This document shows positions 1 through 64,000 of a stretch of 64,000 nucleotides of DNA, piece after piece. This DNA comes from Bacteroidales bacterium. GTDB taxonomy: Bacteria > Bacteroidota > Bacteroidia > Bacteroidales > P3. The notes under the pieces were generated by a model that saw only the letters and a list, made by a program, of their open reading frames with translations, was not told where the DNA came from and did not search any database. The translations under genes and the position numbers were made by a program. The stretch spans positions 3,662 to 67,661 of the forward strand of contig JAGAYN010000044.1 of NCBI GenBank assembly GCA_017940465.1. Reading direction: 5' to 3'. Position 1 is the stretch's first letter. Every line of letters starts with the position of its first letter.

Positions 1-983
1 GCAGCATCATCGTGGTCATCATCGCCCTGCTGCCTGCACTGCTTTTCGGCATGTGGAACATCGGCTACCAGACCGCCATGAGCACCGGCGCCGGCGCCGA
101 CTGGCACTGGATCTACATGTGGTGGTTCGGATTCCTGCGCATGCTCCCCATGATTGCCGTCAGCTACATCGTCGGCCTGGCCATCGAGTTCGCCTTCGCT
201 CAATACCGCGGGCATGAGGTCAACGAGGGCTTCCTCGCCACCGGCCTGCTCATCCCGATGATTGTCCCCGTTACCACGCCCCTGTGGCAACTGGCGCTGG
301 CCGTGGCCTTCGCTGTCATCATCGGCAAGGAGGTCTTCGGCGGCAGCGGCATGAACTTCCTCAATCCCGCCCTCGTGGCGCGCGCCTTCCTCTTCTTCGC
401 CTACCCGACACACATGAGTGGCGACAAGGTGTGGATTGCCTCCACCTGGTGGGGCAACGACGCCATCGCCGGCGCCACGCCTATGGGCGAGCTGGCCACC
501 GGCTCCGCACCCTCGGCCTCGGCGCTGGACATGCTCATCGGCACCATCCCCGGCAGCACCTGCGAGACTTCGTTCATTGCCATCGCACTGGGCGCGATGC
601 TGCTGCTCTTCACCGGTATCGCCTCGTGGCGCATCATGCTCGGCGTCTTCCTCGGCGGCGGCCTCATGGGCCTGCTTTTCAACGCCATCGGCGGCAACGC
701 CTACATGGAATTGCCTTTCTACTACCACTTCCTGATGGGTGGCTTCGCCTTCGGTGCCGTCTTCATGGCCACCGACCCCGTCACCGCTGCGCAGACCAAC
801 GCCGGCAAATGGATCTACGGCCTGCTCATCGGCGTCTTCGCCGTACTGCTGCGCGTCTGCAACCCCGCCTACCCCGAGGGCATGATGCTCAGCATCCTCT
901 TCATGAACTGCATGGCCCCGCTGATAGACCACTGCATCGTGGCCAGAAACATTAAGATGAGAGAAAGGAGGATAGGAAAATGA
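1..983 (+). CDS. nqrB: Na+-translocating NADH:quinone oxidoreductase subunit B (5' end outside window)
   Basis: Frame is open to position 1 (listed ORF 12..983). Polytopic membrane protein with NqrB/RnfD-type motifs (GKEVFGGSGMNFLNPAL, FMATDPVT). 4-nt overlap with nqrC. Confidence 0.9.
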   Translation, partial: SIIVVIIALLPALLFGMWNIGYQTAMSTGAGADWHWIYMWWFGFLRMLPMIAVSYIVGLAIEFAFAQYRGHEVNEGFLATGLLIPMIVPVTTPLWQLALAVAFAVIIGKEVFGGSGMNFLNPALVARAFLFFAYPTHMSGDKVWIASTWWGNDAIAGATPMGELATGSAPSASALDMLIGTIPGSTCETSFIAIALGAMLLLFTGIASWRIMLGVFLGGGLMGLLFNAIGGNAYMELPFYYHFLMGGFAFGAVFMATDPVTAAQTNAGKWIYGLLIGVFAVLLRVCNPAYPEGMMLSILFMNCMAPLIDHCIVARNIKMRERRIGK

Positions 984-1609
984 AAAAGACTTTCAGCAAC
1001 CGCTACATCTTCATCTACTCCGCCGTGCTCGTCGTGGTGGCGGCGCTGATACTGACGGTCGTCGCCGTCAGCCTCAAGCCCGCCCAGGAGAAGAACCAGC
1101 AGGCCGAGACCAAGCAGATGATCCTCAAGACCATCGGCATCGACGCCACCCGCGACAACGCCGCCGAGCTCTACGCACAGAACATACAGGAAGCCGACCT
1201 CAAGGGAGAGCCCTACTTCACCTTCAAAGGCGGCGTCATCATCCCCCTGCGCGGCACCGGCCTTTGGGGTCCCATCTGGGGCTACCTGGCCTTCGACGAC
1301 GGTGGGACTGTCGTGGGCGCTGTGTTCGACCACAAAGGCGAGACCCCCGGCCTCGGCGGCGAGATTTCCACCGACAAGTTTGCCCAGCGTTTCGTGGGCA
1401 AAGAGATGTGCGAGGAGCCTATCCGCCTGAAGAAGAATGCCGACAAGGACAACCCCTACGAGGTGGACGCCATCAGCGGCGGCACCATGACCAGCAACGG
1501 CGTCACCGCCATGCTGGCTACCGCCTATGAGAAATACTCCGATGTGATACCCTGCCATGAGGACTGCGAAGCCATCTCGGCATTAATGATGGAGGAAGAA
1601 GAACAATGA
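980..1609 (+). CDS. nqrC: Na+-NQR subunit C
   Basis: 209 aa with N-terminal membrane anchor and FMN-attachment-type motif DAISGGTMTSNG. Overlaps both neighbours by 4 nt. Confidence 0.9.
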   Translation: MKKTFSNRYIFIYSAVLVVVAALILTVVAVSLKPAQEKNQQAETKQMILKTIGIDATRDNAAELYAQNIQEADLKGEPYFTFKGGVIIPLRGTGLWGPIWGYLAFDDGGTVVGAVFDHKGETPGLGGEISTDKFAQRFVGKEMCEEPIRLKKNADKDNPYEVDAISGGTMTSNGVTAMLATAYEKYSDVIPCHEDCEAISALMMEEEEQ

Positions 1610-2223
1610 AAAACACCGACCTTATAAAACTCCCCTTCAGCAAGAACAACCCCATCCTCGTGCAAGTGCTGGGCGTCTGCTCCTGCCTCGCGGTGACGGC
1701 GCAGCTCAAGCCTGCCGTCGTCATGGCCGTCTCGGTCACCGTCGTCGTGGCGCTGAGCAACCTCATCATCTCGCTCATGCGCAACACCATCCCGCCGCGC
1801 ATCCGCATCATCGTGCAGCTCGTCGTCGTCAGCACCCTCGTCGTGCTCGTCGACCAGGTGCTGAAGGCCTACATGTACGACGTCAGCAAGCAGCTCTCCG
1901 TCTTCGTCGGCCTCATCATCACCAACTGCATCGTCATGGGCCGCCTCGAAGCCTTCGCCATGGTGCAGAAGCCGTGGCCCTCGTTGCTCGACGGCCTCGG
2001 CAACGGCCTCGGCTACAGCGTCATCCTCATCGTCCTGGGCTTCGTCCGCGAACTCTTCGGCAGCGGCACCCTCTGGGGCTACCCTGTCGTGGAAAAGCTC
2101 GGCCTATATAATATTGGATACGAGAACAACGGCCTGATGATCATGCCTCCCATGGCCCTCATCCTCGTCGGCCTCATCATCTGGTGGCACCGCAGCCGCA
2201 ACAAAGACCTCGTCGAACAATAG
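1606..2223 (+). CDS. nqrD: Na+-NQR subunit D
   Basis: 205 aa multi-helix NqrD/RnfE-like membrane protein (ITNCIVMGRLEAFA). Overlaps the nqrC stop. Confidence 0.9.
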   Translation: MKNTDLIKLPFSKNNPILVQVLGVCSCLAVTAQLKPAVVMAVSVTVVVALSNLIISLMRNTIPPRIRIIVQLVVVSTLVVLVDQVLKAYMYDVSKQLSVFVGLIITNCIVMGRLEAFAMVQKPWPSLLDGLGNGLGYSVILIVLGFVRELFGSGTLWGYPVVEKLGLYNIGYENNGLMIMPPMALILVGLIIWWHRSRNKDLVEQ

Positions 2224-2279
2224 CCATCAACCTCATATGACATCACAATTTGTGACCGCATAATGAAACACAACAACTT

Positions 2280-2915
2280 ATGAGCGACAAACTAATCATA
2301 TCCGGAAATCAGCAGTCCGAGAACATCAAGAATGCCATCTATGAAGTCAGAGGGCAGAAAGTGATGCTCGATTACGACCTTGCCGCAATATATGGCGTTA
2401 AGACGGCCACTCTCAACCAGGCCGTTAAACGAAACATAGAGCGTTTCCCTGAAGATTTCATGTTTCGTCTTACAGAAGATGAGTGGGATGGACTCTTCAA
2501 TTCGGGTATGATATCACAAATTGTGACATCATCACTCAGCAAACGTAAAAAGACGGCTTCTCCCTATGCTTTTACCGAACATGGCGCCGTGATGTTGGCC
2601 GCCGTTCTTCGCAGTCCAAGTGCCGTACAAATGAGCGTGATGGTGACAAGAGCCTTTATCGCCATGCGTCAGGCAATATCCACAATGCTCGCGGTTGATT
2701 TGAAGGTGGAGCAGATTTCCCACAAGGTAGACCAACTGAACGCCTACGTTGAAGAGATATTGCATGACCAGAACGACATCAACGAGCAGCAGGAGCTGAC
2801 AAACAATGAGATTGCCACTCAGATAGAGGCAATCAACGACGCCCTCGACCAACTACGGGACACCAAAGCCACCCCAAGAAAGCCCATCGGATTCAAATCG
2901 CCCACCCATGAGTAA
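2280..2915 (+). CDS. ORF6N (KilA-N-like) domain DNA-binding protein
   Basis: N-terminal block IYEVRGQKVMLDYDLAAIYGVKTATLNQAVKRNIERFPEDFMFRLT, then SQIVTSS and PYAFTEHGAVMLA, typical of the ORF6N domain. Coiled-coil C-terminus. Confidence 0.75.
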   Translation: MSDKLIISGNQQSENIKNAIYEVRGQKVMLDYDLAAIYGVKTATLNQAVKRNIERFPEDFMFRLTEDEWDGLFNSGMISQIVTSSLSKRKKTASPYAFTEHGAVMLAAVLRSPSAVQMSVMVTRAFIAMRQAISTMLAVDLKVEQISHKVDQLNAYVEEILHDQNDINEQQELTNNEIATQIEAINDALDQLRDTKATPRKPIGFKSPTHE

Positions 2916-3091
2916 CTCCCCGTATATTACCAATCCCATCAACTCCCATTAACCCCATGAACAATTCCCCCAATCCCTCGACAATCCTTCGACAATCCTT
3001 CGGCGGTCTTCCCACCCTCTCCCTTCTTCGTGCCTTCTTCGATCCTTCTATGATCCTTACTTTATAACAATGAAAACAAGATAAAAAAACG

Positions 3092-3865
3092 ATGAACGAT
3101 ATCTGGTTGAAATATTCTCAATATGGTGTTAGAGTATCTGTGTTGATAGGCAATCACAATATGGATAAGGACGACCGCTTTCTGGTTCCCTTCATTACAC
3201 GTCAGCGTAAATGGGGCCTGATGAACCGCAAAGGAGAACTGGTGGTGAATCCTGTTTATGATGCAATCTGTAATGACTGCCAAACGAAAGATGACCTAAT
3301 CATAGTGGGATTATTACATCCTTATGCGTTTTCTAAAGAAGATGGAACCATTGATGCGAGAGTTAAATATCACTATGGATTAATCCGCACAGACGGTACA
3401 ACGTTCTTGAATGTAAAATACAATAGTGTTACATTGGGTAGTTTGATAACCGTGATTGGTGATGATGGGTGCTTTGCAATGGATTACACCGGGAAGGTAA
3501 TTATACCCAAAGGAAGATATGCATGGATGGATGGCTTCGATGACGGGCTGGCTCGTGTGAATAAAACCATAGAAGGAAAAACAAAATGGGGTATTATTGA
3601 TTGCAACGGCGAAGAGGTTGCCCCTTTGGATTATGACAAAATTTGGAACTTTTATGGGAAAAATATGGACGGAACTAATTTTGAAAAGGATGGACAGAAA
3701 TACTATTTGAAGTTCGATTTGTTAAGACCTTTTGAGTATCAAAAGAAATACGAACTAACCGAGAGGCAAATCCGACAGAGGGAAAAAGGTGCATGGGACG
3801 AAGCAAAAGATATGTGGCTGGATGCTTTTGAGGGTGACCCTGATAATTATTGGAACATAGACTAA
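3092..3865 (+). CDS. WG-repeat (KWG) protein, cytoplasmic
   Basis: 257 aa with no signal peptide. Repeated units of the type KWGLMNRKGELVVNPVYD and KWGIIDCNGEEVAPLDYD. AT-rich codon usage unlike the flanking core genes. Confidence 0.65.
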   Translation: MNDIWLKYSQYGVRVSVLIGNHNMDKDDRFLVPFITRQRKWGLMNRKGELVVNPVYDAICNDCQTKDDLIIVGLLHPYAFSKEDGTIDARVKYHYGLIRTDGTTFLNVKYNSVTLGSLITVIGDDGCFAMDYTGKVIIPKGRYAWMDGFDDGLARVNKTIEGKTKWGIIDCNGEEVAPLDYDKIWNFYGKNMDGTNFEKDGQKYYLKFDLLRPFEYQKKYELTERQIRQREKGAWDEAKDMWLDAFEGDPDNYWNID

Positions 3866-3872
3866 TAAACAG

Positions 3873-4862
3873 ATGAAATACCGGCAATACAAAATAGTAC
3901 ACTTCTCCGAAATTGAGGACAAAAAGTTTGGCAGAGCATGGCGCATTCAGGCATTAGCCGAAGGAATACATCCCGACTGCACGGTTAGTTTTATGTTCTC
4001 CAATTTATACAGCAAAGCAGGGTTTTCGGAGTACTTCATCGCCCCCTACAACAATTATGTAATGGACGAGATAGAAGACATTGCTTTGCGCGGTGACGTA
4101 TGGTCGCCCGACACCAATGACTGGACGGTCGACAAGGAAAACACTATCGTGGACGGCATCCCCGTAATCACACACCACTATTGCGGTAGGTTGCAAGATA
4201 AGGCGCAGAAACCGGAGGACTGTAGTTCTCGAATTGCAAGTTGGATGCCATTATTCCAATTGATTATTGCAGAAAAATCCGACCTAAAACATAATACAGA
4301 TGCAGAAACAGGAATTGAATACTTTGAATGCGGAAAAGTGAAAGGATTTGTAAGTCCTTCGGCGATGAATGAACTTGGCAATGAGGTTTACAGCATGGGG
4401 GATTTCAAAGTGGCTATGATATCCTTCAAAGAAACCGCCCCCCAACCATGGCTGCTTTACGTTCCACCGAAATCCAAATTGGCAACAAGAAACACCTCGC
4501 AGCAACAAAGTGCAGATACATTACTCAAAATTGGAGAGTGGCGACAGGCTTTCCCCTTGGCAAAAAGAGCGATGGAGAAAAGCATGGAGGAAATGGGAAA
4601 GACTTTCAAATATGACTACAACATACTTAAGAAAGACCCCGAAGAGAATCCAGAAACTGGGATTTGCTTCGACCGCTTTGTTGAAAGCAATGTCCAACAT
4701 TTTCTACCTGCAATAAGAAATATGTTGAGAGTTTTCGACATGGCGATTAACGATATCGACAAGTGCAATGCAGCGGTGAATTACGAGGATGAACTGGAAG
4801 AAATAAAACAAACAGTTGACAAGATGGTGCACGATGCCAAAAAACCTTTTGAGAATGATTGA
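3873..4862 (+). CDS. Hypothetical protein (329 aa)
   Basis: Long ORF starting 7 nt after the WG-repeat gene stop, AT-rich like that neighbour. No motif I recognise. Confidence 0.6.
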   Translation: MKYRQYKIVHFSEIEDKKFGRAWRIQALAEGIHPDCTVSFMFSNLYSKAGFSEYFIAPYNNYVMDEIEDIALRGDVWSPDTNDWTVDKENTIVDGIPVITHHYCGRLQDKAQKPEDCSSRIASWMPLFQLIIAEKSDLKHNTDAETGIEYFECGKVKGFVSPSAMNELGNEVYSMGDFKVAMISFKETAPQPWLLYVPPKSKLATRNTSQQQSADTLLKIGEWRQAFPLAKRAMEKSMEEMGKTFKYDYNILKKDPEENPETGICFDRFVESNVQHFLPAIRNMLRVFDMAINDIDKCNAAVNYEDELEEIKQTVDKMVHDAKKPFEND

Positions 4863-4902
4863 AGGAATTGACCACCGTAAAGGAGTACGCTACACCTCGT
4901 TT

Positions 4903-5298
4903 ATGACGCCGAATACCTACGTGCCGTTAGTTGACACCACGCACACCGACCCCATAGACACGGGCGACGTGCGCATCACGCTGGTGGACGACGGCACGGC
5001 ACTGGTGGCCTACCCCAACCCCTTCCGCCAGAGGGTCACCATCCGAATTGAAAACTCCGACTTGAAAACCGTGAACGGCGTCGCCACCGCCATCCTCACC
5101 GACCTCTCCGGCCGCCGCGAGCAAGTACCCCTCACCCCGCAGGGCCACTCAAGCAATAACACAATAACGCAATCAAGCACCTACACCCTCGACCTCACCT
5201 CCCGCCCCCAATCCACCTACCTCCTCACCCTCACCACCACCACCGGCCACCAACACACCCTCCGCCTCCTCAAACAAGCAGACATCTTCGGAAGATAA
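4903..5298 (+). pseudogene. Orphan T9SS type-A C-terminal sorting domain fragment
   Basis: Encodes only a CTD-like segment (ALVAYPNPFRQRVTIRIENSDL, YTLDL, YLLTLTT, LRLLKQ). No signal peptide or functional domain upstream. 4903 is the first in-frame ATG beyond the preceding gene. A GC shift occurs just upstream. Confidence 0.55.
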
Positions 5299-5325
5299 AA
5301 CAATATACGTAAAAAACAATCAACT

Positions 5326-6390
5326 ATGGCGGACAACAAACCTACCAACAACGGCGATGCTCTGGATTTATTCCACGACGTATGTCAGATTATCGACGGT
5401 GTGCGCACCCGGGTGGCGGTGTATGTCAACTCCGAGGTGTGCCTCACCAACTGGCATATTGGCAAACGCATCAAAGAGGATGTCCTTTTCAACCAGCGCG
5501 CCGAATACGGCAAACAGGTGCTTAAGACGCTGTCCGCCAAGCTGACCGAACGCTATGGCCGCGGCTGGAGCCACAAAACTTTGCTGCATTGTCTCCGCGT
5601 CGCGGAGACTTTTACAGAAGATGAAATTGTGTACGCAGTGCGGAGACAATTCTCTTGGACGCATATCAAGACTTTAATGTATATAGACGACCCTCTGAAA
5701 CGCCGTTTCTATATGGAGATGTGCCAGATAGAGCATTGGGACACTCGTACTCTCGACTTGAAGATTGACAGCCAGCTCTACGAGCGCAGTGCCATCAGCC
5801 GCCGCCCTGCGGAGACTATCGAAAAAGAGTTGCAGCAGGTGTCCGAACAACAGACGCTGGTGCCCGATATGGTGTTTCGCAGCAGCTATTTCCTTGATAT
5901 GCTCGGACTGCCCGACATCTTCAGCGAACGCGACCTGGAGGAAGCCATCATCACACAGATGCAATATTTCATCAACGAGATGGGGTCCGACTTCGCTTTC
6001 CTTGCCCGACAGAAACGGATTACAGTGGATGCCACTGACTATTATATCGACCTCCTTTTCTATCACCGTGGACTGCGCCGCTTGGTAGCAATCGACCTCA
6101 AGCTGGGACGCTTCAAGCCAGAACACGAAGGGCAGATGCGCCTGTACCTCCGCTACCTCGACCGCAACGAGCGTCGGCAGGGCGAGGAGTCGCCCATCGG
6201 TCTCATCCTGTGCTCCGAAGGCAATACCGAACATATTGAGTATCTGATGCTCGACGAGGAAAGTCCCATCAAAGTGGCCCAGTACTACACCCAATTGCCC
6301 GACAAGAAACTGCTGGCCGAGAAACTGCAACGGGCTATTGCCATCGCTCGCGAACATTGTTCTCAAAATAACAAATACAACAAAGAATGA
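5326..6390 (+). CDS. DUF1016/YhcG-type PD-(D/E)xK nuclease family protein
   Basis: 354 aa. N-terminal block (VNSEVCLTNWHIGKRI, RAEYGKQVLKTLS, GRGWS) and C-terminal core (IDLLFYHRGLRRLVAIDLKLGRFKPEHEGQMRLYL) match this family as I remember it. Confidence 0.7.
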   Translation: MADNKPTNNGDALDLFHDVCQIIDGVRTRVAVYVNSEVCLTNWHIGKRIKEDVLFNQRAEYGKQVLKTLSAKLTERYGRGWSHKTLLHCLRVAETFTEDEIVYAVRRQFSWTHIKTLMYIDDPLKRRFYMEMCQIEHWDTRTLDLKIDSQLYERSAISRRPAETIEKELQQVSEQQTLVPDMVFRSSYFLDMLGLPDIFSERDLEEAIITQMQYFINEMGSDFAFLARQKRITVDATDYYIDLLFYHRGLRRLVAIDLKLGRFKPEHEGQMRLYLRYLDRNERRQGEESPIGLILCSEGNTEHIEYLMLDEESPIKVAQYYTQLPDKKLLAEKLQRAIAIAREHCSQNNKYNKE

Positions 6391-6442
6391 GCACAACAAC
6401 GACTAACAAATTAACAAATTAACGAATTAACAAATTCAATAA

Positions 6443-7057
6443 ATGGACTACGTAAACATATTCATCAAGTCGATTTTCGTCGACAACATGATTTTCGCTT
6501 TCTTCCTCGGCATGTGTTCCTACCTGGCCGTGAGCAAGACGGTGAAGACCTCGGCGGGTCTCGGCATCGCAGTTACTTTCGTGCTGCTTATCACCGTTCC
6601 CATCAACTACCTGCTCAACAAATACTTCCTGGCCGACGGCGCGATGGCGTGGATTTCGCCGTCGCTGGCGGATGTGGACCTCTCGTTCTTGAGCCTCATC
6701 ATGTTCATCGCCGTCATCGCGGCCATTGTGCAGATGGTGGAGATGGTGGTGGAGAAGTTCAGCCCGAGCCTCTACAACTCTTTGGGCATCTTCCTGCCGC
6801 TGATAGCGGTGAATTGCGCGGTCATGAGTGGCTCGCTCTTCATGCAGGAACGCGGCTACCAGAACATCGGCGAGGCCACGGTCTTCGCCCTGGGCAGCGG
6901 CATCGGCTGGTTCCTGGCCATCGTGGCCATCGCCGCCATCCGTGAGAAGTTGCGCTACAGCCACATCCCGCCCGCCCTCCGCGGCGTCGGCATCACCTTC
7001 ATCATCACCGGCCTCATGGGCTTGGCATTCATGTCATTCATGGGATTCAAACTCTAA
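6443..7057 (+). CDS. nqrE: Na+-NQR subunit E
   Basis: 204 aa NqrE/RnfA-like six-helix membrane protein, followed by nqrF. Confidence 0.9.
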
Positions 7058-7099
7058 CCGCCCATTAAGCTCATTAGTCCCATTAAACCCATTAGCCCC

Positions 7100-8389
7100 A
7101 TGACTACAACATTAACTTCAGCAATCATCATCATCCTGGTCGTCATCCTGCTGCTGGTGGCGCTGCTCCTTGTGCTGCGCGCCAAGCTGGTGCCGCAGGG
7201 CAACGTCAAGATTACCATCAATGAAGATAAGGAACTCACCGCCCCGACGGGAGGCACCCTCATCTCCACCCTCGGCGAGCAAGGCATCCACCTGCCCTCG
7301 GCCTGCGGCGGCAAAGGCAGCTGCGGCCAGTGCAAATGCCGTGTCGTCCGTGGCGGCGGCGAGATTCTCCCCACCGAGAAAGGCTTCTTCAGCCGCAAGC
7401 AGCAGCAGGAGGGCTGGCGCCTCGGCTGCCAGGTGAAGGTCAAGGAAGACCTCGCCCTCCGGCTCCCCGAGAGCATCCTCAGCATCAAGGAATACGAGTG
7501 CACCGTGGTCAGCAACAGCAACGTCGCCACCTTCATCAAGGAGTTCAAGGTGCAGCTGCCCGCCGGCGAGCACATGGACTTCGTGCCCGGCAGCTACGCC
7601 CAGATCAAGATACCGAAGTTCACGGTGAAATACAGCGACTTCGACCGCTCCCTCATCGGAGACGAGTACCTGCCCGCCTGGGAGAAGGCGGGGATGTTCG
7701 ACCTCGTCTGCACGAACACCGAGCCCACCGTCCGCGCCTACTCCATGGCCAACTATCCCGCCGAGGGCGACGTCTTCATGCTCACCGTCCGCATCGCCAC
7801 CCCGCCGCTCACCGCCGACCGCAGCGGATTCCAGAAGGTCAACCCCGGCATCGCCTCTTCTTATATATTCTCGCTCAAGCCCGGCGACAAGGTCATCATG
7901 AGCGGCCCCTACGGCGAGTTCAGCGTCCGCGGCACCGCCGACGGCACCTGGAGCGACGACCCCAAGGGCAACGAGATGATCTGGGTCGGCGGCGGCGCCG
8001 GCATGGCCCCCCTCCGCGCACAGATCATGCACCTCACCCGCACCCTCAACTGCACCCACCGCCCGATGCACTACTTCTACGGCGCCCGCGCCCTCAACGA
8101 GGTCTTCTACCTGCAGGATTTCCTCCAGCTCGAGCAGTCGCACCCCAACTTCCACTTCCACCTGGCGCTGGACCGTCCCGACCCTGCCGCCGACGCCGCC
8201 GGCGTGAAGTACACCCCCGGCTTCGTCCACAACGTCATGCTCGAGACCTACCTCAAGGACCACCTCGCCCCCGAGGACATCGAGTACTACATGTGCGGCC
8301 CCGGTCCCATGAGCAAGGCCGTCATCCAGATGCTCGACTCCCTCGGTGTCCAGCCCGAGAGCATCGCCTTCGACGACTTCGGCGGCTGA
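7100..8389 (+). CDS. nqrF: Na+-NQR subunit F
   Basis: N-terminal TM helix, 2Fe-2S motif CGGKGSCGQCKC, FAD/NADH domain (RAYSMANYP, GGGAGMAP). Confidence 0.92.
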   Translation: MTTTLTSAIIIILVVILLLVALLLVLRAKLVPQGNVKITINEDKELTAPTGGTLISTLGEQGIHLPSACGGKGSCGQCKCRVVRGGGEILPTEKGFFSRKQQQEGWRLGCQVKVKEDLALRLPESILSIKEYECTVVSNSNVATFIKEFKVQLPAGEHMDFVPGSYAQIKIPKFTVKYSDFDRSLIGDEYLPAWEKAGMFDLVCTNTEPTVRAYSMANYPAEGDVFMLTVRIATPPLTADRSGFQKVNPGIASSYIFSLKPGDKVIMSGPYGEFSVRGTADGTWSDDPKGNEMIWVGGGAGMAPLRAQIMHLTRTLNCTHRPMHYFYGARALNEVFYLQDFLQLEQSHPNFHFHLALDRPDPAADAAGVKYTPGFVHNVMLETYLKDHLAPEDIEYYMCGPGPMSKAVIQMLDSLGVQPESIAFDDFGG

Positions 8390-8603
8390 TTTCTGCTACT
8401 CCTGCTGGCCACCACAGTCAGCACGCAGCAGGCCCGCCGCTATTGAGCCGCCGGGCCACTCTCGTGGAACGCCTTCCACCAACACTTCTGGCAGCGCTAC
8501 CGCCTGCCAGCCTCTTGGCACCCCGTTCCTCCGAATTGTCTCGCTGGAGCATCGATGCACGCCTGATGCTGATGCGCAACAAATACGGATTCTTTTACTT
8601 TTT

Positions 8604-8878
8604 TTTGCCACGTCGGAAAAAGTTCGCATCTTTGCACTCGCAAAACCGATAGGACGGTTTGCCGAGAAAGTTGCATTATCGCCTTATTCCGATTGTGTGA
8701 ACCTAGACAATTTACACGTCATCCGTAAAGTTAGGAATAGAGGAAATCCGATATGCTCCCATGGATTGATATCCACCTGTGGGGCAATTCAGAATACCTT
8801 TATATTCACTTTACGGGGAAGTCTAGGCCCTCACACAAGAAGATAGAGACTTAATGGATGGCTCCACTTTCTTCGTTG
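8604..8878 (+). ncRNA. Conserved promoter + structured 5' leader element, copy A
   Basis: TTTG (8604-8607), 19 nt, CATCTTTG (8627-8634). Blockwise alignment to 58608-58893 and 61079-61365. Ends in AATGGATGGCTCCACTTTCTTCGTTG, 72 nt before the ATG at 8950. Confidence 0.6.
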
Positions 8879-8949
8879 TATTAATTCACTCGCCGAAGAG
8901 CCTGTTGGCAAACTAACAGTTGCGCACGACACGTACCAGTGACACATTT

Positions 8950-9951
8950 ATGACCCAAACACACAAACTCCTCACCCTGGCCCTCGCCGCCACCCTCGCC
9001 TTCGCAGCCTGCGACAAAGACGATAACTCGGGTAAACAAATTGAATGGATGGAGGATTATTACTACAGTTCCTCTAGTCGCTCTACCGATGGGCGTTTTC
9101 ACCGAACCAGATTCTCTTGGGAGGGAGGACAGCTTAGGCGGCTGGAGTATTTCGACGCCGACAATCAGCGGGTTATATACTACATCGAAATAGTCTACGA
9201 GGACGGCAAGGCGAAAGAGGTGCGCGGGTACGATGAGTCCGGGAAAGCATGGGAGTCTGCCACCCTCTCTGCCACCCTCTTCTACACGGATGACAAAATA
9301 ACGAGCATCCAGTCTTCTTCCTATGCCGTCACGTACGAATACAACTCCGCCGGCGAGCTGGTCAAAGTAACCGGGTCGGATGGCTCCACCACCACCTTCC
9401 TCTGGGAGAACGGCAACATTGTTGAAGAGCGCCATGAAGACAGAATCACGACCTATACCTACGACAACAAGACAAACCCATACCATTCGGCATGCATCGT
9501 TGCATACCTTGGTGAACCAGGCGCTCGAATGCTTTCCCGAAACAACATCGTCAGCGAAACCTACACAAGCGGAGACTACGAAAGCCGCGATGAGTATTCA
9601 TATACCTACGACGGCGACTACCCCACCACAGTAACATCCAACACCTCCGACGGAAAAGATGTTACCTACTTCCGCTATACCGACGGCAGCGGCATGTCCG
9701 CCCCGGACATGTGCCACATCAAAATCGAGGACGGATACGAAGACCATGAGAGTAGACCCTACTACGTATATGGCGTCGGCACCTATGCCAAAGGCGACAA
9801 GGTTATCATTAGCACAGATGCGGACTACTTCCACGACGACACCTTCTACATCTTCTCCCACTGGAGCGACGGCAACACCGACAACCCCCGCACCTTCACT
9901 GCCACCGCCGACGTCACCCTCCGGCCCGTCTACACAGCCGCCGAGTATTAA
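8950..9951 (+). CDS. Lipoprotein with YD/RHS-like beta repeats
   Basis: ATG 8950 gives MTQTHKLLTLALAATLAFAAC (lipobox). Repeat-like segments include YEYNSAGELVKV and YTYDNKTNPY. Paralog of 58974..59747 (shared FSWE block and repeat pattern). Confidence 0.8.
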   Translation: MTQTHKLLTLALAATLAFAACDKDDNSGKQIEWMEDYYYSSSSRSTDGRFHRTRFSWEGGQLRRLEYFDADNQRVIYYIEIVYEDGKAKEVRGYDESGKAWESATLSATLFYTDDKITSIQSSSYAVTYEYNSAGELVKVTGSDGSTTTFLWENGNIVEERHEDRITTYTYDNKTNPYHSACIVAYLGEPGARMLSRNNIVSETYTSGDYESRDEYSYTYDGDYPTTVTSNTSDGKDVTYFRYTDGSGMSAPDMCHIKIEDGYEDHESRPYYVYGVGTYAKGDKVIISTDADYFHDDTFYIFSHWSDGNTDNPRTFTATADVTLRPVYTAAEY

Positions 9952-9982
9952 AAAACACCCTCCACGGCTGCTCTATGCCCCT

Positions 9983-10016
9983 GGCCCGCGACCCCGTCGC
10001 GGGCCTTTCTCTTTTT
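9983..10016 (+). terminator. Rho-independent terminator of the 8950 gene
   Basis: GGCCCGCGA / TCGCGGGCC stem followed by TTTCTCTTTTT. Confidence 0.7.
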
Positions 10017-10160
10017 GCATCCCCGGAGCACTCCTGCCAATGCCCTACAGGATAAAAAGAGGAGCAAAACCTATAGCATACAGCATACTGGCAATCAACA
10101 TGTTATACTGGTGCATTTTTCGGCCGTTTTCGGGTTTTTGTGCGAAAAACGGGCGGAGAT
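10014..10160 (+). repeat. Conserved 3' element, copy A
   Basis: GCATCCCCGGAGCACTCCTGCC, then a purine-rich box, then CATACAGCATACTGGCAATCAAC. Aligns with 59806-59950, 62910-63045 and, inverted, 21486-21612. Confidence 0.6.
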
Positions 10161-10264
10161 TCCACGTGCTGCACAGACAGCATGTATCATGCTGGTTTTC
10201 AATATATATGCGTATATTACATTTAAAAGGCAACGGCAATGCGCCGTATATTGTTTTTATTTCG

Positions 10265-10272
10265 TATCTTTG
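10265..10272 (+). promoter_or_regulatory. -7 box (TATCTTTG) of the sdh/frd operon promoter
   Basis: TTCGTATCTTTGCACCC lies 46 nt before the sdhC ATG. The same TTCGTAnnTTTGCA context recurs at other genes here. Confidence 0.55.
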
Positions 10273-10317
10273 CACCCTCGAAATAAGTGATAATACTATC
10301 GTACAATATTAAAATAT

Positions 10318-11283
10318 ATGCAGTTACCCAAAATCCACTCCATCACGAAGAAGATGCTGGTTGCCTTGGTGGGCGGCTTTCTGCTCCTCTTCCTGCTGTT
10401 CCACATGACGGCCAACCTCTTCATCCTGCGCCACGACGACGGCGCATGGTACTCCGCCTTCTGCCACTTCATGGGCACGAACTGGGTGGTGAAACTGTTT
10501 GAAGTCGTCCTGCTGGGCGTCCTTGCGCTGCACATCCTGCTCACCCTCTGGCTGGCCTTGACCAACAGGCTGGCCCGCCCCGTGCGCTACAAGCAGCGCC
10601 AACGCTCGGAGACCCACACCACGTCGAAACTCATGATGTGGACCGGCATCCTCATCTTCGCCTTCCTGGTGATGCACTTCTGCCAGTTCTATTTTGTAAA
10701 AATCGGCTGGGTGAAGGGCGAATACATGGTGGAGGTGGAGAAGTTGCAGACCGATGAGGTGAACACCGTGCAGCAGTTCTCCATGCAGCAGGGGATGAGT
10801 CCGGAGGACTTTGTCTCCAGCCTCGAGGGGCAGCTGGCCATGTATGCCGACCAGATGCCGGCCGAGGAGTATGAGTCCATGGTGCAAAACATCGCCAACC
10901 TGCGCGGCGCCGTGCCGGTGGCCGGGCTGCTGTCCGACGCCGTCGCGAAAGGCCACCTGAGCGAGAACCGCAAATGGGTGCGCCACCTCGACTACGACCA
11001 GCGCCAGATGCTCAAGAAGACCGTCCCCGACTGCGGCGTCGAGCCCGACTTCTACTACATGAGCCGCCAGTTGTTCCACAACGCGCTCATGGTCATCCTC
11101 TACCTCATCGCCTTCGTGGCCCTCTTCATGCACCTCACCCACGCCTTCCCCTCGGTGTTCCAAAGCCTGGGACTGAACAACTACAAGTACAACAATTTCA
11201 TCGAAATCTGCGGCAAGATATACACCTGGGTCATCACCCTCGGCTTCGCCGCCGTGCCCATACTCGTCTACATCGGCCTGTAA
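10318..11283 (+). CDS. sdhC: Succinate dehydrogenase/fumarate reductase cytochrome b subunit (b558 type) with long hydrophilic loop
   Basis: Five predicted TM helices with His residues at 29, 72, 120 and 272. First gene of the CAB operon. Confidence 0.85.
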
Positions 11284-11317
11284 AATCTCAACTTTCACCT
11301 TTCAATTTTCAATTCGA

Positions 11318-13282
<1,965 letters not shown>

Positions 13283-13285
13283 GCC

Positions 13286-14041
13286 ATGCACTTCATTCTA
13301 CATATCTGGCGCCAAGAGAACGCCCGCGCCAAAGGGCACTTCGAGACCTACGAAATCGACAACATCAGCGCCGACTGCTCGTTCCTCGAGATGCTGGACC
13401 AACTGAATGAGAAGCTGGTCAATGACCATATCACCCATCCCGTCTGCTTCGACAACGACTGCCGCGAGGGCATCTGCGGCATGTGCGGCCTCTACATCAA
13501 CGGCCGTCCGCACGGCAACGACGACGGCGTCACCACCTGCCAGCTCCACATGCGCCACTTCCACGACGGCGACGAGATCTGGGTAGAGCCCTGGCGCGCC
13601 AAGGCATTTCCCATTATCCGCGACCTCGTGGTGGACCGCACGGCCTTCGACAAAATCATCCAGGCCGGCGGCTACATCAGCGCCACCACCGGCGGCGTGC
13701 CCGACGCCAACAACATCCTCGTGCCCAAGCACAAGGCCGACCAGGCCATGGATGCCGCCGCCTGCATCGGCTGCGGCGCCTGCGTGGCAGCCTGCAAGAA
13801 CGCCTCCGCCATGCTCTTCGTCGGCGCCAAGGTGAGCCACCTCGCCCTCCTGCCCCAGGGCAAGCCCGAAGCGCAGGACCGCGTCTACAAGATGGTCTGC
13901 AAGATGGACGAGCTCGGCTTCGGCGCCTGCACCAACACCTATGCCTGCGAGGCCGAATGCCCCAAGCAAATCAAGCGCCAGAACATCGCCCGCATGAACC
14001 GCCACTGGCTGGGCAGCCTGCTCGGCCGCGACCGCAACTGA
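13286..14041 (+). CDS. sdhB: Succinate dehydrogenase/fumarate reductase iron-sulfur subunit
   Basis: Cluster motifs [33 protein letters not shown]. Confidence 0.95.
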
Positions 14042-14045
14042 ACGC

Positions 14046-14155
14046 CACCCGGAAGGTATCCTATAGGTATCCCATAGGTATCCTGTAGGTATTTACTTCG
14101 ACTGTGAACCGATATGGCCCACTTCCGGACCACATTCCTCCGCCCGTCGAAAAAA
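14046..14155 (+). repeat. 11-nt tandem-repeat intergenic element, GGTATCC subfamily, copy 1
   Basis: Units GGTATCCTATA, GGTATCCCATA, GGTATCCTGTA, GGTATTTACTT (14055-14098), flanked by CCGGAAG and TTCCGGACCA. About 85% identical by eye to 51183-51285. Confidence 0.75.
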
Positions 14156-14229
14156 CACTTTTCCATTTACCCTGAGTTTCAAGTCCATAGGCAGGGGCAT
14201 CGCCCTTGACAACACACACCACACATTTT

Positions 14230-14260
14230 CCGTCCCCTCTCCTGGCAGGAGAGGGGACGG
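14230..14260. terminator. Strong GC hairpin between the convergent sdhB and FISUMP genes
   Basis: CCGTCCCCTCTCCTG / CAGGAGAGGGGACGG near-perfect palindrome. No T-run follows on either strand, so a terminator role is uncertain. Confidence 0.3.
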
Positions 14261-14285
14261 AAGGGGGAGGTCACTGAAGTCGTCT

Positions 14286-15026
14286 CTATCGCGTGGAGCG
14301 TACAGCGCGAACAGAGATCCCGCCGGCGCGGTCGCGGTCGCGGTAGTCGTAGCCCATGAACTGGTCGTCCAATTCGAAGTAGAAGAACCACGCGTTGTAC
14401 GGGTTACTCTCGTTGAGCGACGAGGACCAGTTGAAGCCGAGGCTGCCGTCGTAGCTGAGCTCGTCGCCCCAGCGATCGCCGGCGGCAGGCAGGAAGAGGC
14501 TGCGGCCGTTAGTTTTGCTGGTTAGTTTGCGGCCGTACTTGCCGTTTTGAGTCGTCCACTCCGAGGTGGTGTTATCGATGAGTTCGTTCCACTCCTCACG
14601 GGTGGGGATGCGGGCTCCGTTGCCAAGTTTGGCGGTGGCAACATCATCGGAGGCCTGCAGGGTTGTGAGGTCATCGGTGAAGCCATTGTAGCCCCAACCG
14701 CTATTGGTGCAGTACTTGGTCAACTGGTCATAATCTCCATTGCAGTACTTGTACGTGCTCCAGTAGTATACGCTCTTGGTCGCAATCTCGCCCCAGGCGT
14801 AATAGTCTCCATACTCCTCGGGCGCGCTGGCACCCACATTGCACGTCGCCCACAAAAGGCCACTGGGCAGTCCCATGTCCACCCACTCGGCAGTCTCCGA
14901 TCCACCACCGCTGCCAGAACCTCCGCCAGGGTTGTCGTTCTTGTCATCATCGTCTTTGCCGCAGGCCGTCATTGCCAGCGCGGCACCCATGGCCACCAGG
15001 GCCAAAAGTTTGAAGGTTTTCTTCAT
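14286..15026 (-). CDS. FISUMP (Fibrobacter succinogenes major paralogous) domain lipoprotein
   Basis: Lipobox LAMTAC. Motifs WATCNVGA, YYAWGE, LFLPAAG and GISVRAVR are characteristic of this domain. Confidence 0.85.
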   Translation of the reverse strand: MKKTFKLLALVAMGAALAMTACGKDDDDKNDNPGGGSGSGGGSETAEWVDMGLPSGLLWATCNVGASAPEEYGDYYAWGEIATKSVYYWSTYKYCNGDYDQLTKYCTNSGWGYNGFTDDLTTLQASDDVATAKLGNGARIPTREEWNELIDNTTSEWTTQNGKYGRKLTSKTNGRSLFLPAAGDRWGDELSYDGSLGFNWSSSLNESNPYNAWFFYFELDDQFMGYDYRDRDRAGGISVRAVRSTR

Positions 15027-15178
15027 GTTGCTTTTTTTATTGGTTTATAGAAATTTGAATATTGTGAATTGCCGACAGCAAACGCCTCGCCCCCCTCGTG
15101 GATTGAGGCGGCGCGGACGATGCAATAAGTAAGTTGTATATGGGGAAATCCCCCTTCCTATTCCCCTAAAGCGCGTAT

Positions 15179-15199
15179 GGGGGGGGGGGGGGGGGGGGG
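15179..15199 (+). repeat. Homopolymeric G21 tract
   Basis: 21 consecutive G read directly. Lies 153 nt upstream of the FISUMP start codon and downstream of its predicted -7 box. Confidence 0.95.
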
Positions 15200-15253
15200 T
15201 AACAGCATGTTATGAAAACCGGTTGCTTTCATCCTGTCTTCGTTTCCAGAGTG

Positions 15254-15261
15254 CAAAAATA
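15254..15261 (-). promoter_or_regulatory. Candidate -7 box (TATTTTTG on minus strand) for the FISUMP lipoprotein gene
   Basis: The reverse complement of AGAGTGCAAAAATACA reads TGTATTTTTGCACTCT. Confidence 0.45.
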
Positions 15262-15580
15262 CATAAAAATTCTTGATTCAAGCAAAGACGCATGAAAAAA
15301 ATATTAAAACATGAATTATCATGAATTTACCATGTAATTATTAATGGATAATTCGTGAGTATTCGTGTTTTTTTCAGAGGAAAGATACAAACTTTATACC
15401 ATATGGCGAGAATCTTTTCAACAAAGACACAAAAACAGAATCGGTGTGTGCATCGGTGAAGGAGGGCATTTCTTTTAACGAAAGGCATTATTTATCAAAT
15501 CGATACAAAACAACAGACCTGTTTCGGGACCCAAAACCTTCTCACTACCAATAGTGAGGGTCCATGTCGGGAAAAGTTCG

Positions 15581-15588
15581 TAATTTTG
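15581..15588 (+). promoter_or_regulatory. -7 box (TAATTTTG) of the CDF transporter promoter
   Basis: TTCGTAATTTTGCAAA lies 38 nt before the ATG at 15626. Confidence 0.55.
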
Positions 15589-15625
15589 CAAACTGAAGAA
15601 CAGACGGAAAATAACAAAAAACATC

Positions 15626-16606
15626 ATGAAACATATACACGACCACCGCGAAGAACATCACCATCATGAGCATGAGCATGTCCATGGACACCACGATCAT
15701 CACGGCCACGGGCACCACCATCACCACCACCACGCGCACGCGATAGAGAAGTTGTCTACTATCTATATCATCGCCGTGGCGCTGAACCTGGCCTTCGTCA
15801 TCGTCGAGGCCGTGGCGGGCTTTGTGGGCAACAGCCTCGGCCTGCTCTCCGATGCCGGGCACAACCTGAGCGATGTCTTCTCGCTGCTGCTGGCCATGGT
15901 GGCGCTGAAGCTGGCCTCGAGCCACGCCACCAAACGCTTCACCTACGGCCGCCGCAAAGCATCGGTGCTCATCTCGCTGCTCAACGCCATCATCCTGCTC
16001 GTCGCCGTCGGCGCCATCATGGTGGAGAGCGTGCAGAAGTTCTTCAACCCCAGCGAGGTAAGCGGCGACCTCATCATCTGGACCGCCGCCGTGGGCATCG
16101 TCATCAACGGCCTCACCGCCTGGGCCCTGAGCCGCCAGCAGCAGCACGACATCAACACCCGCGGCGCCTTCCTCCACATGCTGGCCGACACGCTGGTGAG
16201 CGTCGGCGTGGTCGTCTCCGGCATCGTCATCAAGTACACCGGCTGGTGGGTGGTCGACCCCATCATCGGCCTCGCCATAGCCGTGGTCATCCTCGTCAGC
16301 ACCTGGAGCCTCCTGGCCGAGAGCCTGCGCATGAGCACCGACGCCGTACCCGAGGGCTTCGACGTGGACGACATCACCAAACAGATTGAAGCCCAGGAGG
16401 GTGTGCTGGGTGTGCACCACCTCCACATCTGGCCCATCTCGACCACCGAGACGGCCCTCACCTGCCACATCGTCATCCCCGAAGCCGCTATGTTAGAGGA
16501 GGTTACTGACCGCGTGAAACACCTGCTGGACGGCCTCGGCATCCACCACAGCACCCTCGAACTCGAAACCCACAGCAGCCACTGCCACGATCACGACTGC
16601 TGCTGA
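15626..16606 (+). CDS. czcD: Cation diffusion facilitator (CzcD/ZitB-like) metal efflux transporter
   Basis: His-rich N-terminus, six TM helices, motifs GLLSDAGHNLSD and HMLADTL, C-terminal cytoplasmic domain. Confidence 0.85.
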   Translation: MKHIHDHREEHHHHEHEHVHGHHDHHGHGHHHHHHHAHAIEKLSTIYIIAVALNLAFVIVEAVAGFVGNSLGLLSDAGHNLSDVFSLLLAMVALKLASSHATKRFTYGRRKASVLISLLNAIILLVAVGAIMVESVQKFFNPSEVSGDLIIWTAAVGIVINGLTAWALSRQQQHDINTRGAFLHMLADTLVSVGVVVSGIVIKYTGWWVVDPIIGLAIAVVILVSTWSLLAESLRMSTDAVPEGFDVDDITKQIEAQEGVLGVHHLHIWPISTTETALTCHIVIPEAAMLEEVTDRVKHLLDGLGIHHSTLELETHSSHCHDHDCC

Positions 16607-16659
16607 AAAAAAACACCACGCCGTGCAGTCTTCCTCTGTTTTGTGGTCTCATATAATAT

Positions 16660-18192
16660 ATGAGCGACATGGAACAACTGGTAGAAGACACGCGGCATGG
16701 CGACGCAAATGCGCAAGCAAAGCTCTACAAGCAATGCTATAAAAAGGCCGTAAACACCTGTCAACGTATCGTCGGCGACCCTCTCCTTTCCGAGGAGATA
16801 GCCGACGATGCGTTTCTTGTTGCTTTTTCCAAACTGCACCAACTGGAAGACGGACATCGGTTTGAGCCCTGGTTGTCCCAAATTGTCCGCCGTCTCGCAC
16901 TGCGACATCTGCAACGCTCTCACAACCTGCCCACCGTTCCGCTCGAGGAAGTCGCAGACATTCCCGAAGACGATGCTCCACTGCTGAGTGAAGAGGAGAT
17001 TCTGCGTGCTATCGAAAATCTTCCGCAAGGCTACCGTGATGTCTTCAGAATGTCAGTGTTGGATGGGAAATCGCACATCGAAATAGCCGCCCAGTTAGTT
17101 ATCAACCCACACTCTTCGTCCTCCCAGCTGACCCGTGCCAAGCGAATGCTACGGAACACGTTGCGTTTCGGATGGTTCATATTGATTATTCCCATTGTAT
17201 GGTTCGTTCTGCACCACCAACACGACAAGCCCGCCTTGGTTGCGAAAACAGGCGAGAAGCCCAACCCCTCGCCAGTAGAGGAAAGGTGCACCGAGGTTCC
17301 GCCAACCTTCATACGCTCCACCATCATTGCCAGCAGCCCAAATGAAACCAACACAATAACAGAAGATACGCCCATCTGTATCAACCTGGACACACTCGTT
17401 CCCGAGCCGACAATCATTCTTCGTCAATGGGATCAGTCCGACCAACACATCACCGCATCATCGTTGTCCCGATGGTCATTCTCCGTATCCCATACCATGC
17501 CCACTGTCAGCACGAGCAGCCAAACGTTTCCATATTCCCTCTCGCTTGCCAACGGCAATGCCGTCGACAACTGGCTCGACTACGTCACCGCAACGACCAA
17601 TCCTGATGGAGCCTCCATCATCGACTCCGTCATTTCCAACATTGCCGTTGCCAACATTGAGAATAACGGCGGCCAGATACTCCGCACCTCCCACAATCAC
17701 GCTCCTGTTGCATTTTCACTCTCGGCATCCTACAAACTGACACACCATTGGAGCATCGGCACAGGCATTGGCCTGACACTGCTCCAGTCCGATTTTACCA
17801 TCGGCGAAAGGTCCAACAGCATCAAGCAAACTCAACGTCTCGTCTACCTGGATTTACCGATTGGCATGCAATACCATTTCTTCCCCTCTCATCAGCTGTC
17901 CTTCTACGCCGCACTTTCAGCCTCGTTCCACCTTCCATTGTCCGGCACATTGACGACAGACTACATCATCAACGGCGAAAAAACACTGACCGAGCACAAC
18001 AGAATAGACAACGTACCGATGATCTCATTCGGCATTGGCATTGGCCTGCAATGGCACATAACCCCATCCATTGGCATCTATGCCGAGCCTTCATTGCGAT
18101 ACTATTGCATCCCCACAGGAGCGCCCGCATCCTTCCTTTCCCAGAATCCTCTCTCGCTGTCCCTTCCTTGCGGCTTGCGCTTCATTTTTTAA
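16660..18192 (+). CDS. ECF-type sigma-70 factor fused to a TM helix and a C-terminal OM-beta-barrel-like domain
   Basis: Sigma region 2 (DDAFLVAFSKL, FEPWLSQIVRRLA) and region 4 (LPQGYRDVFRMSVLDGKSHIEIAAQL). TM helix at aa 170-185. S/T/P-rich linker. C-terminal alternating beta pattern ends in GLRFIF. Confidence 0.7.
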   Translation: MSDMEQLVEDTRHGDANAQAKLYKQCYKKAVNTCQRIVGDPLLSEEIADDAFLVAFSKLHQLEDGHRFEPWLSQIVRRLALRHLQRSHNLPTVPLEEVADIPEDDAPLLSEEEILRAIENLPQGYRDVFRMSVLDGKSHIEIAAQLVINPHSSSSQLTRAKRMLRNTLRFGWFILIIPIVWFVLHHQHDKPALVAKTGEKPNPSPVEERCTEVPPTFIRSTIIASSPNETNTITEDTPICINLDTLVPEPTIILRQWDQSDQHITASSLSRWSFSVSHTMPTVSTSSQTFPYSLSLANGNAVDNWLDYVTATTNPDGASIIDSVISNIAVANIENNGGQILRTSHNHAPVAFSLSASYKLTHHWSIGTGIGLTLLQSDFTIGERSNSIKQTQRLVYLDLPIGMQYHFFPSHQLSFYAALSASFHLPLSGTLTTDYIINGEKTLTEHNRIDNVPMISFGIGIGLQWHITPSIGIYAEPSLRYYCIPTGAPASFLSQNPLSLSLPCGLRFIF

Positions 18193-18264
18193 TAGGCAGA
18201 TGCAGTCCACAGCGACATCATGGTCTCTTTATAGGTAGAAAACCCAATAAAAAAGAGACACCCG

Positions 18265-19338
18265 ATGTACAATCTGAAAGATTACATGCTGAATGGAATG
18301 CATTATGTCAACAATAGCATCCGTCCCCGGCATAAACGGCTCAGCCAGCTTATGATTTATGCCACAACGGCCTGCCAGTCACGCTGCCGCCATTGTTCCA
18401 TTTGGCGCAAACCACACGAACATCTGTCGCCAAACGACATCCAACTGTTAATGCAGAGCCGCTGCATCACGCGCTTCACCACCGTAGGTCTCGAAGGCGG
18501 CGAGTTCATCCTCCATCCTCAAGCCGCATCCATCCTCCAATGGTTCTCCGTTCATCACCGCAATTTCACGCTTCTTTCGAACGGTCTTGCACCCGATCTG
18601 CTGGCGGATTATGTACAACGGTTTCCGCCACGCCACCTCTACCTCTCGCTCGACGAGCCAAGGGAGACCTATCAGCGCATGCGGGGTATCGACGGTTACA
18701 ACAGGCTCGTCCAGTCCATCGAACGGCTTCACCGCCAGGTTCCCATCTCCCTGATGTTCTGTCTTTCGCCATGGAACAGCTTCGACGACCTGTGCCATGT
18801 GGCCGATGTGGCTTTGCACTACAACATAGATCTCCGTATCGGCATCTATAGCACCATGTCCTTCTTCGGCACCACCCGAGACCTCCTGCCTGCCGACAGC
18901 TTCACATCCCGCATACCCGAAATCATCCGCCATACCGACCAAAACTACGAACATCTCGCCCTCTATGAGCAATGGCGCTCCGGGCATCTGAACATTCCCT
19001 GCCACAGCATCCGCAGCCAACTCGTTGTACACAGCAACGGCGACATCCCCCTTTGCCAAAACCTCGACGTCGTCCTCGGCAACATCCACCGAACTCCTCT
19101 CGATGCAATCTTCAACTCAAAACAGACATGCAACATCCAACGTGCCTACGGCAAAAACTGCAATGGCTGCTGGATCAATTTCCATCGTAAGTACGACACC
19201 ATTCTGCTCAGCAATCTCGAACGTGTCGCGCCGAAGGCTTTCCTCGAAAAACTGTTCGGCTCATATCAATGGTGCGCCGACCCCTCCTGCAGCTATCGCC
19301 AACACATCAAATCCATCGCCTCATGTTCCAAGACATAA
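18265..19338 (+). CDS. Radical SAM protein with SPASM/twitch-like C-terminal Cys-rich region
   Basis: CX3CX2C (CQSRCRHC, aa 37-44). C-terminal cysteines in PCHS, PLCQN, CNIQ, CNGCW. Confidence 0.75.
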   Translation: MYNLKDYMLNGMHYVNNSIRPRHKRLSQLMIYATTACQSRCRHCSIWRKPHEHLSPNDIQLLMQSRCITRFTTVGLEGGEFILHPQAASILQWFSVHHRNFTLLSNGLAPDLLADYVQRFPPRHLYLSLDEPRETYQRMRGIDGYNRLVQSIERLHRQVPISLMFCLSPWNSFDDLCHVADVALHYNIDLRIGIYSTMSFFGTTRDLLPADSFTSRIPEIIRHTDQNYEHLALYEQWRSGHLNIPCHSIRSQLVVHSNGDIPLCQNLDVVLGNIHRTPLDAIFNSKQTCNIQRAYGKNCNGCWINFHRKYDTILLSNLERVAPKAFLEKLFGSYQWCADPSCSYRQHIKSIASCSKT

Positions 19339-20348
19339 TCTCCCGATACAAACGCCGCAACGCTGCAACCCTCATGGACTGCCCCTATCCGAAGCCTGTC
19401 GCCATTGTCGGACTGGGCACACATTGTATCACCAACATCGTTCCCGTACTCGAACAATTGCGTGTTCCCATCAGCCACATCCTTGTTCGCTCTCCACACA
19501 TCGCATCGGTTGTAGCCCGTCGTTTTCCCGATGCCAACCTTGTGGACTCCATCCCCCCTGTCCTCGACGATCCGTCGGTGAAAACGGTCTTCGTTGCCAC
19601 CCCCGCCACGACACACCTCGCCCTCGTCAGCCAACTCTTGCAAAGCAGCAAAAACGTATTCATCGAGAAACCGCCCTGCGAGACTCTCGCCGAGCTGCAC
19701 CAACTCATACTTTTACGCAAAAACGCCATCGTGCAGGTGGGTTTGCAGAAGCGCTTCGCTCCTGCCGTAAGGGTTTTGCAGAGGCAACTTGGCAGACACC
19801 GTGCCGACCACTACCTTCTCCGCTACGGCACAGGAGCCTACCCCGAGGGCGACGCTCTTACCGACCTTTTCATACACCCTCTCGACCTTGCCGTCCATCT
19901 CTTCGGTCCAGCCGAGGTGGTGAGCATTGTCCGTTCTCCGGACAACACCATCCTTCTTCACCTCGACCACAACGGAACAAAAGGAGCCCTCGAGCTCTCC
20001 ACCTCATACTCTTGGCAGCAGCCGGTCGAGGAACTGACCGTGGTCACAAAGGACGGCGTCTACAGCTTGGAAAGCACCGACTGCCTGAGCTTCTCTCCGC
20101 GTCCCCACTCCTTCATAGGTATTCCTTTGGAGAAAATCCACCCTCGGCATCCCACCAACGTCACCCTCTACCATCGCGACACCTTCTCCCCCGTATTCTC
20201 AGCCAACAGACTCGTATCCTCCGGCTTCTACTACGAAATCGAAGCTTTCCTCAGCGCCCTGCAGCACAACTCACCCAAAGGGCTGACCACACTCGAGTCC
20301 CTTATCCCCGTGTATAAGATAATGGAATCTATTTCACGCGGTAAGTAA
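19323..20348 (+). CDS. Gfo/Idh/MocA family oxidoreductase
   Basis: Rossmann-type N-terminus VAIVGLGTHCITNIVPVL and an EKP motif (FIEKPPCE). ATG 19323 overlaps the radical SAM gene by 16 nt. Confidence 0.7.
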   Translation: MFQDIISRYKRRNAATLMDCPYPKPVAIVGLGTHCITNIVPVLEQLRVPISHILVRSPHIASVVARRFPDANLVDSIPPVLDDPSVKTVFVATPATTHLALVSQLLQSSKNVFIEKPPCETLAELHQLILLRKNAIVQVGLQKRFAPAVRVLQRQLGRHRADHYLLRYGTGAYPEGDALTDLFIHPLDLAVHLFGPAEVVSIVRSPDNTILLHLDHNGTKGALELSTSYSWQQPVEELTVVTKDGVYSLESTDCLSFSPRPHSFIGIPLEKIHPRHPTNVTLYHRDTFSPVFSANRLVSSGFYYEIEAFLSALQHNSPKGLTTLESLIPVYKIMESISRGK

Positions 20349-20589
20349 ACCTGTCGATTTTTCCGACACCCATCTCGCCGAGGCGGGCTGCCGTACGGGC
20401 GCAGTCCGCCTCGGTGTTGCATTCGGCTATCTGCGGCACGCGGACAATGACATGCTCCGGGCCTGCCAGCGACAGCAGCAGCGCGAGGTTGTCCCAGGCG
20501 CGGGCACTGTCGGCCTGCCGCTGGGCGTGAGCCGCCACGGCCACCGCTGCCATCAACGCTTTCAGCACTATGCGTTTCATGTCATTCAT
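20329..20589 (-). CDS. Small secreted hypothetical protein
   Basis: 86 aa with a signal-peptide-like N-terminus (MKRIVLKALMAAVAVAAHAQ). Lies 18 nt downstream of tcdA on the same strand. Host-like GC. Confidence 0.45.
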   Translation of the reverse strand: MNDMKRIVLKALMAAVAVAAHAQRQADSARAWDNLALLLSLAGPEHVIVRVPQIAECNTEADCARTAARLGEMGVGKIDRFTYRVK

Positions 20590-20607
20590 GTACCCTTTGC
20601 CTTTTTA

Positions 20608-21423
20608 TTACGTCAATTCCCGTGAACAGATGTCCTGCATGACGAGGCCCGCGAGGGTGAAGCCGTAGATGGCTGTGATGTGGGCCAGGGAGCCGTTGAT
20701 CTGTGCCTTGGAGGTGCACCACTCGTGGTTGAGCAGGTCCTGCCGCCCCTCAACCTGTTCGGCCTTGGGACAGAGGCAGGCCGCCGTGCCGCACGAGCGC
20801 ACCGCCTGCCCCAGATTGGGCAGCACCTCGGGGCTCCACACGCACTGGAACTTCCGCTGCGGGAAGCGTTTCTGCCGACGCATCCTGCGACGCAGCACCG
20901 CCGCCAGCGGGCAGCCGTCGACCTTCCAGAACTCGCTGACGCGCACCTGCGTGGGGTCCATCTTCAGGGCCGCTCCCATGGAGCTGAAAAAACGCGGCGC
21001 GCCGGAAACAGTGGCGCGGATGATGAGCTCCAGCTTGTCCTTCAGGCTGTCGATGCAGTCTATCACGTAGTCATACCCCTCCAGGTGGAAGCTGTCGGCG
21101 GTCTCGGCGCAGAATATCTCCTGCAGGGCCGTGACATCGGCGTAGGGATTGATCTCCAGCAGGCGGTCGCGCAGGGCGTCCACCTTCACACGTCCCACGG
21201 TGCGGGTGGTGGCCATGCTCTGGCGGTTGATGTTGGTGACGCACACGCGGTCGGAGTCCACCACGGTGATGTGCCCCACCCCGCTGCGCACCAGGCTCTC
21301 GGCGCACCATGACCCCACGCCGCCCACGCCGAAGACGATGACCCGCGCCGCCCGCATCCGCTCCATCGCCGCCGCGCCCACCAGGAGCTCCGTGCGGTTG
21401 AGTATGCCTTTTTCTGTTGTCAT
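20608..21423 (-). CDS. tcdA: tRNA threonylcarbamoyladenosine dehydratase (ThiF/HesA family)
   Basis: VIVFGVGGVGSWCAESLVRSGVG and VVDSDRVCVTNINRQ. An alternative start at 21444 is possible. Confidence 0.8.
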   Translation of the reverse strand: MTTEKGILNRTELLVGAAAMERMRAARVIVFGVGGVGSWCAESLVRSGVGHITVVDSDRVCVTNINRQSMATTRTVGRVKVDALRDRLLEINPYADVTALQEIFCAETADSFHLEGYDYVIDCIDSLKDKLELIIRATVSGAPRFFSSMGAALKMDPTQVRVSEFWKVDGCPLAAVLRRRMRRQKRFPQRKFQCVWSPEVLPNLGQAVRSCGTAACLCPKAEQVEGRQDLLNHEWCTSKAQINGSLAHITAIYGFTLAGLVMQDICSRELT

Positions 21424-21485
21424 CCGATATATTTCTTTCAGCAACAGGGGGATAACGCCCTCGCGACGGCTTTATTGCGCAGGGC

Positions 21486-21612
21486 TCGATTTTTTGATTT
21501 TTTTTGCCCCGGAGGAGGAAAAATGCAGGATTACAACAGGCTGGAAACCAACATTCTGTATGCTATAGGTTTTGCTCCCCTTTCTATCCACCTGGTCTCC
21601 TCCAAGGGGGCT
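21486..21612 (-). repeat. Conserved 3' element family, copy D (inverted, not attached to a cassette)
   Basis: The reverse complement reads GGAGCAAAACCTATAGCATACAGAATG...CAGCCTGTTGTAATCCTGCA. This matches 10060-10090 and 59889-59910. Confidence 0.55.
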
Positions 21613-21674
21613 GCCGGGCGGCAGGCGGGGATGAACTGTTTTTCATCATCGCTTGCCGAATGCAAATAATTTCG

Positions 21675-21682
21675 TATATTTG
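21675..21682 (+). promoter_or_regulatory. -7 box (TATATTTG) of the DPP-IV promoter
   Basis: TTCGTATATTTGCATT lies 35 nt before the ATG at 21717. Confidence 0.55.
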
Positions 21683-21716
21683 CATTTTGTATCATTGTAA
21701 AAATAATCTGCACGGA

Positions 21717-24014
21717 ATGAAGAAACTCGTTGTCTTTATGGCACTTGCACTCGCAGCAGGCATCGGCGCACCCCATGCCCAAAAACACGACATCACCCTC
21801 GAGGACATCTGGACCCGCCGCACTTTCAGTCCCCAAGGCATCGGCGGCATACGCTCCATGAACGACGGGGAGCACTACCTCAGCATGACCCGCATCGGCA
21901 TCACCAAATACCAATACGCCACCGGCGAGAAGGTGGTGGACCTCTGCCTCTTCGCCTCCCCCGACATGCGCAAGTTCGCGGCGCCCCTCCCCCCCATGGA
22001 GGGCTACGCCATGAGCCAGGACGAGCAGAAAATCCTCCTCTCCAGCGGCTTCGAACCCATCTACCGCCACAGCGGCGTGAGCGACTACTGGCTCTACGAC
22101 GTGCAGCAGCGCGGCTTCATGAAGCTGACCCGCGGCGGCAAGATGCGCCTGGCCGAACTCAGCCCCGACGGCACCAAGCTGGCCTTCGTGCGCGACAACA
22201 ACCTCTACTGGATGGACCTCCAGAACCTCGAGGAACACCAGATTACCACCGACGGCCGCGTGAACGCCGTCATCAACGGCACCACCGACTGGGTCTACGA
22301 GGAGGAATTCGCCATCACCAAAGGCTTCGCCTGGAGTCCCGACTCGAAGAAGATAGCCTACATGCGCTTCGACGAAAGCAAGGTCAAAGAGTACAACATG
22401 CAGATGTGGGGAGCCCTCTACCCGGAGGACTACCGATACAAATACCCCAAGGCCGGCGAGGACAACAGCGTGGTGACCATGGGCATACACAACCTGGAGA
22501 ACCCCAAGGCCTTCGCCCCCGCCATCACCCAAATCAACGCCGACAACCGCAAGTATTGGGAGTACATCCCCCGCTTCCAGTGGGCCGATGCCAACACACT
22601 GACCGTCATGCGTATGAACCGCCTGCAGAACCACATGCAAATCCTCGCCCTCGGCGCCAATGACGGCGACAACAAGGTGACCACCCTCTACGACGAGCAG
22701 GACGCCGCCTACGTGGAGGTGCCAGACACCTGGCAGTTCATCACCGTTGGAAAAGGAAAGAAAGCCCAGCAGCAGATGCTCATCACCAGTGAGCGCAACG
22801 GCTACCGCCACGTGTACCTCTACGGCATGGACGGCAAGCTGGTCCGCCAGGTGACCACCGGCGAGTGGGAGGTCTGCGCCGTCGAGGGCGTGGACGTGAA
22901 GAACAACCGCCTCTACTACACCAGCCGCGAGCACGGCGCCATCAACAAGAGCCTTTACCGCATTAACCTTGACGGCAAGAAGAAGCAGTGCCTGAACTAC
23001 AAGGTTGACAGCGACATTGCCAAGGCGATATTGAGCCATCCGAAACTTCACCAGAGAGAAGACAACATTTTTCTCGGCACATACAACGCCACTTTCAGCA
23101 ACGGATGCAAATACTACATCTGCACCTTCAGCGATGCCAATACAGCCCCCGTCTATACTTTGCACGATGCCAATGGCAAGATAGTCAAACTACTGGAGGA
23201 CAATGCATCTTTATCCGCAAAAATGCACGACTACGGCACCGGCAGCAAGAACTTCGGCACCTTCACCACCAGCCACGGTACCGAACTGAACTGCTACATG
23301 ATTACCCCGAAGGGATTCGACCAATCAAGCAAGCGCTATCCCGTGCTCATCTATGTCTACGGCGGCCCCGGCAACCAGCAGGTGACCAACAGCTATGGCT
23401 ACTCGGACTACTACTGGTACCACATGCTGGCAGAGAAGGGCTATATCATAATGTGCTTCGACGGGCGCGGCACCGGCGGCCGCGGAGCGCAGTTCAAGAA
23501 GCAGACCTACGGCGACCTGGGCCGCATGGAATGCGAGGACGCCATCGAGGCCGCCCGCTGGCTGGGACAGCAATCGTGGGTCGACAAAGAGCGCATCGGC
23601 ATCTGGGGCTGGAGCTTCGGCGGCTACCTCTCCACCCTCGCCCTCCTCAAGGGCAACGACGTCTTCAAGGCCGCCATCGCCGTGGCCCCGGTGATGAACT
23701 GGCGCTACTACGACAACATCTACACCGAGCGCTTCCTCGGCCTGCCCAAGGACAACGCCAAGGGCTACGACGACAACTCGCCCCTCAACTTCGCCGACCG
23801 CCTGCAGGGCAACTACCTCCTCATCCACGGCACCGGCGACGACAACGTCCACTTCCAGAACACCGCCGAGATGGTGGACCGCCTGCAGCGCGCCGGCAAG
23901 CACTTCGAATTCCAAATCTACCCCAACAAGAACCACTCCATCTACGACGCCACCGGCCAGACCCGCCTCAACCTCTACCAGACCATGACCGATTTCATCC
24001 AACGCAAATTATAG
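21717..24014 (+). CDS. Dipeptidyl peptidase IV (S9B family)
   Basis: The signal peptide starts at ATG 21717 ([22 protein letters not shown]). Propeller motif DWVYEEEF, catalytic Ser context GWSFGGY, and HGTGDDNVH. Confidence 0.9.
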
Positions 24015-24019
24015 TCACC

Positions 24020-24769
24020 ATGAAACGAATAACCATCCTCGCCCTGTTGGCCACCGCCACCCTGTATGCCTCGGCGCAGCTGACCTACGGCGTCCGCGCC
24101 GGCCTGGGTCTGGCCACCATGAAAGACGACTTGAGCACCCACCGGCCCATCCTGGGAGTGAACGCCGGAGCCTACCTCGACTACTCCTTCGCCTGGAGCG
24201 AGAGCGTCATCGGACAGATGATACACCTCCAGGCCGGCCTGAACATGATGCGCAGGGGTTGCGACTACCGCAACGTGTTCGAGAACGTCACAGACATCAG
24301 CATCCGCACCGGCCACTACCACGCCTGGTACCTCCAGATGGTGCCCGTCACGCTGGGCTTCCAGTACGAACTGCCCATCCGCTCGCCCGGCCACGTGGTG
24401 GGCTTCTTTGTGGGGCCGGCCGTCAGCGTGGGCCTCTTCGGAAGCTACGAAGACCGGATGGTACACCCCCACTCGCCCGACCGCAACACCAACTACGACA
24501 TCGCACGCGACGGCACCAGCGACGACCTCAAGGTGTTCAACCACCTGAACCGCCTCGACGCCAGCATCCTCGTAGGCTTCTCCTACCACCGTGGGAAAGC
24601 CGCCCTGTCGTTCCACATCGACCACGGCCTCACCGCCACCTCCGAAAGCGACGACATCCTCCGCATCATCGAAAGCCAGCAGGCAGGGAACGCCGAGCAC
24701 CCGCAAGTCCCCAACGGCCACAACGCAGCCTACATCCTCTCCTTCAGCTACCAGCTGGGGAAATTCTAA
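24020..24769 (+). CDS. Outer membrane beta-barrel (porin-family) protein
   Basis: Signal peptide [20 protein letters not shown], alternating beta-strand pattern, C-terminal YQLGKF. Confidence 0.75.
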
Positions 24770-24795
24770 TCCTATATATAAAAGACAGACACAAC

Positions 24796-26307
24796 ATGGT
24801 ACGCGTAAGATTCGCCCCCTCCCCCACCGGTCCGCTCCACATCGGCGGCGTCCGCACCGCCCTCTACAACTACCTCTTCGCCCGCCAGCAAGGCGGCAAG
24901 ATGATTCTCCGCATCGAAGACACCGACCAGACCCGCTTCGTGCCCGGTGCCGAGCAATACATCATCGAAGCCCTCGACTGGCTGGGCATCCAATTCGACG
25001 AAGGGGTCCACCTCGGAGGCCCCTATGGCCCCTACCGCCAGAGCGACCGCAAGGAACTCTACCGCCAATACGCCGAGCAACTCATCCGCGACGGCTGGGC
25101 CTACTACGCCTTCGACCGCCCCGAAGCCCTCGAAGCCAAGCGCAAAGAATATGAGGCACAGAAGAAGACATTCCAATACGACTGCACCACACGCGCCAAC
25201 ATGGAGAACAGCCTCACCATGCCCGCCGAAGAGGTGCAGCGTCGCCTTGCCGACGGCGAACCCTATGTGCTACGCTTCAAATTCCCAGACAACACCGACA
25301 TCACCGTCCACGACCTCATCCGCGGCCAAGTCACCATGAACAGCCGCCTGCTGGACGACAAAGTGCTCTTCAAGAGCGACGGCATGCCCACCTACCACCT
25401 GGCCAACATCGTGGACGACCACCTGATGGAAATCACCCACGTCATCCGAGGCGAGGAATGGCTCCCCTCGGCACCGCTCCACGTGATGCTCTACAAGGCC
25501 TTCGGCTGGCAGGCGCCGCAATTCGCCCACCTGCCCCTGCTGCTCAAGCCCGAAGGCAACGGCAAGCTGAGCAAGCGTGACGGCGACCGCCTGGGATTCC
25601 CCGTCTTCCCCCTGGAATGGCACGACCCCAAGAGCGGCGAAGTCTCCAGCGGATACCGCGAACAGGGCTACCTGCCGCAGGCCGTGGTCAACATGCTCGC
25701 CCTCCTCGGCTGGAATCCCGGCAACGACCAGGAGATGATGTCCATAGACGACCTCATCCGCCTCTTCAGCATAGAACACATCAGCAAGAGCGGCGCCAAG
25801 TTCAACCTCGACAAAGCGCGCTGGTTCCAGCACGAATACTTCCAGCAACTGCCCGACGAACAGGTGGCCGACATGCTGGAGGCGCAGGTGAAGGAGCACG
25901 GCATCGAGGCGGGACGCGACTACATCGTCAAGGTAGCCGCCATGATGAAGGAGCGCATCACCTTCCCCAGCGAACTGTGGGACACCTGCTGCTACTTCTT
26001 CCAAGCCCCCACAGAATACGACCCCGCCGCCGTCAAGAAGCGCTGGCAACCCGGCATGGAGACCCACATGGCCAAGGTCATCGAGCTGCTGAACACCGTC
26101 CCCTTCGAGTACGACGCCCTCCACCAGGCCCTCCTCGAGGACTACATCAAGGGCAACGGCCTCAACACCGGAGCGGTGATGAACTCACTGCGTCTCTCGG
26201 TAGTGGGCAAGACGGTCGGCCCCGACATGCTGACGCTCGTCATGATGCTCGGCAAGGAAGAGGTCATCCGGCGCGTGGAACGGGCCATCGCGAACATCAA
26301 GAACTGA
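24796..26307 (+). CDS. gltX: Glutamate--tRNA ligase
   Basis: Class I motifs [13 protein letters not shown] (HIGH) and KLSKR (KMSKS-type). Confidence 0.95.
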
Positions 26308-26339
26308 ACATCCAGACCCACGAAGTAAAACCCATCAAC

Positions 26340-26933
26340 ATGAATAGAACCAGCATCTTCGCGGCCACCGCCGCCCTTGCGCTTGCCCTTGCGGCATGCA
26401 ACAGCACAGACACCAAGCAGAACCCTGCCGCCACCGCCCCTGTGGTGGCCGAAGGGGGGCTGAAAATCGCCTATGTCGACACCGACACCCTCCTGGCCCA
26501 CTACCAGTACGCCAAGGACCTCGAGGCCGAACTCCTCGCCTATCGCAACCAGCAGGAAGCCAGCGGCCGCAGCCAGATGGAGAAGTTCCAGAAGGACTAC
26601 CAGGACTACCTCAAGAACGGAGCCTCCATGACCCTCAGCCAGCAGCAGGCCAAGGAGGCCGAACTCAAGCAGCGGGCCGAGCGCATGGCCACCCTCGAGC
26701 AGGAACTGGCCGCCAAAATCATGGAACGCCAGATGACCGAGAACACCAAACTGCTCAACGCAATATTCGCCTTTGTGCGCGAATACAACGAGCAGAACCA
26801 GCGCTTCGACGTCATCCTGCGCAAGACCTTCGAGAACTCACCCGTGCTCTACCTCAACCCCGCCATGGACATCACACAGGAAATCCTCGACGGGCTGAAC
26901 ACCGAATACGAGCAAGTGAAGAAGAACAAATGA
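26340..26933 (+). CDS. OmpH/Skp family periplasmic chaperone
   Basis: Signal/lipobox LALALAAC. About 197 aa, coiled-coil-rich, with YVDTDTLL and a Q/E/K-rich core. Confidence 0.8.
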   Translation: MNRTSIFAATAALALALAACNSTDTKQNPAATAPVVAEGGLKIAYVDTDTLLAHYQYAKDLEAELLAYRNQQEASGRSQMEKFQKDYQDYLKNGASMTLSQQQAKEAELKQRAERMATLEQELAAKIMERQMTENTKLLNAIFAFVREYNEQNQRFDVILRKTFENSPVLYLNPAMDITQEILDGLNTEYEQVKKNK

Positions 26934-26982
26934 ACCCCAAGGGCCGCCCAGCGGCCCTTTCTTTATTGCCCGACGCCGCGGC

Positions 26983-28065
26983 CTATCGCACGAAGCGGCC
27001 GCGCAGGGCGGTGAATGTCTTGCGACGGAGCAGGTAGTACTCCGGAAGGATGCGCCCCTGATAGAGGGACGAGACGTTGTGCTGGTGCAGCGCCGCGCGC
27101 TTCTCGGCCAGCCGGTGCCGCTGCTCCCTGTACTCGCGGTGCGCCTTGCCCACGGCGAGGAACTCGCCCATATGCCCCCCGCAGAGGAATTTCACAGCCG
27201 CCAGCCAGTCGAGCACCATACGCAGCCGAATGACACGCTTCACCCTCGAGGCGGGCAGGTTCTTGTACAGCATGGCGAGGTTGTTGCGGAAGTTGAGCTG
27301 CGTCTTGAAGGGCGACGACTTGGGAAGCGTGCCGCCGCCGACATGGTAGACCGTGGAACGCGGGCAATAGCGGACGCGATAGCCGGCATTCTTCACCCGC
27401 CAGCAGAAGTCGATCTCCTCCATGTGGGCGAAGAAGTCGCCATCCAGTCCGCCCACCTTGTGCCACACCACGGATTTGACAAACATCGCGGCACCGGAAG
27501 CCCAGAAGATGTCGGCCTCGTCGTCGTACTGCCCGTGGTCGCGTTCGAGGGTGGTAAAGAGGCGGCCCCTGCAGAAAGGGTAGCCGAAGGTGTCGATGAA
27601 GCCGCCGGCGGCGCCGGCATACTCGAAGGAGGTCTTGCGGTCGTACATGAGGAGCTTGGGCTGCGCCACCGCCACACGCCAGTCCCTCTCCATCATCGCC
27701 ACCACGGGCTGCAGCCAGTGGGGCGTGCACTCCACGTCGGAGTTGAGCAGCACATAGTAGTCGAAGCCCTGGGGCTGCAGGGCGAGGAGGGCGCGGTTGT
27801 AGCCCTCGGCAAAGCCGTAGTTGCGGTCGAGGAGGATGAGCGGCAGGTCGGGATAGCGTTCCCGGAGGAAGGCTACCGAGTCATCGGTCGACCCATTGTC
27901 GGCCACAATGACCTGCGACTCCAGCTCCAGCGGCGGCGTGTTGGGCACCTGCCACCCGGCCTCGCCGGGGTTGGAGAGGAGGGAATACTTTACCACCGAC
28001 GGCAAGAAGCGCTCCAGCATGGAGCGTCCGTTCCAGTTGAGTATGACGACAGCCAGTTTGATCAT
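26983..28065 (-). CDS. Family 2 glycosyltransferase
   Basis: The ATG at 28065 gives MIKLAVVILNWNGRSMLERFLPSV. GT2 fold with an NSDVE (DxD-like) motif. The longer listed ORF is an upstream extension. Confidence 0.85.
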   Translation of the reverse strand: MIKLAVVILNWNGRSMLERFLPSVVKYSLLSNPGEAGWQVPNTPPLELESQVIVADNGSTDDSVAFLRERYPDLPLILLDRNYGFAEGYNRALLALQPQGFDYYVLLNSDVECTPHWLQPVVAMMERDWRVAVAQPKLLMYDRKTSFEYAGAAGGFIDTFGYPFCRGRLFTTLERDHGQYDDEADIFWASGAAMFVKSVVWHKVGGLDGDFFAHMEEIDFCWRVKNAGYRVRYCPRSTVYHVGGGTLPKSSPFKTQLNFRNNLAMLYKNLPASRVKRVIRLRMVLDWLAAVKFLCGGHMGEFLAVGKAHREYREQRHRLAEKRAALHQHNVSSLYQGRILPEYYLLRRKTFTALRGRFVR

Positions 28066-28874
28066 GATGCAGGGCGTTGGTGTTTCCAGCGGCGATGGCT
28101 CCAGAGCCAGTACTCGGGCCGCTGCATGATTTGTTGTTCCAGGGTACGCGCGTAGCGTTCCACAATGGTATACTGCGGCACCTCCAGCGGATTGAGGCAG
28201 AGGGGGGAGAGGGTGACACGGTAGCGTCCGCGCGACACCTTGTCCACCACGTAGTAGAAGACCGGCAGGTCGTACTTGCGGGCGAAGTTCTCGGCCCCGT
28301 AGAGGAAGGGGGTGTCCTGGTGGAGGAAGTGGGTCCAGTAGGCGCGGTCGGGGTGCGGAGGCGACTGGTCGCTGAGCATCATCAGGGCGCAGGGCACACG
28401 GTGGCGGTGGTAGAACTCCACCGTCTGGCGCACCGTGTCGGCATAGACCACCTGAGTCCCGTAGCGTGTGCGCCGGCGCAGTACCCACGGCTCCAGCCAC
28501 CGGCTGCCGAGGGGCTTGCCCACGCCTATGCCATGGTGGTGGAACTGCATGTTGAGCGACGTGACCATGTACTCCCAATTATTGTAGTGGGCCGACATCA
28601 GGACCACCGACCGCCCCTGACGGAAGTAGGGCTCCAGCAGCTGGGGATTGGCCACACGGTAGCGTTTGAGGATGGCCTGCGGCGAGGCGAAGAGGTTGTA
28701 GAGCCCCTCCACCAGGAGGTCGCACAGGTGGTGGTAGTAGCGCCGTTCAATGCTGCGCAGTTCCTTCTCCCCTTTCCCAGGGAAGGAGGCAGCCAGGTTG
28801 CGCCGCACCACGGCGCGTCGATAGCCCGCGAGGCGGTAGGCGACAAGGTAGATTATGGCGGAAAGGAGCCTCAA
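28062..28874 (-). CDS. LpxL/HtrB-type lipid A biosynthesis (lysophospholipid) acyltransferase family protein
   Basis: HYNNWE catalytic motif and an N-terminal membrane anchor. 4-nt overlap with the GT2 gene. Confidence 0.75.
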   Translation of the reverse strand: MRLLSAIIYLVAYRLAGYRRAVVRRNLAASFPGKGEKELRSIERRYYHHLCDLLVEGLYNLFASPQAILKRYRVANPQLLEPYFRQGRSVVLMSAHYNNWEYMVTSLNMQFHHHGIGVGKPLGSRWLEPWVLRRRTRYGTQVVYADTVRQTVEFYHRHRVPCALMMLSDQSPPHPDRAYWTHFLHQDTPFLYGAENFARKYDLPVFYYVVDKVSRGRYRVTLSPLCLNPLEVPQYTIVERYARTLEQQIMQRPEYWLWSHRRWKHQRPAS

Positions 28875-28892
28875 GGGGTGCTGGACTGGAGG

Positions 28893-30422
28893 TTAATAGC
28901 CACGGTTGAACTGCTCGCCCACGGCACCCACCATGTTCTCCGGCAGCTGCTGGCGGCAGAGGCGGCGCTCCCATCCGGCCTCCTGCACCTCGCCGCGGGC
29001 GTTGCTGTTGAGGAGCTTGTAGAAGCCCGACCGGTGCTCGTCCCAGAAGAGGAACACACGGTTCGGGTCGTCGGTGGCCAGTTTGTTGTAGCGCCAGAGC
29101 TGGTACGGGAGGTAATAGACATGGCCCTGCGACTCGCTGGCCGAGGGGTCCTCGCCACCGCCGCCGCTCTCGCCGACGGTGATGCCGCGCGTGTTGCTGT
29201 GGGCCGCGTTGAGGTAGCGCGCGGAGACGTAGTTCTTCTCGTCGCGGATGAAGTCGGGCGGGCCGTACTGGAGGTAGACGCGGCCGCGGTCGGTGTGGAT
29301 GCCCGGCGTGCGGGGATAGCTGAACTGGGCCTGCACATAGTCCACCCGCTCCTTGTATTTCAGCCATGCCGCCTCGGGCGCCACGGGGTCGCGCTTGGTC
29401 CAGAAGCGGTAGAGGAACGCCTGCTTCTCCTCCAGCCCGGGGCGGCTGATGAGGTCGCGCGCCGCATCCTTCTCGTGTTCCGACGCCAGGGGGTAGAGGG
29501 CATCGATGTAGAGCGCGAGCTGCTGCTCGTCGGTGTAGCGGCCGGCAAACGTAGTCGCGAAGTCGCTGATCTCCACTCCCTTCACACCCGGGTTCGAGCG
29601 GAAGAAGGGAAGTTTCTTGTAGAGCATGAGCTGGTTTTCGGCGTTGCGCAGTTCCACCACCAGGTTGTAGTTGCCCGAAGGGAGGTGCGAGATGTCGAGC
29701 GAACCGTAGACGGGCACCACCTTCTCGCTGTATTTGCGGCGGGCCAGCTGCTGCCCCTCGAAGCGCGAGCCCGTCTCCTGCTGCTCCACGAAAGCGAGGG
29801 CGAGGAAGGGCTTGCGGCCGGTCTCGCGGTCGATGTTGTAGATTTCGTAGTAAAAGTTGAGCTGGTCGACGCTTTCGGGCAGGAAGTCGCTCACATAGGG
29901 CTCCATGTCGTAGCCGCCGCGCGAGAGGTTGTTCTCGCGTTCGGTGGGGGTGGCCGAGGCGATGAGCTGGATGCTGGAGAGCGACGGGTGCTGGGCGTCG
30001 TAGTTGATCACCAGTTTCTCCGCCACGACGGAGGGCTCGGCATCGGCAAGCTTGTCGCGCACCGAGAGTTCGAGGTCGTAGATGCCGTTGCGCATGGGGA
30101 AGCGCTGCAGGTCGAGGAAGGTGAAGTCGAGCTCGTCGAGCGACGCCACGGTGGGGCTGTTGAGGTCGTATTTCCGCAGGAAGCAGACCGAGTCGCCTTG
30201 CTTGAGGAGCAGCACCACCTCGGCCGTGGCGCGGTAGACGCCGTCGGGCTGGCGCTCGAACTGCATGGTCCACGCGTCGAAGGAGAGGTAGGTCTCCACA
30301 TAGGGGCTCTGGCGGTCGGCCAGCCAGAAGGTGCTGTAGCCGAAGAGGGCCTGCATCCTGGGCTGGGCCTGGGCGGTGGCCAGGAGGGCGGCCAGGGATA
30401 GGAATAGGATTGTCTTTTTCAT
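28893..30422 (-). CDS. GWxTD-domain protein
   Basis: Signal peptide MKKTILFLSLAALLATAQA. C-terminal block PGIHTDRGRVYLQYGPPD is typical of the GWxTD domain. Confidence 0.7.
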   Translation of the reverse strand: MKKTILFLSLAALLATAQAQPRMQALFGYSTFWLADRQSPYVETYLSFDAWTMQFERQPDGVYRATAEVVLLLKQGDSVCFLRKYDLNSPTVASLDELDFTFLDLQRFPMRNGIYDLELSVRDKLADAEPSVVAEKLVINYDAQHPSLSSIQLIASATPTERENNLSRGGYDMEPYVSDFLPESVDQLNFYYEIYNIDRETGRKPFLALAFVEQQETGSRFEGQQLARRKYSEKVVPVYGSLDISHLPSGNYNLVVELRNAENQLMLYKKLPFFRSNPGVKGVEISDFATTFAGRYTDEQQLALYIDALYPLASEHEKDAARDLISRPGLEEKQAFLYRFWTKRDPVAPEAAWLKYKERVDYVQAQFSYPRTPGIHTDRGRVYLQYGPPDFIRDEKNYVSARYLNAAHSNTRGITVGESGGGGEDPSASESQGHVYYLPYQLWRYNKLATDDPNRVFLFWDEHRSGFYKLLNSNARGEVQEAGWERRLCRQQLPENMVGAVGEQFNRGY

Positions 30423-30506
30423 CGCTTACGCCTTTGATACCAAAGGCTAACGCACAAGTGCGCGAATTATTGTGCGGGGGCGAAAATATTCTGCCGGGGG
30501 GATGCA

Positions 30507-30622
30507 CCGCGACTGGTCCGGATCGGTCCCGCCACCCGGACCGGCTCCCCACAGACCAACTCCGAGACAACTCCGTATCAACTCCGAGTCAACTCCGAGT
30601 CGACACCGACCCCCCTCCGGAG
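30507..30622 (-). repeat. 11-nt tandem-repeat intergenic element, CGGAGTTGA subfamily, copy 1 (inverted relative to 39424-39556)
   Basis: Units CCAACTCCGAG, ACAACTCCGTA, TCAACTCCGAG, TCAACTCCGAG, TCGACACCGAC (30556-30610). Flanked by CCGCGACTGGTCCGG and CCTCCGG. Confidence 0.8.
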
Positions 30623-30650
30623 CCTGCCCGCGGCGGTGTGGAAAAAAATA

Positions 30651-30682
30651 TTTGGCCGGACCGTTTTTTTTTCGTAACTTTG
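30651..30682 (+). promoter_or_regulatory. Promoter of the glycogen-synthase-like gene (TTTG-N20-TAACTTTG)
   Basis: -33 TTTG at 30651-30654 and -7 TAACTTTG at 30675-30682. The ATG is at 30711. Confidence 0.6.
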
Positions 30683-30710
30683 CACATTATACACACTATA
30701 CCACCAGAAT

Positions 30711-31538
30711 ATGGCGAAAGGGAGAATACTGTTTGTAAACCAAGAAATTATGCCGTTCTCGGCAGAGAACAGCCGCAGCCAGATGGGCCGCTACCTGCCT
30801 GCCAAAATGCAGGAAATGGGTCGCGAAATCAGGGTGTTCATGCCGAAGTTCTGTACCCTCAACGAGCGTAAATACCAACTCCACGAGGTCATCCGCCTCT
30901 CGGGGATGAACCTCATCGTGAACAACTGCGACCACCAGCTCATCATCAAGGTCGGCTCCATCCCCACGGCACGCATGCAGGTCTACTTCATCGACAACGA
31001 AGAGTACGTCATCGACGGCGACAGCATGCTCAACGCCAAAGGAGGCCTGCTGCCCGACATGGACGAGCGCCTCCTCTTCTTCGGCCGCGGCGTGCTGGAG
31101 GCCGTGCGCAAGCTGGCCTGGCAGCCGCATCTAATCAACTTCAGCGGCTGGCTCACCGCCATGATCCCCTTCTACCTGCGCCGCATCAACAAGGAGAACG
31201 CCTTCTTCACCGGCACCAAGATGGTCATCACCCTCACCGACGACCCCTTCAAGGGCAGCATCGGCGGCGACCTGGAGCGCAAGATGAAGACCGACAACGC
31301 CACCGCCAAGGACCTCCGCCTCTACGGACAGACCGACTACCTCGGCCTCATGAAGGCCGCCATCACCTACTCCCACGGCATCGTCATCGGCTCGCCCAAC
31401 GTGCACCCCGAACTCGTGGCCTACGCCAAAGAGAACAAACGCAACGTCCTCGACTATATCGACGACCGCGATGAGTTCTACTCCCGCATCAACAAACTGT
31501 ACGACACCGTCGTCGGAACCTCCAAATTCGAGAACTAA
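30711..31538 (+). CDS. Short glycogen/starch synthase-like protein (N-terminal catalytic-domain form)
   Basis: 275 aa. ILFVNQEIMPF and GRYLPAKMQEMGREIRVFMPKF resemble the starch synthase catalytic domain. Confidence 0.7.
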   Translation: MAKGRILFVNQEIMPFSAENSRSQMGRYLPAKMQEMGREIRVFMPKFCTLNERKYQLHEVIRLSGMNLIVNNCDHQLIIKVGSIPTARMQVYFIDNEEYVIDGDSMLNAKGGLLPDMDERLLFFGRGVLEAVRKLAWQPHLINFSGWLTAMIPFYLRRINKENAFFTGTKMVITLTDDPFKGSIGGDLERKMKTDNATAKDLRLYGQTDYLGLMKAAITYSHGIVIGSPNVHPELVAYAKENKRNVLDYIDDRDEFYSRINKLYDTVVGTSKFEN

Positions 31539-31544
31539 CCTGCC

Positions 31545-32789
31545 ATGAGACACCTCCGCACCACCCTCGCGGCCCTGCTGCTGGCCGCCCTCTTTGCCGC
31601 CTGCGAAGAGAAAGAGACCGCCGTGGGCATCGACCTCGTCGACCCGGACACCTTCTACCGCGGCACCACCCACACCCTCTACCCCGACGCAGCTTTCAGC
31701 AAAGTCGAGGACACCCTCCGCACCGACATCACCAGCGAGGGCATCCTGGGCAACCTGACCGACCCCGTCTACGGCCGCACCTCCGCCATCCTCTACACCC
31801 AGATCGCCCTCCCCTCCAACGCAGCCTCCATCGACTTCAACGAGGCACAGGTCGACTCGGTGGTCCTCTCCCTCACCAAAAAGAACCTCTTCCCCGACAC
31901 CGCCGCCACCTACCACCTGCGCCTTGAGGTACGCCTGCTGGACGAAGCCGTCGAGACCGACAGCGTCTACTACAGCACCAGCCAGCTCGCCGTCTCCGCC
32001 GACGCACCCCTCTTCGACCAATACATCGATGTGAGCTACACCGACACCGTGGTCCACCTCACCCTCGACAACCACATCAAGGACGTGCTCCGCACCAGCG
32101 CCACATCCAGCGAGTTCGTGCAGCACACCAAAGGGCTGCGCATCCGCGTCTCCGACGGCGAAGGGATGATGTCCATCGACTTCTCCGACGTGCGCACCTG
32201 CCTCACCGCCTACTACCACAACATCGCCTCCGGCGACACCCTCCGCAACCACTACACCTTCCTCATCGGCTACGGTGCCAAGCACTTCATGCAGTTCACC
32301 CACGACTACAGCGGCACCCCCCTGGCCGCGGGCGGCAACATCGACGGCACCGGACGCCTCTACCTCGAAGCCCTCGGCGGCCATGCCGTGCACCTCTCCT
32401 TCGACACCGCCATCCGCGCCTTCGCCGGGCAGCACCCCCGCGCCGTCATCCACTACGCCGAACTCCTACTCCCCCTCGCCCCCGAGGCCAGCACGTTCAC
32501 CCCTGGAGTGGTGATGGCCATGACCCAAGGCAGCAACAGCCCCTGGGTGGGCATCGCCGACCTCGCGGAGACCATCACCATCCGCGGCTACGACGGCACC
32601 TACGACCCCGACCTCAACCGCTTCCGCATCCGCCTGCCACGCCACGTGCAGCAGATGCACCGCCAAGGCAACGACCCGGGCATGCTGCTCGTGCTCGACG
32701 CACGCCGCAGCTCCGCCTACAACACCGTCTTCAACGGCATCGCCGACACCGCCACGGCACCCAAGATCGTATTCGTATACTCCGAATAA
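31545..32789 (+). CDS. Lipoprotein, probably DUF4270 family
   Basis: Lipobox LLAALFAAC. Its position right after the short glycogen-synthase-like gene matches what I recall for DUF4270. Family call is from memory only. Confidence 0.5.
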   Translation: MRHLRTTLAALLLAALFAACEEKETAVGIDLVDPDTFYRGTTHTLYPDAAFSKVEDTLRTDITSEGILGNLTDPVYGRTSAILYTQIALPSNAASIDFNEAQVDSVVLSLTKKNLFPDTAATYHLRLEVRLLDEAVETDSVYYSTSQLAVSADAPLFDQYIDVSYTDTVVHLTLDNHIKDVLRTSATSSEFVQHTKGLRIRVSDGEGMMSIDFSDVRTCLTAYYHNIASGDTLRNHYTFLIGYGAKHFMQFTHDYSGTPLAAGGNIDGTGRLYLEALGGHAVHLSFDTAIRAFAGQHPRAVIHYAELLLPLAPEASTFTPGVVMAMTQGSNSPWVGIADLAETITIRGYDGTYDPDLNRFRIRLPRHVQQMHRQGNDPGMLLVLDARRSSAYNTVFNGIADTATAPKIVFVYSE

Positions 32790-32800
32790 TACCCCCAGCC

Positions 32801-33946
32801 ATGAACACCAAGCACCTCGCCCTCGCCCTGGCCGCGCTGCTCATCCCCACCGGCCTCCAGGCACAGAAACTCTACCAAAAGAAGCACCAGAACAGCAACC
32901 AGACCTCGGTGGAAGGCCCCATGGACGACCAGGGACGCCGCACCGGCAACTGGACCTGGTGGTACCCCTCGGGCGCCGTCTCGCAGCAAGGCTCCTACCT
33001 CCGCGGCGAGAAAACCGGCCTCTGGACCACCTTCTACCAGGACGGCAGCCGCATGTCCGAAGAAACCTTCGGCGACGGCTTCAACCGCACCTGGCACCAG
33101 AACGGAGACCTCCGCAGCGAAGTGCCCGTCGCCAACGGCAAACCCAACGGCCTCTACCGCTCCTGGCACCCCAACGGGCAGAAGGAAGAGGAGACCACCT
33201 ACGCCGACGGCAGCCGCGAAGGCGCCACCACACAGTGGCACCCCAACGGCAAGGTGCGCTTCCAGGGCCAGTACAAGAACGACGAGCTCCAGGGCCCGGC
33301 CACATGGTACTTCGCCAACGGCAAGGTGGACATGAAGGGCAACCTCGTCGACGGCCTGCAGGAAGGCGAATGGAACTTCTACTGGAACTCCACCGGGAAA
33401 CTGGGCACCAAGGGACAATACACGAAAGGGAAAGAGAGCGGCCAGTGGATATACTACTACGAGACCGGCGAACAATGGCGCACCGGCTCCTACGTGGCCG
33501 GCCAGCGCGAGGGCCTCTGGACCACATGGTACGAAAGCGGCCGCAAACTGCACGAGGGACAATACCTCAACGGCAAGGAGAACGGCAAGTGGACCTCCTG
33601 GTACGAGGACGGCAAGGTGGACTACTACGGCGAGTTCCGCAACGGGATGAAAGAGGGCGAGTGGCGAGGCCTCTACGACGACGGCACCACACGCTACGTC
33701 ATCCACTACACCAACGACGTGAAGGACGGCGAGGAGGTGCGCTACTACCCCAACGGCAAGGTCGAACTCCGCCAGCATTTCACCCAGGGCACCCTCAACG
33801 GCAAGTACGAGCGCTACAGCGAATCGGGCGCGCCCGTCGAGAAGGGCGAGTTCACCATGGGCGAGAAAGAGGGCCGCTGGGTGTGGTACGACAACGGACG
33901 TGAAGCATACAAAGCCCGCTTCAAGGACGGGCAAGAGGTGAAATGA
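32801..33946 (+). CDS. MORN-repeat variant (YwqK-like) protein
   Basis: Signal peptide followed by about a dozen G.W..WY..G..........G units. Confidence 0.75.
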   Translation: MNTKHLALALAALLIPTGLQAQKLYQKKHQNSNQTSVEGPMDDQGRRTGNWTWWYPSGAVSQQGSYLRGEKTGLWTTFYQDGSRMSEETFGDGFNRTWHQNGDLRSEVPVANGKPNGLYRSWHPNGQKEEETTYADGSREGATTQWHPNGKVRFQGQYKNDELQGPATWYFANGKVDMKGNLVDGLQEGEWNFYWNSTGKLGTKGQYTKGKESGQWIYYYETGEQWRTGSYVAGQREGLWTTWYESGRKLHEGQYLNGKENGKWTSWYEDGKVDYYGEFRNGMKEGEWRGLYDDGTTRYVIHYTNDVKDGEEVRYYPNGKVELRQHFTQGTLNGKYERYSESGAPVEKGEFTMGEKEGRWVWYDNGREAYKARFKDGQEVK

Positions 33947-34506
33947 GACTGCTCCTGGCCTCGCAATCGCCCCGCCGCCGCCAGCTGCTGGACGCGCTGG
34001 GATTCCCCGTGGAGTTCATCTCTCCCGACGTGAAGGAGGAGGTTCCCTCCGACCTGCCGGCCTGCCAGGCGGCGGAATACCTCGCCCGACTCAAGGCCGA
34101 AGCCTGCCCCACCGACCATATCGCACCGGACCAGGTGCTCATCGCCGCCGACACGGTGGTGGTGTTGCACGGCCACGCCCTCGGCAAGCCCCGCGACCGG
34201 CACGAGGCCGTCGCCATGCTCAAGGCGCTCTCCGGCCAGCCACACTCCGTATTCACCGGCGTATGCCTCCGCACCCCCACGCTCACTCACTCCTTCTCGG
34301 AAGAGACCATCGTCCACTTCGCCCCCCTTTCCGACGCCGACATCGCCCACTATGTGGACACCTACCGCCCCTTCGACAAGGCGGGGGCTTACGGCATACA
34401 GGAATGGATCGGCATGGTGGGCATCACCCGCATCGAGGGATGCTACTACAACGTCATGGGTCTCCCCGTGGCGCGGCTCTACTGTGAACTTCAACTCCTC
34501 GGCTGA
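33943..34506 (+). CDS. maf: Maf-like nucleoside triphosphate pyrophosphatase
   Basis: MRLLLASQSPRRRQLL signature and AGAYGIQE motif. Confidence 0.9.
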   Translation: MRLLLASQSPRRRQLLDALGFPVEFISPDVKEEVPSDLPACQAAEYLARLKAEACPTDHIAPDQVLIAADTVVVLHGHALGKPRDRHEAVAMLKALSGQPHSVFTGVCLRTPTLTHSFSEETIVHFAPLSDADIAHYVDTYRPFDKAGAYGIQEWIGMVGITRIEGCYYNVMGLPVARLYCELQLLG

Positions 34507-36386
34507 AGGCGGAGGAACATCTGCCTGTCAAGCTGCAATTCCCCGCTGTCGAGCATAGCCCGCAGCGCGTCGGAGCAGGCGGTGAATCCCCTTGTAGACA
34601 AGGCTTCGCGCAGGTCGGCCACGCTCATGGGCGCCACCTGCAGCAGTTCCCGCACCGCATCTTCCACCCTACCCTCCGTATCAGCCTTGCCAAGACACAC
34701 GTCGCACTGGCCGCACTCCCCCACCACGGCCTCGCCGAAGTAGGTCACCAGCTGCTGGCTGCGGCACTGACGGGCGTTACCCACATAGGCCTCCATGGCC
34801 TCCAGGCGCGCCAGCGCTGCCTCCTTCACGCGGCCGTAGCGCTCCTCGCCGGGGTATATCTGGCGCTCGTCGACGCGTTCGGTCAGGAAGTAGATCTGTG
34901 GCTTGCGGGGGCGCGGGCTGTATTCCACCACCTTCATCTCGTGCATGCGGCGCAGGTGTGTCGCCACCTCGGCGGCGGTGCATCCGCATCGGGCGCCCAA
35001 TTTGCCCTCGTCGATGCGCACAGGCATGGAGGAGAGGCCCGGATAGAGGCGCATGGCGGCCAGCAGCACCTCGCCCAGCATCAGGTGCTCTACCCGGAAC
35101 CGGTAGAGCTCCGCGCGGGAGGCGGGAGCATAGAGGGTGGCGAACGCCTCCTCATGGCCTGGCAGTGCGATGAGCCCTTCGCGCTCCAGGAAGCGGCAGG
35201 CGCTGAAGACCAGGCGGGGGTCCATGCCGTAGTGGCTGCAGACCTCCTCGAGGTCGAAGTCGAAATGCGTGTCGGCGCCGCTGCCGATGGGGAGGCGGTA
35301 GTGGTTGCAGAGGGCGCGGTAGACGTTGCGCAGCTGTGCCACGGAGGGGTAATCGTCGGCGAAACGGCGGCGTAGCTGCCGCAGGTCGGCGGGGTCGTAG
35401 AGGAGGGCGGCGAGGGCTGGCTTGCCGTCACGGCCGGCGCGTCCGGCCTCCTGGAAGTAGGCTTCCAGCGAGTCCGGCAGGTCCATGTGCACCACCAGGC
35501 GCACGTCGGGTTTGTCGATGCCCATGCCGAAGGCGTTGGTGGCCACCATGCAGAGGGCGCGTCCCTCCATCCATGCCAGCTGGCGGCTGTCGCGTTCGCG
35601 GGCGTCGAGTCCTGCGTGGTAGCAGGTGGCCTTCACGCCGTGCTGCTCCAGCAGGCGGGCCACCTCCTGGGTCCGCCGGCGGCTGCGGGTGTAGACGATG
35701 CTGCTCCCTCCGGCTTCGGCCACCAGCCGCGCCAGCCGCGCCACCTTGTCGCCGCCCTGCATCACGCGGTAGGCCAGGTTGGAGCGCACGAAGCTGCTGC
35801 GGAACACTTGGCAGTTGCGCATGAGGAGGCGCTGGCGTATGTCGTCCACCACGGCGGGGGTGGCGGTGGCGGTGAGGGCGATGAGTGGGGCGGCGGGGTG
35901 GTATTGGCGTATGGCGGCCACGTCGAGGTATGGGGGGCGGAAGTCATAGCCCCACTGCGAGACGCAGTGCGCCTCGTCCACGGCCAGCATTCCCACCTGC
36001 ATCTTCCGGAAGTATTCTATGAACATGCGCTGCTTCAGGCGCTCGGGGGAGACATAGAGCAGCTTGAGGGTGCCGCAGAGGGCGTTGCCCAGCACGTCGG
36101 CCATCTCCTGGCGGTTCATGCCTGCGACGAGGCAGGCGGCCTTGATGCGGCGGTCGTTGAGTTGCTGCACCTGGTCCTTCATCAGGGCGATGAGGGGCGA
36201 CACCACGAGGCACACCCCCGGGCGGAGCAGGGCGGGGAGCTGGTAGCAGAGCGACTTGCCCCCACCAGTAGGGAGCAGGGCCAGTGTGTCCTGGCCCTGC
36301 TCCACAGCTTTGATTATCTCTTCCTGCAGGGGTCTGAAGGCTTGGTAGCCCCAGTGCTTCTGCAGCAGTGCGTGTCGTCTGTCCAT
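34491..36386 (-). CDS. recQ: RecQ family ATP-dependent DNA helicase
   Basis: The ATG at 36386 gives MDRRHALLQKHWGYQAFRPLQEEII. Motifs PTGGGKSLCYQLPAL, DEAH box (VDEAHCVSQWGYDFRP) and CGQCDVC. Confidence 0.9.
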   Translation of the reverse strand: MDRRHALLQKHWGYQAFRPLQEEIIKAVEQGQDTLALLPTGGGKSLCYQLPALLRPGVCLVVSPLIALMKDQVQQLNDRRIKAACLVAGMNRQEMADVLGNALCGTLKLLYVSPERLKQRMFIEYFRKMQVGMLAVDEAHCVSQWGYDFRPPYLDVAAIRQYHPAAPLIALTATATPAVVDDIRQRLLMRNCQVFRSSFVRSNLAYRVMQGGDKVARLARLVAEAGGSSIVYTRSRRRTQEVARLLEQHGVKATCYHAGLDARERDSRQLAWMEGRALCMVATNAFGMGIDKPDVRLVVHMDLPDSLEAYFQEAGRAGRDGKPALAALLYDPADLRQLRRRFADDYPSVAQLRNVYRALCNHYRLPIGSGADTHFDFDLEEVCSHYGMDPRLVFSACRFLEREGLIALPGHEEAFATLYAPASRAELYRFRVEHLMLGEVLLAAMRLYPGLSSMPVRIDEGKLGARCGCTAAEVATHLRRMHEMKVVEYSPRPRKPQIYFLTERVDERQIYPGEERYGRVKEAALARLEAMEAYVGNARQCRSQQLVTYFGEAVVGECGQCDVCLGKADTEGRVEDAVRELLQVAPMSVADLREALSTRGFTACSDALRAMLDSGELQLDRQMFLRLQPRS

Positions 36387-36391
36387 CGGCG

Positions 36392-39337
36392 TCAGCGCAG
36401 GAGGGTAACCGTCCCCTGGTGCTGGCTGAGGCTGCTGCTGGAGGGTTTGCGGTAGCGGCAGGTGTAGACGTAGGTGCCCTGGGGGAGGTTCTCGCCGTTG
36501 TGGGTGCCGTCCCAGGTGAAGCTCTGGTCGTCGCTCTCGTACACCAGCTCGCCCCGGCGGTTGTAGATGTAGATGTGGAAGTATTCGTAGGCGTTCACGG
36601 AGTACATCTTGAAGAGCGCGTTGCCGTCGCGGCTGTCGGGGGTGAAGACGTTGGGGAACCATGCCGTGAAGAGGGCGACGGGGATGCCGAAGTGGTGGAC
36701 GATGGGGCAGCCGAGTTCGTTGTAGGAGGTGAGGACCACGTGGGCGGAGTCGCGCCCGATGACGCCCTCGAAGGCGTGGGTCACTTCCTTGCCGGTGGAC
36801 ATGACGCCGTCCTCGAACTCCCATTCGGAGAGGTAGCTTCCGTTGCCGGCGTCGCGCATGGTGATGCGGGGGTCGTCAGAGTCGATGTAGGCGGGGGTGT
36901 AGTCCACGCTGGGGACGACGAGGGGGACGACGGTGACGGTCTTCTTGAGCGGCGTGGCGTCGCAGTCGTTGGCGCCGTGGCCCACCATGGTGTAGACGGT
37001 GGTCCGGGTGGGAGAGACGGCGATGCGGTCCTGCGTCTCCTGTCCGGCGAGGGAGGGGTCGGCGGGCGAGGCGGTCCAGGTGTAGTGGTCGGCGGCGGTG
37101 CCGGTGAGTTCAGCCACCTGGCCCGGGCAGATGCGTCCGTCCTCGGGTGTCATGGTGAGTTCAGGGGTCACCAACTGCACCACGATGCTGTCCCATGCCA
37201 CGCAGCCTTGCGGGCTGGTCACCTTGACATAGTAGGTCTCGTATTCGCTCTGGGGGACCACCTGCAGTTTCTGGCCGGCGGGCAGGCCGCCTTCCACCAC
37301 GCCGAGGCGGCGCGACCATTCATAGGTGCAGTTGGCCACACCCTTGGCCCTCACCTCCACGTCGGTGCGGCTGCCCTCGCAGACGATCTGTTCGCCCGTG
37401 ACGTCCAGTTCGGGGTGGAGGAAGACCGACACGGTGTCGGTCACCGTGGTGCTGCACCACATGGTGTCGGTGCCGTCCATCCAGTACATGCCGTTGTAGA
37501 CGGTGAGGCGGATGGGTTCCACGGAGTGGGTGAAGGAGCGGTTGATGGATTTGTTCTCGGTGCCTTCGCCGGTGATGACGAAGGAGAGGGTGGTGTCGCC
37601 GTTGGGGGCGGCGGGGTCGAGCAGTTCCCAGCGGCGGCTGGTGCCGGCTCTGCAGGTGTCGGTGATTTGGGTGGAGGCTTCGTCGCAGAGCACGCGGTCA
37701 GAGATGGTCATGCCCTTGGTGGCGGGGTTGACGCGGGGCTGGATGGGGAAGAGCTGGTCGGTGTAGCATTGGGCGGTGTCGGCCGGCGTAACCGTCTTCC
37801 ACACGCGCACCAGGAGGCTCTTGGGGTCGGCGTCGGTGAAGGAGGTCATCACCGTGTCGCCCGTGTGGCTGAAGGCGGGGTTGCCGAGGCCGGTGGCGTT
37901 GTTGTAGAACTTCCATTCGGTGCGGCTGTTGTCCACCGAGGCGCTGGTGCCCACGCCGGGCACGAGGCTGTGGTCCCAGAGACGCACCGAGCCGTCGCAC
38001 ATCAGCAGCGAGTCCACCTGGATGGCGGGCTTGGTGTTCTCCACGTTCACGTAGAGGCGTGTCTTGAAGGGCTTGGCGGGGTCGATGGCGGACTTCATCT
38101 CGCAGCAGATGGTCTGCCGGGCGCTCATGTAGTTGCAGGGCACGGTCTGCCCGGCGGCGTTGCGCTCGCGCGTCACCTGGAAGTCGGCGGCCTGCAGTTT
38201 ATAGATGTGGCCGCTGTCGGCCTCGGTGCGTTCGGTGGTGAGGGGGCGGAAGGTGTAGTGGGACGTCGACTGGGGGTCCGAGGGGTCGAGGTTGAGGTAG
38301 GCGATGGGACTCTCGCCCCATTCCGAGGCGTACCACTGGTAGCCCAGCAGGCCGCGGGGAGCGGTGAGGGTGGTCACGTCGGTGGTGGCACCCGAGGGGC
38401 AGCCGGACTGCTGGATCTCCATCGGACGGCACTCGCCCGCGATGTAGGCGTAGCCAAAGTGGCCGGACCATTCGCAGTCGCCCATCATCACTTCGATGCG
38501 CACCTGCTCGGAGATGTATTTCGAGAGGTTGATGGAGACCTTGGCCCAGTCCTTGTATATGATGTCATTGCTACTTCCGTAGTGCCATCCGTTCTCGTTG
38601 TAGTCGCTGAGAATCTGTGCAGTACCACCGTTGCTGGTGGAGGTGGAGGTGACATAGTAGGCCAGCCAGCCCTCATTCTCGCTGTAGATCTGCTGCCAGT
38701 TTCCGGAAGCGTTCTTCTTCATCACGCGGACAACCACCGTAGGATCGTATTTTTTTCCGTGTCCAGTGCCACTCGGAGCCTCCACAACGGCGGCATAGTA
38801 GAGGTAGAGCATGGCATTGTCTGCCGTGACCGGCATGGTGTAGTACAACGCTGCCGCCTGGGCACCGGTTTTCCCGTCGCCGATGCGGATGCTGGAGGTG
38901 ATATTGGTCGGCACGTCGTTGGTGCCGGTGCTGACGGTGTTGAAGTGCGTGGGCACTATCTTCAGGCGCGTCCCGCCGGCGTTGGGGTCGTACTGCACGG
39001 CATCGGTAGTCTTGTTGACCCGGAATTGCTTGTCGTTGTCCGGCAGGCCGGCATTGCCATAGCCGCTGTTTGCAGTGACATTGGCCAGCTGGTTACCGCT
39101 ATACATGGTATTATTAAACGTCATTGCTGTGTATGCAGTCAGTACATCAGGCTCACCCTCGTCCTTCTTCCCACTCTGTCCGCTCCACGTGTACATCGCA
39201 TTACCCGTGTTGAAGTTGGCCGGGTTGCTCCAGCCCGGGCAGGCTGTGGATTGGCTCCAGGTGCTGTTCTGGCTCCAGGCAGGCACCGCCGCCGCCAGCA
39301 GCAACGCCATCATTGTCAGTCTCGTTTTCATAACCAT
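36392..39337 (-). CDS. Large secreted adhesin-like protein with T9SS type-B (gliding motility-associated) C-terminal domain
   Basis: Start MVMKTRLTMMALLLAAAVPAWSQ. Ig-like repeat body. C-terminus FPNVFTPDSRDGNALF...YIYNRRGELVYES...FTWDGTHNGENLPQGTYVY. Confidence 0.85.
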   Translation of the reverse strand: MVMKTRLTMMALLLAAAVPAWSQNSTWSQSTACPGWSNPANFNTGNAMYTWSGQSGKKDEGEPDVLTAYTAMTFNNTMYSGNQLANVTANSGYGNAGLPDNDKQFRVNKTTDAVQYDPNAGGTRLKIVPTHFNTVSTGTNDVPTNITSSIRIGDGKTGAQAAALYYTMPVTADNAMLYLYYAAVVEAPSGTGHGKKYDPTVVVRVMKKNASGNWQQIYSENEGWLAYYVTSTSTSNGGTAQILSDYNENGWHYGSSNDIIYKDWAKVSINLSKYISEQVRIEVMMGDCEWSGHFGYAYIAGECRPMEIQQSGCPSGATTDVTTLTAPRGLLGYQWYASEWGESPIAYLNLDPSDPQSTSHYTFRPLTTERTEADSGHIYKLQAADFQVTRERNAAGQTVPCNYMSARQTICCEMKSAIDPAKPFKTRLYVNVENTKPAIQVDSLLMCDGSVRLWDHSLVPGVGTSASVDNSRTEWKFYNNATGLGNPAFSHTGDTVMTSFTDADPKSLLVRVWKTVTPADTAQCYTDQLFPIQPRVNPATKGMTISDRVLCDEASTQITDTCRAGTSRRWELLDPAAPNGDTTLSFVITGEGTENKSINRSFTHSVEPIRLTVYNGMYWMDGTDTMWCSTTVTDTVSVFLHPELDVTGEQIVCEGSRTDVEVRAKGVANCTYEWSRRLGVVEGGLPAGQKLQVVPQSEYETYYVKVTSPQGCVAWDSIVVQLVTPELTMTPEDGRICPGQVAELTGTAADHYTWTASPADPSLAGQETQDRIAVSPTRTTVYTMVGHGANDCDATPLKKTVTVVPLVVPSVDYTPAYIDSDDPRITMRDAGNGSYLSEWEFEDGVMSTGKEVTHAFEGVIGRDSAHVVLTSYNELGCPIVHHFGIPVALFTAWFPNVFTPDSRDGNALFKMYSVNAYEYFHIYIYNRRGELVYESDDQSFTWDGTHNGENLPQGTYVYTCRYRKPSSSSLSQHQGTVTLLR

Positions 39338-39423
39338 ATCTTGTTTTGTTTGTTCTTGTTCTACACTTATAGACACCCTTTCCGCCGTTTTGATGCATCG
39401 CCCCGCAACTTTTTTTCCGCCCC

Positions 39424-39556
39424 CCGCCGGAGGAGGGTCGGAGTTGACTCGGAGTTGATACGGAGTTGTCTCGGAGTTGACTCGGAGTTGGTCCCCGGCA
39501 CGCATGTCCGGCTTCCGGAACCCGCCCGGAGCAGCCCCGGACCAATCGCGGAACGC
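39424..39556 (+). repeat. 11-nt tandem-repeat intergenic element, CGGAGTTGA subfamily, copy 2
   Basis: Units GTCGGAGTTGA, CTCGGAGTTGA, TACGGAGTTGT, CTCGGAGTTGA, CTCGGAGTTGG (39437-39491). Flanked by CCGGAGG and CCCCGGACCAATCGCGG. Confidence 0.8.
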
Positions 39557-39561
39557 CCTGC

Positions 39562-40818
39562 CTATCTACCCTGTTCCCCAGCGGGTTTCGACCCCACCAG
39601 GGCGTAGAAAAGGATATATCCGAAGCCCGCCACCACCAGCCAGTAGCTGCCCACGAAGCCCACTCCGTCGGCCAGCATGTTCTGGAAGAAGGGCAGGATG
39701 CCGCCGCCGCAGACGAGGGTCATGAAGATGCCGCTGGCCAGGGGGGTGTACTTGCCCAGCCCCTCGGTGGAGAGGTTGAAGACGGCGCCCCACATCACCG
39801 AGGTGCAGAGGCCGCAGAGGGTGGCGAAGAGCACCTTGAGGGGCACCGCCGCGCCCCGCAGCGCCACCGTGGCCGACGCCGGCACCGCCATGAAGCACAC
39901 CACCAGCACCACCGCCACCGCTGCCGCCACCGCCAGCATCGTCCGGCTCGACACCCGTCCGCCCAGCAGGCCGCCCACGAAGCGGCCGCACAGCATCAGG
40001 AACCAATAAGCGCCGATGAACCATCCCGCAAGGTCGGCCCCCAGCCCCAGGCCGCCGCCCGATGCGGGGGTGGTCATGTAGAGGTTGGCCGTGTTGGGGA
40101 TGCCCACCTCGACGCCCACGTAGCAGAAGATGGCCACGGCGCCGAGGGTGAAGTGGCGGAAGCCCAGGGGCGAGGTGCGGTCCTGCGCGCGCGCTGCCCG
40201 CTGCCCGGCCGTCTCGAGGTGGGGTTCCGGTATCTTGGTCGCCACGATGACCACAAACGCCAGCGCAAAGATGCCCATGGCGATAAGCATCGCCGGCGCA
40301 GCGTCGGCGACGGAGGCCGTCTCCACCGTGCCGCCGATGAGGTAGCCCAGCAGGATGGGCGCTATGGTGCCGCCCGCGCTGTTGAGCGTGCCGCCCCACT
40401 GGATGAGCTGGTTGCCGCGGTTGCCGCCGCCGCCCAGCGTGTTCAGCATCGGGTTCACCACCGTGTTCAGCAGGCACATGGAGAAGCCCGCCACCAGGGC
40501 ACCGGCCACGTAGACCGCGAAGCTCTCCACATATCCCGAGAGGAACTGTATGCCCACCCCCACGAAGCCCACCGTCACGGCCAGGAGCGAGGTCGCCTTG
40601 TAGCCCCGCCGGCGCAGGATGATTCCCGCAGGGATGCCCATGCAGGCATAGGCTATGAAGTTGGCCAGCGTGCCCAGCTGCGCCATCGCGTTGCCGGTGC
40701 CGTACTGGTTCTTGACGATGACGCCCATCGAACCAGCGAAGTTGGTCACGAACGCTATCATGAAAAACAGCAGGAACATCACCACTATGGGCACTGCAAA
40801 GTTCTGTCTCCTCTCCAT
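39562..40818 (-). CDS. Sugar MFS transporter (FucP/GluP-like)
   Basis: 418 aa with 12 TM helices. The N-terminal FFMIAFVTNFAGSM and GIPAGIILRRRGYK blocks are typical of the glucose/galactose-fucose permease group. Confidence 0.8.
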   Translation of the reverse strand: MERRQNFAVPIVVMFLLFFMIAFVTNFAGSMGVIVKNQYGTGNAMAQLGTLANFIAYACMGIPAGIILRRRGYKATSLLAVTVGFVGVGIQFLSGYVESFAVYVAGALVAGFSMCLLNTVVNPMLNTLGGGGNRGNQLIQWGGTLNSAGGTIAPILLGYLIGGTVETASVADAAPAMLIAMGIFALAFVVIVATKIPEPHLETAGQRAARAQDRTSPLGFRHFTLGAVAIFCYVGVEVGIPNTANLYMTTPASGGGLGLGADLAGWFIGAYWFLMLCGRFVGGLLGGRVSSRTMLAVAAAVAVVLVVCFMAVPASATVALRGAAVPLKVLFATLCGLCTSVMWGAVFNLSTEGLGKYTPLASGIFMTLVCGGGILPFFQNMLADGVGFVGSYWLVVAGFGYILFYALVGSKPAGEQGR

Positions 40819-40843
40819 CGTATAGGGGTTTAACGGTTACACA

Positions 40844-42880
40844 TCAGCGCACAGCGACAATGCGTCGTGCCTTCAGCCCGTCGGCCTGCAGCAGGAAAGC
40901 CCCCGCCGAAGGCAGGGTGAAGCAGGCGTGACGGTCGCGCGTGGGCGTGGCCAGCAGGCGCCCTTGCAGGTCGTAGAAGGCAAGGAGGCGGCCCTGGGGG
41001 TTGTCCACGGTGAGGAGCAGGCCGTCGAGGGTGCACTCCAGCCCGTCGGCCTCGGCCTCGGCAATGCCGTTGCTGATGCCGGTGATGCCCTGGATGGACC
41101 AGGTGTAGTAGCCCGTGACGGCGGTGTCGACCAGCTGCCATTCCCCGTCGCGCACCACCCACATGCCGTCGTCCACGCCGGTGTAGGGCGTGATGCCCAT
41201 GCAATACTTTACGCTGTCGGCGGCGAAGGTTATCCAGAGGGGTTGTGTGGGGTCGATGGCAAGCGGCTCGTCCAGCACAATGTTGCGCCAGCCATAGGAC
41301 TGCAGGCGCTTGACAGTCTCGTAGACGGGCTGCTGCGGACGCTCGCCCTGGTAGATGCGGAGCACGTAGTGGCCCGTGGTGTAGGCAAAGGTGCGCACCT
41401 GCTCCAGCTGGCGGCCGGCGGTGAGGTAGTCGGTCGGTATGCGGATGCCCCACTCGCAATGGGTCAGCGAATACAGCGTATCGAAGTTGGGGACAAAGCC
41501 CATGCCGTAGCCGAGCGTGTCGCGCGAGAGGGGTACGAAGTAGGCCGTGTCGGCGTAGTCCACGGTAGGATAGTAGAATATGGGGTTGAAGCGGTTGCCG
41601 CTGGCCCAGTGGGAGAAGCGGTAGCCCGGGGCGGCGGTGGCAAGGAGGATGGCGCGGTCGCCGTCCACGGCGTAGGTGCCGCTGCCGCTGACGCTGCCGC
41701 GCGTGGGGTCGGAACTGACGACATTGACCTCCGAGGTGGAGGCGTTGGGGGTGATGGGGTAGACGCCAATCAGGGCCTCGTTCATCTCGTTGTAGGCCGC
41801 ATAGCCGTAAGTGTTGGGGGTGCCTATAATCAGACGAGCGAGGTTGTAGAAGCCGTTGTCGACCCCGCCCCAGCCCCAGTTGACGTGGTAGAGGCCCGTG
41901 GTGTCGTAGCCGTCCACCACGAAGGCGTGGCCGCCCGAGGAGGAGCTGCCGGTGTAGATGAGCGGACGCCCGGCGTTGAGTTCGCTGCTCATAAGGTCGT
42001 CCCACTCCGCCTCGGTGTATCCCTCCATGCATGCGTTATACATGCCGGGGTTGTAGTAGAAATGCTTCTCCAAAGCCTGCTCGGCGGAGCGGCGCCAGAG
42101 CATGCCGCCCGAGTGGGCATAGGCGCCGCTGGCCCCGGTACCGTACCTCATGTTCATGCCGACACCCACTTCGTAGCACAGCTTGGCCACGGCGTCGCGC
42201 TGGGCCTGGGGCGAGCCTACATTGACACGCACAGGGATGTTGTCCCAATCATAGACGGAACTATCATAGACCACGGTCTGCTGGCCGTAGTCGGCGGTGC
42301 TGTAGGTGTGCGTTCCACGGCCTCGTTCGGGGTGGCGCCAGTAGCGCATCACCTGGGCCGTGGCGGTGGCCGTACAGCCGGTGAGGGTGCGCTTCCGGGC
42401 AGTGGAATCGTAGGGGCATGCGTCGTTGTAGGGGCGGTCCTGCTCCCAGAAGCTGTCCAGCAGGAGGAGTCTGGACTGGCCCTCGGTGCGGCGCCTGGGA
42501 CGTCCCTGGGTCAGGCACTCCCATTCCTCGGCCACCGCGGCGGACTGCGCTATGCCGAGGGCGCGGATGGAGGCGATTTCGCGTTGGTGGCCGTCCAACC
42601 ATTGCTGCAGGTTGGGGGGCAGCTGGGCGGTGGAAAACGTCGCCTCGCGGTCGTAGGCCAGCAGGGGGCGCGCGCAGTCGTCGGCGGAGAGGAGCACAAA
42701 ACCCCGCCCGTCGGCGGCGTTGAAAAGGTAGCATTCGGTGAACTCTTTCGGCGTGGCATCCACCACATCCTTGCCCAGGAGGGCCTGTGCCGCGCGACGC
42801 GCGGTCTCGGGGGGCACCGGCCGGGCCGCCAGCGTGGCTGCCCACAGAAGCACGGTCGCCAGGAGAAAATGCTTCTTCAT
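40844..42880 (-). CDS. C10 family (streptopain-like) cysteine peptidase with T9SS type-A sorting domain
   Basis: ATG 42880 gives MKKHFLLATVLLWAATLAA. N-terminal inhibitor-like prodomain. Catalytic Cys context TGCTATATAQVMRYW and His context GGHAFVVDGYD. C-terminal CTD (LLAFYDLQGRLL). Confidence 0.85.
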   Translation of the reverse strand: MKKHFLLATVLLWAATLAARPVPPETARRAAQALLGKDVVDATPKEFTECYLFNAADGRGFVLLSADDCARPLLAYDREATFSTAQLPPNLQQWLDGHQREIASIRALGIAQSAAVAEEWECLTQGRPRRRTEGQSRLLLLDSFWEQDRPYNDACPYDSTARKRTLTGCTATATAQVMRYWRHPERGRGTHTYSTADYGQQTVVYDSSVYDWDNIPVRVNVGSPQAQRDAVAKLCYEVGVGMNMRYGTGASGAYAHSGGMLWRRSAEQALEKHFYYNPGMYNACMEGYTEAEWDDLMSSELNAGRPLIYTGSSSSGGHAFVVDGYDTTGLYHVNWGWGGVDNGFYNLARLIIGTPNTYGYAAYNEMNEALIGVYPITPNASTSEVNVVSSDPTRGSVSGSGTYAVDGDRAILLATAAPGYRFSHWASGNRFNPIFYYPTVDYADTAYFVPLSRDTLGYGMGFVPNFDTLYSLTHCEWGIRIPTDYLTAGRQLEQVRTFAYTTGHYVLRIYQGERPQQPVYETVKRLQSYGWRNIVLDEPLAIDPTQPLWITFAADSVKYCMGITPYTGVDDGMWVVRDGEWQLVDTAVTGYYTWSIQGITGISNGIAEAEADGLECTLDGLLLTVDNPQGRLLAFYDLQGRLLATPTRDRHACFTLPSAGAFLLQADGLKARRIVAVR

Positions 42881-42896
42881 ATTATAAAGGATTGGA

Positions 42897-44108
42897 TTAT
42901 TCAGGGCACCAGTTCGCCGGAAGGCGGTAGCGGGTGGTGTTGGTCCCGATGTTGTAGATGTAGCCCACGGTGAAGGAGGGCAGGCCGACGCTGTAGAACT
43001 TGCCCGAGGGACCCGGGCCGCCGCCGATGGGGGTGGGGACCATGATGTACTTGAGGTCGGCATAGAGGTCGCTCCGCCGGCTGAGATAGTAGCGGAAGAA
43101 GAGGCCGAAGTCGGCCGCCATGTCGAATTCCACGTTGTCATACCTCCACACAAGGCCGGCGCCGAGGTAGGGCATGATGTTGAATCGAGTGCCGCGGGCA
43201 AAGCCGAAGGCGTGCGAGAGGTTGACCATGAGGTCGGCATGGAGGTTGGAGAAGGCATAGCCGTCGCCGGGGCCGCCCGCGACGGTGTCGTACTGTTCGT
43301 GGCCCGTGATGCCGTTGAGTTCCAGGCGCAGCGTCCAGAACTCCGTGATGTTGCGCCCCACAAACACTTCCGGCGCCACGCCCCACATGCCGTCCTTGGG
43401 GTTGAGGTGCATCAAGTCGAAGGTGGAGATATTGGGCCCTATGCCCAGGCCGAGGAACCAGTCGTTACCCACGGCGCGCGACTCGTACTCGGTGCGGCGG
43501 TGGAAGGGCGTGTTGTAGAAGGTGCGGGTGAAGCCCAAGGCCAGGGAGTTCATGATGATGTTGCCGGGCGAACCGTCGAACTGCTGCGGGAGGAAGTAGG
43601 CTTTGTACTGCAAGAAGGTGAACCAGGATCTGGAGATACGGAAGTCGGCCTGCAGACCCAACATGAGTTGCACCTCATGGTCTACGCTTTCACCCTTCTT
43701 GTCCACCACGATGGAGTCGCGCCAGACCATGCCCAAGCCTATCATGGGGTATACCATCAGGCGCCAGTTGCGTATCCGGCTGAAGGTGGCGTTCAGGTCC
43801 CACAGAAAGTCGACGTTGGCAAAGGTATAGTCGGCCACCTCGTGGGTGTTGAGGTTGTTGCGCATCTGGTTCGGGCTGGTGTTGGTGATGATGTCGAGAC
43901 TCACCCTCAACGCCAGGGGGTTGGTTATCCACTTGCCCACAGCGATACCACCGGAAAAGCCTGGCGTGAGGCCATACTTGTTGTTGTAGAAACTGGCCCC
44001 TATCTGCCCGGAGACGAACATGTTGGCTCCGAAGGGGCTCCCACCCACCTGGGCATGGGCCGTAGCCAGCAGGAGCATGAGGAGGATGGATACAAGTAAC
44101 TTCTTCAT
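42897..44108 (-). CDS. Outer membrane beta-barrel protein with internal duplication (paralog 1)
   Basis: Signal peptide MKKLLVSILLMLLLATAHAQ. Two similar halves (VYPMIGLGMVWRD / IMPYLGAGLVWRYD). Paralog of 44130..45389. Confidence 0.75.
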   Translation of the reverse strand: MKKLLVSILLMLLLATAHAQVGGSPFGANMFVSGQIGASFYNNKYGLTPGFSGGIAVGKWITNPLALRVSLDIITNTSPNQMRNNLNTHEVADYTFANVDFLWDLNATFSRIRNWRLMVYPMIGLGMVWRDSIVVDKKGESVDHEVQLMLGLQADFRISRSWFTFLQYKAYFLPQQFDGSPGNIIMNSLALGFTRTFYNTPFHRRTEYESRAVGNDWFLGLGIGPNISTFDLMHLNPKDGMWGVAPEVFVGRNITEFWTLRLELNGITGHEQYDTVAGGPGDGYAFSNLHADLMVNLSHAFGFARGTRFNIMPYLGAGLVWRYDNVEFDMAADFGLFFRYYLSRRSDLYADLKYIMVPTPIGGGPGPSGKFYSVGLPSFTVGYIYNIGTNTTRYRLPANWCPE

Positions 44109-44129
44109 AATCTGACGGTGGGGATGTTG

Positions 44130-45389
44130 TTAAAAGGCGCACTCGGTGCTGTGGCTGGAGGGTTGGCGGTAGCCGGTGGTAGAGTGGTTGAAGTTGTGGA
44201 TGTAGCCGATGGTGAACATGGGGTAGCCCACCCCCAGGATATTGCCCGACGGGCCGTAGCCGCCGGCGGTGCGGGGGGTGACCATGATGTACTTGAGGTC
44301 CATGTAGAAGTCGCCTTCCGGACTGATGTAACGGCGGAAGAAGAGGCCCGCGTCACCGGCCACGTTGAAGACGGGGTGGCTGTCGTAGCGCCAAATCGGT
44401 CCGGCACCGATGTAGGGCATGATGGCCCACTTGCGTCCGGGGCGCGTCCCATCGAGACCCAACAGGTTGAGCATCAGGTCGGCATGGAGCATCGTGAACT
44501 TGTAGGGAAGGCCCGGCACGTATTCCGTACTAATGCTTCCGTCGGGGTTGAGCACCTGCTGCTGCTTGTAGCGCTCGCGCGCGAAGAGGCCCGTCAGTTC
44601 GAAACGTATGGTCCAGGCGCTGCTGTAGTTGCGACCCAGCATTACCTCGGGCACATAGTGCCACAGTTTCAAGGCCTTCTTGTCCAGAAAATACTCGAAC
44701 TCGAAACTGGAGAATAGGGCGCCGCCACCGAAGCCGATAAACCAGTCTTCCTGGATGTTGCGCGATTCATTGGCACGTCGTCCGCGGTAATAGGAGCGTC
44801 CCCAATAGTAGGAAAGGCCCAGATTGGCGTTGAGGAAGTTGTTGCTGCCATGCGATCCGTCGAACCCTTGAGGCAGGAAAAAGTTCTTCGCCTCCAGGAA
44901 GATGTCGAGGCGGCTGTCGCGCTCGCGGTGCCAAGCCAGCTGGAGACCCAGCATGGTCTGGAACTCATTGTCGGCCGACGCGAGGTTGGGGTCCGACCCG
45001 CGGCGCAGAAGACCCAGGCCCACAATGGGATAGATGCCCAGGTGGTTGCCGAAAAGGTGCACCCGCCCGAGAGTGGCAGGGATGTCCCAAAGGAACTGTC
45101 CACTCACCATGTGGAACACCACATCGCCGTCCAAACCGGCCAGGGTTTTGGAATAACTCGGCGCAAAGACGCCGTCATAGGCAAGGCGGAAGGCCAGTGG
45201 GCGAATGATCCACTGCCCCAGCGCAGCACTCGCGTTGTATCCCATCGTGGGCGAATCACCGGCATAGAGGTACATGGTCATGCCTCCATTCAGCGAGAGG
45301 AAAGCGTTCTCCTTGAGGGACAGCACCTTCTGAGCACCGACCCCTGCAGCCAGTCCCATGGCAACCAGTACTATCAGCAGTTTCTTCAT
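44130..45389 (-). CDS. Outer membrane beta-barrel protein with internal duplication (paralog 2)
   Basis: ATG 45389 gives MKKLLIVLVAMGLAAGVGAQ. Halves marked by IYPIVGLGLLRRG / IMPYIGAGPIWRYD. C-terminus resembles paralog 1 (KYIMV...GYIHNF). Confidence 0.75.
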   Translation of the reverse strand: MKKLLIVLVAMGLAAGVGAQKVLSLKENAFLSLNGGMTMYLYAGDSPTMGYNASAALGQWIIRPLAFRLAYDGVFAPSYSKTLAGLDGDVVFHMVSGQFLWDIPATLGRVHLFGNHLGIYPIVGLGLLRRGSDPNLASADNEFQTMLGLQLAWHRERDSRLDIFLEAKNFFLPQGFDGSHGSNNFLNANLGLSYYWGRSYYRGRRANESRNIQEDWFIGFGGGALFSSFEFEYFLDKKALKLWHYVPEVMLGRNYSSAWTIRFELTGLFARERYKQQQVLNPDGSISTEYVPGLPYKFTMLHADLMLNLLGLDGTRPGRKWAIMPYIGAGPIWRYDSHPVFNVAGDAGLFFRRYISPEGDFYMDLKYIMVTPRTAGGYGPSGNILGVGYPMFTIGYIHNFNHSTTGYRQPSSHSTECAF

Positions 45390-45417
45390 GGTGGGGTTCC
45401 TCCCTCGTGGGTATTGT

Positions 45418-46779
45418 TTATGCCTTGGCACGCTCGGCAAACTCCTTGGCCGATACCTTCTCCACCTCGGGCTTGACCTGATCCTTGAAGAGCTTGGCCA
45501 GGTTGCCAGCGTAGAGACGGTCCACTATCTGGGACACATTCTGGCGGTCGGCGGCGATGGTGCGGGCGGCTTTCTCCAGTCGTTCCTCGGTCTGTTCCTT
45601 GGTCTCGCCCTCAGGCTTGTTGGAGGCTTCGTTGCGACGGAGGATATCCTTGATATAGTCCACTATCTGATTGCTTGTGGGTTCCACGGGCTGAAGCTCT
45701 TCCAGCTTGGCCTCGATAAGTTCCCACTTCAGCGAAGGCAAGTACTGGTCGTTCCAGTTAGCCTCGATGCTTTCAGGTGTCATATCCTTGTCGCCACGGG
45801 AAGCAAACCAGCGCTTGAGGAAAGCTTCGGGCAGCGGGGCGCTGAAATGGTCGATGAGGGCCTTGCGGACCTGGTTCACAAAGAGGTAGTCGCTCTGCTC
45901 GTTGTTGGCCTTTTCCAGTTCTGCCTGGAGAGCCTTGCGGAAGGAGTCGGCATCCTTAATCTTCTGATCGGGGAAGACCGTCTTGTACAGGTCGGCATTC
46001 ATCTTGTGGGGCACGATGCGCGAGATGCCACTGAGAGTGAGTTCAACGTCGGATTTAAACTTCTTGGCAGTGGCATTGTCCATGTGCAGGGCTCGCTCGA
46101 TATCGGCTGTCGGGAATGCCTTGGCCATGTTGAAGACCACTTTTTCCTCGGATTTCTTGCCCTCAAAGAGCGGAAGCATTTCCTCGTCCTTCAGGTTCTG
46201 GAGGTTCAGCGAGACGAAAGTCTCCTCCCCACCCTCTTTCGGAGCGCCTTTCTTGTCCAGTTCAACAATCTTACCATAGACGTAGTCGCCGGCACCGACC
46301 TTCTCCGGGGTCTCGAATTTGCCGTAGCGGTTCTGGATATTGGTCACCTCTGCCTCGACATCCTTGGAGGCCACCTTGACCTGATTGTACTTCACCTCAA
46401 TGCTTTTCCAGTCGATGTTGAACTCGGGCGCAACGGCCACGTCGAAGTAGAAGGTGAAGTCCTTCTGCTTGCCGAAGTCCACGCTGCCGGTCTTTTCATC
46501 ATTGCTCATCGGCATGCCGAGGATATGCAACTTCTCATCATCAATGTATTTGAACAGGCTGGTATTGAGTGTACTTTGAACCACATCGCCCACAATGGCG
46601 GCTTTGTACATACGCTCGATGAGGGCTTTGGGCGCCATTCCCTTGCGGAAGCCTGGCACCGTGGCCTTATGCTGGTAGTCCCTGAGCTGCTTGGCTGTGC
46701 TTTCCAGATAGTCGTTTTCCTCGATATCAATCTTGATACAGAGTTCCAAATCGCTTAAATTCTCTCTTGTGATGTTCAT
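45418..46779 (-). CDS. tig: Trigger factor
   Basis: MNITRENLSDLELCIKIDIEENDY and VPGFRKGMAPKALIERMY (ribosome-binding TF signature). Confidence 0.92.
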   Translation of the reverse strand: MNITRENLSDLELCIKIDIEENDYLESTAKQLRDYQHKATVPGFRKGMAPKALIERMYKAAIVGDVVQSTLNTSLFKYIDDEKLHILGMPMSNDEKTGSVDFGKQKDFTFYFDVAVAPEFNIDWKSIEVKYNQVKVASKDVEAEVTNIQNRYGKFETPEKVGAGDYVYGKIVELDKKGAPKEGGEETFVSLNLQNLKDEEMLPLFEGKKSEEKVVFNMAKAFPTADIERALHMDNATAKKFKSDVELTLSGISRIVPHKMNADLYKTVFPDQKIKDADSFRKALQAELEKANNEQSDYLFVNQVRKALIDHFSAPLPEAFLKRWFASRGDKDMTPESIEANWNDQYLPSLKWELIEAKLEELQPVEPTSNQIVDYIKDILRRNEASNKPEGETKEQTEERLEKAARTIAADRQNVSQIVDRLYAGNLAKLFKDQVKPEVEKVSAKEFAERAKA

Positions 46780-46833
46780 CTGATTGTTTTATTTTATTGA
46801 TTTTTAGTATCCTTATATATAAATAGTAATTTG

Positions 46834-46841
46834 CAAAAGTA
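46834..46841 (-). promoter_or_regulatory. -7 box (TACTTTTG on minus strand) of the tig promoter
   Basis: The reverse complement reads GCGTACTTTTGCAAAT, about 55 nt upstream of the tig ATG. Confidence 0.5.
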
Positions 46842-46997
46842 CGCAAAATATTTGATTATGAGGATATTTTTTTTCGTGTGATGTCGCGACACAGTATCAA
46901 TACTCTATGTATCAGACTGATACATACGCATGTTTTATATATCCCACTCCGGATCACAAGCCACGGACAGGGATTTTATAAGGGTGGATTTCAAGAA

Positions 46998-47028
46998 GTC
47001 CGCCCCGCAGCGATGCTGCGAGGCGGAC
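46998..47028 (-). terminator. Hairpin downstream of atpG
   Basis: GTCCGCC..GCAGC / GCTGC..GGCGGAC composite stem 35 nt after the atpG stop, followed on the minus strand by TTCTTGAAAT. Confidence 0.45.
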
Positions 47029-47062
47029 AGGATTGTTTACCATTACGGAAGGCTGCAAGGGG

Positions 47063-47959
47063 CTATCCCTTGAGGGCTTCGCTGCCGGAGACTATCTCTA
47101 TGATTTCATTGGTGATAGCCGCCTGGCGCGCTTTGTTGTAACTGAGGGTGAGGTCCTTGAGCAACTCGGTGGCATTGTCGGTGGCCTTCTGCATGGCTGT
47201 CATGCGTGCCCCATGCTCCGAGGCAAGCGAGTCAAGGATAATGCGGTAGATTGTGGAACGAAGGGTCAGCGGAACCATCTCACGTAGAATATCCTCCTTG
47301 GAAGGTTCGTAGATGTAATCGTTGGCCGATGAGGAGGAGCCCTCTTGCGTACCAGCCGCACCGACAGCACTGGAGGCAGCCGCCAGGGGGAGGAACTGTT
47401 CCGTGGAGAGTACCTGTGTTAGGGAATTCTTGAACTGGTTGTACACTATCTCCACACAGTCTATTTCCTTGGAAGTGAACTGTTCCATAATACAGTCAGC
47501 CAGGGAAGCGACGGTGTCGAAAGCGGGGGCATCCAGCAGTTCATCCTGTGTAGTGAGCACAAGGTCCTTTTGACGCACCAGCAACTCGGAACTCTTCTTG
47601 CCAATGGAAAGCACACGGATATGACCCTCAGGCAGTTGCTGGCGGTAGTGGTTGATACGCTGCTGTGCCTGCTTGAGCACATTGCTGTTGAACGCGCCGC
47701 ACAGCCCTTTGTTTGAAGTGACAACCACAAGGAGCACCGTCTGCACCGGCCTCGCATCGTGGTAGGGGGTCTGAATGCCGTCGCCAGTATCGATGTCGGA
47801 GATAATCTCCTGCAACTGTGCGGTGTAGGGCCTCATGCCGGTGATGGCATTCTGGGCGCGACGGAACTTGGCAGCCGAAACCATCTTCATGGCAGAGGTG
47901 ATCTGCTGCGTCGATGAGACGGAGGCAATGCGAGTGCGGACTTCTTTGAGGTTGGCCAT
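47063..47959 (-). CDS. atpG: F0F1 ATP synthase gamma subunit
   Basis: MANLKEVRTRIASVSSTQQITSAMKMVSAAK N-terminus and C-terminal ITNEIIEIVSG. Confidence 0.95.
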   Translation of the reverse strand: MANLKEVRTRIASVSSTQQITSAMKMVSAAKFRRAQNAITGMRPYTAQLQEIISDIDTGDGIQTPYHDARPVQTVLLVVVTSNKGLCGAFNSNVLKQAQQRINHYRQQLPEGHIRVLSIGKKSSELLVRQKDLVLTTQDELLDAPAFDTVASLADCIMEQFTSKEIDCVEIVYNQFKNSLTQVLSTEQFLPLAAASSAVGAAGTQEGSSSSANDYIYEPSKEDILREMVPLTLRSTIYRIILDSLASEHGARMTAMQKATDNATELLKDLTLSYNKARQAAITNEIIEIVSGSEALKG

Positions 47960-47967
47960 GAGGAGGT

Positions 47968-49545
47968 TTATTTATAGCGTTCGGCCAGGTCAAGGGCCAC
48001 CTGGCGCATAACGGACAGGTCGCTGTCCACCAACTTTCCGGCGCGCAGATTGTCCAATATAGCACGGTGCTGGCTCTTCATCTGGAAAAGGAACTCTTTC
48101 TCGAAGTCACCCACCTTGTCAATGGCCACCTTCTGGAGCAGTCCGTTGGTGCCACAGAAGATGATGGCCACCTGTTCTTCGACAGGCATGGGATTGTACT
48201 GCGGCTGCTTGAGCACCTCCACATTGCGGGCACCCTTGTCGAGCACTGCCTTGGTGGCGGCGTCGAGGTCGGAGCCGAACTTGGAGAATGCCTCCAGCTC
48301 GCGGTACTGCGCCTGATCCATCTTCAGTGTGCCGGCGATTTTCTTCATCGACTTAATCTGTGCCTTGCCACCCACACGCGACACCGAGATACCGACATTG
48401 ATGGCAGGTCGGACGCCGCTGTTGAAGAGATTGGTCTCCAAGAATATCTGACCGTCGGTGATAGAGATGACATTGGTGGGGATATAGGCGGAGACATCGC
48501 CGGCCTGGGTCTCGATGATGGGCAGTGCGGTGAGCGACCCCCCACCCTTTACCTTGCCCTGCAGCGAGGCAGGCAGGTCGTTCATCTGGGCGGCAATCTG
48601 GTCGTTCTGAATGATGCGGGCGGCACGTTCGAGCAGGCGGCTGTGGAGGTAGAACACATCGCCGGGGTATGCTTCGCGTCCCGGTGGGCGACGCAGCAGG
48701 AGCGACACCTCGCGATAGGCCACAGCCTGCTTGGAGAGGTCGTCGTAGATGACCAGAGCGTTTCGTCCCGTATCGCGGAAGTATTCGCCGATGGCAGCAC
48801 CTGCAAAGGGGGCATAGAACTGCATGGCGGCAGGGTCGGATGCGGTGGCGGCCACAACAATGGTGTAGTCCATGGCACCTTTCTCCTCCAGATTCTTTAC
48901 CAGATTAGCCACCGTGGAGCCCTTCTGTCCACAAGCCACATAGATGCAATACACAGGGTCTCCGGCATCGTAGAAGCTCTTCTGGTTGATTATGGTGTCG
49001 ATGGCAATGGCCGTCTTGCCGGTCTGGCGGTCGCCGATGATGAGTTCGCGCTGGCCACGGCCTATGGGTATCATCGAGTCGATGGCCTTGATGCCGGTCT
49101 GTAACGGCTGCTCCACCGGCTGTCGGTAGATGACACCCGGGGCCTTGCGCTCGATGGGCATCTCGTACAGCTCGCCTTCGATGGGGCCTTTGCCGTCGAT
49201 GGGCTCGCCGATGGTGTTGATGACGCGGCCCAGCATGCCTTCACCCACGCAGAGCGAGGCGATGCGTCCGGTGCGCTTCACGGTGTCACCCTCGTTAATG
49301 GTGCTCACTTCGCCCAGCATCACGATGCCGACATTATCCTCTTCCAGGTTTTGCACTATGCCATGGTCACCGGTGTCGAACTCAACCAGCTCGCCACTTT
49401 GGGCGTTGCTGAGGCCGTATACGCGGGCGATACCGTCGCCCACGGTGAGCACAGTGCCCACCTCCTCGAGTTCTATCTCCAGGTTGACGTTGGCCAGTTG
49501 CTGCTTCAATATTGCCGATACTTCGGCAGGCTTTATATCTGACAT
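47968..49545 (-). CDS. atpA: F0F1 ATP synthase alpha subunit
   Basis: Walker A GDRQTGKT and the typical alpha-subunit length and signature. Confidence 0.97.
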
Positions 49546-49551
49546 ATTATT

Positions 49552-50109
49552 TTATAGTTTACTTTCATATATATTCTTCCCGAACTCGATGCGGAGCTTG
49601 CGTATCTTGGTGCGGATACGGGCGTCGTACATCTTGCCGTCGAACTCGAGTTTGTAGCCACCGAGCATCTTCGGGTCGGTGCGGTCGTGGAGTTCCACCT
49701 TGCGACCGGTGTAGTCCTCCACCATCTGGGTGACCATGCGGCGGGCGGTGTCGTCGATAGGCTGGTGGGTCACCAGGTCGCTGAAGACGACGCCGCGATA
49801 CTCGCGCCACATATCCACGTATGCATCGCCTATGCCCCGCAGGTTCACCGAGCGGTTTTTCCGCACGGCGAAACGCAGGAAGGCGGCGGTAGTGTCGCAC
49901 ACGCGGCTGCCGAACAGCGCGTCCACAATGGCGGCTTTCTTGTCGCCCTTCACCGTTGGATTGCCCAGCACAACGGCCAACTCGCGGTTCTCGGACATCA
50001 CCTCGGAGACCATCCGCATGTCGTCGGCCACGCGGTCCACGGCGTCCCGTTCGGTGGCCAGCAGGAGCAGGGCCTTGGCATAATGGGTGTTGATGCGGAA
50101 GTCGTTCAT
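49552..50109 (-). CDS. atpH: F0F1 ATP synthase delta subunit
   Basis: 185 aa OSCP-like protein located between atpF and atpA. Confidence 0.85.
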   Translation of the reverse strand: MNDFRINTHYAKALLLLATERDAVDRVADDMRMVSEVMSENRELAVVLGNPTVKGDKKAAIVDALFGSRVCDTTAAFLRFAVRKNRSVNLRGIGDAYVDMWREYRGVVFSDLVTHQPIDDTARRMVTQMVEDYTGRKVELHDRTDPKMLGGYKLEFDGKMYDARIRTKIRKLRIEFGKNIYESKL

Positions 50110-50115
50110 GGTGTG

Positions 50116-50616
50116 TTAGTTGAGTTGCATCAATTCGAGCTCCTTCTGTATGAGGAGGTCAGCCTTGGGCTTGTCGCTCAGCTCGGCACGGATGAGCTTT
50201 TCCGCAATCTCGATGCTGAGGTTGGCAATCTGGTTCTTGAGTTCGTGCATGGCCTTGAGCTTCTCGTAGGTGATGTTCTCGCGGGCGTTGTCCACGATGC
50301 GGTCGGCTTCCACCTGGGCTTTGGCGCGGGCTTCTTCGACAATCTGCTCGCTGGTCTGACGGGCCGAGCGGAGCATCTCGTCGCGTTCTATTTTGGCCTG
50401 GCGGAGGAGTTCCTCGTTGTGAGCCACGAGGTTTTTCATCTCCTCGCGGGCCTTGGCGGCCTCGTTGAGCGAGGCGGCGATGGCTTCCTCGCGGCTATGG
50501 AGCGCCTTCAGGATGGCCGGCCAGCCCCATTTGATGAGGATGAAGGCCAGTATGCCGAACGACACGAGCATCCAAAAGAAGGTGCCTATGCCGGGATTAA
50601 TCAGGGGGTTGTTCAT
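50116..50616 (-). CDS. atpF: F0F1 ATP synthase subunit b
   Basis: Single N-terminal TM helix followed by a long charged helix. Confidence 0.85.
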   Translation of the reverse strand: MNNPLINPGIGTFFWMLVSFGILAFILIKWGWPAILKALHSREEAIAASLNEAAKAREEMKNLVAHNEELLRQAKIERDEMLRSARQTSEQIVEEARAKAQVEADRIVDNARENITYEKLKAMHELKNQIANLSIEIAEKLIRAELSDKPKADLLIQKELELMQLN

Positions 50617-50724
50617 TCTTCAATATATGTTAGGAGACATGCGTTGGTGCATTCTCGCTCATTGTTGTCGCTTGAAAGGGGCCGGCCAATCGCCGGCCCC
50701 GTGGTTTCATGCGGCGGCGCTTCA

Positions 50725-50997
<273 letters not shown>

Positions 50998-51034
50998 TTA
51001 TATGTTAAACCTGTTTTTTCTCAAAATTCGGGTG

Positions 51035-51042
51035 CAAAGATA
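51035..51042 (-). promoter_or_regulatory. -7 box (TATCTTTG on minus strand) immediately upstream of atpE
   Basis: The reverse complement reads TGTCTATCTTTGCACCC, about 50 nt upstream of the atpE ATG. Confidence 0.55.
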
Positions 51043-51182
51043 GACATTTTTTCACACTTAAATGTTAAATCCAAAACTTTTTTTTATCAAAAAGTTTTCA
51101 AACACCAACTAAACCACTGGAACACAACCGGAAGCGTGCCGGAAAACCGCTATCCAACGCTCCCTCTCCCACCCTCGCACCG

Positions 51183-51285
51183 CTCCGGACGGGCAGCGAC
51201 CCTATAGGTATCCCCCAGGTATCCCCTAGGTATTTACTTCGACTGAGAACCGATATGACCCTTTATGGACCATCTGAAAAAAAGT
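51183..51285 (+). repeat. 11-nt tandem-repeat intergenic element, GGTATCC subfamily, copy 2
   Basis: Units GGTATCCCCCA, GGTATCCCCTA, GGTATTTACTT (51207-51239), then CGACTGAGAACCGATATGACCC and ATGGACCA. Aligns with 14046-14155. Confidence 0.75.
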
Positions 51286-51294
51286 GGCTCGATT

Positions 51295-51327
51295 TTTTCA
51301 CCCAGACCGAAAAAAAATGTATCTTTG
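51295..51327 (+). promoter_or_regulatory. Orphan promoter-like sequence (TTTT-N21-TATCTTTG) with no downstream CDS
   Basis: GAAAAAAAATGTATCTTTGCACCC has the same context as functional promoters here. It points toward the nadB 3' end. Confidence 0.4.
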
Positions 51328-51470
51328 CACCCGCCTCCTCGTCTCCTGCCGGGGCTGCGGCAGGTGGTACTCTTCAGCACCGACGGAAAACCGGCTCTCC
51401 GCGCCGAAGCCGACGGCAGCAACCCCCTCCGCATCGACACGCGCCACCACGGCAGGCTCCAAAACAGAAC

Positions 51471-51502
51471 GGGTAGTGGTGGAATGACTCCACCCACTAC
51501 CC
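51471..51502 (-). terminator. Terminator of nadB
   Basis: GGGTAGTGGTGGA / TCCACCCACTACCC stem (one bulge) 29 nt after the nadB stop, followed on the minus strand by GTTCTGTTTTGG. Confidence 0.6.
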
Positions 51503-51530
51503 TCTTGGTTTCCACTGCACAAAGGCAACG

Positions 51531-53093
51531 CTAACGCAGGTGGTCGAGGCTGTAGTGCAGCCCCACGTTCTCCTTGCGCGCGCGCGCCATCTTTATAATA
51601 AGATAGGAGCAGGCGATAAGGTTGCGCAACTCGGAAAGGGGCTCGGTGAGGACCGAGCGGTTGTAGAGGTCCTCCGTCTCGCGGAAGATGAGGTTCAACC
51701 GGTCGAACGCGCGCTGCAGGCGCAGGTCGCTGCGGACAATGCCCACATAGTTCCACATGATCTCCTGCAGTTCGCGCTTGGTCTGCGTGATGAGAATCAT
51801 CTCCTCGTTGAGCACCATCCCCTCGGCATTCCAGTCGGGCACCCGGGCGTTGAATCCCAACACCTTGACCTCCTCGATGGCCGCCATGGCGGCATTGTGG
51901 GCATAGACCACGGCCTCCAGCAGCGAATTGGAAGCCAGGCGGTTGCCCCCGTGCAGGCCGGTGCACGAGCACTCGCCCGCGGCATAGAGGTGACGTATGG
52001 AGGACAACCCGTTGCAATCCACCTTGATGCCGCCGCACTGGTAGTGGGCCGCCGGGCGGATGGGAATCATGTCCTTCGTGATGTCGATGCCTACGGAAAG
52101 GCACTTGGCATAGATGGTGGGGAAGCCCTCGATGAGCTGTTGGCGTCCTATGGGTCGCGCATCCAGGTAGAGGTACTCCCTGCCGCTGGTCTTCATCTCG
52201 TTGTCGATGGCGCGGGCCACGATGTCGCGTGGCGCCAGCGAGAGGCGCTTGTCGTATTTCTGCATGAACTCCTTCCCGTCGCGGTCCTTCAGGATGGCCC
52301 CCGCGCCGCGCATGGCCTCGGTGATGAGGAAGGCGGGCTTCTCGGCCGGATTGTAGAGGCTGGTGGGATGGAACTGCATGAATTCCAAGTCGCTGAGCAC
52401 GCCGCGGGCACGATGCACCATGGCCACGCCGTCGCCGGTGGAGATGACGGGGGTGGTGGTGGTGGTGTAGACGTTGCCCATGCCGCCGGTGGCCAGGAGG
52501 GTCACCTTGGCCAGGTAGGTATCGATGCGGTTGGTGTCGCAATCGAGGGCGTAGACCCCATAGCACTCGATGCCGGGCGTGTGCTTGGTGACGCGCTGCC
52601 CGAGGTGGTGCTGGGTGATGATGTCGATGGCGAACTGGCGTTCCTTAATCTCTATGTTGGGATGGTTGCGGGCAGCCTCCAGCAGGCCGCGCTCGATCTC
52701 CTCGCCGGTGTTGTCCTTGTGGTGGAGGATGCGGAACTCGCTGTGCCCGCCCTCGCGGTGCAGGTCGAAGCGGTCGCCTTGCAGGTCGCGGTCGAAGCCC
52801 ACGCCGTACTGCACCAGCTCGCGGATGCGGTCGGGGGCCTGGCGGATGGTCATCTCCACCACCTCGCGGTCGCAGATGCCGTCGCCCGCCACAAGGGTGT
52901 CCTGGATATGCTTGTCGAAGGAGTCGCTGTCGTACATGACGGCGGCGATCCCGCCCTGCGCATAGCGCGTGCTCCCCTCGCGGGCCTCGCCCTTCGACAG
53001 GACACACACCTTGCCGTAAGGGGCCACCTTGAGGGCAAAACTCAAGCCGGCGATGCCGGAGCCGACAACCAGAAAGTCTACTTCGTATCTCAT
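51531..53093 (-). CDS. nadB: L-aspartate oxidase
   Basis: DFLVVGSGIAGLS FAD fold and YAQGGIAA. Flavoprotein homologous to SdhA but about 520 aa. Confidence 0.92.
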   Translation of the reverse strand: MRYEVDFLVVGSGIAGLSFALKVAPYGKVCVLSKGEAREGSTRYAQGGIAAVMYDSDSFDKHIQDTLVAGDGICDREVVEMTIRQAPDRIRELVQYGVGFDRDLQGDRFDLHREGGHSEFRILHHKDNTGEEIERGLLEAARNHPNIEIKERQFAIDIITQHHLGQRVTKHTPGIECYGVYALDCDTNRIDTYLAKVTLLATGGMGNVYTTTTTPVISTGDGVAMVHRARGVLSDLEFMQFHPTSLYNPAEKPAFLITEAMRGAGAILKDRDGKEFMQKYDKRLSLAPRDIVARAIDNEMKTSGREYLYLDARPIGRQQLIEGFPTIYAKCLSVGIDITKDMIPIRPAAHYQCGGIKVDCNGLSSIRHLYAAGECSCTGLHGGNRLASNSLLEAVVYAHNAAMAAIEEVKVLGFNARVPDWNAEGMVLNEEMILITQTKRELQEIMWNYVGIVRSDLRLQRAFDRLNLIFRETEDLYNRSVLTEPLSELRNLIACSYLIIKMARARKENVGLHYSLDHLR

Positions 53094-53971
53094 ATCGAGC
53101 TAACCAGTGCAATGCGGAAGCCTACCGTCGGATCCCTGTCGTCCTTGTGTCTCTCGGTCCGGACGGCAATACGGCTACGGTTGATGTTCTGCATGTAACT
53201 CGCCCCGCGGACTGCCATGCTCTCGTTCTCAGTGTCTCCGGCAGGGTCGTCTTCTTCATCCTCGATGTACATCATGTATCCCGACGAGGTCCACTCCCAC
53301 ACGTTGCCCGTCATGTCGTAGAGTCCCAACGCATTAGGCCACTTCTGGGCCACCGGGTGCATGCGGCGCTCCTGGGTGAGGAGACCGTCCTTCTTGTACT
53401 CTATCCATGAGTTGCCGTAGTACCAAGCCACCTTGTCCAGATCGTTGCTTCCGGCATAGAGGGTCTGCACCTCGGGCGCCACATGGCCTCCGCGGGCGGC
53501 ATACTCCCACTGCGCCTCGGTGGGGACGGTGAAACTCTGGTGCCTCGCCTCATTGAGGAGCACAATGAAATCGGCAATCTGCCCCATGCTGAGGTTCACC
53601 ATAGGATAGTCGGCACTGTCCTGATCCATCAGGTAGCGCGTACCCATTATGGCATGGTACTGCTTCTGCGTTATCGGTGTAGCGCTGATGTAGAAGTCCT
53701 TGTTGATATTCACCCTGTGGGCCGGACGCTCGTTGGGGCGCGCCAGGAGGGTGTCGTCGCCATCCGAGCCCATGATGAAGGAGCCTGCCTTGACAAGCAC
53801 CATGTCTATGACTACATCCGTGCCCTGGATTTCAAGGCCCACCTTCTCCACTCCCTCGACAGGGTAAGGGCACACCTCGGAGGAGGTGGTCACTGTATTC
53901 TCTTCGCAGGCCACGCCCAGCAAGGCCATCACGAGCGCCGCCAGGGCGGCCATAAGAGTGCTTTTTCTCAT
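53090..53971 (-). CDS. Formylglycine-generating enzyme (SUMF1) family lipoprotein
   Basis: ATG 53971 gives MRKSTLMAALAALVMALLGVAC. Motifs NERPAHRVNI, GNVWEWT, RGASY. Its stop overlaps the nadB start by 4 nt. Confidence 0.8.
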   Translation of the reverse strand: MRKSTLMAALAALVMALLGVACEENTVTTSSEVCPYPVEGVEKVGLEIQGTDVVIDMVLVKAGSFIMGSDGDDTLLARPNERPAHRVNINKDFYISATPITQKQYHAIMGTRYLMDQDSADYPMVNLSMGQIADFIVLLNEARHQSFTVPTEAQWEYAARGGHVAPEVQTLYAGSNDLDKVAWYYGNSWIEYKKDGLLTQERRMHPVAQKWPNALGLYDMTGNVWEWTSSGYMMYIEDEEDDPAGDTENESMAVRGASYMQNINRSRIAVRTERHKDDRDPTVGFRIALVSSI

Positions 53972-54105
53972 CGCTGTTTTGTTTTGATACGGTGTTGTTG
54001 TCGGTCTCAATTCGGCTGCAAAGGTACAAATATTCTTTCAACTGGCAAAATATTTTTGCTCCCATAGCCGTCCGAAGCCCTCAGCACAGGGCGGACTGGG
54101 CGACG

Positions 54106-54480
54106 TCAGTCGGTCACGAAATTGCCCAGAAGGGCCTGCGCGGTGTATACCTTCATCCTGTCCAGTTTGCCTGTAGCGATGGCCTTGCGCAGCAGGGCGC
54201 GGGCCTTGGTGAGGTCCTCGGGGACACCGACAGCATAGTAGTAGCAAAGGGCAAGGCTGTAGAGCCCGTCCGGGTCGTTCTGCTCCGCGGCACGGGTGTA
54301 CCACTTGACAGCCTCCACGGAATCCACGGCGGTGCCGATTCCTTTCTCATAGCATCGTCCCAACTGGAACTGTGCCTGGGGGTCGCCTTGCTCGGCAGCG
54401 GTACGGTAGTCGGCGGCACTCTGTGCCAGGGCGGCGGCTCCTGCAAGGAGCATCAGCGCAAGGGTGAGAATCTTTTTCAT
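54106..54480 (-). CDS. Sel1-like repeat protein, secreted
   Basis: Signal peptide MKKILTLALMLLAGAAALAQ. Sel1 units (AQFQLGRCYEKGIG...AVKWYTRAAEQ). Confidence 0.8.
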   Translation of the reverse strand: MKKILTLALMLLAGAAALAQSAADYRTAAEQGDPQAQFQLGRCYEKGIGTAVDSVEAVKWYTRAAEQNDPDGLYSLALCYYYAVGVPEDLTKARALLRKAIATGKLDRMKVYTAQALLGNFVTD

Positions 54481-54507
54481 CGTTGTATCTTTTTATGGAT
54501 TAGTGAA

Positions 54508-55302
54508 TTAATTTCTCGGCAGGAAGCGAATCTCCTCCGGGTTGATCAAACCCAGCGAGAGGGCTTTGGCGACACGTGCGGCGCTCTTGTTCACAATGTC
54601 GAGGCGACGCGAGAGGTCCTTCTGGCGTTCCTGGACGGACTTGTCGCTCTCCTCCAAGCGGGAGGCAATCTCGCTGGCGGTACAGCCGGCGGCTTCCAGC
54701 AGGAGGAGGGTACGCTCGGCCGGAGCGAGCTCCACATAGTCCGTGCTGCCCACAAGGTTGAAATAATGCTCGGCCGCCTCCTTGAGGGTCATCATGACCG
54801 GGTAGTTGAAATAGAACTGCTCGCCACGCTCCAGGCAGGCGATGGCGCGCAGGATGTTCTCTATGGCGAATCCTCCGGCGGCATTCTTGCTTACGAAGGC
54901 ACTGGCTCCCAGACGCAAAGCCTCCATCACCACGCGCCCGATCTCGATCACCCGCTGCGCCCGCCGCTCCTCGGTGGAGAGGGGGTGGTCGAAACGTCCG
55001 GAGAAGATGATGATCCGCACCTGGGGATACTGCTCGTGGATGCGGCGTGCGATGAGCAGTCCGCCGGTGGGTTCCCCTTGGAACTCCATGTCCACCAGCA
55101 GGTAATCAGGCACCTCGGCCGTCTCCAGCGCCGCCATCAGGCTGGGTCCCGAGGCAAAAGTGTCCACCATCTCCACACGGCGCAACTCGGTGCCCAGGTC
55201 GTCGCCCGATTCCACCGTGGCGCCCCGTTCGTTCATCTCCATTCGGACGGCCTTGCGTATCAGGGGCTCGTCGTCCACCATCATGACTCTAATATTGCTC
55301 AT
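54508..55302 (-). CDS. Response regulator with LuxR/GerE-type HTH
   Basis: Receiver domain (VMMVDDEPLIR, acceptor Asp in YLLVDMEF) and a C-terminal HTH (LAPAERTLLLLEAAGCTASEIASRL). Confidence 0.8.
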   Translation of the reverse strand: MSNIRVMMVDDEPLIRKAVRMEMNERGATVESGDDLGTELRRVEMVDTFASGPSLMAALETAEVPDYLLVDMEFQGEPTGGLLIARRIHEQYPQVRIIIFSGRFDHPLSTEERRAQRVIEIGRVVMEALRLGASAFVSKNAAGGFAIENILRAIACLERGEQFYFNYPVMMTLKEAAEHYFNLVGSTDYVELAPAERTLLLLEAAGCTASEIASRLEESDKSVQERQKDLSRRLDIVNKSAARVAKALSLGLINPEEIRFLPRN

Positions 55303-57257
55303 ACAGTATGCTGTTTTTCAGCCAACAGGACATGCATCCGCGTGCCTTTGCCCACCTCGCTCTCGGCCCAGATCTTGCATCCGCGGCGGGTGTGGTCGTC
55401 GTGTTTCTTGACAATGTAGCGACAGAGGATGAGACCGAAGCCGTGGTCGCCGTCGGGTCGGTCGGCCCGGAAGAGCGCCTCCAGCTGTCCGGCGGCCATT
55501 CCGCTGCCGGTATCGGCCACGGTGAGCTGCACCATGCCGTTCTCTTCCTTTGCAGCCGAGAGGGTTACACTTCCCAGAGAGGTGTGCTGCAAGGCGTTGT
55601 TCACCAGGTTGCGGAGCAGGATGGTCACCAGCAGGCGGTCGCCCCAAAGGTGCAGCGGCGTAGGCTCCACCCGTAGGCTGACCCCTTCGGCCGGACTCAC
55701 CACCTGCCGCCCCACCTCGTCCAGCACCTCCTGCAGAGGGAAGGTGGAGGGGCTGAATGTCAGCCCGCTGGGTATGGAGAGCGAAGTCCAGTTCTTGATA
55801 TTGTCGAAGGTGCGCAGCAGCTGCTCCAGCACTTCCGACCGCAGCTCGGGTGCGAGACTGGGATTGCGCAGGTAACCTATGAAGGGGCTGATGTCGTGGC
55901 GCATCACGCTGAGGCAGGTCTCCACGTTGGCAATGCGCTCCACATCGCGCCGCTTGGCCTCCTCCAGTTGCTGCTTTTCACGCCGCAAACGTCTGAAACT
56001 GAACCACAGCAATGCCGTCAGCACCGCCAGCGCCACCAACAGCAGGCTCACCACCATCGCGGTGCGGGTCATCCAGCGGCTGCGGCGGCCCAGGGTCTCC
56101 AGGTGCTGCTGCAGGGCGAAGTCTTCCTGCTCGTTCTGCTTGATGTAGTCCTGTAGTTCGACGTAATGTTCATACCAACGCCGCGCCTCGTCGGGGGTGG
56201 AGGCCATGCGGCTGCGCAGGAGCACGTCGAAAAGGCCCACTTCCATCTTGGGGGCCGAGAAGGGGGGCCACGTGCCGCGCATGTCCAGCCACTCGCGCAG
56301 CACGCGATGGGCTGTGGATGTGTCGCTTACAAGAAGTGCATAGCGTGCCGTGGAGGTGACGCCGCCCAGCATCTGGTAGGGGTCGCCGTAGTCGAAGAAG
56401 GTGCGGCGTGCCTCGTCATAGAGTGCCAGCACCGTGTCCGGCGGCACCTCGCCCGGCAGGCTCCGCAGGGCGTAGGCTTCCATCTGCATCGTGTTGGCCA
56501 GATGGTAGAGGTCGGGACCCGCGAGCTCCAGTATTCCATAGTTCAAGTCGCAGTATTCCAATGCCGTGAGGCTCTCGCCCGCACTCTGCCAGCCGTAGGC
56601 CAGGGCATAGTTGAGCGCCATGTCCTGCGCATAGTCCACCTGCAGTTGCGGCCTCAGTTCCTCCACCTCGGCCAGCAGCGTCCGCACATCGGCCTCCTTG
56701 CCGTCGCGGTAGTGGTAGTTGAGGGTGAGCAGGGTGATGTAGTATTCCGATTGCGCGTAACTATATAATATGTTGTCGCGGCTGTGTTCCAGCACCCCGC
56801 TTTTCTCCACATTGTACAGCAGGCGGTAGCTGTCGGCCAGCTGGCAGTTGCGCTGCAGCAGGCGGGCGGCGACCAGTTGGTGGATAACCCACTCGATATC
56901 ACCGTTCTGCATCGACGCCTGGCGCAGGTGCGCCAGTTTGTCCTCCATGTCGAGCATGGTCCTCGCGTTTGAGTAGTCCGACATGAGGAAGTAGGCAAAC
57001 GCCTTGTTGTTGCAGGCCCGCAACTGACCGTCCACATACCCGGGCAGCGAGTCCTGTATGTAGCGTAGCGCACTGTCGGACAGTTCAATGCAGCGCATCG
57101 GATCGCGGTAGCGGCAGAGGAACGCCTCGCGGTTGATGCCGTCGGCACGCGACCGCCTCAACCCGTCGGTTTTCTCTCCCCCGCCGCACGCAGAAAGCAG
57201 TAAGACTGCGCACAATAGGGCCAATTTGCAACCTTGTTTCACATTGCAAAAGTACAT
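55299..57257 (-). CDS. Sensor histidine kinase with N-terminal TPR-like extracytoplasmic domain
   Basis: Lipobox LLLSAC. TM helix near aa 400. H-box MRHDISPF. HATPase_c blocks (NLVNNALQHT, DTGSGM, GFGLIL). Overlaps the regulator gene by 4 nt. Confidence 0.85.
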   Translation of the reverse strand: MYFCNVKQGCKLALLCAVLLLSACGGGEKTDGLRRSRADGINREAFLCRYRDPMRCIELSDSALRYIQDSLPGYVDGQLRACNNKAFAYFLMSDYSNARTMLDMEDKLAHLRQASMQNGDIEWVIHQLVAARLLQRNCQLADSYRLLYNVEKSGVLEHSRDNILYSYAQSEYYITLLTLNYHYRDGKEADVRTLLAEVEELRPQLQVDYAQDMALNYALAYGWQSAGESLTALEYCDLNYGILELAGPDLYHLANTMQMEAYALRSLPGEVPPDTVLALYDEARRTFFDYGDPYQMLGGVTSTARYALLVSDTSTAHRVLREWLDMRGTWPPFSAPKMEVGLFDVLLRSRMASTPDEARRWYEHYVELQDYIKQNEQEDFALQQHLETLGRRSRWMTRTAMVVSLLLVALAVLTALLWFSFRRLRREKQQLEEAKRRDVERIANVETCLSVMRHDISPFIGYLRNPSLAPELRSEVLEQLLRTFDNIKNWTSLSIPSGLTFSPSTFPLQEVLDEVGRQVVSPAEGVSLRVEPTPLHLWGDRLLVTILLRNLVNNALQHTSLGSVTLSAAKEENGMVQLTVADTGSGMAAGQLEALFRADRPDGDHGFGLILCRYIVKKHDDHTRRGCKIWAESEVGKGTRMHVLLAEKQHTV

Positions 57258-57315
57258 ATTTTTTTTGAATTACAAACTAAAAATCACGATTTTATGCCAC
57301 AGCCACAAAAAAAAA

Positions 57316-57347
57316 TTTGGCCGGTTCGGAAAAAGTGCGTACCTTTG
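57316..57347 (+). promoter_or_regulatory. Promoter of tRNA-Cys (TTTG-N20-TACCTTTG)
   Basis: -33 at 57316-57319 and -7 at 57340-57347. The mature tRNA starts at 57371. Confidence 0.6.
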
Positions 57348-57370
57348 CAGCCGAAAACAATGCCAAAGAG

Positions 57371-57441
57371 GGTCGTTTGGCCGAGGGGCTAGGCACAGGT
57401 CTGCAAAACCTGCTACTCCGGTTCAAATCCGGAAGCGACCT
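57371..57441 (+). tRNA. tRNA-Cys (GCA)
   Basis: Hand-folded cloverleaf: acceptor GGTCGTT/AGCGACC, anticodon arm CAGGT-CTGCAAA-ACCTG (anticodon GCA), T arm TCCGG-TTCAAAT-CCGGA, discriminator U. CCA is not encoded. Confidence 0.9.
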
Positions 57442-57450
57442 CAACGAAAA

Positions 57451-57480
57451 AGGAACCTGCTGTCAGGTTCCTTTTTTCTT
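57451..57480. terminator. Bidirectional terminator between tRNA-Cys and ddl
   Basis: AGGAACCTG / CAGGTTCCT stem, preceded by AAAA and followed by TTTTTCTTTTT. Confidence 0.8.
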
Positions 57481-57498
57481 TTTCACTCTTCCCTGCCG

Positions 57499-58500
57499 TC
57501 AGTCGGCAAGCGCCGCCTCGATGGCCATCCCGTAGAGTTCCGCCGGGCTGATGCCCATCGCCCGCGCCTGCTTGGGGACGATGCTTTCGGCGCTCTGGCC
57601 GGGTATCGTGTTCACCTCCAGGAAGTAGAGTTCCTTGGCGCCGGTGTCGTAGATGTAGTCGAAGCGCACGATGCCGCGGCAACCCAGCAGGTCGTACAGC
57701 CTTGCCGACACCTCCTGTATGTGCTTCGACACCTCCTCTTCCACCTCGGCAGGCGTCACCTCGTTGCTGAATCCCTCATACTTGGCCTCATAGTCGAAAA
57801 ACTCGTGCCCGCCGAGGGGGATGATCTCGGTGATGGGGAACACCAGTTTCTCGCGACCAGTGAAGAACACTCCGCAGTCGAATTCGCGCCCCGTGATGCA
57901 CTCCTCCACCATCACCTGCCGGTCCTCGCCGAAGGCCGTGCGCACGGCCGCAAGCAGTTCCTCCGGCCGCTTCACCTTGGTGGTGGCCACGCTGCTGCCA
58001 CCGGCGGCGGGCTTCACGAATAGGGGGTAGCGCAGGGAGGCCGTCATGTCGGCAAGTTTCTGTGCCTCAGGCTCCTCGTAGAGCAGCACCGACCGGGCCA
58101 CCTTCACCAGCCCTGTGGCAGCCACCACGGGGTTGCAGTAGCCCTTGTGGAAAGTCAGACTGGAGGTGTAAAAGCCACAGGTAGTGTATTTTATACCAAG
58201 CATGTCGAAGTAGCCCTGCAGCACGCCGTTCTCGCCCGGGTTTCCGTGGATGATGATGAAAGCCAGGTCGAAACGCACTTGGCGTCCGTCGATGGTGATG
58301 CTGAAGTCGTTCCTGTCCACCGGCAGTTTCGCGCCGTCGGGCGCGAGGCCGTACCACTCCGCGCGCGTGATTACTATCTTATACACGTTGTATCGCCCGT
58401 GGTCCAACTGTTCAAACACCTGGTTTCCACTGGCTATCGAGATGTCAAACTCGCCGCTGTACCCCCCCATCACGAGGGCTATGTTCTTCTTCGTCATCAT
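57499..58500 (-). CDS. ddl: D-alanine--D-alanine ligase
   Basis: MMTKKNIALVMGGYSGEFDISIASG and an ATP-grasp body (LFVKPAAGGSSV, EVNTIPG). Confidence 0.92.
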   Translation of the reverse strand: MMTKKNIALVMGGYSGEFDISIASGNQVFEQLDHGRYNVYKIVITRAEWYGLAPDGAKLPVDRNDFSITIDGRQVRFDLAFIIIHGNPGENGVLQGYFDMLGIKYTTCGFYTSSLTFHKGYCNPVVAATGLVKVARSVLLYEEPEAQKLADMTASLRYPLFVKPAAGGSSVATTKVKRPEELLAAVRTAFGEDRQVMVEECITGREFDCGVFFTGREKLVFPITEIIPLGGHEFFDYEAKYEGFSNEVTPAEVEEEVSKHIQEVSARLYDLLGCRGIVRFDYIYDTGAKELYFLEVNTIPGQSAESIVPKQARAMGISPAELYGMAIEAALAD

Positions 58501-58607
58501 GTTGGTTTTTGCCCTTGTAACGCACACCCCCGCCTGTTTATTGCCTACCGATATATGTTTTCATGCGTAGAATGACAGCTCACGGATCGCGGCAGCCAAA
58601 ATATTTT

Positions 58608-58893
58608 TTTGCCGTATGAGAAAAAGTTTGTACTTTTGCACCCGCAAACCGCCGAGACATGGTTTGCCGAGAAAGTTGCATTTTTCGCCTTATTCCGAGT
58701 TTGTGAACTTGGCCGTTCATCAATAATGATATGTAGGAATAATAGGGAAGATGAATGCTCCTGTTTGGAATGTATGCACATGAGATACATCCAGTGTGGA
58801 GCGAATCATTAAACCATTATTTTATATCATTGGGAGGCCAAGCCCACACAAACAAAATAGTGCCAAGAATGGATGGCTCCACTTTCTTCGTTG
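58608..58893 (+). ncRNA. Conserved promoter + structured 5' leader element, copy B
   Basis: TTTG (58608-58611), 19 nt, TACTTTTG (58631-58638). Conserved blocks and helices are described in the findings. Ends 80 nt before the ATG at 58974. Confidence 0.6.
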
Positions 58894-58973
58894 CGTAAAA
58901 CTATCCCTCCCGTGCCGTGGGGAACAACTCAACAGCGACGGGCCGATGCTTTATAACCGGCTACAAAAAACCA

Positions 58974-59747
58974 ATGAAAGTAATACGATTATTACTGGCA
59001 ACAACGCTCCTGGCACTCGGAGCAACCCTGACCTCCTGCTCCAACGACGACGACAAAGCCGGCATGGGAAAGGCCCTGACCAGGCTCACTCTCGAAGATG
59101 AAGACGGCTACTACCAATCCCTCCACTTTTCCTGGGAGGACAACAAGGTAAGCTTCATTCAAGTTTGGGAATCAAATCGTTATGGAAACATGCTTCTTTC
59201 TGCCGAACTGACGCCAGAATACCGCAACGGCAAACTGGAATCCTGCTATGCCTACAGTGCAGAAGACCGCTCCGGCATCACCCTGCAAGGCAACTACACT
59301 GGCAATCAACTCACTCAAGTACAGATTCCTCGCGAGGACCCCGCACTGCTCAGCTACGACACCGAAGGCAACCTCCGCTCCATTAACATCAACCACGACC
59401 AGCTCTCCTTCTCGTGGAGCGGCGGACGCATTACACAAATCATCGACCCTGATGGGCGTTCTGTTTCCGTGACGTGCGACGACAAACGCAACCCGCTGAA
59501 CGATGTCATCCGCTGCATCATAGGCTCTTGGAGCGCCACAATGGGCAATATCACACGCCTGGTAAACTACCGTGGCGAAACCGTCGACCTCCAGTACACC
59601 TTCGACGGCGACTACCCCTCGCAGTGCCGTGTCATTGTGGATGGGAAAGTAGGCGGCATCCTATATTACGAGTACGCAGACGGCAGCGGTTCGGCTCCGG
59701 CCAACCTTCCCGCCAACTACAGCAAGAAAAGCTGGCGCATCTTCTAA
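58974..59747 (+). CDS. Lipoprotein with YD/RHS-like beta repeats (paralog of 8950..9951)
   Basis: ATG 58974 gives MKVIRLLLATTLLALGATLTSC (lipobox). Contains HFSWEDNKVSF, YDTEGNLRSI and FSWSGGRITQIIDPDGRS. Confidence 0.8.
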   Translation: MKVIRLLLATTLLALGATLTSCSNDDDKAGMGKALTRLTLEDEDGYYQSLHFSWEDNKVSFIQVWESNRYGNMLLSAELTPEYRNGKLESCYAYSAEDRSGITLQGNYTGNQLTQVQIPREDPALLSYDTEGNLRSININHDQLSFSWSGGRITQIIDPDGRSVSVTCDDKRNPLNDVIRCIIGSWSATMGNITRLVNYRGETVDLQYTFDGDYPSQCRVIVDGKVGGILYYEYADGSGSAPANLPANYSKKSWRIF

Positions 59748-59774
59748 ACCTATCCGGCGCAGGCTGGAACGACA

Positions 59775-59809
59775 GGGACACCTATGCCTTGCAGAGGTGT
59801 CCCTTTTTT
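59775..59809 (+). terminator. Rho-independent terminator of the 58974 gene
   Basis: GGGACACCT / AGGTGTCCC stem followed by TTTTTT. Confidence 0.75.
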
Positions 59810-59950
59810 GCATCCCTGCCATCCTCCCGGAGCACTCCTGGAGGGTAAGGAGAGGGGAAGAAGAGGGTGCCTCTTACATACTGAAAAACAGCCTGTTGCA
59901 AAACTGCAACTTAGGGCTGTTTTTCGGTTTTTTTTCGGAAAATCTGCAAA
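59806..59950 (+). repeat. Conserved 3' element, copy B
   Basis: TTTGCATCCC...CCGGAGCACTCCTGGAGG, then GAGGGGAAGAAGAGGGTGCCTCTTACATACTGAAAAACA, then a hairpin at 59889-59919 with a T-run at 59920-59936. Confidence 0.6.
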
Positions 59951-59969
59951 GGATTGCGGGGGTGTGTCG

Positions 59970-60863
59970 CTAATGCAGCGGGATGTGGCGCAACTGCTTC
60001 ATCTTCTTTGCGTTGAGGTGTGCCTGCTGGATGGTGGCGGGTGTCATGGCGGATTGCTGGAAGCGGTCGTAGACGATGTCCTCGGCCAGCGGCGAGGGGT
60101 GCGAGAGGTCGGGGCCGTAGAAGCGGTAGTCGCGCAGCTCGTCCAGCACAATTTCGTAGGCGGGGAAGTAGGAAATCGGAATTTGTAAGCTGAAAATCGA
60201 GAGCAGCTCCTCCACGGCCATCAGCAGGGTGGCCTTGCTGAGCTGGTTGCCGTGGGCACCGTCGGCCAGGTGGCGTATGGGGCTGACGGTGAAGATGATG
60301 TCGAGTCCGGGATTGAACTCCCTGAGTTTCACCAGCAGGGGTTTCCAAAGGGCGACGATTTCCCCCACCGGCATCCGCCGCCGCTCGAACATCGCCGCCG
60401 GCAGTTTGTGGCAGTTGGCCACCACCATCCGGGCGCCTTCGCCTTTCAGCCGGGGGATGAGGCCGTAGACCCATGCCGTGCCGAAGGTCACCATCAGCAC
60501 CCGTGCCGTATGCAATGCCTTGTGGGATTGGTGGATGCGGCTGTTGCATACCTCAAGCGTCTCCTCTGCCGTGGGGCGGGAGAAGGAGCCGTGGTGGTGC
60601 CACGAATGCCAAAGGCCCTCGTGCTGCACCAGGTCCCTGTCCGTGATTTCCCTGTCCTCCACCATGCGCTCCAGCGCCGCCGCCACCGACGCGGGATTGT
60701 ACAGCGTCCCGAACGGGTTCCGCTCCACACGGAATCCCCCCTCCTCCATCCTCCGCCCGATGGCATCGGCAAAGCACGAACCCATCGTCACCACCCCGTC
60801 CTCCATACTGATTTTCAACGGCATCGGCGACACCTCCACCGTGGTATAAAGCTGCATCTTCAT
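59970..60863 (-). CDS. GSCFA family protein
   Basis: Contains the GSCFA motif (VVTMGSCFADAIG). The start is probably at 60863 (MKMQLYTTV); the ORF is open to 60884. Confidence 0.8.
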   Translation of the reverse strand: MKMQLYTTVEVSPMPLKISMEDGVVTMGSCFADAIGRRMEEGGFRVERNPFGTLYNPASVAAALERMVEDREITDRDLVQHEGLWHSWHHHGSFSRPTAEETLEVCNSRIHQSHKALHTARVLMVTFGTAWVYGLIPRLKGEGARMVVANCHKLPAAMFERRRMPVGEIVALWKPLLVKLREFNPGLDIIFTVSPIRHLADGAHGNQLSKATLLMAVEELLSIFSLQIPISYFPAYEIVLDELRDYRFYGPDLSHPSPLAEDIVYDRFQQSAMTPATIQQAHLNAKKMKQLRHIPLH

Positions 60864-61078
60864 ATCTACATAGTTTATCCGCATAACGCTATATCACAAT
60901 GATTTATTACCCAACTATGTGAAAATAGCCAGTTACATGCCATTGCCACCACTCGTTACATATTATTTCATTCTATACGCATGATTCACAGCAATATAAC
61001 ATTGAACGTGCCAAATCTGGAATTGAATTCCAAATTTAGCCAGTGTGGATAGCCATCCTCCTATTCGCAGAAATATTT

Positions 61079-61365
61079 TTTGTCATATCTGGAAAAGTTT
61101 GTACCTTTGCACTCGCAAACCGCAAGAGTATGGTTTGCCGAGAAAGTTGCATTTTTCGCCTTATTCCTGGCTTGTGAAACTTCGACAACTTCACTAATGA
61201 TATACGGAACAAAGGATAGATTGATGCTCCTGATATGGTATATGTATTTTCCTATGCAATACCTTTGTGGAGCGGTTCATTACACCTTTATTTTATATCA
61301 TAGGGAGTCGAAGCCCTCACAAGCAAGATAGGGTTGCAAATGGAAGGCTCCACTTTCTTCGTTGC
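61079..61365 (+). ncRNA. Conserved promoter + structured 5' leader element, copy C
   Basis: TTTG (61079-61082), 19 nt, TACCTTTG (61102-61109). Ends in AATGGAAGGCTCCACTTTCTTCGTTGC, 72 nt before the ATG at 61438. Confidence 0.6.
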
Positions 61366-61437
61366 AAAATATATCTCAACGTGCCTTGGGAAAAAAAAAC
61401 TGAACCGCCAACAGTATAAAAGAGGCATAGTAACACC

Positions 61438-62889
61438 ATGAAAAAAACACTGTTTTTATGTATGTGCATCATCATGTTTGGGATGTCTGCAACTGCTCAA
61501 TATCAACTAACGCAGAGTATTGAACGCAAACTCCAAGGTAATCAGGAGACACTTAAGACGTTATCCAGCAATGGCGATGCAGAGGCCACGTACATACTAG
61601 GGTATCGAATGAAACTACAACCCTACAGAGACACCCTAAATCAGATGGCAAAAAACAAACAACCTGATGCGATGTTTTTCAAGTGGCTTTCATACCAATA
61701 CGGGAATGCATATCGCAGAAAGAAACCACTACTAAAGAAAACTGCCAAAAGTGGAAACAAATGGGCATGCTACATAATGGGGGAGATAACTCCATACAAA
61801 AAAAAGAAAGCAAAAAAGCAATGGTACATGAAGGCTGCTGAGGATAGTTGTGCAGACGCCTGCGTTGCACTATTAAAGTACTATTTTCCTGAGAATCAAA
61901 AAGACAGCATTTATATAATGATCAACAAAACTCTGGAGTTCTGTAAAGATGATAATGAACTCAAACATTTTGAGTATGAACTCGGCAAGGAACTCTATCA
62001 TTGCCTTCCTAAAGATGAAAAGGAACGAGAAAAGTACACATACATTATGCCTGACATAACTCAATTTCTTACAAATTCGTTTAATAATGGAAACTCTAAT
62101 GCTGCAGGGGAACTAATGAAATGCAATTACGAAAACCAAGACTATGAGCAAAGCATATACTATACATTCCAATACCTAGAGGCGTTCAGCAATCACATCC
62201 AGGTGAAAAGAGAATGTTATCTTAATTTATCCCGATGCTATCTTAAGACTGGAAAACCACAACTGGCAGAATCTTATGGCCTAGCGCGATATGAACTTAA
62301 CCTTAACGAATTTAACAATGGGCACTTACATTATGGATATCAGGCGTCTACCTCTGCAAAATGGATGAGCGAACTATATACTGAACTTGAAAGAGAAGAA
62401 GGGGCGCGATTGTGGTTTGAACGGGCAAAAGAGATTGAAAAACAGGCAAAGAAGTTGGAAAAATTAGCAAAAGAAAAAGAAAGACAGGCCCGATTGGAGC
62501 GTATTGCCAACGCCCTAGACAATGTCAATACAGTCCTGTCGGCAGCCAATGATTTGGCGACCCAAATCAACAATTACAAAGCCCCGTCATCTGCCAGCAC
62601 AACATCAGATTATTCAGGTTCCTCGTCCTCTACCAGCAAAAGCAGTCCCGGGAGAAAACACGACCCATATGCCGCCTCACATGAAGCCAACAAGCAGAAC
62701 GCCGAGAATATCTACCGTCGCTACAGCAACCAACTAATCGACATGAACACCAACTACGAGCGTGATTACAACGACAGCCAGCGCCGACAGATTCAAGCCA
62801 GCATGAAAAAGATACGCACCGAGTGGGAGCAAAAGGGCTATACGTTCTGGCATTCCCCATGGGAGAATTGGGACGGCCATAAACAATAA
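61438..62889 (+). CDS. Secreted Sel1/TPR-like protein with coiled-coil and Ser-rich C-terminal region
   Basis: Signal peptide MKKTLFLCMCIIMFGMSATAQ. Sel1-like units, a KEIEKQAKKLEKLAKEKERQARLE coiled coil and an S-rich tract. Markedly AT-rich compared with its surroundings. Confidence 0.75.
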   Translation: MKKTLFLCMCIIMFGMSATAQYQLTQSIERKLQGNQETLKTLSSNGDAEATYILGYRMKLQPYRDTLNQMAKNKQPDAMFFKWLSYQYGNAYRRKKPLLKKTAKSGNKWACYIMGEITPYKKKKAKKQWYMKAAEDSCADACVALLKYYFPENQKDSIYIMINKTLEFCKDDNELKHFEYELGKELYHCLPKDEKEREKYTYIMPDITQFLTNSFNNGNSNAAGELMKCNYENQDYEQSIYYTFQYLEAFSNHIQVKRECYLNLSRCYLKTGKPQLAESYGLARYELNLNEFNNGHLHYGYQASTSAKWMSELYTELEREEGARLWFERAKEIEKQAKKLEKLAKEKERQARLERIANALDNVNTVLSAANDLATQINNYKAPSSASTTSDYSGSSSSTSKSSPGRKHDPYAASHEANKQNAENIYRRYSNQLIDMNTNYERDYNDSQRRQIQASMKKIRTEWEQKGYTFWHSPWENWDGHKQ

Positions 62890-62909
62890 TACGGATATCT
62901 CTCCCAGCC

Positions 62910-63045
62910 AGTCTCCTGCCACATACCTGGCAAAGACGAAGAGGGGAAGAAGAGGATACCCTTAACATACTGGAAATCAACGGGCCAAAATCTGACGATT
63001 TTGGCCCGTTTTGGGGTTTTTGAACGGAAAATTTCGAGGTTCGGG
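62910..63045 (+). repeat. Conserved 3' element, copy C
   Basis: CTCCTGCC...GAGGGGAAGAAGAGGATACCCTTAACATACTGGAAATCAAC, followed by a hairpin with a T-run. Confidence 0.6.
62982..63021. terminator. Terminator hairpin between the 61438 gene and dnaE
   Basis: GGGCCAAAATC / GATTTTGGCCC stem followed by GTTTTGGGGTTTTT. Confidence 0.7.
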
Positions 63046-63047
63046 GG

Positions 63048-64000
63048 CTAACTCTTGGGGATGGGGGTAATGTCGTATACACCAGCGAGTTGGAACAGCT
63101 CTGGGATGAATTCGCGGGCGGAGACGCAGAGGTCCTGCGATTCCATGGTGAGTTGCAGATCGCGGTCCGGATCCACCACCAATGCCTGCAGGGGGATGGT
63201 GCCCTTGTGGCGCTTGGCCAGCCGCTGGAGCGCCTCGCAGAATGCCTCGTTCACATCGGCAAGCATGAGCTTGAACATCAGGTGCCCCGTGTAGCGGTCC
63301 ATCACATTCCCGAGGGGCATCATGCTGGTTATCTTGAGTCTGGTGAAGCTACGCTCGGCATTGGTCTTCTTGTCGGTATAGTGGCTGGTGCGTACCGTGC
63401 CACGGCAGTAGACGAAGGTGTTGTTTATAAAGAAGTTGCGGTAGTCGGTATACTCCTGGCCGAAGAGTTTGAGCTCGTAACTGCCGCTGTAGTCGTCCAG
63501 CACCATACTGCCGAAGGGTTCGCCCTTCTTGCTGACCATCTCCTTGACATCGGAGACCATGCCTGCGAAGCGCACCTCGCACCCGGAAAGGGCTTCGAGG
63601 CTGTTCAGCTTGTCGACACCGATATTGGTATAGGCCTTCACCTCGTACTTGTAGTCATCCAGCGGATGGCCGCTGAGGTAGGTGCTGATGACCTCCTTTT
63701 CATAGCGGCAGCGTTCGATGTTGGTCCACGGCTGGGCTTCGGGGATGGGCGGATGTTCCTCCTCGGCCAGTTCGGTACTCATGCTGAAGATGGACATCTG
63801 GTTGGAGGCCGATCCGTCCTGCTGGCGGATGGCCCATCGGACGAGCTGGTCGAGGTAGGTGGGGGTGGTCTCGAGGTCGTTCGCCTTGAAGAAGTACTGC
63901 GCGCGGTGCATGGTTCCCACGCCGTCGAAGGCACCGGCCTTGACAAGCACCTCCATGTTCTTCTTGTTCACCGAGTGCATGTCGACACGCTTCAGGAAGT
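63048..64000 (-). CDS. dnaE: DNA polymerase III alpha subunit, C-terminal part (continues beyond window)
   Basis: VLVKAGAFD..., followed by an OB-fold region and C-terminal tail typical of DnaE. The frame is open to the window end. Confidence 0.85.
   Translation of the reverse strand, partial: FLKRVDMHSVNKKNMEVLVKAGAFDGVGTMHRAQYFFKANDLETTPTYLDQLVRWAIRQQDGSASNQMSIFSMSTELAEEEHPPIPEAQPWTNIERCRYEKEVISTYLSGHPLDDYKYEVKAYTNIGVDKLNSLEALSGCEVRFAGMVSDVKEMVSKKGEPFGSMVLDDYSGSYELKLFGQEYTDYRNFFINNTFVYCRGTVRTSHYTDKKTNAERSFTRLKITSMMPLGNVMDRYTGHLMFKLMLADVNEAFCEALQRLAKRHKGTIPLQALVVDPDRDLQLTMESQDLCVSAREFIPELFQLAGVYDITPIPKS

Follow-up and report, generated by a model that had tools for sequence, protein, structure and literature searches.

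Comparison of related species showed that the nqrD-nqrE junction is a recurrent recombination hotspot, not the site of a one-off accident, and that the window (the whole stretch of 64,000 nucleotides analysed here, from an uncultured rumen Bacteroidales bacterium) carries one of its fillings. The junction is quite probably a variable locus between core genes that homology-anchored recombination fills, its contents being expressed from the promoter of the operon. The canonical nqrABCDEF operon, which encodes the sodium-pumping NADH dehydrogenase, is contiguous in Vibrio, Bacteroides and Prevotella. The window agrees with it in subunit genes and gene order and in the 4-nt overlaps among nqrB, nqrC and nqrD, whereas nqrD and nqrE lie 4.2 kb apart. 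This split had been described in the initial annotation, and both the extent of the gap (2224-6442, 4,219 nt) and its five ORFs, all co-oriented, were confirmed. The genes for NqrB-F are all intact and in canonical order, nqrA being located upstream of the window, as seen on identical contigs. NCBIfam equivalog scores were 301.6 for nqrD (cut-off 244.9), 308.3 for nqrE (247.6) and 547.9 for nqrF (295), and Pfam agreed on these three identities. Separation of nqrE from nqrF, by a cation-efflux gene, was also observed in two relatives. The features of the locus are the following.

12-983: nqrB, overlapping nqrC by 4 nt
980-1609: nqrC, with 4-nt overlaps with nqrB and nqrD
1606-2223, + strand: nqrD, conserved left flank, stop codon TAG
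2224-2236, + strand: left junction CCATCAACCTCAT, imperfect direct repeat of 2936-2950
2235-2279, + strand: ORF6N upstream module of 45 nt, with mini-ORF MTSQFVTA (followed by a stop) and palindrome TCACAATTTGTGA
2280-2915, + strand: ORF6N-domain protein, 211 aa (Pfam ORF6N, 1.5e-33)
2934-3058, + strand: scar, with 10-nt repeats (2934-2962) followed by an array displaying (G/A)ATCCTTC every 11 nt (2971-3058)
3092-3865, + strand: WG-repeat protein (Pfam WG_beta_rep), 257 aa, GC 0.40
3873-4862, + strand: U329, 329-aa protein, 7 nt past the WG gene
4863-5298, + strand: remnant of a gene for a protein secreted by type IX secretion (T9SS), Pfam Por_Secre_tail only (C-terminal sorting domain)
5326-6390, + strand: YhcG/DUF1016 PD-(D/E)XK nuclease-family protein, 354 aa (Pfam DUF1016_N and YhcG_C)
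6399-6442, + strand: native pre-nqrE spacer, GAC followed by four copies of TAACAAAT and TCAATAA
6443-7057, + strand: nqrE, conserved right flank
7100-8389, + strand: nqrF, 42 nt after nqrE, with a 9-nt array upstream (7061-7099)

The comparison set comprised 80 species representatives, 46 of which displayed an NqrD at least 90% identical to that of the window and 34 a more distant one. In all 34 of the latter, the nqrD-nqrE gap did not exceed 156 nt, and every outgroup as well as many sister species showed a spacer of 2-70 nt. Conversely, cargo of 0.4-4.5 kb occupied the junction in 20 of the 46 closer species, the remaining species having an empty site. Six additional filled loci were recovered from metagenomes, bringing the total to 26 plus the window. 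Together, these loci carry about 28 gene families at the exact nqrD-nqrE junction, including TlpA-like redoxins, C25 and S41 peptidases, AAA ATPases and RhuM. Among relatives, the cargo comprised two type II restriction-modification (R-M) systems, RhuM and AAA_14/DUF4143 ATPases, and also many secreted or envelope proteins. It was always found on the nqr strand, and its composition is foreign (GC 0.35-0.54 versus 0.57-0.63 in the flanks). The five-gene set of the window was encountered in none of the 80 species representatives, and this comparison of relatives' junctions bore out the earlier proposal that the insert is accessory and not ancestral.

Exchange between species was most evident for an AAA_14/DUF4143 ATPase cassette, which displayed 97-100% DNA identity over about 1.35 kb between loci L019 and L050, whereas their nqr genes were only 73% (nqrB-D), 71-85% (nqrE) and about 65% (nqrF) identical. 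This cassette therefore moved recently between the two species. The identical block ends abruptly on both sides, at flanking repeats composed of the 8-nt array and the first 46 nt of nqrE. Blocks of raised identity extending from nqrD to nqrE were also observed in pairs L044/L051, L016/L033 and L006/L067. Further scars are duplicated pieces of the anchor gene. In the multi-cassette loci L019, L021, L035, L050, L166 and L198, cassettes are separated by internal nqrE 5' fragments measuring 35, 46, 73, 110 or about 128 nt, and in L166 such a fragment is joined to the final 42 nt of nqrD. The junction of GACAACA with CAAACAATATG displays ACAAnATG microhomology with nqrE sequence GACAACATG. The window's own insert contains no nqrE or nqrD fragment, so that no pathway is assigned to its insertion events. 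Around the cassette shared by L019 and L050, both arrays belong in each genome to the host's own type. This is not what a single simple Campbell event predicts; gene conversion between the repeats, or a double crossover within very short homology, would be required.

From these comparisons we infer the following recombination pathway and route of DNA uptake. Foreign genes would arrive on DNA homologous to nqrE (including its translation-start spacer with 8-nt repeats) and/or nqrD, and homologous recombination in these flanks would fix them, nqrE being the putative recombination anchor of the junction. The other end would sometimes join illegitimately at microhomology, either as in homology-facilitated illegitimate recombination (HFIR) or through Campbell-type integration of a circle. 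Newer cargo would displace older cargo, leaving leader remnants, nqrE 5' fragments and gene tails. Insertions would persist only if nqrE stays intact and transcription remains unblocked, and such survival of non-blocking insertions would account for cargo that is entirely co-oriented and mostly promoterless. Read-through from the operon promoter would transcribe both cargo and nqrEF. The initial annotation had noted no TAnnTTTG box before nqrE; with one mismatch allowed, none was found over 5900-6445, nor directly upstream of the ORF6N, WG and YhcG genes. Likewise, no terminator signal above chance was detected before nqrE in the window, and both results are consistent with read-through. Not all cargo is promoterless, since the ATPase cassettes of relatives carry their own TAnnTTTG box.

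A possible but doubtful extension is that the junction serves as a platform dedicated to capturing and expressing genes, functionally an integron without integrase. Its left module would be a reusable translational-coupling leader (the ATGA overlap together with conserved MxxSxxILCLLRSFxDPSxILRR) and its right module a reusable nqrE start (the tandem 8-nt array directly before ATG). Promoterless cassettes would plug in between the two, be driven by the respiratory promoter and be shuffled among species by recombination of the repeated modules. Genuine integron-like capture, in which a recombinase encoded elsewhere would insert and excise cassettes at the 8-nt array and nqrE start with the nqr promoter acting as Pc, is unlikely, although a trans-acting site-specific recombinase may be involved. 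As in integron arrays, cassettes are co-oriented, mostly promoterless, stacked at one site with a short recurring separator and located downstream of a strong promoter. Moreover, the repeated copies of the 8-nt array and nqrE 5' end separate the cassettes, the transferred ATPase cassette ends sharply at them and, in each genome, they are host-type on both sides. Unlike integrons, however, the locus is devoid of IntI (no integrase-family Pfam match was recorded within about 10 kb on identical contigs) and of attC hairpins. The cassette ends are direct 8-nt arrays without border inverted repeats, in contrast to the imperfect palindromes of attC sites, and each separator consists of part of the downstream gene plus its spacer. 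Arrays of the 8-nt type also precede the nqrF and frdA start codons elsewhere in these genomes; they are therefore a common element in front of start codons, not a dedicated recombination site. Finally, junction positions vary, both among the five nqrE fragment lengths and by the one located in nqrD, and illegitimate joins fit this better than a fixed crossover.

The insert of the window is itself composite. Its overall GC content is 0.47, versus 0.585 for the window, with values of 0.48 for ORF6N, 0.40 for WG, 0.43 for U329, 0.596 for the T9SS remnant and 0.525 for YhcG. The initial view of an AT-rich part (about 2280-4870) followed by a host-like one (from about 4900) therefore holds for the T9SS remnant, but YhcG is intermediate. 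In L033 and L030, nqrD is followed by a tract of 9-10-nt repeats, one unit of which corresponds to the left junction of the window, and the imperfect 13-nt direct repeat CCATCAAC(C)TC(C)CAT (2224-2236 and 2936-2950) brackets the ORF6N unit. The 45-nt module upstream of ORF6N also precedes ORF6N homologues in unrelated contexts (L250, L252, L254 and L256), and remnants of it occur in other nqr gaps. The ORF6N protein resembles an anti-repressor or a KilA-N-type DNA-binding protein. The scar at 2934-3058 is a remnant of the leader that opens the nqrD-coupled TlpA-like gene in other species (see below), and the left ends of L016, L033, L030 and L013 are homologous to this remnant. A WG homologue with 78% identity occupies the same junction in L013. 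U329 has no Pfam family match; its family is small, restricted to Prevotella and Bacteroidales MAGs, and found elsewhere in accessory islands alongside toxin-antitoxin and R-M genes. The T9SS ORF, which gene callers started at 4816 or 4834, is not a whole gene: its tail is 63% identical at the protein level to the L030 gene following nqrD (more than 637 aa), the homology being with the 3' end of that gene. The sequence at 6399-6442 is homologous to the entire nqrD-nqrE spacer of empty sites L004, L012, L032 and L049, which places the right end of the foreign DNA at about 6398. At least two layers of insertion had been proposed initially, and these data extend the number to about four, supporting an ORF6N unit inserted into the repeat tract, the leader remnant, WG and U329 replacing the 5' part of a T9SS-secreted protein gene whose C-terminal tail survives, and YhcG as a further layer. 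The cargo genes are accessory. Two of the five in the window belong to candidate defence families of PADLOC (ORF6N to PDC-S05, 6.5e-49; YhcG to PDC-S02, 3.1e-121), on which their candidate defence role rests.

This mosaic makes it very unlikely that the 4.2 kb go back to a single insertion of one prophage, integrative element or transposon that later lost its integrase and decayed. Such an origin would agree with the matches of ORF6N to phage anti-repressor families and of YhcG to a PHROG family, and with the low GC content. Against it, the parts have homologues at this junction in different species, but apart from one another (the leader remnant in many loci, WG in L013, the T9SS tail in L030), and segment GC ranges from 0.40 to 0.60. 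As already reported in the initial annotation, integrases and transposases are absent, here within about 10 kb on either side according to precomputed Pfam annotation of identical contigs, and no tRNA lies within 50 kb (the nearest is at 57371). No terminal inverted repeats were found at the insert borders, and the more than 25 other fillings are equally devoid of mobility genes. The absence of a direct-repeat boundary could not be maintained, since boundary-associated repeats exist at 6404-6436 (the 8-nt array), 2971-3058 (the 11-nt array) and 2224-2236/2936-2950; the last of these, around the ORF6N unit, is the only repeat that flanks as in an island, prophage or integrative element.

It is highly improbable that the clade ancestor already had genes between nqrD and nqrE and that present diversity reflects differential loss. 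The argument in its favour is a conserved leader common to 21 of the 26 filled loci, opened by ATGA (an ATG overlapping the nqrD stop). The leader runs into a full TlpA-like protein of 425-437 aa in six loci and is reduced to a remnant of 22-67 codons elsewhere, so that part of the clade probably descends from an ancestor in which a TlpA-like gene had inserted early, and once. The nqrD of the window, with its TAG stop, does not display the ATGA-overlapping start typical of most filled relatives. For the window's cargo, the ancestral explanation is largely refuted by the tight junction of the 34 more distant species, by cargo families that are mutually unrelated and of foreign GC content, by the nearly identical cassette in two divergent species and by the fact that, among the five genes of the window, only WG recurs at the junction.

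An assembly chimera at 2224 or 6442, which the initial annotation had named as a possible cause of the split, finds no point in its favour and is practically negligible, as at least 24 independent contigs from at least 12 samples, originating from two assembly projects and Logan per-run assemblies, display the identical arrangement and span both junctions. Every sampled member of the window's species carries the insert. The closest species representative is only 85-87% identical in DNA, so that a conspecific empty site is absent from the data.

Core defense hotspots of P. aeruginosa are variable sites flanked by core genes, whose exchange was attributed to recombination in conserved flanks (PMC10250203). 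Both the differing content and the horizontal exchange were observed here: as in P. aeruginosa, the site is fixed between core genes, its content differs among close relatives without mobility genes of its own, and the cargo includes R-M systems, RhuM, AAA ATPases and the PADLOC candidates PDC-S02 and PDC-S05. In contrast to these hotspots, the nqr site lies inside one operon, between subunit genes of one respiratory enzyme, and its cargo is all co-oriented, mostly promoterless, sometimes translationally coupled to nqrD, and to a large extent composed of secreted or envelope proteins instead of defence genes. A second parallel is provided by HFIR sequential-displacement arrays, i.e. the orphan immunity arrays of Vibrio cholerae type VI secretion and Rhs C-terminal displacement (PMC5361080 and references therein). 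There too, a conserved anchor gene adjoins a variable region where new modules displace old ones, and truncated remnants and partial anchor copies yield heterogeneous arrays. The nqr locus differs by its respiratory anchors, by modules that are unrelated single genes and not effector-immunity pairs, and by remnants on both sides (leader on the left, nqrE 5' fragments on the right).

A core bioenergetic operon thus repeatedly tolerates kilobases of foreign DNA between subunit genes of one membrane complex, which means that operon integrity is under less constraint than is commonly supposed. Conserved housekeeping genes can act as cross-species homology arms for gene flow in uncultured rumen Bacteroidales. 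The locus also offers a compact source of new accessory and candidate defence genes, as well as a natural setting for testing read-through transcription, translational coupling and the role of short tandem arrays directly before start codons in bacteria without Shine-Dalgarno sequences.

The initial annotation had described a respiratory operon split between nqrD and nqrE, and this layout was borne out by the ORF map and family scans. Overlaps of 4 nt were found between nqrB, nqrC and nqrD and 42 nt separate nqrE from nqrF, while the distance from nqrD to nqrE amounts to 4219 nt, with five ORFs in between, all on the nqr strand.

Genes of the nqr operon (plus strand; ORF map and family scans) and of its insert (family scan)
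12-983, plus strand: nqrB
980-1609, plus strand: nqrC
1606-2223, plus strand: nqrD
2280-2915, nqr strand: ORF6N-domain protein
3092-3865, nqr strand: WG-repeat protein
3873-4862, nqr strand: U329, a family-less protein of 329 aa
4816-5298, nqr strand: ORF of 154-160 aa with a T9SS C-terminal sorting domain only
5326-6390, nqr strand: YhcG/DUF1016 PD-(D/E)XK nuclease-family protein
6443-7057, plus strand: nqrE
7100-8389, plus strand: nqrF

A check for misassembly showed the arrangement to be genuine: the five-gene set separated nqrD from nqrE identically in all matching contigs, many of which crossed both junctions. These contigs (19-25 for each exact-sequence look-up of NqrD, NqrE and YhcG) represented at least 12 samples, their sources being two ENA assembly projects plus the Logan per-run assemblies, and displayed the order fumC-nqrABCD-[insert]-nqrEF with fumarate reductase genes next. 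The base-composition mosaic proposed earlier was also recovered, with a GC content of 0.47 for the insert vs 0.585 for the window (ORF6N 0.48, WG 0.40, U329 0.43, T9SS tail 0.596 and YhcG 0.525). Another low-GC stretch, at window ~60500-63000 (0.39-0.47 per 1-kb window), is as deviant as the nqr insert. As had been stated, no integrase, transposase or tRNA was found near the insert; Rfam gave zero matches on window 1-10000 at E-values up to 0.1.

An NqrD scan restricted to one genome per species yielded 80 loci, all from uncultured Bacteroidales MAGs, mostly of the rumen. The nqrD-nqrE gap was at most 156 nt in 34 of the 34 loci with NqrD identity below 90%; at 90% or above (46 loci), 26 junctions were tight and 20 carried 0.4-4.5 kb. 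Six more filled loci were provided by metagenome contigs, from a scan with a 17-base array pattern that otherwise returned mostly chance matches from unrelated environments. Nothing related to Nqr proteins or to the five cargo proteins of the window is encoded by any of the 21 matches in a viral-contig scan. The window's gene set was absent from all relatives' loci compared, in agreement with the claim of an accessory insert, and its only cargo recurring at their junctions was WG (locus L013, 78% identity) and the T9SS tail (L030, 63%). The site is empty in the closest species representative (L001, NqrD 99%) but, since its DNA identity is just 85-87%, the data include no conspecific empty site for the window's species.

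Cargo across relatives comprised about 28 families, among them TlpA-like AhpC/redoxin lipoproteins, an S41 peptidase and a T9SS-tailed C25 peptidase, ATPases of the AAA_14/DUF4143 and ATPase_2 types, two type II R-M systems (C5 methyltransferase and BsuBI/PstI-type endonuclease), RhuM and numerous uncharacterised secreted proteins. Real cargo genes were all co-oriented with nqr, and gap GC was below flank GC at all filled loci (0.35-0.54 vs 0.57-0.63). The filling of L166 (oriented 1179-7266) places 6 kb with two complete type II R-M cassettes and one ATPase inside the nqr operon. The nqrE-nqrF junction also takes cargo, an identical co-oriented 281-aa Cation_efflux-family gene being found there in two species (L019:14058-14903 and L033:13096-13941). 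Five tandem units of ~50 nt, each containing a hairpin AATGGCC...GGCCATT, lie between cassette and nqrE at L016:12135-12424 and L033:12161-12450, with one or two copies in L010 and L027; the otherwise empty spacer of L029 displays four AAAAGCCTCGCTTTT hairpins.

On the left side of the junction, an ATG overlapping the nqrD stop codon (ATGA) was observed in 21 of the 26 filled loci, where it starts a conserved leader (MxxSxxILCLLRSFxDPSxILRR) whose coding sequence is an array repeating GATCCTTC at 11-nt intervals. In six loci this leader belongs to a complete TlpA-like protein and in one to a fused lipoprotein, whereas a remnant of 22-67 codons is left elsewhere. ATGA-coupled genes for a TlpA-like thiol:disulfide oxidoreductase follow nqrD in L003, L019, L022, L023, L198 and L236, their array-encoded N-terminal leader being unusually long; in L166, a C5 DNA methyltransferase starts at an ATG within the leader array, in a different reading frame. 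Neither the rest of the window nor 1.4 Mb of related sequence contained a second site of the array. Its restriction to this locus, together with the leader or its remnant in most filled loci, indicates that the TlpA-like gene coupled to nqrD was probably an early occupant of the junction, displaced later. A recombinase site or phase-variation tract was rejected as the primary reading of the array, which is a 5' coding leader or its remnant. Other 11-nt tandem arrays occur in the window at 14054-14092, 51206-51233, 30557-30609 and 39438-39490, the last two sharing the unit CAACTCCGAGT in opposite orientation across a distance of 8.8 kb.

On the right side, an array of three to four TAACRCAT copies lies immediately 5' of the nqrE ATG and forms the whole nqrD-nqrE spacer in several empty sites. 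Its counterpart in the window, four copies of TAACAAAT at 6404-6436, is native spacer and the foreign DNA therefore ends at about 6398. A cassette-specific site was rejected for this array, since the same arrays occur immediately 5' of the nqrF and frdA start codons elsewhere. Among relatives, 48 of 77 TAACRMAT-type arrays had the ATG of a long ORF (nqrE, nqrF, frdA) at most 60 nt downstream, mostly at -1 to 9 nt, and the unit sequence varies among species at one and the same junction. Short tandem repeats of 7-9 nt per unit directly precede start codons at intra-operon junctions in the window and in L001-L080, for instance CCCATTAAR x3.8 before nqrF (window 7061-7099) and TCAAYTT x4 at 11285-11316, just 5' of a fumarate reductase flavoprotein-like gene that starts with the ATG at 11318. 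Such pre-start arrays may provide an unstructured translation-start leader, or a three-frame stop permitting reinitiation, in these Shine-Dalgarno-less bacteria.

The window's insert is itself composite. Imperfect direct repeats at 2224-2236 and 2936-2950, part of a 9-10-nt repeat tract that is found immediately 3' of nqrD in L033 and L030, enclose the ORF6N unit, which brings an upstream module of its own, 45 nt long (a mini-ORF and the palindrome TCACAATTTGTGA). A leader remnant consisting of an GATCCTTC-type 11-nt array (2971-3058) precedes WG and U329, WG being placed as in L013; the pair ends at ~4863-4932, within the remnant of an L030-like T9SS-secreted protein gene, and YhcG sits between this remnant and the native pre-nqrE array. 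The initial annotation had proposed at least two layers of insertion, and this anatomy extends the record to at least four events.

The 45-nt module is conserved before ORF6N homologues in unrelated contexts. The palindrome TCACAAnTTGTGA, considered as an att-like cassette boundary, was rejected as such, being part of the ORF6N gene's own module. Five further nqr loci contained decayed module copies, and in L044 one directly follows nqrF; palindrome copies in other nqr gaps are what displaced ORF6N units left behind. The L044 remnant (13837-13874), which abuts the nqrF stop codon with no ORF after it, points to a cassette formerly located at the operon's 3' end. The ORF6N protein matched PADLOC candidate PDC-S05 as well as phage anti-repressor families, and YhcG matched PDC-S02, both being candidate, not proven, defence families. 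The ORF6N family is very large (>7,700 homologues). In L252, L254, L256 and L259, homologues that share 80-86% identity with the window's ORF6N, and likewise carry the 45-nt module, head another variable string of co-oriented genes, which terminates at a conserved UPF0102/NERD gene, sodB and a Mg-chelatase-like gene and whose content varies by genome (DUF4357 in one, two DUF488 and DuOB in another). A role of ORF6N units may be to mark the head of a string of this kind or to regulate it. The U329 family has 48 members, found only in Prevotella or Bacteroidales MAGs; in other loci its neighbours are toxin-antitoxin and R-M genes, and the upstream partners of its homologues displayed no homology to the WG protein. 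Its AlphaFold2 prediction was unusable (mean pLDDT 49.7, 17-sequence alignment).

The reported lack of a TAnnTTTG box before nqrE extended to 540 nt upstream, even with one mismatch, and, one mismatch allowed, also applied immediately 5' of ORF6N, WG and YhcG; a single perfect plus-strand copy occurs in the insert, at 3676. A scan for sigma-70-type promoters and terminators gave nothing beyond shuffled expectation. With no promoter box at these positions and no above-chance terminators, read-through from the operon promoter appears most economical and would explain the strict co-orientation of cargo.

Exchange between species was evident from an ATPase cassette of ~1.35 kb with 97-100% DNA identity between L019 and L050, vs 73% for nqrB-D, 71-85% for nqrE and ~65% for nqrF. 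Identity falls sharply at flanking copies of the 8-nt array plus the first 46 nt of nqrE. Raised-identity blocks in three further pairs (L044/L051, L016/L033 and L006/L067) cover nqrD, cassette and nqrE, declining in nqrF for all three and in nqrA-C for the first two. Multi-cassette loci displayed, between cassettes, copies of the 8-nt array with the first 35, 46, 73, 110 or ~128 nt of nqrE, and one junction displayed ACAAnATG microhomology. Incoming DNA would be anchored by homology in nqrE (or nqrD) while its opposite end joins illegitimately; alternatively, a circle would integrate via a single crossover. Selection would then retain only products with an intact nqrE. Internal nqrE and nqrD fragments would be expected products of either route. 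In L166, an internal nqrE 5' fragment adjoins the final 42 nt of nqrD without a break, and no other scar points as clearly to integration as a circle or in tandem.

A literature search returned no earlier description of an insertion hotspot between nqrD and nqrE. Type VI secretion immunity arrays and Rhs loci, for which sequential displacement has been described (PMC5361080), offer a parallel to the proposed process, and the locus can be regarded as a variant of two established types: the variable hotspots found between core genes and, probably, displacement arrays. The initial observation and interpretation hold, and the fuller picture is that of a recurrent, integrase-free cassette hotspot in a respiratory operon, probably maintained by recombination in its conserved flanks.

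Follow-up and report, generated by a model that had tools for sequence, protein, structure and literature searches.

The locus studied here raises the question of what stands between nqrF and the lipoprotein gene downstream of it, and whether this DNA encodes an RNA that controls that gene. It lies in a window of 64,000 nucleotides (the whole stretch of DNA that was analyzed, corresponding to contig C42) from a Bacteroidales genome of 2.24 Mb in 56 contigs. A sequence-only reading of the window had recognized three copies (A, B, and C) of a promoter-led leader, and had placed copy A directly after nqrF. The nqrF stop codon ends at position 8389, 215 nt before 8604 as had been stated, and the region from 8604 to 8949 is made up of a promoter, a 250-nt folded RNA, and two small hairpins, reaching up to the ATG of the lipoprotein gene at 8950. 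The unit and its gene comprise the following elements.

8604..8634, plus strand: promoter of copy A, with TTTG (−33) at 8604–8607, a 19-nt spacer, and the −7 box CATCTTTG at 8627–8634
8635..8884, plus strand: core of the structured leader RNA, 250 nt, a full-length match to covariance model R1
8950..9951, plus strand: downstream gene for a 333-aa lipoprotein, with the lipobox LAFAAC followed by DKDDN
9983..10015, plus strand: intrinsic terminator of the lipoprotein gene, GGCCCGCGACCCCGTCGCGGGCC plus TTTCTCTTTT

The promoter is one that we take to be of the Bacteroidetes (sigma-ABfr) type, judged against the Bacteroides sigma-ABfr consensus. Its 19-nt spacing is common to copies A, B, and C, as claimed, with −7 boxes reading TACTTTTG in B and TACCTTTG in C, and the pattern TTTG-19 nt-TAnnTTTG abuts the first model position in essentially every copy printed. 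R1 is a covariance model built from the 10 copies in the same genome, with 259 positions and 68 pairs. It matches copy A over model positions 1–259 (220.4 bits, E = 4e-55), and this full-length match, preceded immediately by the promoter and followed by the ATG at 8950, makes copy A a member of the R1 leader family. That copy A keeps the block order of the promoter-plus-leader unit and is a true, complete copy was thereby confirmed. Its likeness to B and C extends past the promoter and greatly exceeds chance, as judged by alignment and by the end-to-end R1 match (220 bits). From the positions of these elements, the lipoprotein mRNA is predicted to start at about 8637 with copy A as its 5′ leader. 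We regard it as shown or nearly shown that the leader has a promoter of its own and that its RNA forms a 5′ hairpin, a long rod closed by AGAAAG:CUUUCU, and two more small hairpins ahead of an unpaired start codon.

Several smaller peculiarities ascribed to copy A are real: an extra A in the 5′ strand of the first hairpin, P1 (GCAAAACCG at 8640–8648, compared with GCAAACCG in B and C); a 1-nt deletion at GCATT-ATCGCC (GTTGCATTATCGCC, one base less than GTTGCATTTTTCGCC); GTGGGGC at 8779–8785, where the consensus reads GTGGAGC; and a GGG...CCC hairpin flanked by G8815 and T8831. A leader-to-start distance of about 72 nt applies to A (71 nt from TTCGTTG to the ATG) and C (73 nt), but not to B (80 nt).

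Copy A had also been described as the most divergent copy, which is correct among the three copies of the window but not across the genome. In a three-way alignment of A with B (58605–58973) and C (61076–61437), mean column identity was 76%, with both ends conserved and the middle more variable; in a model-based alignment, A was 62% identical to B and 62% to C, and B and C were 73% identical to each other. The 13-mer GGCTCCACTTTCT occurs 11 times in the genome, identical in all occurrences, corresponding to 10 full copies and one copy of the 3′ third. Within this whole-genome set, copies G and J are more divergent overall than A, and A groups with the copies on contigs C16, C44, and C11, to which it is 77%, 73%, and 63% identical, respectively. 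This makes copy A an ordinary representative of a second subfamily rather than an outlier. The truncated eleventh copy (locus L011; contig C7 of the same genome, G000, about 66150–66530, minus strand) also precedes a lipoprotein gene; of the leader it retains only the 3′ third, together with the hairpins that come after it, and its 5′ part has been swapped for a G+C-rich, promoterless sequence.

The folded core of copy A is composed of the following strands.

8640..8662, plus strand: P1 hairpin near the 5′ end, GCAAAACCG paired with CGGTTTGC, with one bulged A
8663..8670, plus strand: 5′ strand of the closing helix, CG plus AGAAAG, whose partner is CTTTCT..CG at 8867–8875
8682..8743, plus strand: 5′ strands of the rod (helices 5–11), namely TTATT, TTGTGTG (8693–8699), CTAGAC (8703–8708), CCGTAAAGT (8723–8731), and GGAATAGAGG (8734–8743)
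8797..8846, plus strand: 3′ strands of the rod, namely CCTTTATATTC, ACTTTACGG, the GGG-AAGTCTAG-G-CCC hairpin, CACACAA (8832–8838), and GATAG (8842–8846)
8854..8878, plus strand: invariant 3′ box, ATGGATGGCTCCACTTTCT plus TCGTTG, which holds segment 3 (8861–8867) and then a U-rich run that is the 3′ strand of the closing helix

RNAalifold analysis of the 10 copies from this genome predicted P1, the closing helix (CCGAGAAAG/CTTTCTTCG), and one long interrupted rod in between. The rod comprises about 40 bp, distributed over the helices TTATT/GATAG, TTGTGTG/CACACAA, CTAGAC/GTCTAG, CCGTAAAGT/ACTTTACGG, and GGAATAGAGG/CCTTTATATTC and an apical stem. The minimum free energy (MFE) fold of copy A alone reproduces the rod (z = −3.9); the folding energy does not separate the strands, since z is −3.9 on both.

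Covariation was scored in 83 copies gathered by the model alone, with no sequence pattern used. Standard pairs filled 94.0% of the cells, as compared with 77.9% after shuffling of partners and 41–49% after sliding, and both sides had changed at 48 of the 68 pairs. The covariation score was 0.457, against 0.175, and a second set of 86 distinct copies gave the same picture, both alignments having been fitted to the rod model, which favors the rod. When RNAalifold was given a plain MAFFT alignment of 33 copies, misalignment of the variable parts made the rod disappear, and model-based alignments recovered it. Rod pairs such as one with AU in 32, GC in 16, UA in 13, and CG in 12 copies indicate that the pairing is no alignment artifact. 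Outside the rod, P1 (helix 1) shows double changes at all eight of its pairs across the family, and copy J of this genome carries a fully swapped version (GTCTTTC/GAAAGAC). Helix 2 includes pairs with the counts CG37 AU20 UA6 and GC30 GU20 AU13 UA12, and pair 77:409 of helix 3 is GC in 72 and AU in 6 copies. Thus, a conserved structured domain supported by covariation, as a riboswitch would require, is present. The central ~110 nt of copy A, said to be largely different from B and C, is indeed more variable in the alignment, but it is not loose sequence: it belongs to the best-covarying core of the rod, and on this comparative evidence it is the part in which sequence varies freely and pairing is preserved. 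Across the paired columns, G-U combinations outnumber A-C combinations by 620 to 87, indicating that selection acts on the sense strand transcribed from the promoter and not on a double-stranded inverted repeat.

The helices that had been proposed for the family, namely P1, the GGG/CCC hairpin, and a long-range GTGGAGC:GCTCCAC helix, all find support in covariation. The closing pair of the GGG/CCC hairpin (G8815-U8831 in A) is A-U in 73, U-A in 20, and G-U in 7 of 135 copies. The loop of this hairpin is also the 3′ strand of the CTAGAC/GTCTAG helix, and an exact 6-nt complement of it is found in the 5′ half of 132 of the 135 copies. The GGG/CCC region may be either a plain rod or a four-way junction with kissing loops. 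On the 5′ side, a local hairpin (GTGTGAA...TTTACAC) lies within 8682–8743 of copy A; as a replacement for rod helix 6, the local GTGAA/TTCAC pairing was not adopted, being about 88% paired at the shared columns, compared with 100% for the rod helix. Three internal-deletion variants, L069 (G006:C7), L070 (G006:C8), and L045 (G020:C115), of 83, 185, and 209 nt, respectively, have lost the apical part of the rod or the whole rod; P1, the 3′ box, and the closing helix are preserved in them.

We then looked at how widely the leader is distributed. Within the genus, R1 matched 108 of 143 species genomes, or 61 of 78 high-quality genomes, with 1–10 copies per genome; there were more than 300 R1 matches in all. 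Matches were found in five of 18 genera sampled from the family, and, among about 150 genomes from the order's other families, in three, which include a clear homolog (74 bits). These distant relatives belong to three other Bacteroidales families (L245 in G349:C2, 74 bits; L246 in G363:C1, 38 bits; L247 in G394:C12, 34 bits) and retain the AGAAAG...CTTTCT closure and the CTGGAC/GTCCAG helix, which suggests a wider leader superfamily. In public genomes, one genome per species, the exact 19-mer ATGGATGGCTCCACTTTCT was present at no fewer than 111 loci. Among the matches listed, all but two chance ones came from metagenome-assembled genomes (MAGs) of uncultured Bacteroidales, from the rumen or gut of cattle, sheep, goat, yak, deer, and reindeer and from horse feces. 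They include MAGs of Ca. Colimorpha pelethequi and Ca. Scybalousia scybalohippi, whose genera were placed in GTDB family P3 by their describers (PMC8957277).

A search of the whole window against Rfam 15 at the gathering threshold matched a tRNA alone, and at E values up to 10, positions 8390–9000 and 58550–61500 gave only chance-level matches (Ysr209 at 15 bits and two miRNA models). The tRNA gene, at 57371–57441 of the window, has a promoter resembling those of the leaders. In the literature on structured leaders of Bacteroidales, on Cryptobacteroides, UBA932, and RC9, and on FopS, we found no description of the element. Taken together, these findings make it very probable that copy A belongs to a new family of structured, cis-acting leader RNA, apparently undescribed, though of a known general kind.

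What might such an RNA do? Three short segments of the core are of particular relevance to this question.

8753..8759, plus strand: segment 1, ATGCTCC, the 5′ strand of the apical helix formed with segment 2; 89.6% paired
8779..8785, plus strand: segment 2, GTGGGGC in copy A (consensus GTGGAGC), complementary to both segment 1 and segment 3
8861..8867, plus strand: segment 3, GCTCCAC, inside the 3′ box; the segment 2:3 pairing is 98.9% complete, with eight AU double changes

Copy A had been put forward as the source of compatible-substitution evidence for the long-range helix, a role that it does not fill. Its difference is a one-sided A-to-G change that gives a G-U pair with GCTCCAC and equally with ATGCTCC, so that copy A alone decides nothing. 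Instead, the evidence comes from the family. Position 277 in segment 2 covaries with both of its partners: pair 205:277 of the apical helix is CG in 55, UG in 14, and UA in 8 copies, and long-range pair 277:402 is GC in 66, AU in 8, and GU in 6 copies. All three segments have changed in concert in seven copies from other genera (GCTTC / GAAGC / GCTTCAC) and in one further copy (GCTCGC / GCGGAGC / GCTCCGC), and G-U intermediates of these changes are also present in the family. Since the apical and long-range helices both covary, segment 2 has been kept complementary to two partners. The three-segment covariation is good but not conclusive, as it may represent two independent events in related lineages. 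In a competing hairpin within the 3′ box (TGGA/TCCA), preferred by RNAalifold, the C-to-U change is never compensated: pair 393:402 is GC in 60, GU in 14, and another combination in 7 copies. The predicted energies are −14 to −20 kcal/mol for the whole apical hairpin (its 5-bp closing helix accounts for just part of this) and −12 to −14 kcal/mol for the 7-bp long-range duplex.

Because evolution has kept both pairings of segment 2, and at similar strength, our favored reading, which we rate slightly better than even, is that copy A acts as a promoter-led 5′ leader forming a two-state (or pseudoknotted) cis-regulatory switch that co-regulates the genes tagged with it. In this model, segment 1 would be transcribed first, and the apical stem would accordingly form first; the emerging segment 3 could then invade through an unpaired GU toehold, producing the long-range GUGGAGC:GCUCCAC helix. 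Together with the U-run UUUCUUCGUUG, this helix would stop transcription before the gene, and apical pairing would allow passage. What fraction of transcripts reaches the gene would depend on any factor that stabilizes or destabilizes the conserved core or the apical stem, and a cellular signal (small molecule, protein, or RNA) acting on the conserved core could co-regulate all genes carrying the leader. The terminator-switch mechanism specifically is a possibility that we put below even. The candidate terminator is a 7-bp helix with five G-C pairs followed by UUUCUUCGUUG, a U-run resembling that of the lipoprotein gene's own terminator. The simple terminator scan makes no call at this site, whose strands lie about 75–90 nt apart, and the stretch between segments 2 and 3 is paired with sequence outside the loop, unlike in ordinary intrinsic terminators.

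The same topology speaks for the strongest competitor of the switch, a static leader with a permanent pseudoknot, which would serve as a 5′ stabilizer, as a processing site with a duplex suited to RNase III, or as a docking platform for a protein that sets translation or decay. With the strands of segments 2 and 3 about 75–90 nt apart in a pseudoknot arrangement, the long-range helix may be static, and by a geometric estimate the linkers are long enough to accommodate it alongside the intact rod. In addition, deletion variants lacking segment 2 (GUGGAGC) still retain the 3′ box. P1 sits at the extreme 5′ end of the transcript, some 5 nt past the −7 box; the rod is long, at about 40 bp; long invariant stretches without a partner (ATGGATG and GCATT) suggest recognition by a protein; and the MFE fold leaves the start codon open. 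However, a single fold fails to explain why the apical ATGCTCC helix covaries at the same positions of segment 2, and some 100 invariant bases are more than a plain stabilizer needs. We consider the static leader doubtful.

We next turned to the region between the core and the start codon, which contains two further elements.

8892..8909, plus strand: post-core hairpin, GCCGA-AGAGCCTG-TTGGC, whose loop carries a conserved G-N-G-C-C (GAGCC)
8918..8945, plus strand: pre-start module, AGTTGCGCACGACACGTACCAGTG, with a small hairpin CAC...GTG (CCC...GGG in other copies; covariation judged by eye)

The post-core hairpin directly follows TTCGTTG and has a stem that varies across copies. Stems of at least 4 bp flank G-N-G-C-C in 77 of 121 copies, compared with a mean of 18.9 and a maximum of 31 when the flanks were shuffled. 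The pre-start module of A reads GTTGCGCACGACACGTACCAGTG, where other copies carry GCCGATGSTATATAACYGGC; across copies there are two alternative modules, GTTGCGCNCGACACGTA...GKG and GCCGATGSTATATAACYGGC, each hairpin-like with a conserved loop. In the MFE fold of A the start codon is unpaired, which speaks against a leader that simply sequesters the start site.

A same-strand ORF follows 117 of the 121 distinct copies, starting 8–90 nt past the end of the model in 113 of these. By a crude rule under which several of the 32 negatives are obvious misses, 85 of the 117 downstream ORFs have a signal-peptide-like N-terminus, as compared with 26% of 1575 background ORFs of the genome; a lipobox was found in 39 of 117, versus 6.4% of the same background. 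The downstream proteins belong to many families, and about one-fifth are not exported (zinc-ribbon, radical SAM/SPASM, and TM2 proteins), so that no coherent ligand suggests itself. The lipoprotein behind copy A has only weak matches to DUF4595 and RHS repeats. The leader family thus sits before changeable, mostly cell-surface genes, and probably controls their expression.

This arrangement bears on a second competitor, in which the element would be an independent gene for a trans-acting sRNA of about 255 nt ending at the U-run, with the downstream gene a mere neighbor or reached by leak-through. The element has its own promoter and a terminal stem with a U-run, and it is present in multiple copies per genome, like the FopS sRNAs of Bacteroides (PMC11697453). 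However, its orientation is always that of the ORF, at a narrow distance (40–90 nt), and the ORF is absent after only 4 of 121 copies. Moreover, the copies inspected showed no promoter motif in the stretch from the core to the ATG, and further conserved hairpins extend up to the start codon. We regard a free-standing sRNA gene as improbable.

We also examined the chromosomal slot occupied by copy A. Among 30 species of the genus, the nqrF–frdC junction (8390–10317, compared with loci L215–L244) is variable. In seven of them frdC comes directly after nqrF, at a distance of 45–136 nt, and in three (this genome, G006, and G127) nqrF is followed by a leader and a homolog of the lipoprotein of A. 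In G006, an ortholog with 57% identity follows the post-nqrF leader copy, and in G127 a PIN-domain gene intervenes in the nqrF-leader-lipoprotein arrangement. The remaining species carry unrelated genes after nqrF, such as those for an AAA ATPase, secreted proteins, or a PIN-domain protein. As it is kept in few relatives, the leader-gene unit of A is an accessory insert between two core operons. In the spacer between nqrF and the element, the simple scan called no canonical terminator. The spacer folds into several stable hairpins, the last of which is followed by a T-run that also precedes the −33 box. At 8533–8606 of the window lies a long imperfect hairpin with TTCTTTTACTTTTTTTT behind it, immediately before the −33 box of the leader. 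This hairpin could be the terminator of the nqr operon; its loop is too large for the simple scan to detect it.

The variability of the slot counts in favor of a third competitor, namely selection at the DNA level on a MITE-like repeat, on a promoter cassette that is mobile, or on a single-stranded recombination site that folds like an integron attC, any of which would move or exchange accessory genes. The element is multi-copy and precedes ever-changing accessory genes, the slot of A contains nothing in seven of 30 related species and different genes in most of the rest, and truncated and internally deleted copies exist. The strand asymmetry is compatible with single-stranded DNA, and G-T is the most tolerated mismatch in folded DNA too. 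Nonetheless, the 7:1 excess of G-U over A-C rules out a double-stranded inverted repeat, the promoter is fixed immediately upstream, and the orientation is always toward the gene. Neither terminal inverted repeats nor target duplications were seen in the alignments, and plasmid and phage collections contained no copy of the leader. We regard selection on the DNA itself as very unlikely. A protein-coding explanation is negligible: the 166-aa ORF at 8346–8846 is open and the ATG of ATGGATGG is conserved, but the former is best read as spurious, since B and C have no counterpart frame (as had been pointed out) and no common frame survives the indels of the variable parts, synonymous variation is absent from the 19-mer, whose one common change would be Ser to Phe, and the peptides of small ORFs such as ATGGATGGCTCCACTTTCTTCGTTG... 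end at different lengths in A, B, and C.

The bacteria that carry the leader are abundant, uncultured fiber degraders of the rumen and hindgut, in which gene regulation is almost unexplored. An RNA of 250 nt that is found in more than 100 species, in up to 10 copies per genome, and on varied surface-protein genes would amount to a shared layer of surface control after transcription initiation, and would make the family a possible new class of RNA that responds to a ligand or a protein. More tentatively, and we think this rather unlikely in its full form, the leaders may constitute a new class of riboswitch or protein-controlled switch in which one global signal acts through a pseudoknotted rod on horizontally exchanged surface-protein cassettes of uncultured rumen Bacteroidales; any newly acquired gene would then be given the leader as a portable regulatory tag. 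The position of copy A between two core respiratory operons illustrates how promoter-leader-gene units are slotted into the chromosome. Copy A thus contributes a second subfamily, an accessory-slot context, and the family-wide evidence for the long-range helix that its G-U change prompted.

Among known systems, the 5′ UTR stabilizers of the E. coli ompA type share with the leader a hairpin (here P1) that lies a few nucleotides from where an envelope-protein mRNA is predicted to begin; unlike in those stabilizers, P1 is a small part of the leader, and the other ~230 nt are conserved beyond what stabilization needs. FopS and GibS of Bacteroides thetaiotaomicron are multicopy, trans-acting sRNAs of 65–70 nt with a conserved seed region, R1′ (PMC11697453). 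They are likewise multicopy Bacteroidales RNAs with canonical sigma-ABfr promoters that are linked to the control of outer-membrane proteins (PMC11697453), but the leader is set apart by length and architecture, at about 250 nt plus extensions and located in cis before an ORF.

The c-di-GMP-I (GEMM-I) riboswitch resembles the leader in having a folded core right after the promoter, many copies per genome, and diverse exported or surface genes downstream, and it may also resemble it in having one segment with two partners that exclude each other, one of which precedes a U-run. On the other hand, the leader matches no Rfam family, including GEMM; its core is rod-like and much larger, at about 250 nt; its candidate terminator stem is long-range; and nothing in its downstream genes hints at a ligand. 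Attenuators and riboswitch expression platforms of the pbuE adenine type differ in using compact hairpins, whereas segments 2 and 3 of the leader are about 75–90 nt apart and the stretch between them is paired upstream, giving a pseudoknot. What the leader would have in common with these platforms is the three-segment logic (1:2 or 2:3), the U-run after segment 3, and an unpaired toehold of 2–3 nt, the GU of GUGGAGC.

Follow-up and report, generated by a model that had tools for sequence, protein, structure and literature searches.

A ~140-base non-coding intergenic repeat with a phased polypurine core, found behind leader-driven genes of an uncultured rumen Bacteroidales

Three genes of the analysed Bacteroidales DNA possess a common promoter and a ~290-nt leader, and each of them is followed by a similar element of ~140 nt (copies A, B, and C). 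This raises the question of what the shared 3' element is and whether it belongs to the leader-driven genes or to the genome at large. The window, i.e., the whole analysed stretch of 64,000 nt, corresponds to positions 3662-67661 of contig C42 of the genome designated here as G000 (2.24 Mb, 56 contigs, 59% G+C). The genomes designated G003, G006, G012, and others served as relatives for comparison, G012 being a sister species. The results presented below identify the 3' element as a copy of a ~140-base non-coding intergenic repeat that occurs in a few uncultured rumen Bacteroidales.

The original prediction described a similar stretch behind all three leader-driven genes, and copies A, B, and C were indeed found there. 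A profile built from these three copies scores them at E = 1e-40 to 1e-44 and indicates a fourth, weaker copy in the window. The features are as follows:

10012-10160, + strand: copy A, A-type subfamily; variable 5' part at 10012-10049
10050-10077, + strand: core of copy A, GGATAAAAAGAGGAGCAAAACCTATAGC
~10084-10099, + strand: CATACTGGCAATCAAC box of copy A
10124-10152, + strand: hairpin of copy A with T and A runs, CCGTTTTCGGGTTTTTGTGCGAAAAACGG
59806-59952, + strand: copy B, main type; pyrimidine-rich 5' part at 59806-59839
59840-59868, + strand: polypurine core of copy B, 11-nt-phased
59881-59903, + strand: CTG-N5-CAGCCTGTTGCAAAA box of copy B
59890-59918, + strand: hairpin of copy B; T runs at 59919-59935 and CGGAAAATCT at 59936-59945
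62900-63037, + strand: copy C, main type; 5' hairpin GTCTCCTGCCA..TGGCAAAGAC at 62911-62937
62938-62956, + strand: core of copy C, GAAGAGGGGAAGAAGAGGA; CTGGAAATCAAC at 62970-62981
62983-63008, + strand: hairpin of copy C, GGGCCAAAATC-TGAC-GATTTTGGCCC; GTTTTGGGGTTTTTG at 63009-63023
21513-21624, - strand: fourth, weaker copy found with the profile; A-type core GGGGAGCAAAACCTATAGCATAC, then CAGCCTGTTGTAATCCTGCA

Copy A is located 60 nt past the stop codon of lipoprotein gene A and 157 nt ahead of frdC, and copy B ends 17 nt short of the stop codon of the convergent GSCFA gene. Copy C begins 10 nt past the stop codon of a Sel1-like gene and ends 10 nt ahead of the stop codon of the convergent dnaE gene, and the fourth copy lies immediately upstream of the gene at 20608-21444 on the - strand. 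The original statement that each ORF has its own terminator holds for gene A (hairpin at 9983-10005) and gene B; it does not hold for the gene ahead of copy C, where the element follows the stop codon almost directly. The 15-mer GAGGGGAAGAAGAGG is exact in copies B and C and has 6 matches at no more than 2 mismatches, versus 0.11 expected. In addition, the tail of the element (TGCATTTTTCGGCCGTTTTCGGGTTTTTG; 10112-10140, 59905-59933, and 62994-63022) is 72-76% similar to the leader segment TGCATTTTTCGCCTTATTCCGAGTTTGTG (58677-58705 and 61148-61176), which may be a chance similarity of T-rich sequence or a shared module. The window also holds two further small 11-mer families, with GGTATCC and CGGAGTTGA units, and the 3' box of the element is absent from both.

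The genome-wide inventory proposed with the original prediction was carried out by iterating the three-copy profile over the whole genome G000. BLAST with copy C gave 38 matches, the three-copy profile gave ~100, and the iterated profile gave 106 copies, i.e., approximately one per 21 kb. The copies are dispersed over more than 30 contigs, and 81 of the 106 are clear of gene calls. By core type, 79 copies are of the main type (GGGGAAGAA), 12 are A-type (GAGCAAAACCTATA), and 15 are other or degraded. At least 96 copies have no leader nearby, and the supposed specificity of the element for leader cassettes is not supported; of the two properties that were named as speaking against such a link, ubiquity was observed, whereas the absence of any preference for leader loci was not (see below).

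The median pairwise identity of independent copies is 74%, and pairs above 90% occur only within larger duplicated segments at contig ends. The copies are star-like, i.e., closer to the consensus than to one another. Five copies (91-100% identical) of a larger repeat break the assembly at contig ends of G000 (C2:25250-25753, C8:1-300, C36:17200-17690, C37:107700-108218, and C46:13900-14394). Each of them carries an element copy divergent beside a gene starting with MAKSYQGYMGPIIGKLGPSVGYLWRG, followed in three of the five by tandem GC-rich REP-like palindromes (GGCAGGGGTGGAGGCCGTAGGCCGTAACCCCTG).

From 5' to 3', the element consists of a fast-changing array of pyrimidine and then purine 11-nt units, a polypurine core, a CTG-N5-CAGCCTGTTGCAA box, and a GC hairpin of variable sequence that is followed by T and A runs. 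The polypurine core (GAGGGGAAGAAGAGG) is nearly invariant and comprises two 11-nt units, GAGGGGAAGAA GAGGGGAAGAA GAGG. Conservation along the aligned copies is uneven: the first 40-50 nt at the 5' end are almost freely variable, AAGAAGAGGGGAAGAAGAGGATGCC is all but invariant, and gCTGg.AA.CAGCctgTTG.Aaa is well conserved and is followed by the variable GC hairpin, T runs, and C.AAAAA. The CATACWG sequence proposed earlier as the common core is therefore peculiar to the window copies, and the terminal GGTT.CGGGGG, though truly common to copies B and C, is shared by these two only and lies outside the family profile.

The 11-nt phasing was noted in several ways. At a lag of 11, the core matches itself at 0.59 and the pyrimidine-rich 5' part at 0.40, versus ~0.3 at other lags, and TRF reports a tandem repeat of period 11 with 2.5 copies in copy B. 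The phased array is clearly visible in some copies, as in CCACCTCCCTG CCACCTCCCTG CCACACACCAG GGAGGGAAGAA GAGAGGAAGAA GAGGGTGCC. The pyrimidine units are approximately complementary to the purine units and the array can pair as an inverted repeat, which gives the 5' part hairpin potential. Among the 132 purine or pyrimidine runs of at least 18 nt in the genome, 80 fall inside element copies.

The positions of the copies relative to genes were assessed using our own codon-usage gene caller, which missed some genes, so the spacer counts are approximate. Copies were found in 27 of 163 divergent spacers, in 41 of 1208 tandem spacers (30 copies co-oriented with the genes and 9 opposed), and in 9 of 174 convergent spacers (8-9 copies, B and C among them); per spacer, they are about threefold commoner in divergent than in convergent spacers. 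Since copies occur in all three classes, neither a terminator nor a promoter role covers all of them. Moreover, copies between divergent promoters are expected to be untranscribed on either strand, which argues for a DNA-level nature of the element. Approximately ten copies, including C, begin within ~15 nt of a stop codon, two of them a few nucleotides before it, and approximately ten copies stand behind a separate terminator hairpin with a T run, like A and B. At three places in G000 (C32:19803-19936, C14:12232-12427, and C18:113620-113762), the upstream ORF extends 10-15 nt into the element, which supplies its last codons and stop. The orientation of copies relative to replication, judged by GC skew, is 46:39, a ratio that is uninformative because local skew tracks the gene strand.

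An RNA-level module, namely, a portable terminator and/or 3'-end stabiliser or a small RNA derived from the 3'-UTR of the upstream gene, would agree with the co-orientation in tandem spacers, with the presence of a hairpin and T run, and with the many copies, C included, that begin 0-20 nt from a stop codon with no other terminator. In copy C, an 11-bp stem precedes GTTTTGGGGTTTTTG. A crude scan found terminator-like hairpins in 29 of 81 copies, the corresponding figures being 19 of 81 for the reverse strand and 15% for control gene ends; a second terminator scan called none in copy B or C. Whole copies B and C fold far better than shuffled sequences (z = -5.0 and -3.8). However, their reverse strands fold as well as the forward strands, copy A has z = -0.6, and segments of the element average only -0.1 to -0.7. 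This pattern points to inverted repeats in DNA and not to a conserved RNA fold. According to the Rfam analysis, there was no match at the gathering score or at E-value thresholds, the sole weak match being a chance miRNA (E = 0.19). No covariation was seen: pairing in the extension of the CTG-N5-CAG stem did not exceed that of shuffles (57 vs. 56.1, 52 vs. 48.5, and 27 vs. 24.7), and RNAalifold with 59 full copies gave nothing but short invariant stems. In addition, genes A and B have separate terminators, 27 copies have divergent promoters on their two sides, and 9 run antisense to the two neighbouring genes. A role of this kind is thus very unlikely as the explanation of the family. The same observations do not support the suggestion of a separate small transcript, for which no promoter of its own was found either: no same-strand TTTG..TAnnTTTG promoter was seen directly upstream of copies in divergent spacers. 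Pairing between leader and element RNA was also considered and rejected, as duplex energies were inconsistent against shuffles (z from +0.8 to -3.0) and whole-length duplexes are meaningless.

The 11-bp phasing and the nearly invariant core could also indicate an array of two or three purine units bound by a protein of the response-regulator or AraC type that controls the co-oriented downstream gene. In line with this, 61 of the 81 copies clear of genes have a co-oriented downstream gene, canonical -7 boxes (TAnnTTTG) of such downstream genes cluster 140-210 nt past the core, and divergent spacers are enriched over convergent ones. On the other hand, the distance to the promoter is broad and not fixed, and the downstream genes that were read, namely, frdC, an arginine decarboxylase-type gene, and two genes that we take to be hisS and folP from their first residues, are housekeeping genes unrelated to one another. 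The 8-9 copies in convergent spacers, B and C among them, have no promoter to regulate, and some 90 nt of further conserved sequence would be superfluous for a binding site. We therefore regard regulation of this type as unlikely. Two promoter candidates within or near the element were rejected: a sigma-54 promoter at TGG..TTGCA, where the GG-to-GC spacing is 15 nt and not 12 by our count, and an outward promoter at the 3' end, where the -7 boxes follow the terminal TTTTG only after 75-115 nt, a distance too great for the two to pair. A-type or degraded copies were also noted upstream of a multi-copy gene family starting with ATGGCAA(T/A)... (MAI.EQG-like) at C37:30260-30386, C51:19258-19344, C10:59546-59632, C42:438-515, and C7:54075-54167 of G000. 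Runs of the heptamer ATTCTTC precede two copies of G000 (C10:59546 and C27:75185).

As for the distribution of the family, it was found in 3 of the 19 sampled genomes of the genus (G000, G003, and G006); 12 other families of the order lacked it. Of 185,579 species genomes, only four other rumen MAGs (RUG) contained the exact 21-nt core, and viral contigs gave no match. It was also present in 34 metagenome stretches; 31 of these could be aligned to this genome (79-90% identity), and the remaining three could not. A search of the literature found no description of this repeat family, and it represents a previously undescribed, narrowly distributed mosaic intergenic repeat, the unusual feature of which is the phased polypurine core.

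Individual copies are kept or lost between sister species independently of the neighbouring genes. For the eight best copies of G000, G006 lacks four and G003 lacks at least three, and six of nine syntenic copies from other genomes have a counterpart in G000. Beyond the core, the likeness of orthologous copies does not exceed that of random paralogues, so these copies do not distinguish selection in place from replacement. The three window sites differ in their history. At site A, the element is present ahead of frdC in G000, G003, and G006, the orthologues in the latter two being A-type, and G003 has no leader or lipoprotein gene there. The G006 copy at site B adjoins the GSCFA stop codon and is 86 nt away from the neighbouring gene, and no leader or lipoprotein B accompanies it; in G003 and G012, both the element and the cassette are missing from this site. 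An orthologous copy is present in G006 at site C, next to the dnaE stop codon, and the neighbouring genes are different. The element is thus kept without a leader gene in relatives at two of the three window sites.

In the sister species G012, 211 matches were found to a different phased 11-mer array (GTAGGGAGTTG), often abutting inverted arrays; this array is absent from G003 and G006 and has few matches in G004 and G015. The spacer upstream of frdC, which holds copy A here, contains in G012 (L019, C3, ~4630-4840) a palindromic GTAGGGAGTTG array and then ACTGATTATGAG. The whole nqrF-frdC spacer (window 8390-10317; L016-L019) contains different genes in each species, and its length is 1.9 kb in G000, 2.8 kb in G004, 3.5 kb in G012, and 4.4 kb in G003. 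This makes it a variable spot beside the nqr operon.

The high copy number within a narrow clade, the variable presence between species at 80-88% DNA identity, the star-like family, and the different family amplified in the sister species would all fit a non-autonomous mobile element (MITE- or REPIN-like) with a transposase acting in trans and with the core and box as its recognition sites. Nevertheless, no terminal inverted repeats were found in the aligned copies and their flanks: the 5' end is C-rich and ill-defined, the 3' end consists of T/A runs, and the conserved part is internal, not terminal. Near-identical independent copies, expected of a recent MITE, were also not found, given the above median identity. 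In public contigs of the same species, the three sites that were checked show 100% identity, so that no polymorphism, empty site, or target duplication is readable in them, and relatives without a copy are only 80-88% identical, with spacers that align too poorly for the boundaries of empty sites to be read. The absence of the core from viral contigs likewise speaks against mobility. A link with RAYT genes was rejected: the genome contains six Y1_Tnp (PF01797) genes, none with an element copy within 350 nt, and their flanks carry other GC palindromes. Taken together, a mobile element is a rather unlikely explanation. RAYT-like genes of G000 were located at C10:24022-25189, C27:15984-17229, C15:49735-50920, C49:29283-32471, and C49:43198-44236. 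Five of the six are bracketed by their own GC-palindrome arrays (e.g., TTACGCCGTAGGCGTTTCCGTTTCATAGACAG, about 8 times), and the sixth (C49:43548) has repeats on one flank, so that, in addition to the element, several classical REP/RAYT systems are present in this small genome.

The association with leader genes is nevertheless real and beyond chance. Ten full-length leaders were found in G000, weaker matches to the leader profile representing the generic promoter only. Seven of the ten are followed by one gene and then by a co-oriented element within 0.9-1.5 kb, against a background of 35 of 1601 genes (~2%) with a co-oriented element behind them (binomial p = 3e-10). In the relatives, three of six leaders in G006 and four of six in G003 have the element behind. 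The leader genes that have the element behind them are mostly members of one diverged lipoprotein family (25-57% identity) with weak matches to RHS repeats and DUF4595; this family includes lipoproteins A (8950-9951) and B (58974-59747), comprises at least five genes in G000, and is also represented in G003 and G006. Since these leader genes are mostly paralogues, a large part of the link is explained by co-duplication of leader, gene, and element, and in this respect the earlier idea of a 3' boundary of a duplicated unit is partly supported, the family having perhaps been duplicated with its flanks. Such co-duplication does not extend to four leader-plus-element loci (copy C, L050, L056, and L059) with ORFs unrelated to the lipoprotein family, and co-duplication consequently does not explain the whole association.

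These observations bear on a further possibility, namely, that leader and element are the conserved 5' and 3' arms of a recombination site exchanging cassettes of secreted-protein genes, comparable to integron attC. The excess behind leaders in all three genomes would suit this, as would two orthologous sites (C15 vs. L049 and L050 vs. L061) that retain leader and element around ORFs which vary in number or have an identity of only 32%. By a raw count, the flanks of one to three of the eight best copies lie on different contigs in the relatives. An inversion in G006 also fits: comparison of its locus L017 (C6:25500-33000) with window positions 8600-14041 finds frdCAB inverted between two inverted element copies (L017 positions 2953-3074, + strand, and 7148-7282, - strand), and from this arrangement the inversion looks like a product of recombination between the copies. 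At the same time, a leader is missing from more than 90% of copies, relatives without the cassette retain the element at sites A, B, and C, and descent accounts for much of the link, most of the associated genes being paralogues. The consensus has no GTTRRRY-type core site or other attC-type conserved boxes, the copies are dispersed and not arrayed, and a likeness of ~74% makes them poor substrates for homologous exchange. A dedicated cassette site is accordingly highly improbable, while the dispersed copies may play a part in recombination or may bind a protein, the two roles raised together in the original prediction.

The explanation that we prefer, and consider probable, is that the element is a lineage-restricted, high-copy, non-coding intergenic DNA repeat of the BIME/BOX/ERIC kind, which belongs to the DNA level and owes its excess behind leaders mainly to co-duplication. 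If it acts at all, the element would act at the DNA level, about one third of the copies being situated between divergent promoters, with the phased polypurine core as a putative docking or structural (topological) site. In a copy standing behind a co-oriented gene, the hairpin and T run could also end transcription. The leader-gene excess would have arisen mainly when the lipoprotein family was duplicated along with the leader and the trailing element, and recombination between dispersed copies may afterwards have shifted genes around them. As points against this explanation, the core could serve the element's own spread instead of the host or could stay alike by gene conversion, and the 30:9 orientation bias together with the T run would fit a termination or other RNA-level role as well.

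A more far-reaching scheme, which we consider decidedly doubtful, would make the core and box genome-wide docking or supercoil-absorbing sites for a lineage-specific factor. The set of sites would have been swapped between sister species (GAGGGGAAGAA in G000, G003, and G006 and GTAGGGAGTTG in G012) as part of a co-evolving repeat-and-protein system, and the copies would additionally provide a 3' homology arm for duplicating or exchanging leader-driven surface-protein genes.

Among known systems, REP elements are rare in divergent spacers, whereas the element described here is enriched in them. Among the closest counterparts are the BIME/REP mosaic elements of enterobacteria (Nunvar et al. 2010, PMC2817692; Di Nocera et al. 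2013, PMC3733652). Like these, the element is high-copy, extragenic (81 of 106 copies), modular, non-coding, and lineage-specific in sequence, with hairpins and a location at transcript boundaries, and it may plausibly serve the host in termination, at mRNA ends, or in DNA topology. Unlike these, it conserves a polypurine 11-nt-phased tract and the CTG-N5-CAGCCTGTTGCAA box, while a REP unit is an imperfect GC-rich palindrome of 20-40 bp with a GTAG/CGTC head; the palindromic parts of the element vary in sequence. It also flanks no RAYT gene, although six RAYT-like genes with other REP arrays are present.

The element resembles BOX of Streptococcus pneumoniae and ERIC/IRU of enterobacteria in size (100-150 bp), in copy number (~100), in its mosaic of conserved and variable parts, in the lack of a known transposase, in a position upstream or downstream of genes, and in a debated function. 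BOX and ERIC elements are long imperfect palindromes without 11-bp phasing; in the present element, only the 5' array and the 3' hairpin are palindromic, its sequence is unrelated, and its host belongs to another phylum. For a review, see PMC3184786.

The arrays of integron attC repeats stand with their cassettes beside an integrase and have conserved R/L core sites. Similarity of the element with attC/VCR consists in a structured conserved repeat directly behind variable, promoter-less-looking ORFs, as seen 3' of seven of the ten leader genes. In contrast to attC/VCR, the element is dispersed, stands mostly not behind a cassette, has no R/L core sites, and survives without the cassette. Within the Bacteroidales, BrickBuilt of Porphyromonas gingivalis is presented in the title and abstract of its description as a minisatellite within a MITE (Klein et al. 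2015, PMC4596501). As far as that summary allows comparison, both are dispersed intergenic elements containing short tandem units; the present element differs in having no terminal inverted repeats and in an array of two to six units of 11 nt.

For annotation, these results mean that the 3' element is neither a cassette component nor an RNA gene and should be masked as a repeat when rumen MAGs are scanned for regulatory RNAs. With ~106 copies, a presence in approximately five species, and no RAYT link, it provides a well-delimited example of an undescribed class of 11-bp-phased intergenic repeats of uncultured Bacteroidales. Its excess behind leader-driven lipoprotein genes offers a route to studying how families of surface proteins spread. 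If the core binds a protein or buffers supercoiling between divergent promoters, the element would be a Bacteroidales counterpart of the BIME/gyrase or BIME/IHF sites of E. coli.

Follow-up and report, generated by a model that had tools for sequence, protein, structure and literature searches.

The window, a 64,000-nt stretch of one contig from the metagenome-assembled genome of an uncultured rumen Bacteroidales bacterium (MAG; 2.24 Mb in 56 contigs, 59% G+C, 94% complete), contains two copies of an intergenic element built from 11-nt direct repeats and a tail, referred to here as the GGTATCC element. The first copy lies in the convergent gap between sdhB (+ strand, ending at 14041) and a weakly FISUMP/Lcl_C-like gene of 246 aa (− strand, ending at 14286), and begins 8 nt past the sdhB stop codon (14039-14041). 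The second is antisense to both of its neighbours, being ~245 nt upstream of the start of atpE (50946, − strand) and 255 nt beyond the stop of a nadB-like gene (51531, − strand). A sequence-only reading of the window had described two 11-mer arrays with a common tail in these gene contexts, and we confirmed it by direct reading and by alignment of ~87 nt with the family consensus, which identified the same element at both loci. Its parts are as follows.

14049..14135 (+): GGTATCC element copy 1, 87 nt, matching the family consensus from end to end
14049..14055 (+): left end of copy 1, CCGGAAG, a variant of the family's (T)CCGGCAG
14056..14088 (+): three A units of copy 1, GTATCCnnTAG, with linkers TA, CA and TG (direct reading, TRF and family profile)
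14089..14105 (+): junction of copy 1, GTATTTACTTC-GACTGT, the best-conserved part of the family
14106..14135 (+): tail of copy 1, 10-bp B units GAACCGATAT GGCCCACTTC CGGACCACAT, a minority variant in which a short hairpin is possible
51190..51276 (+): GGTATCC element copy 2, 87 nt, identical to the consensus over the 33-nt core
51190..51207 (+): left end of copy 2, CGGGCAG, and first unit CGACCCTATAG (GGACCC-type); consensus CCGGCAG-GGACCCTnTAG
51208..51229 (+): two A units of copy 2, GTATCCCCCAG GTATCCCCTAG (direct reading and TRF)
51230..51246 (+): junction of copy 2, GTATTTACTTC-GACTGA (direct reading and family profile)
51247..51276 (+): three B units of copy 2, GAACCGATAT GACCCTTTAT GGACCATCTG (direct reading and family profile)

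The array at 14056-14099 reads GTATCCTATAG GTATCCCATAG GTATCCTGTAG GTATTTACTTC, that is, three GTATCCnnTAG units and a fourth unit, while the array at 51208-51240 reads GTATCCCCCAG GTATCCCCTAG GTATTTACTTC, two units followed by the same last unit; both run on into GACTG(T/A)GAACCGATATG(G/A)CCC. TRF assigned period 11 to both arrays, with 3.5 and 2.5 copies, respectively, and the window contains exactly two occurrences of the 17-mer GGTATTTACTTCGACTG, where 0.1 would be expected. The TAG triplets of the A units of copy 1 are spread over all three frames.

Other short features share the window with these copies. A REP, caagtccataggcaggggcatcgcccttg, of the CGTAGG-containing kind that flanks the Y1 genes described below, lies at 14180-14208, 45 nt past copy 1. 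A well-formed Bacteroidetes-type promoter box, aaaaaaaatgtatctttgca, lies at 51318-51340 (+) and is directed into the 3'-terminal part of the nadB-like gene (51531-53093, −). An antisense RNA or small RNA may be driven from this box; the DNA downstream of it holds neither an ORF nor an Rfam match. Further period-11 arrays, of the CAATCCTTCGA and CAACTCCGAGT types and belonging to separate families, are found at 2971-3058, 30557-30609 (+) and 39438-39490 (−).

Across the genome, the core of the GGTATCC element matched at 112 places (24-mer with at most 2 mismatches; 63 forward and 49 reverse), the reversed control pattern of the same search at none, and a 16-mer anchor recovered 117 copies. The sequence-only reading had counted four elements in 64 kb, which is too low: the GGTATCC element is a family of 112-117 genome copies and not a private pair. 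We found 0 matches among 24 same-genus species and 16 other families, nor was the element found in any of 30 same-genus genomes overall, and a two-unit pattern that gave 100 matches in its own genome gave no more than two chance matches per genome over 400 genomes of the order. Among ~185,000 species representatives, an exact 19-mer occurred in only two unrelated genomes, both stray matches, and searches of JGI metagenome contigs, plasmids and phages did not find the element. Three matches to viral contigs were set aside as chance, all of them falling inside one phage gene. The GGTATCC element is a real, abundant and species-restricted interspersed repeat.

Position-wise conservation over 111 copies revealed the layout (T)CCGGCAG - GGACCCTnTAG - GTATCCnnTAG (one to three times) - GTATTTACTTC GACTG(A/T) - GAACCGATAT GA(A/C)C(G/C)nTTAT GGACCAcTTG, with (T/C)CCGG following at the right end in some copies, and a length of ~87 nt (roughly 90) that includes a 45-nt tail. 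The A unit has an 11-bp period, composed of a 9-bp near-invariant core (TAGGTATCC) and a 2-bp variable linker that takes only about six forms (GG, CC, TG, TA, CA and TC). Because the 11-bp units share one orientation, they lie on one face of the helix; the period of the B tail is 10 bp. Counting the first unit, 33 copies carry two A units, 61 carry three, 13 carry four and a single copy carries nine, the longest array extending over 9.5 units. The array is followed by an invariant junction, GTATTTACTTCGACTGW, and then by three 10-bp units, GAACCGATAT/GAACGCTTAT/GGACCAcTTG. The most conserved part of the family is this 28-nt junction, identical to the consensus in 69 of 111 copies, and the median identity is 88% over 76 nt (111 copies). 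Pairs of B units were found behind the junction in 89 of 91 cases, and since they are almost confined to its 3' side the element can be taken as a single unit.

The ends of the element are less regular. CCGG stands at a fixed offset to the left of the first unit in 36 of 111 copies, compared with 0.46% per position in distal flanks, and at a fixed offset on the right in 14-19 of 111. The terminal pair TCCGGCAG ... CTTG(Y)CCGGA forms a weak inverted repeat, and the end words GGGACCC and GGACCA are merely GGWCC-like. At 15 copies with both ends we found no flanking direct repeat that would indicate a target-site duplication. For each of the six reading frames, 69-99% of copies contain a stop that closes it.

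Folding tests gave no sign of structure on either strand. The consensus folded worse than dinucleotide shuffles (z of +0.96 and +1.77 for the two strands), the window copies were unremarkable (z between −1.7 and +1.1), and mutual information over 99 copies was confined to neighbouring linker bases and joined no distant columns. Rfam 15 gave no match to the element at gathering score, and one tRNA alone in the whole window. About 10% of copies, including the one at 14049, carry an inverted B unit in the tail and are hairpin-capable. RNA or single-stranded DNA structure was ruled out by folding both strands, by the covariation test and by the Rfam search, and Rho-utilisation-like C-rich RNA was ruled out by base count, G and C being roughly balanced in the consensus. 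Because direct repeats stand one helical turn apart and do not fold, it is probable that some protein reads the element as duplex DNA.

The sequence-only reading had placed the GGTATCC and CAACTCCGAGT arrays on one scaffold, with CCGGA before the array and GGACCA after it. The genome contains 42 CAACTCCGAGT arrays, two of them in the window; GGACCA follows none (random intergenic control, 1%) and CCGGA precedes only seven (control, 4.4%), so the scaffold is not a family feature. These arrays have no conserved flanks, and their sides are degenerate nnnnTCCGAnn units. Even inside the GGTATCC family, a genome search for the exact word pair recovered it in only 3 of 116 arrays, and what stands of the proposed flanks is their looser forms, namely CCGG at the fixed left offset and G(G/A)(A/C)CC at +38. 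The accompanying idea of exchangeable modules fails for the grouping with CAACTCCGAGT arrays and holds in another place, where GGTATCC units and the CCGGCAG left end head two families. In the first (~106-117 copies), GGTATCC units lead into the GTATTTACTTCGACTG-GAACCGATAT tail. The second consists of 30 arrays of 3-5 CTGTTCT(T/A)TAA units (CTGTTCTTTAA arrays, or C arrays), each preceded by one to several GGTATCC-type units and often also by the CCGGCAG start. Overall, 116 GGTATCC arrays continue into a B tail in 106 cases, a C array in 5 and other sequence in 5, and B units resemble the reverse complement of C units.

Arrays of period 11 are strongly over-represented in this genome: TRF gave 394 rows of this period, compared with 109 rows for period 10 and 22 for period 13. 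Those of at least 2.5 units number 281, of which 241 are in gaps, and one third of gaps of at least 150 nt contain a period-11 array. The same excess was seen in the 5.7-kb sdhB neighbourhood of 80 related species, about 11 of which have an unrelated 11-mer array directly 3' of sdhB. The relative UBA3630 (locus L012, 3410-3460; genomes G431/G013) has its own family, CGGACCAYCYY, with 444 overlapping matches, about one every 5-6 kb. Another relative, UBA3834 (locus L037, 3344-3398; genome G432), has the family GACGGAG(G/T)TGA with 140 matches, and its 9-bp core, CGGAGTTGA, is common to this genome's CAACTCCGAGT arrays. Relatives thus have high-copy 11-mer families of their own, CGGACCAYCYY and GACGGAGGTGA among them.

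Gene context was taken from a self-trained codon-usage gene caller, which is crude and missed some atypical genes; on this basis, 115 of 117 copies are intergenic, and no gap holds more than one. Most copies lie less than 30 nt from the stop codon that faces them, and start codons are about 100 nt or more away. Stop codons of 29 genes lie within a copy, so that about a quarter of copies overlap a stop. Convergent gaps hold 23 of 104 copies (22%) compared with their 10.5% share of gaps (p=6e-4), divergent gaps hold 17 of 104, and in tandem gaps 50 copies are antisense to both neighbours versus 16 sense, a ratio of ~3:1 (p=3e-5). Where an intrinsic-terminator-like hairpin is present, it lies between stop and element in 21 cases and beyond the element in 7; at 88 of 119 facing gene ends the gap is free of such hairpins. 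Copies are also over-dispersed along the chromosome, with 3 neighbour distances below 3 kb where 10.9 were expected from random gaps (p=0.003), and neighbouring copies tend to be co-oriented (23 switches in 76, p=8e-4).

Several copies have distinctive surroundings, given here by contig of this genome (G000). Two large secreted-protein ORFs of 402 and 468 aa at C3:37986-40634 (287-1495 and 1529-2935 of locus L118) were overlooked by the codon-usage caller, and missed ORFs of this kind beside element copies suggest atypical, possibly foreign, codon usage. About 12 copies carry a 5' fusion to the module ctccacattccacgccccctctcttgaaaggagaggggg..ggccctcc (C3:41010-41068, C50:2940-2994, C37:86490-86545, C11:39186-39245 and ~8 more, several at contig ends), a module that lies 330-400 nt upstream of paralogous genes for secreted or T9SS-type proteins. 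A near-palindrome, GTTAAT(n)TTAAC(A) (tgttaatagatgttaaac / gttaattttaacac), recurs beside GGTATCC arrays; it is also seen in short leaders, some 50-70 nt away from the start codon, and may be an operator or promoter element of a paralogous gene family. Its sites are:

C27:67201: GTTAAT(n)TTAAC(A) site
C56:3393 (−): GTTAAT(n)TTAAC(A) site
C40:49613 (−): GTTAAT(n)TTAAC(A) site
upstream of ~9 element copies, e.g. C3:15490-15530: GTTAAT(n)TTAAC(A) sites

We also compared the two loci of the window between samples. The exact sdhB protein was found on 16 contigs from other samples and the exact nadB-like protein on 17, and all aligned contigs that span the element are identical, base for base, over 252 nt at copy 1 and 381 nt at copy 2. 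The strain-level variation in copy number raised by the sequence-only reading was thus not seen at either locus. Two contigs from other samples terminate inside the element, as expected of a repeat.

The explanation we favour, with moderate confidence, is that the GGTATCC element is a dispersed, non-autonomous repeat and that its phased units serve as a putative platform for protein binding on duplex DNA. Most likely, it is a small DNA element that copies itself or has an architectural role and does not switch neighbouring genes. The element would have been copied to at least 112 intergenic places after the species split from its congeners, and would land or survive only in the promoter-free stretch just 3' of stop codons, where insertion would often swap the last codons and stop of a gene for element sequence. 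If it has a function at all, it would act as duplex DNA and not through a fold in RNA or a hairpin in single-stranded DNA, its phased direct repeats allowing a trans-acting protein to bind cooperatively with one subunit per helical turn; the putative bound protein would be either an element-copying enzyme or a nucleoid or topology protein. Against this explanation, no movement event was seen, the window copies being identical in all aligned spanning contigs. A search of the genome itself yielded neither paralogous flanks nor an empty site, and the intergenic DNA downstream of sdhB in relatives is too diverged to align for an empty-site comparison. The target-site duplication is absent, the terminal inverted repeat is weak, and a transposase with matching ends was not found in the 94% complete MAG. 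Perfect cores beside free linkers could also mean that the host selects on each copy.

In an alternative that we consider unlikely, the element is architectural and host-selected: gyrase, an HU/IHF-like protein or another nucleoid protein would bind or wrap the arrays at operon ends, relieving supercoiling or insulating transcription units, and spread would be mere delivery of sites. Roles in supercoiling relief or insulation have been proposed for the BIME/REP sequences of E. coli. Such a role is consistent with the location of copies at transcription-unit boundaries near stops, the twofold enrichment in convergent gaps, the single copy per gap and the over-dispersion, as well as with invariant cores joined by variable linkers and the stability of copies between samples. 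It would also fit the period-11 array in a third of gaps of at least 150 nt and the unrelated 11-mer arrays that ~11 of 80 related species have in the same gap downstream of sdhB. However, the family is absent from every congener searched, so that no position is conserved, and selfish DNA under selection predicts the same pattern because convergent gaps and gene 3' ends are the safest places to land.

The orientation of copies could reflect replication as well as transcription. As a replication-skew proxy we used GC skew at third codon positions, averaged over both gene strands and with neighbours within 4 kb excluded; plain GC skew was dropped as a marker, being confounded by coding-strand composition. 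By this proxy, the sense strand of the element lies on the C-rich, lagging-like strand in a ratio of 55:21 (p=1e-4), and in convergent and divergent gaps in a ratio of 21:9. In tandem gaps, copies beside genes on the leading-like strand are antisense in 26 cases versus 5 sense, compared with 7:8 for genes on the other strand, and from these ratios gene direction and larger-scale strand therefore both seem to matter. A replication-associated strand polarity of the element is suggestive only, because the proxy flips sign within several contigs. We regard it as quite unlikely, on the polarised, co-oriented and over-dispersed arrangement, that the arrays are a lineage-specific chromosome code for a machine that moves or assembles directionally, for instance a Chi- or KOPS-like signal read by a translocase or repair nuclease, or sites for target immunity or domain boundaries; fast co-evolution of the reader with its sites would then give each Bacteroidales species a unit sequence of its own.

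We looked in the genome for an enzyme that could copy the element. DDE_Tnp_1 was not found in the MAG, which is 94% complete and in which repeats break assembly, and rve appeared below cut-off only. No long repeat carries the element ends, and tyrosine recombinases number two in the 94% complete MAG. The transcription units of both recombinase genes have a GGTATCC element at the 3' end, at distances of 5 nt and ~380 nt, an adjacency noticed post hoc with a chance probability of roughly 0.005:

C32:68883-68971: GGTATCC element, beside the tyrosine recombinase gene at C32:68976-69914
C40:27068-27156: GGTATCC element, near the tyrosine recombinase gene at C40:27532-28431

The 246-aa gene next to copy 1 was rejected as a partner, being merely a weakly FISUMP/Lcl_C-like paralogue of a lipoprotein family. 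The genome also encodes six diverged Y1 (IS200/RAYT-like, Y1_Tnp) genes, the most within the genus sample:

C10:24372-24839: Y1 gene
C49:43434-43898: Y1 gene
C27:16430-16879: Y1 gene
C15:50085-50507: Y1 gene
C49:31627-32100: Y1 gene
C49:29633-30079: Y1 gene

These genes have the DH[IV]H / WQ / YIxxQxEHH motifs of subclass 1.2 in the scheme of Quentin et al. 2018, and one scores above the NCBIfam IS200 cut-off. Hairpin repeats were reported to be missing from subclass 1.2. In this genome, all six Y1 genes have flanking REP-like hairpin clusters, different for each gene; these contain CGTAGG, are low-copy and are unlinked to the GGTATCC element. The nearest copies of the element lie 0.9-1.6 kb from Y1 genes, and only the longest array, of 9.5 units, abuts a REP cluster, that of the best-scoring Y1 gene.

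An atypical HUH/Y1 transposition through single strands, in which one of the six Y1 proteins copies the element from the lagging-strand template, would account for the asymmetric ends, the missing target duplication and the strand polarity, and we judge it highly unlikely. Its evidence includes, besides the number of Y1_Tnp genes and the contact between the 9.5-unit array and a REP cluster, the lagging-like bias itself, which persists in convergent and divergent gaps, where gene direction cannot explain it, and reaches 16:2 by the skew proxy in the CTGTTCTTTAA family, which has A units in common. GTAGG occurs in about half of units, and the lack of both a target-site duplication and a strong terminal inverted repeat is likewise in keeping with Y1 activity. 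However, Y1 enzymes require a hairpin that the element does not have, every Y1 gene is flanked by different repeats of its own, and the skew proxy, which flips inside several contigs, is no clean replication marker. The Y1 gene next to the longest array has orthologues (64-77% identity) in five congeners without the GGTATCC element, and three congeners without any Y1 gene still have the period-11 excess. A partnership with a Y1 enzyme of the RAYT type was therefore rejected as the simple answer.

The sequence-only reading had pictured a cis-regulatory architecture with exchangeable recognition modules for specific regulators, linked to promoters such as that of atpE, and this is very improbable. 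Pho boxes and other sites of response regulators are built as 11-bp phased direct repeats around a core of 7-9 bp; Bacteroidetes-type TAnnTTTG boxes lie 40-90 nt downstream of some copies, and A units are common to two families with different 3' modules. But nothing connects the element to promoters or to a specific regulator: copies lie near stop codons and are enriched in convergent gaps, gene 3' ends are preferred over 5' ends with only 17 of 104 copies in divergent gaps, and ~115 sites beside unrelated genes in a single species make no regulon pattern, while the scaffold with CAACTCCGAGT arrays fails. Equally improbable is an RNA-level element, an unstructured 3'-UTR or small-RNA module whose repeated GGAUACCUA, on the usually transcribed (antisense) strand, would be bound by an RNA-binding protein: the 3:1 orientation bias against flanking genes, the site right after stops and the 88 of 119 facing gene ends without a recognisable intrinsic terminator in the gap would fit it, but there is no fold, covariation or Rfam match, the bias vanishes for genes on the lagging-like strand (7:8), and about a quarter of copies lie in convergent gaps, where either strand could be read.

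The closest published analogue of the GGTATCC element is BrickBuilt, a minisatellite-MITE of Porphyromonas gingivalis (Klein et al. 2015, PMC4596501), and our literature search found no published description of such elements apart from it. The units of BrickBuilt are 23 nt long and are repeated 1-23 times; its leaders and tails reach ~300 nt, it has 19 copies in all, and the IS5-type terminal inverted repeats (GAGACCTTTGCA) in leader and tail match resident ISPg elements (PMC4596501). Like the GGTATCC element, BrickBuilt belongs to the order Bacteroidales, is strictly intergenic and is confined to one species (plus, for BrickBuilt, a sister species). Both run from a leader through head-to-tail units to a tail, with conserved and free unit positions and a variable unit number, and both occur in genomes with several repeat families. 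Unlike BrickBuilt, the GGTATCC element has 11-nt units in 2-4 copies, a 45-nt tail and ~115 copies, and its ends are CCGGCAG and GGACCA, with no IS5-like end and no DDE_Tnp_1 found.

Other dispersed repeats resemble the element in part. The REP, BIME and REPIN sequences of Proteobacteria, with their RAYTs, are also high-copy and extragenic, occur near gene 3' ends and in convergent gaps, and form mosaics drawn from a small set of motifs. In contrast to the GGTATCC element, which folds worse than shuffles, REPs are imperfect palindromes that fold, and a RAYT is flanked by its cognate repeat, whereas the GGTATCC element flanks no Y1 gene here. BOX of Streptococcus pneumoniae, with the structure boxA-(boxB)n-boxC, is present in ~100 or more intergenic copies in a ~2-Mb genome. 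It shares with the GGTATCC element a modular head, middle units of variable number, a tail, an intergenic location and a similar copy number, but its units are 45-59 nt, boxA and boxC form a stable stem where no fold is seen here, and the sequences are unrelated.

The geometry of the array recalls a different class of site. At the parC iterons bound by ParR, at the low-affinity DnaA-box arrays of oriC (9-mers 2 bp apart) and at Pho boxes (7+4 bp), the layout allows a protein to oligomerise along one face of the DNA, and the element would work in a similar manner. Like the GGTATCC element, such iteron and operator arrays are direct repeats in one orientation with an 11-bp period and a constant core (7-9 bp) plus 2-4 free bp; unlike the ~115 dispersed copies here, they lie at one or a few loci beside the genes they serve and have known partners, and the core of the GGTATCC element is not a DnaA box. 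The element belongs to none of BrickBuilt, REP/REPIN, BOX and the Rfam families; its lifestyle is like theirs, and its geometry is iteron- or operator-like.

To our knowledge, nearly all well-studied small interspersed repeats of bacteria (REP, BOX, ERIC, Correia and most MITEs) are folding palindromes. Such repeats shape bacterial chromosomes, and the GGTATCC family and its counterparts in uncultured Bacteroidales are of another kind, non-folding direct repeats spaced one helical turn apart. Period-11 arrays break MAG assemblies, supply the stop codon of ~29 genes and turn over completely between species of one genus. If the protein reading or copying the arrays were identified, an untouched area of Bacteroidales genome biology would be opened, and rumen and gut metagenomics would gain a marker specific to the species or strain.
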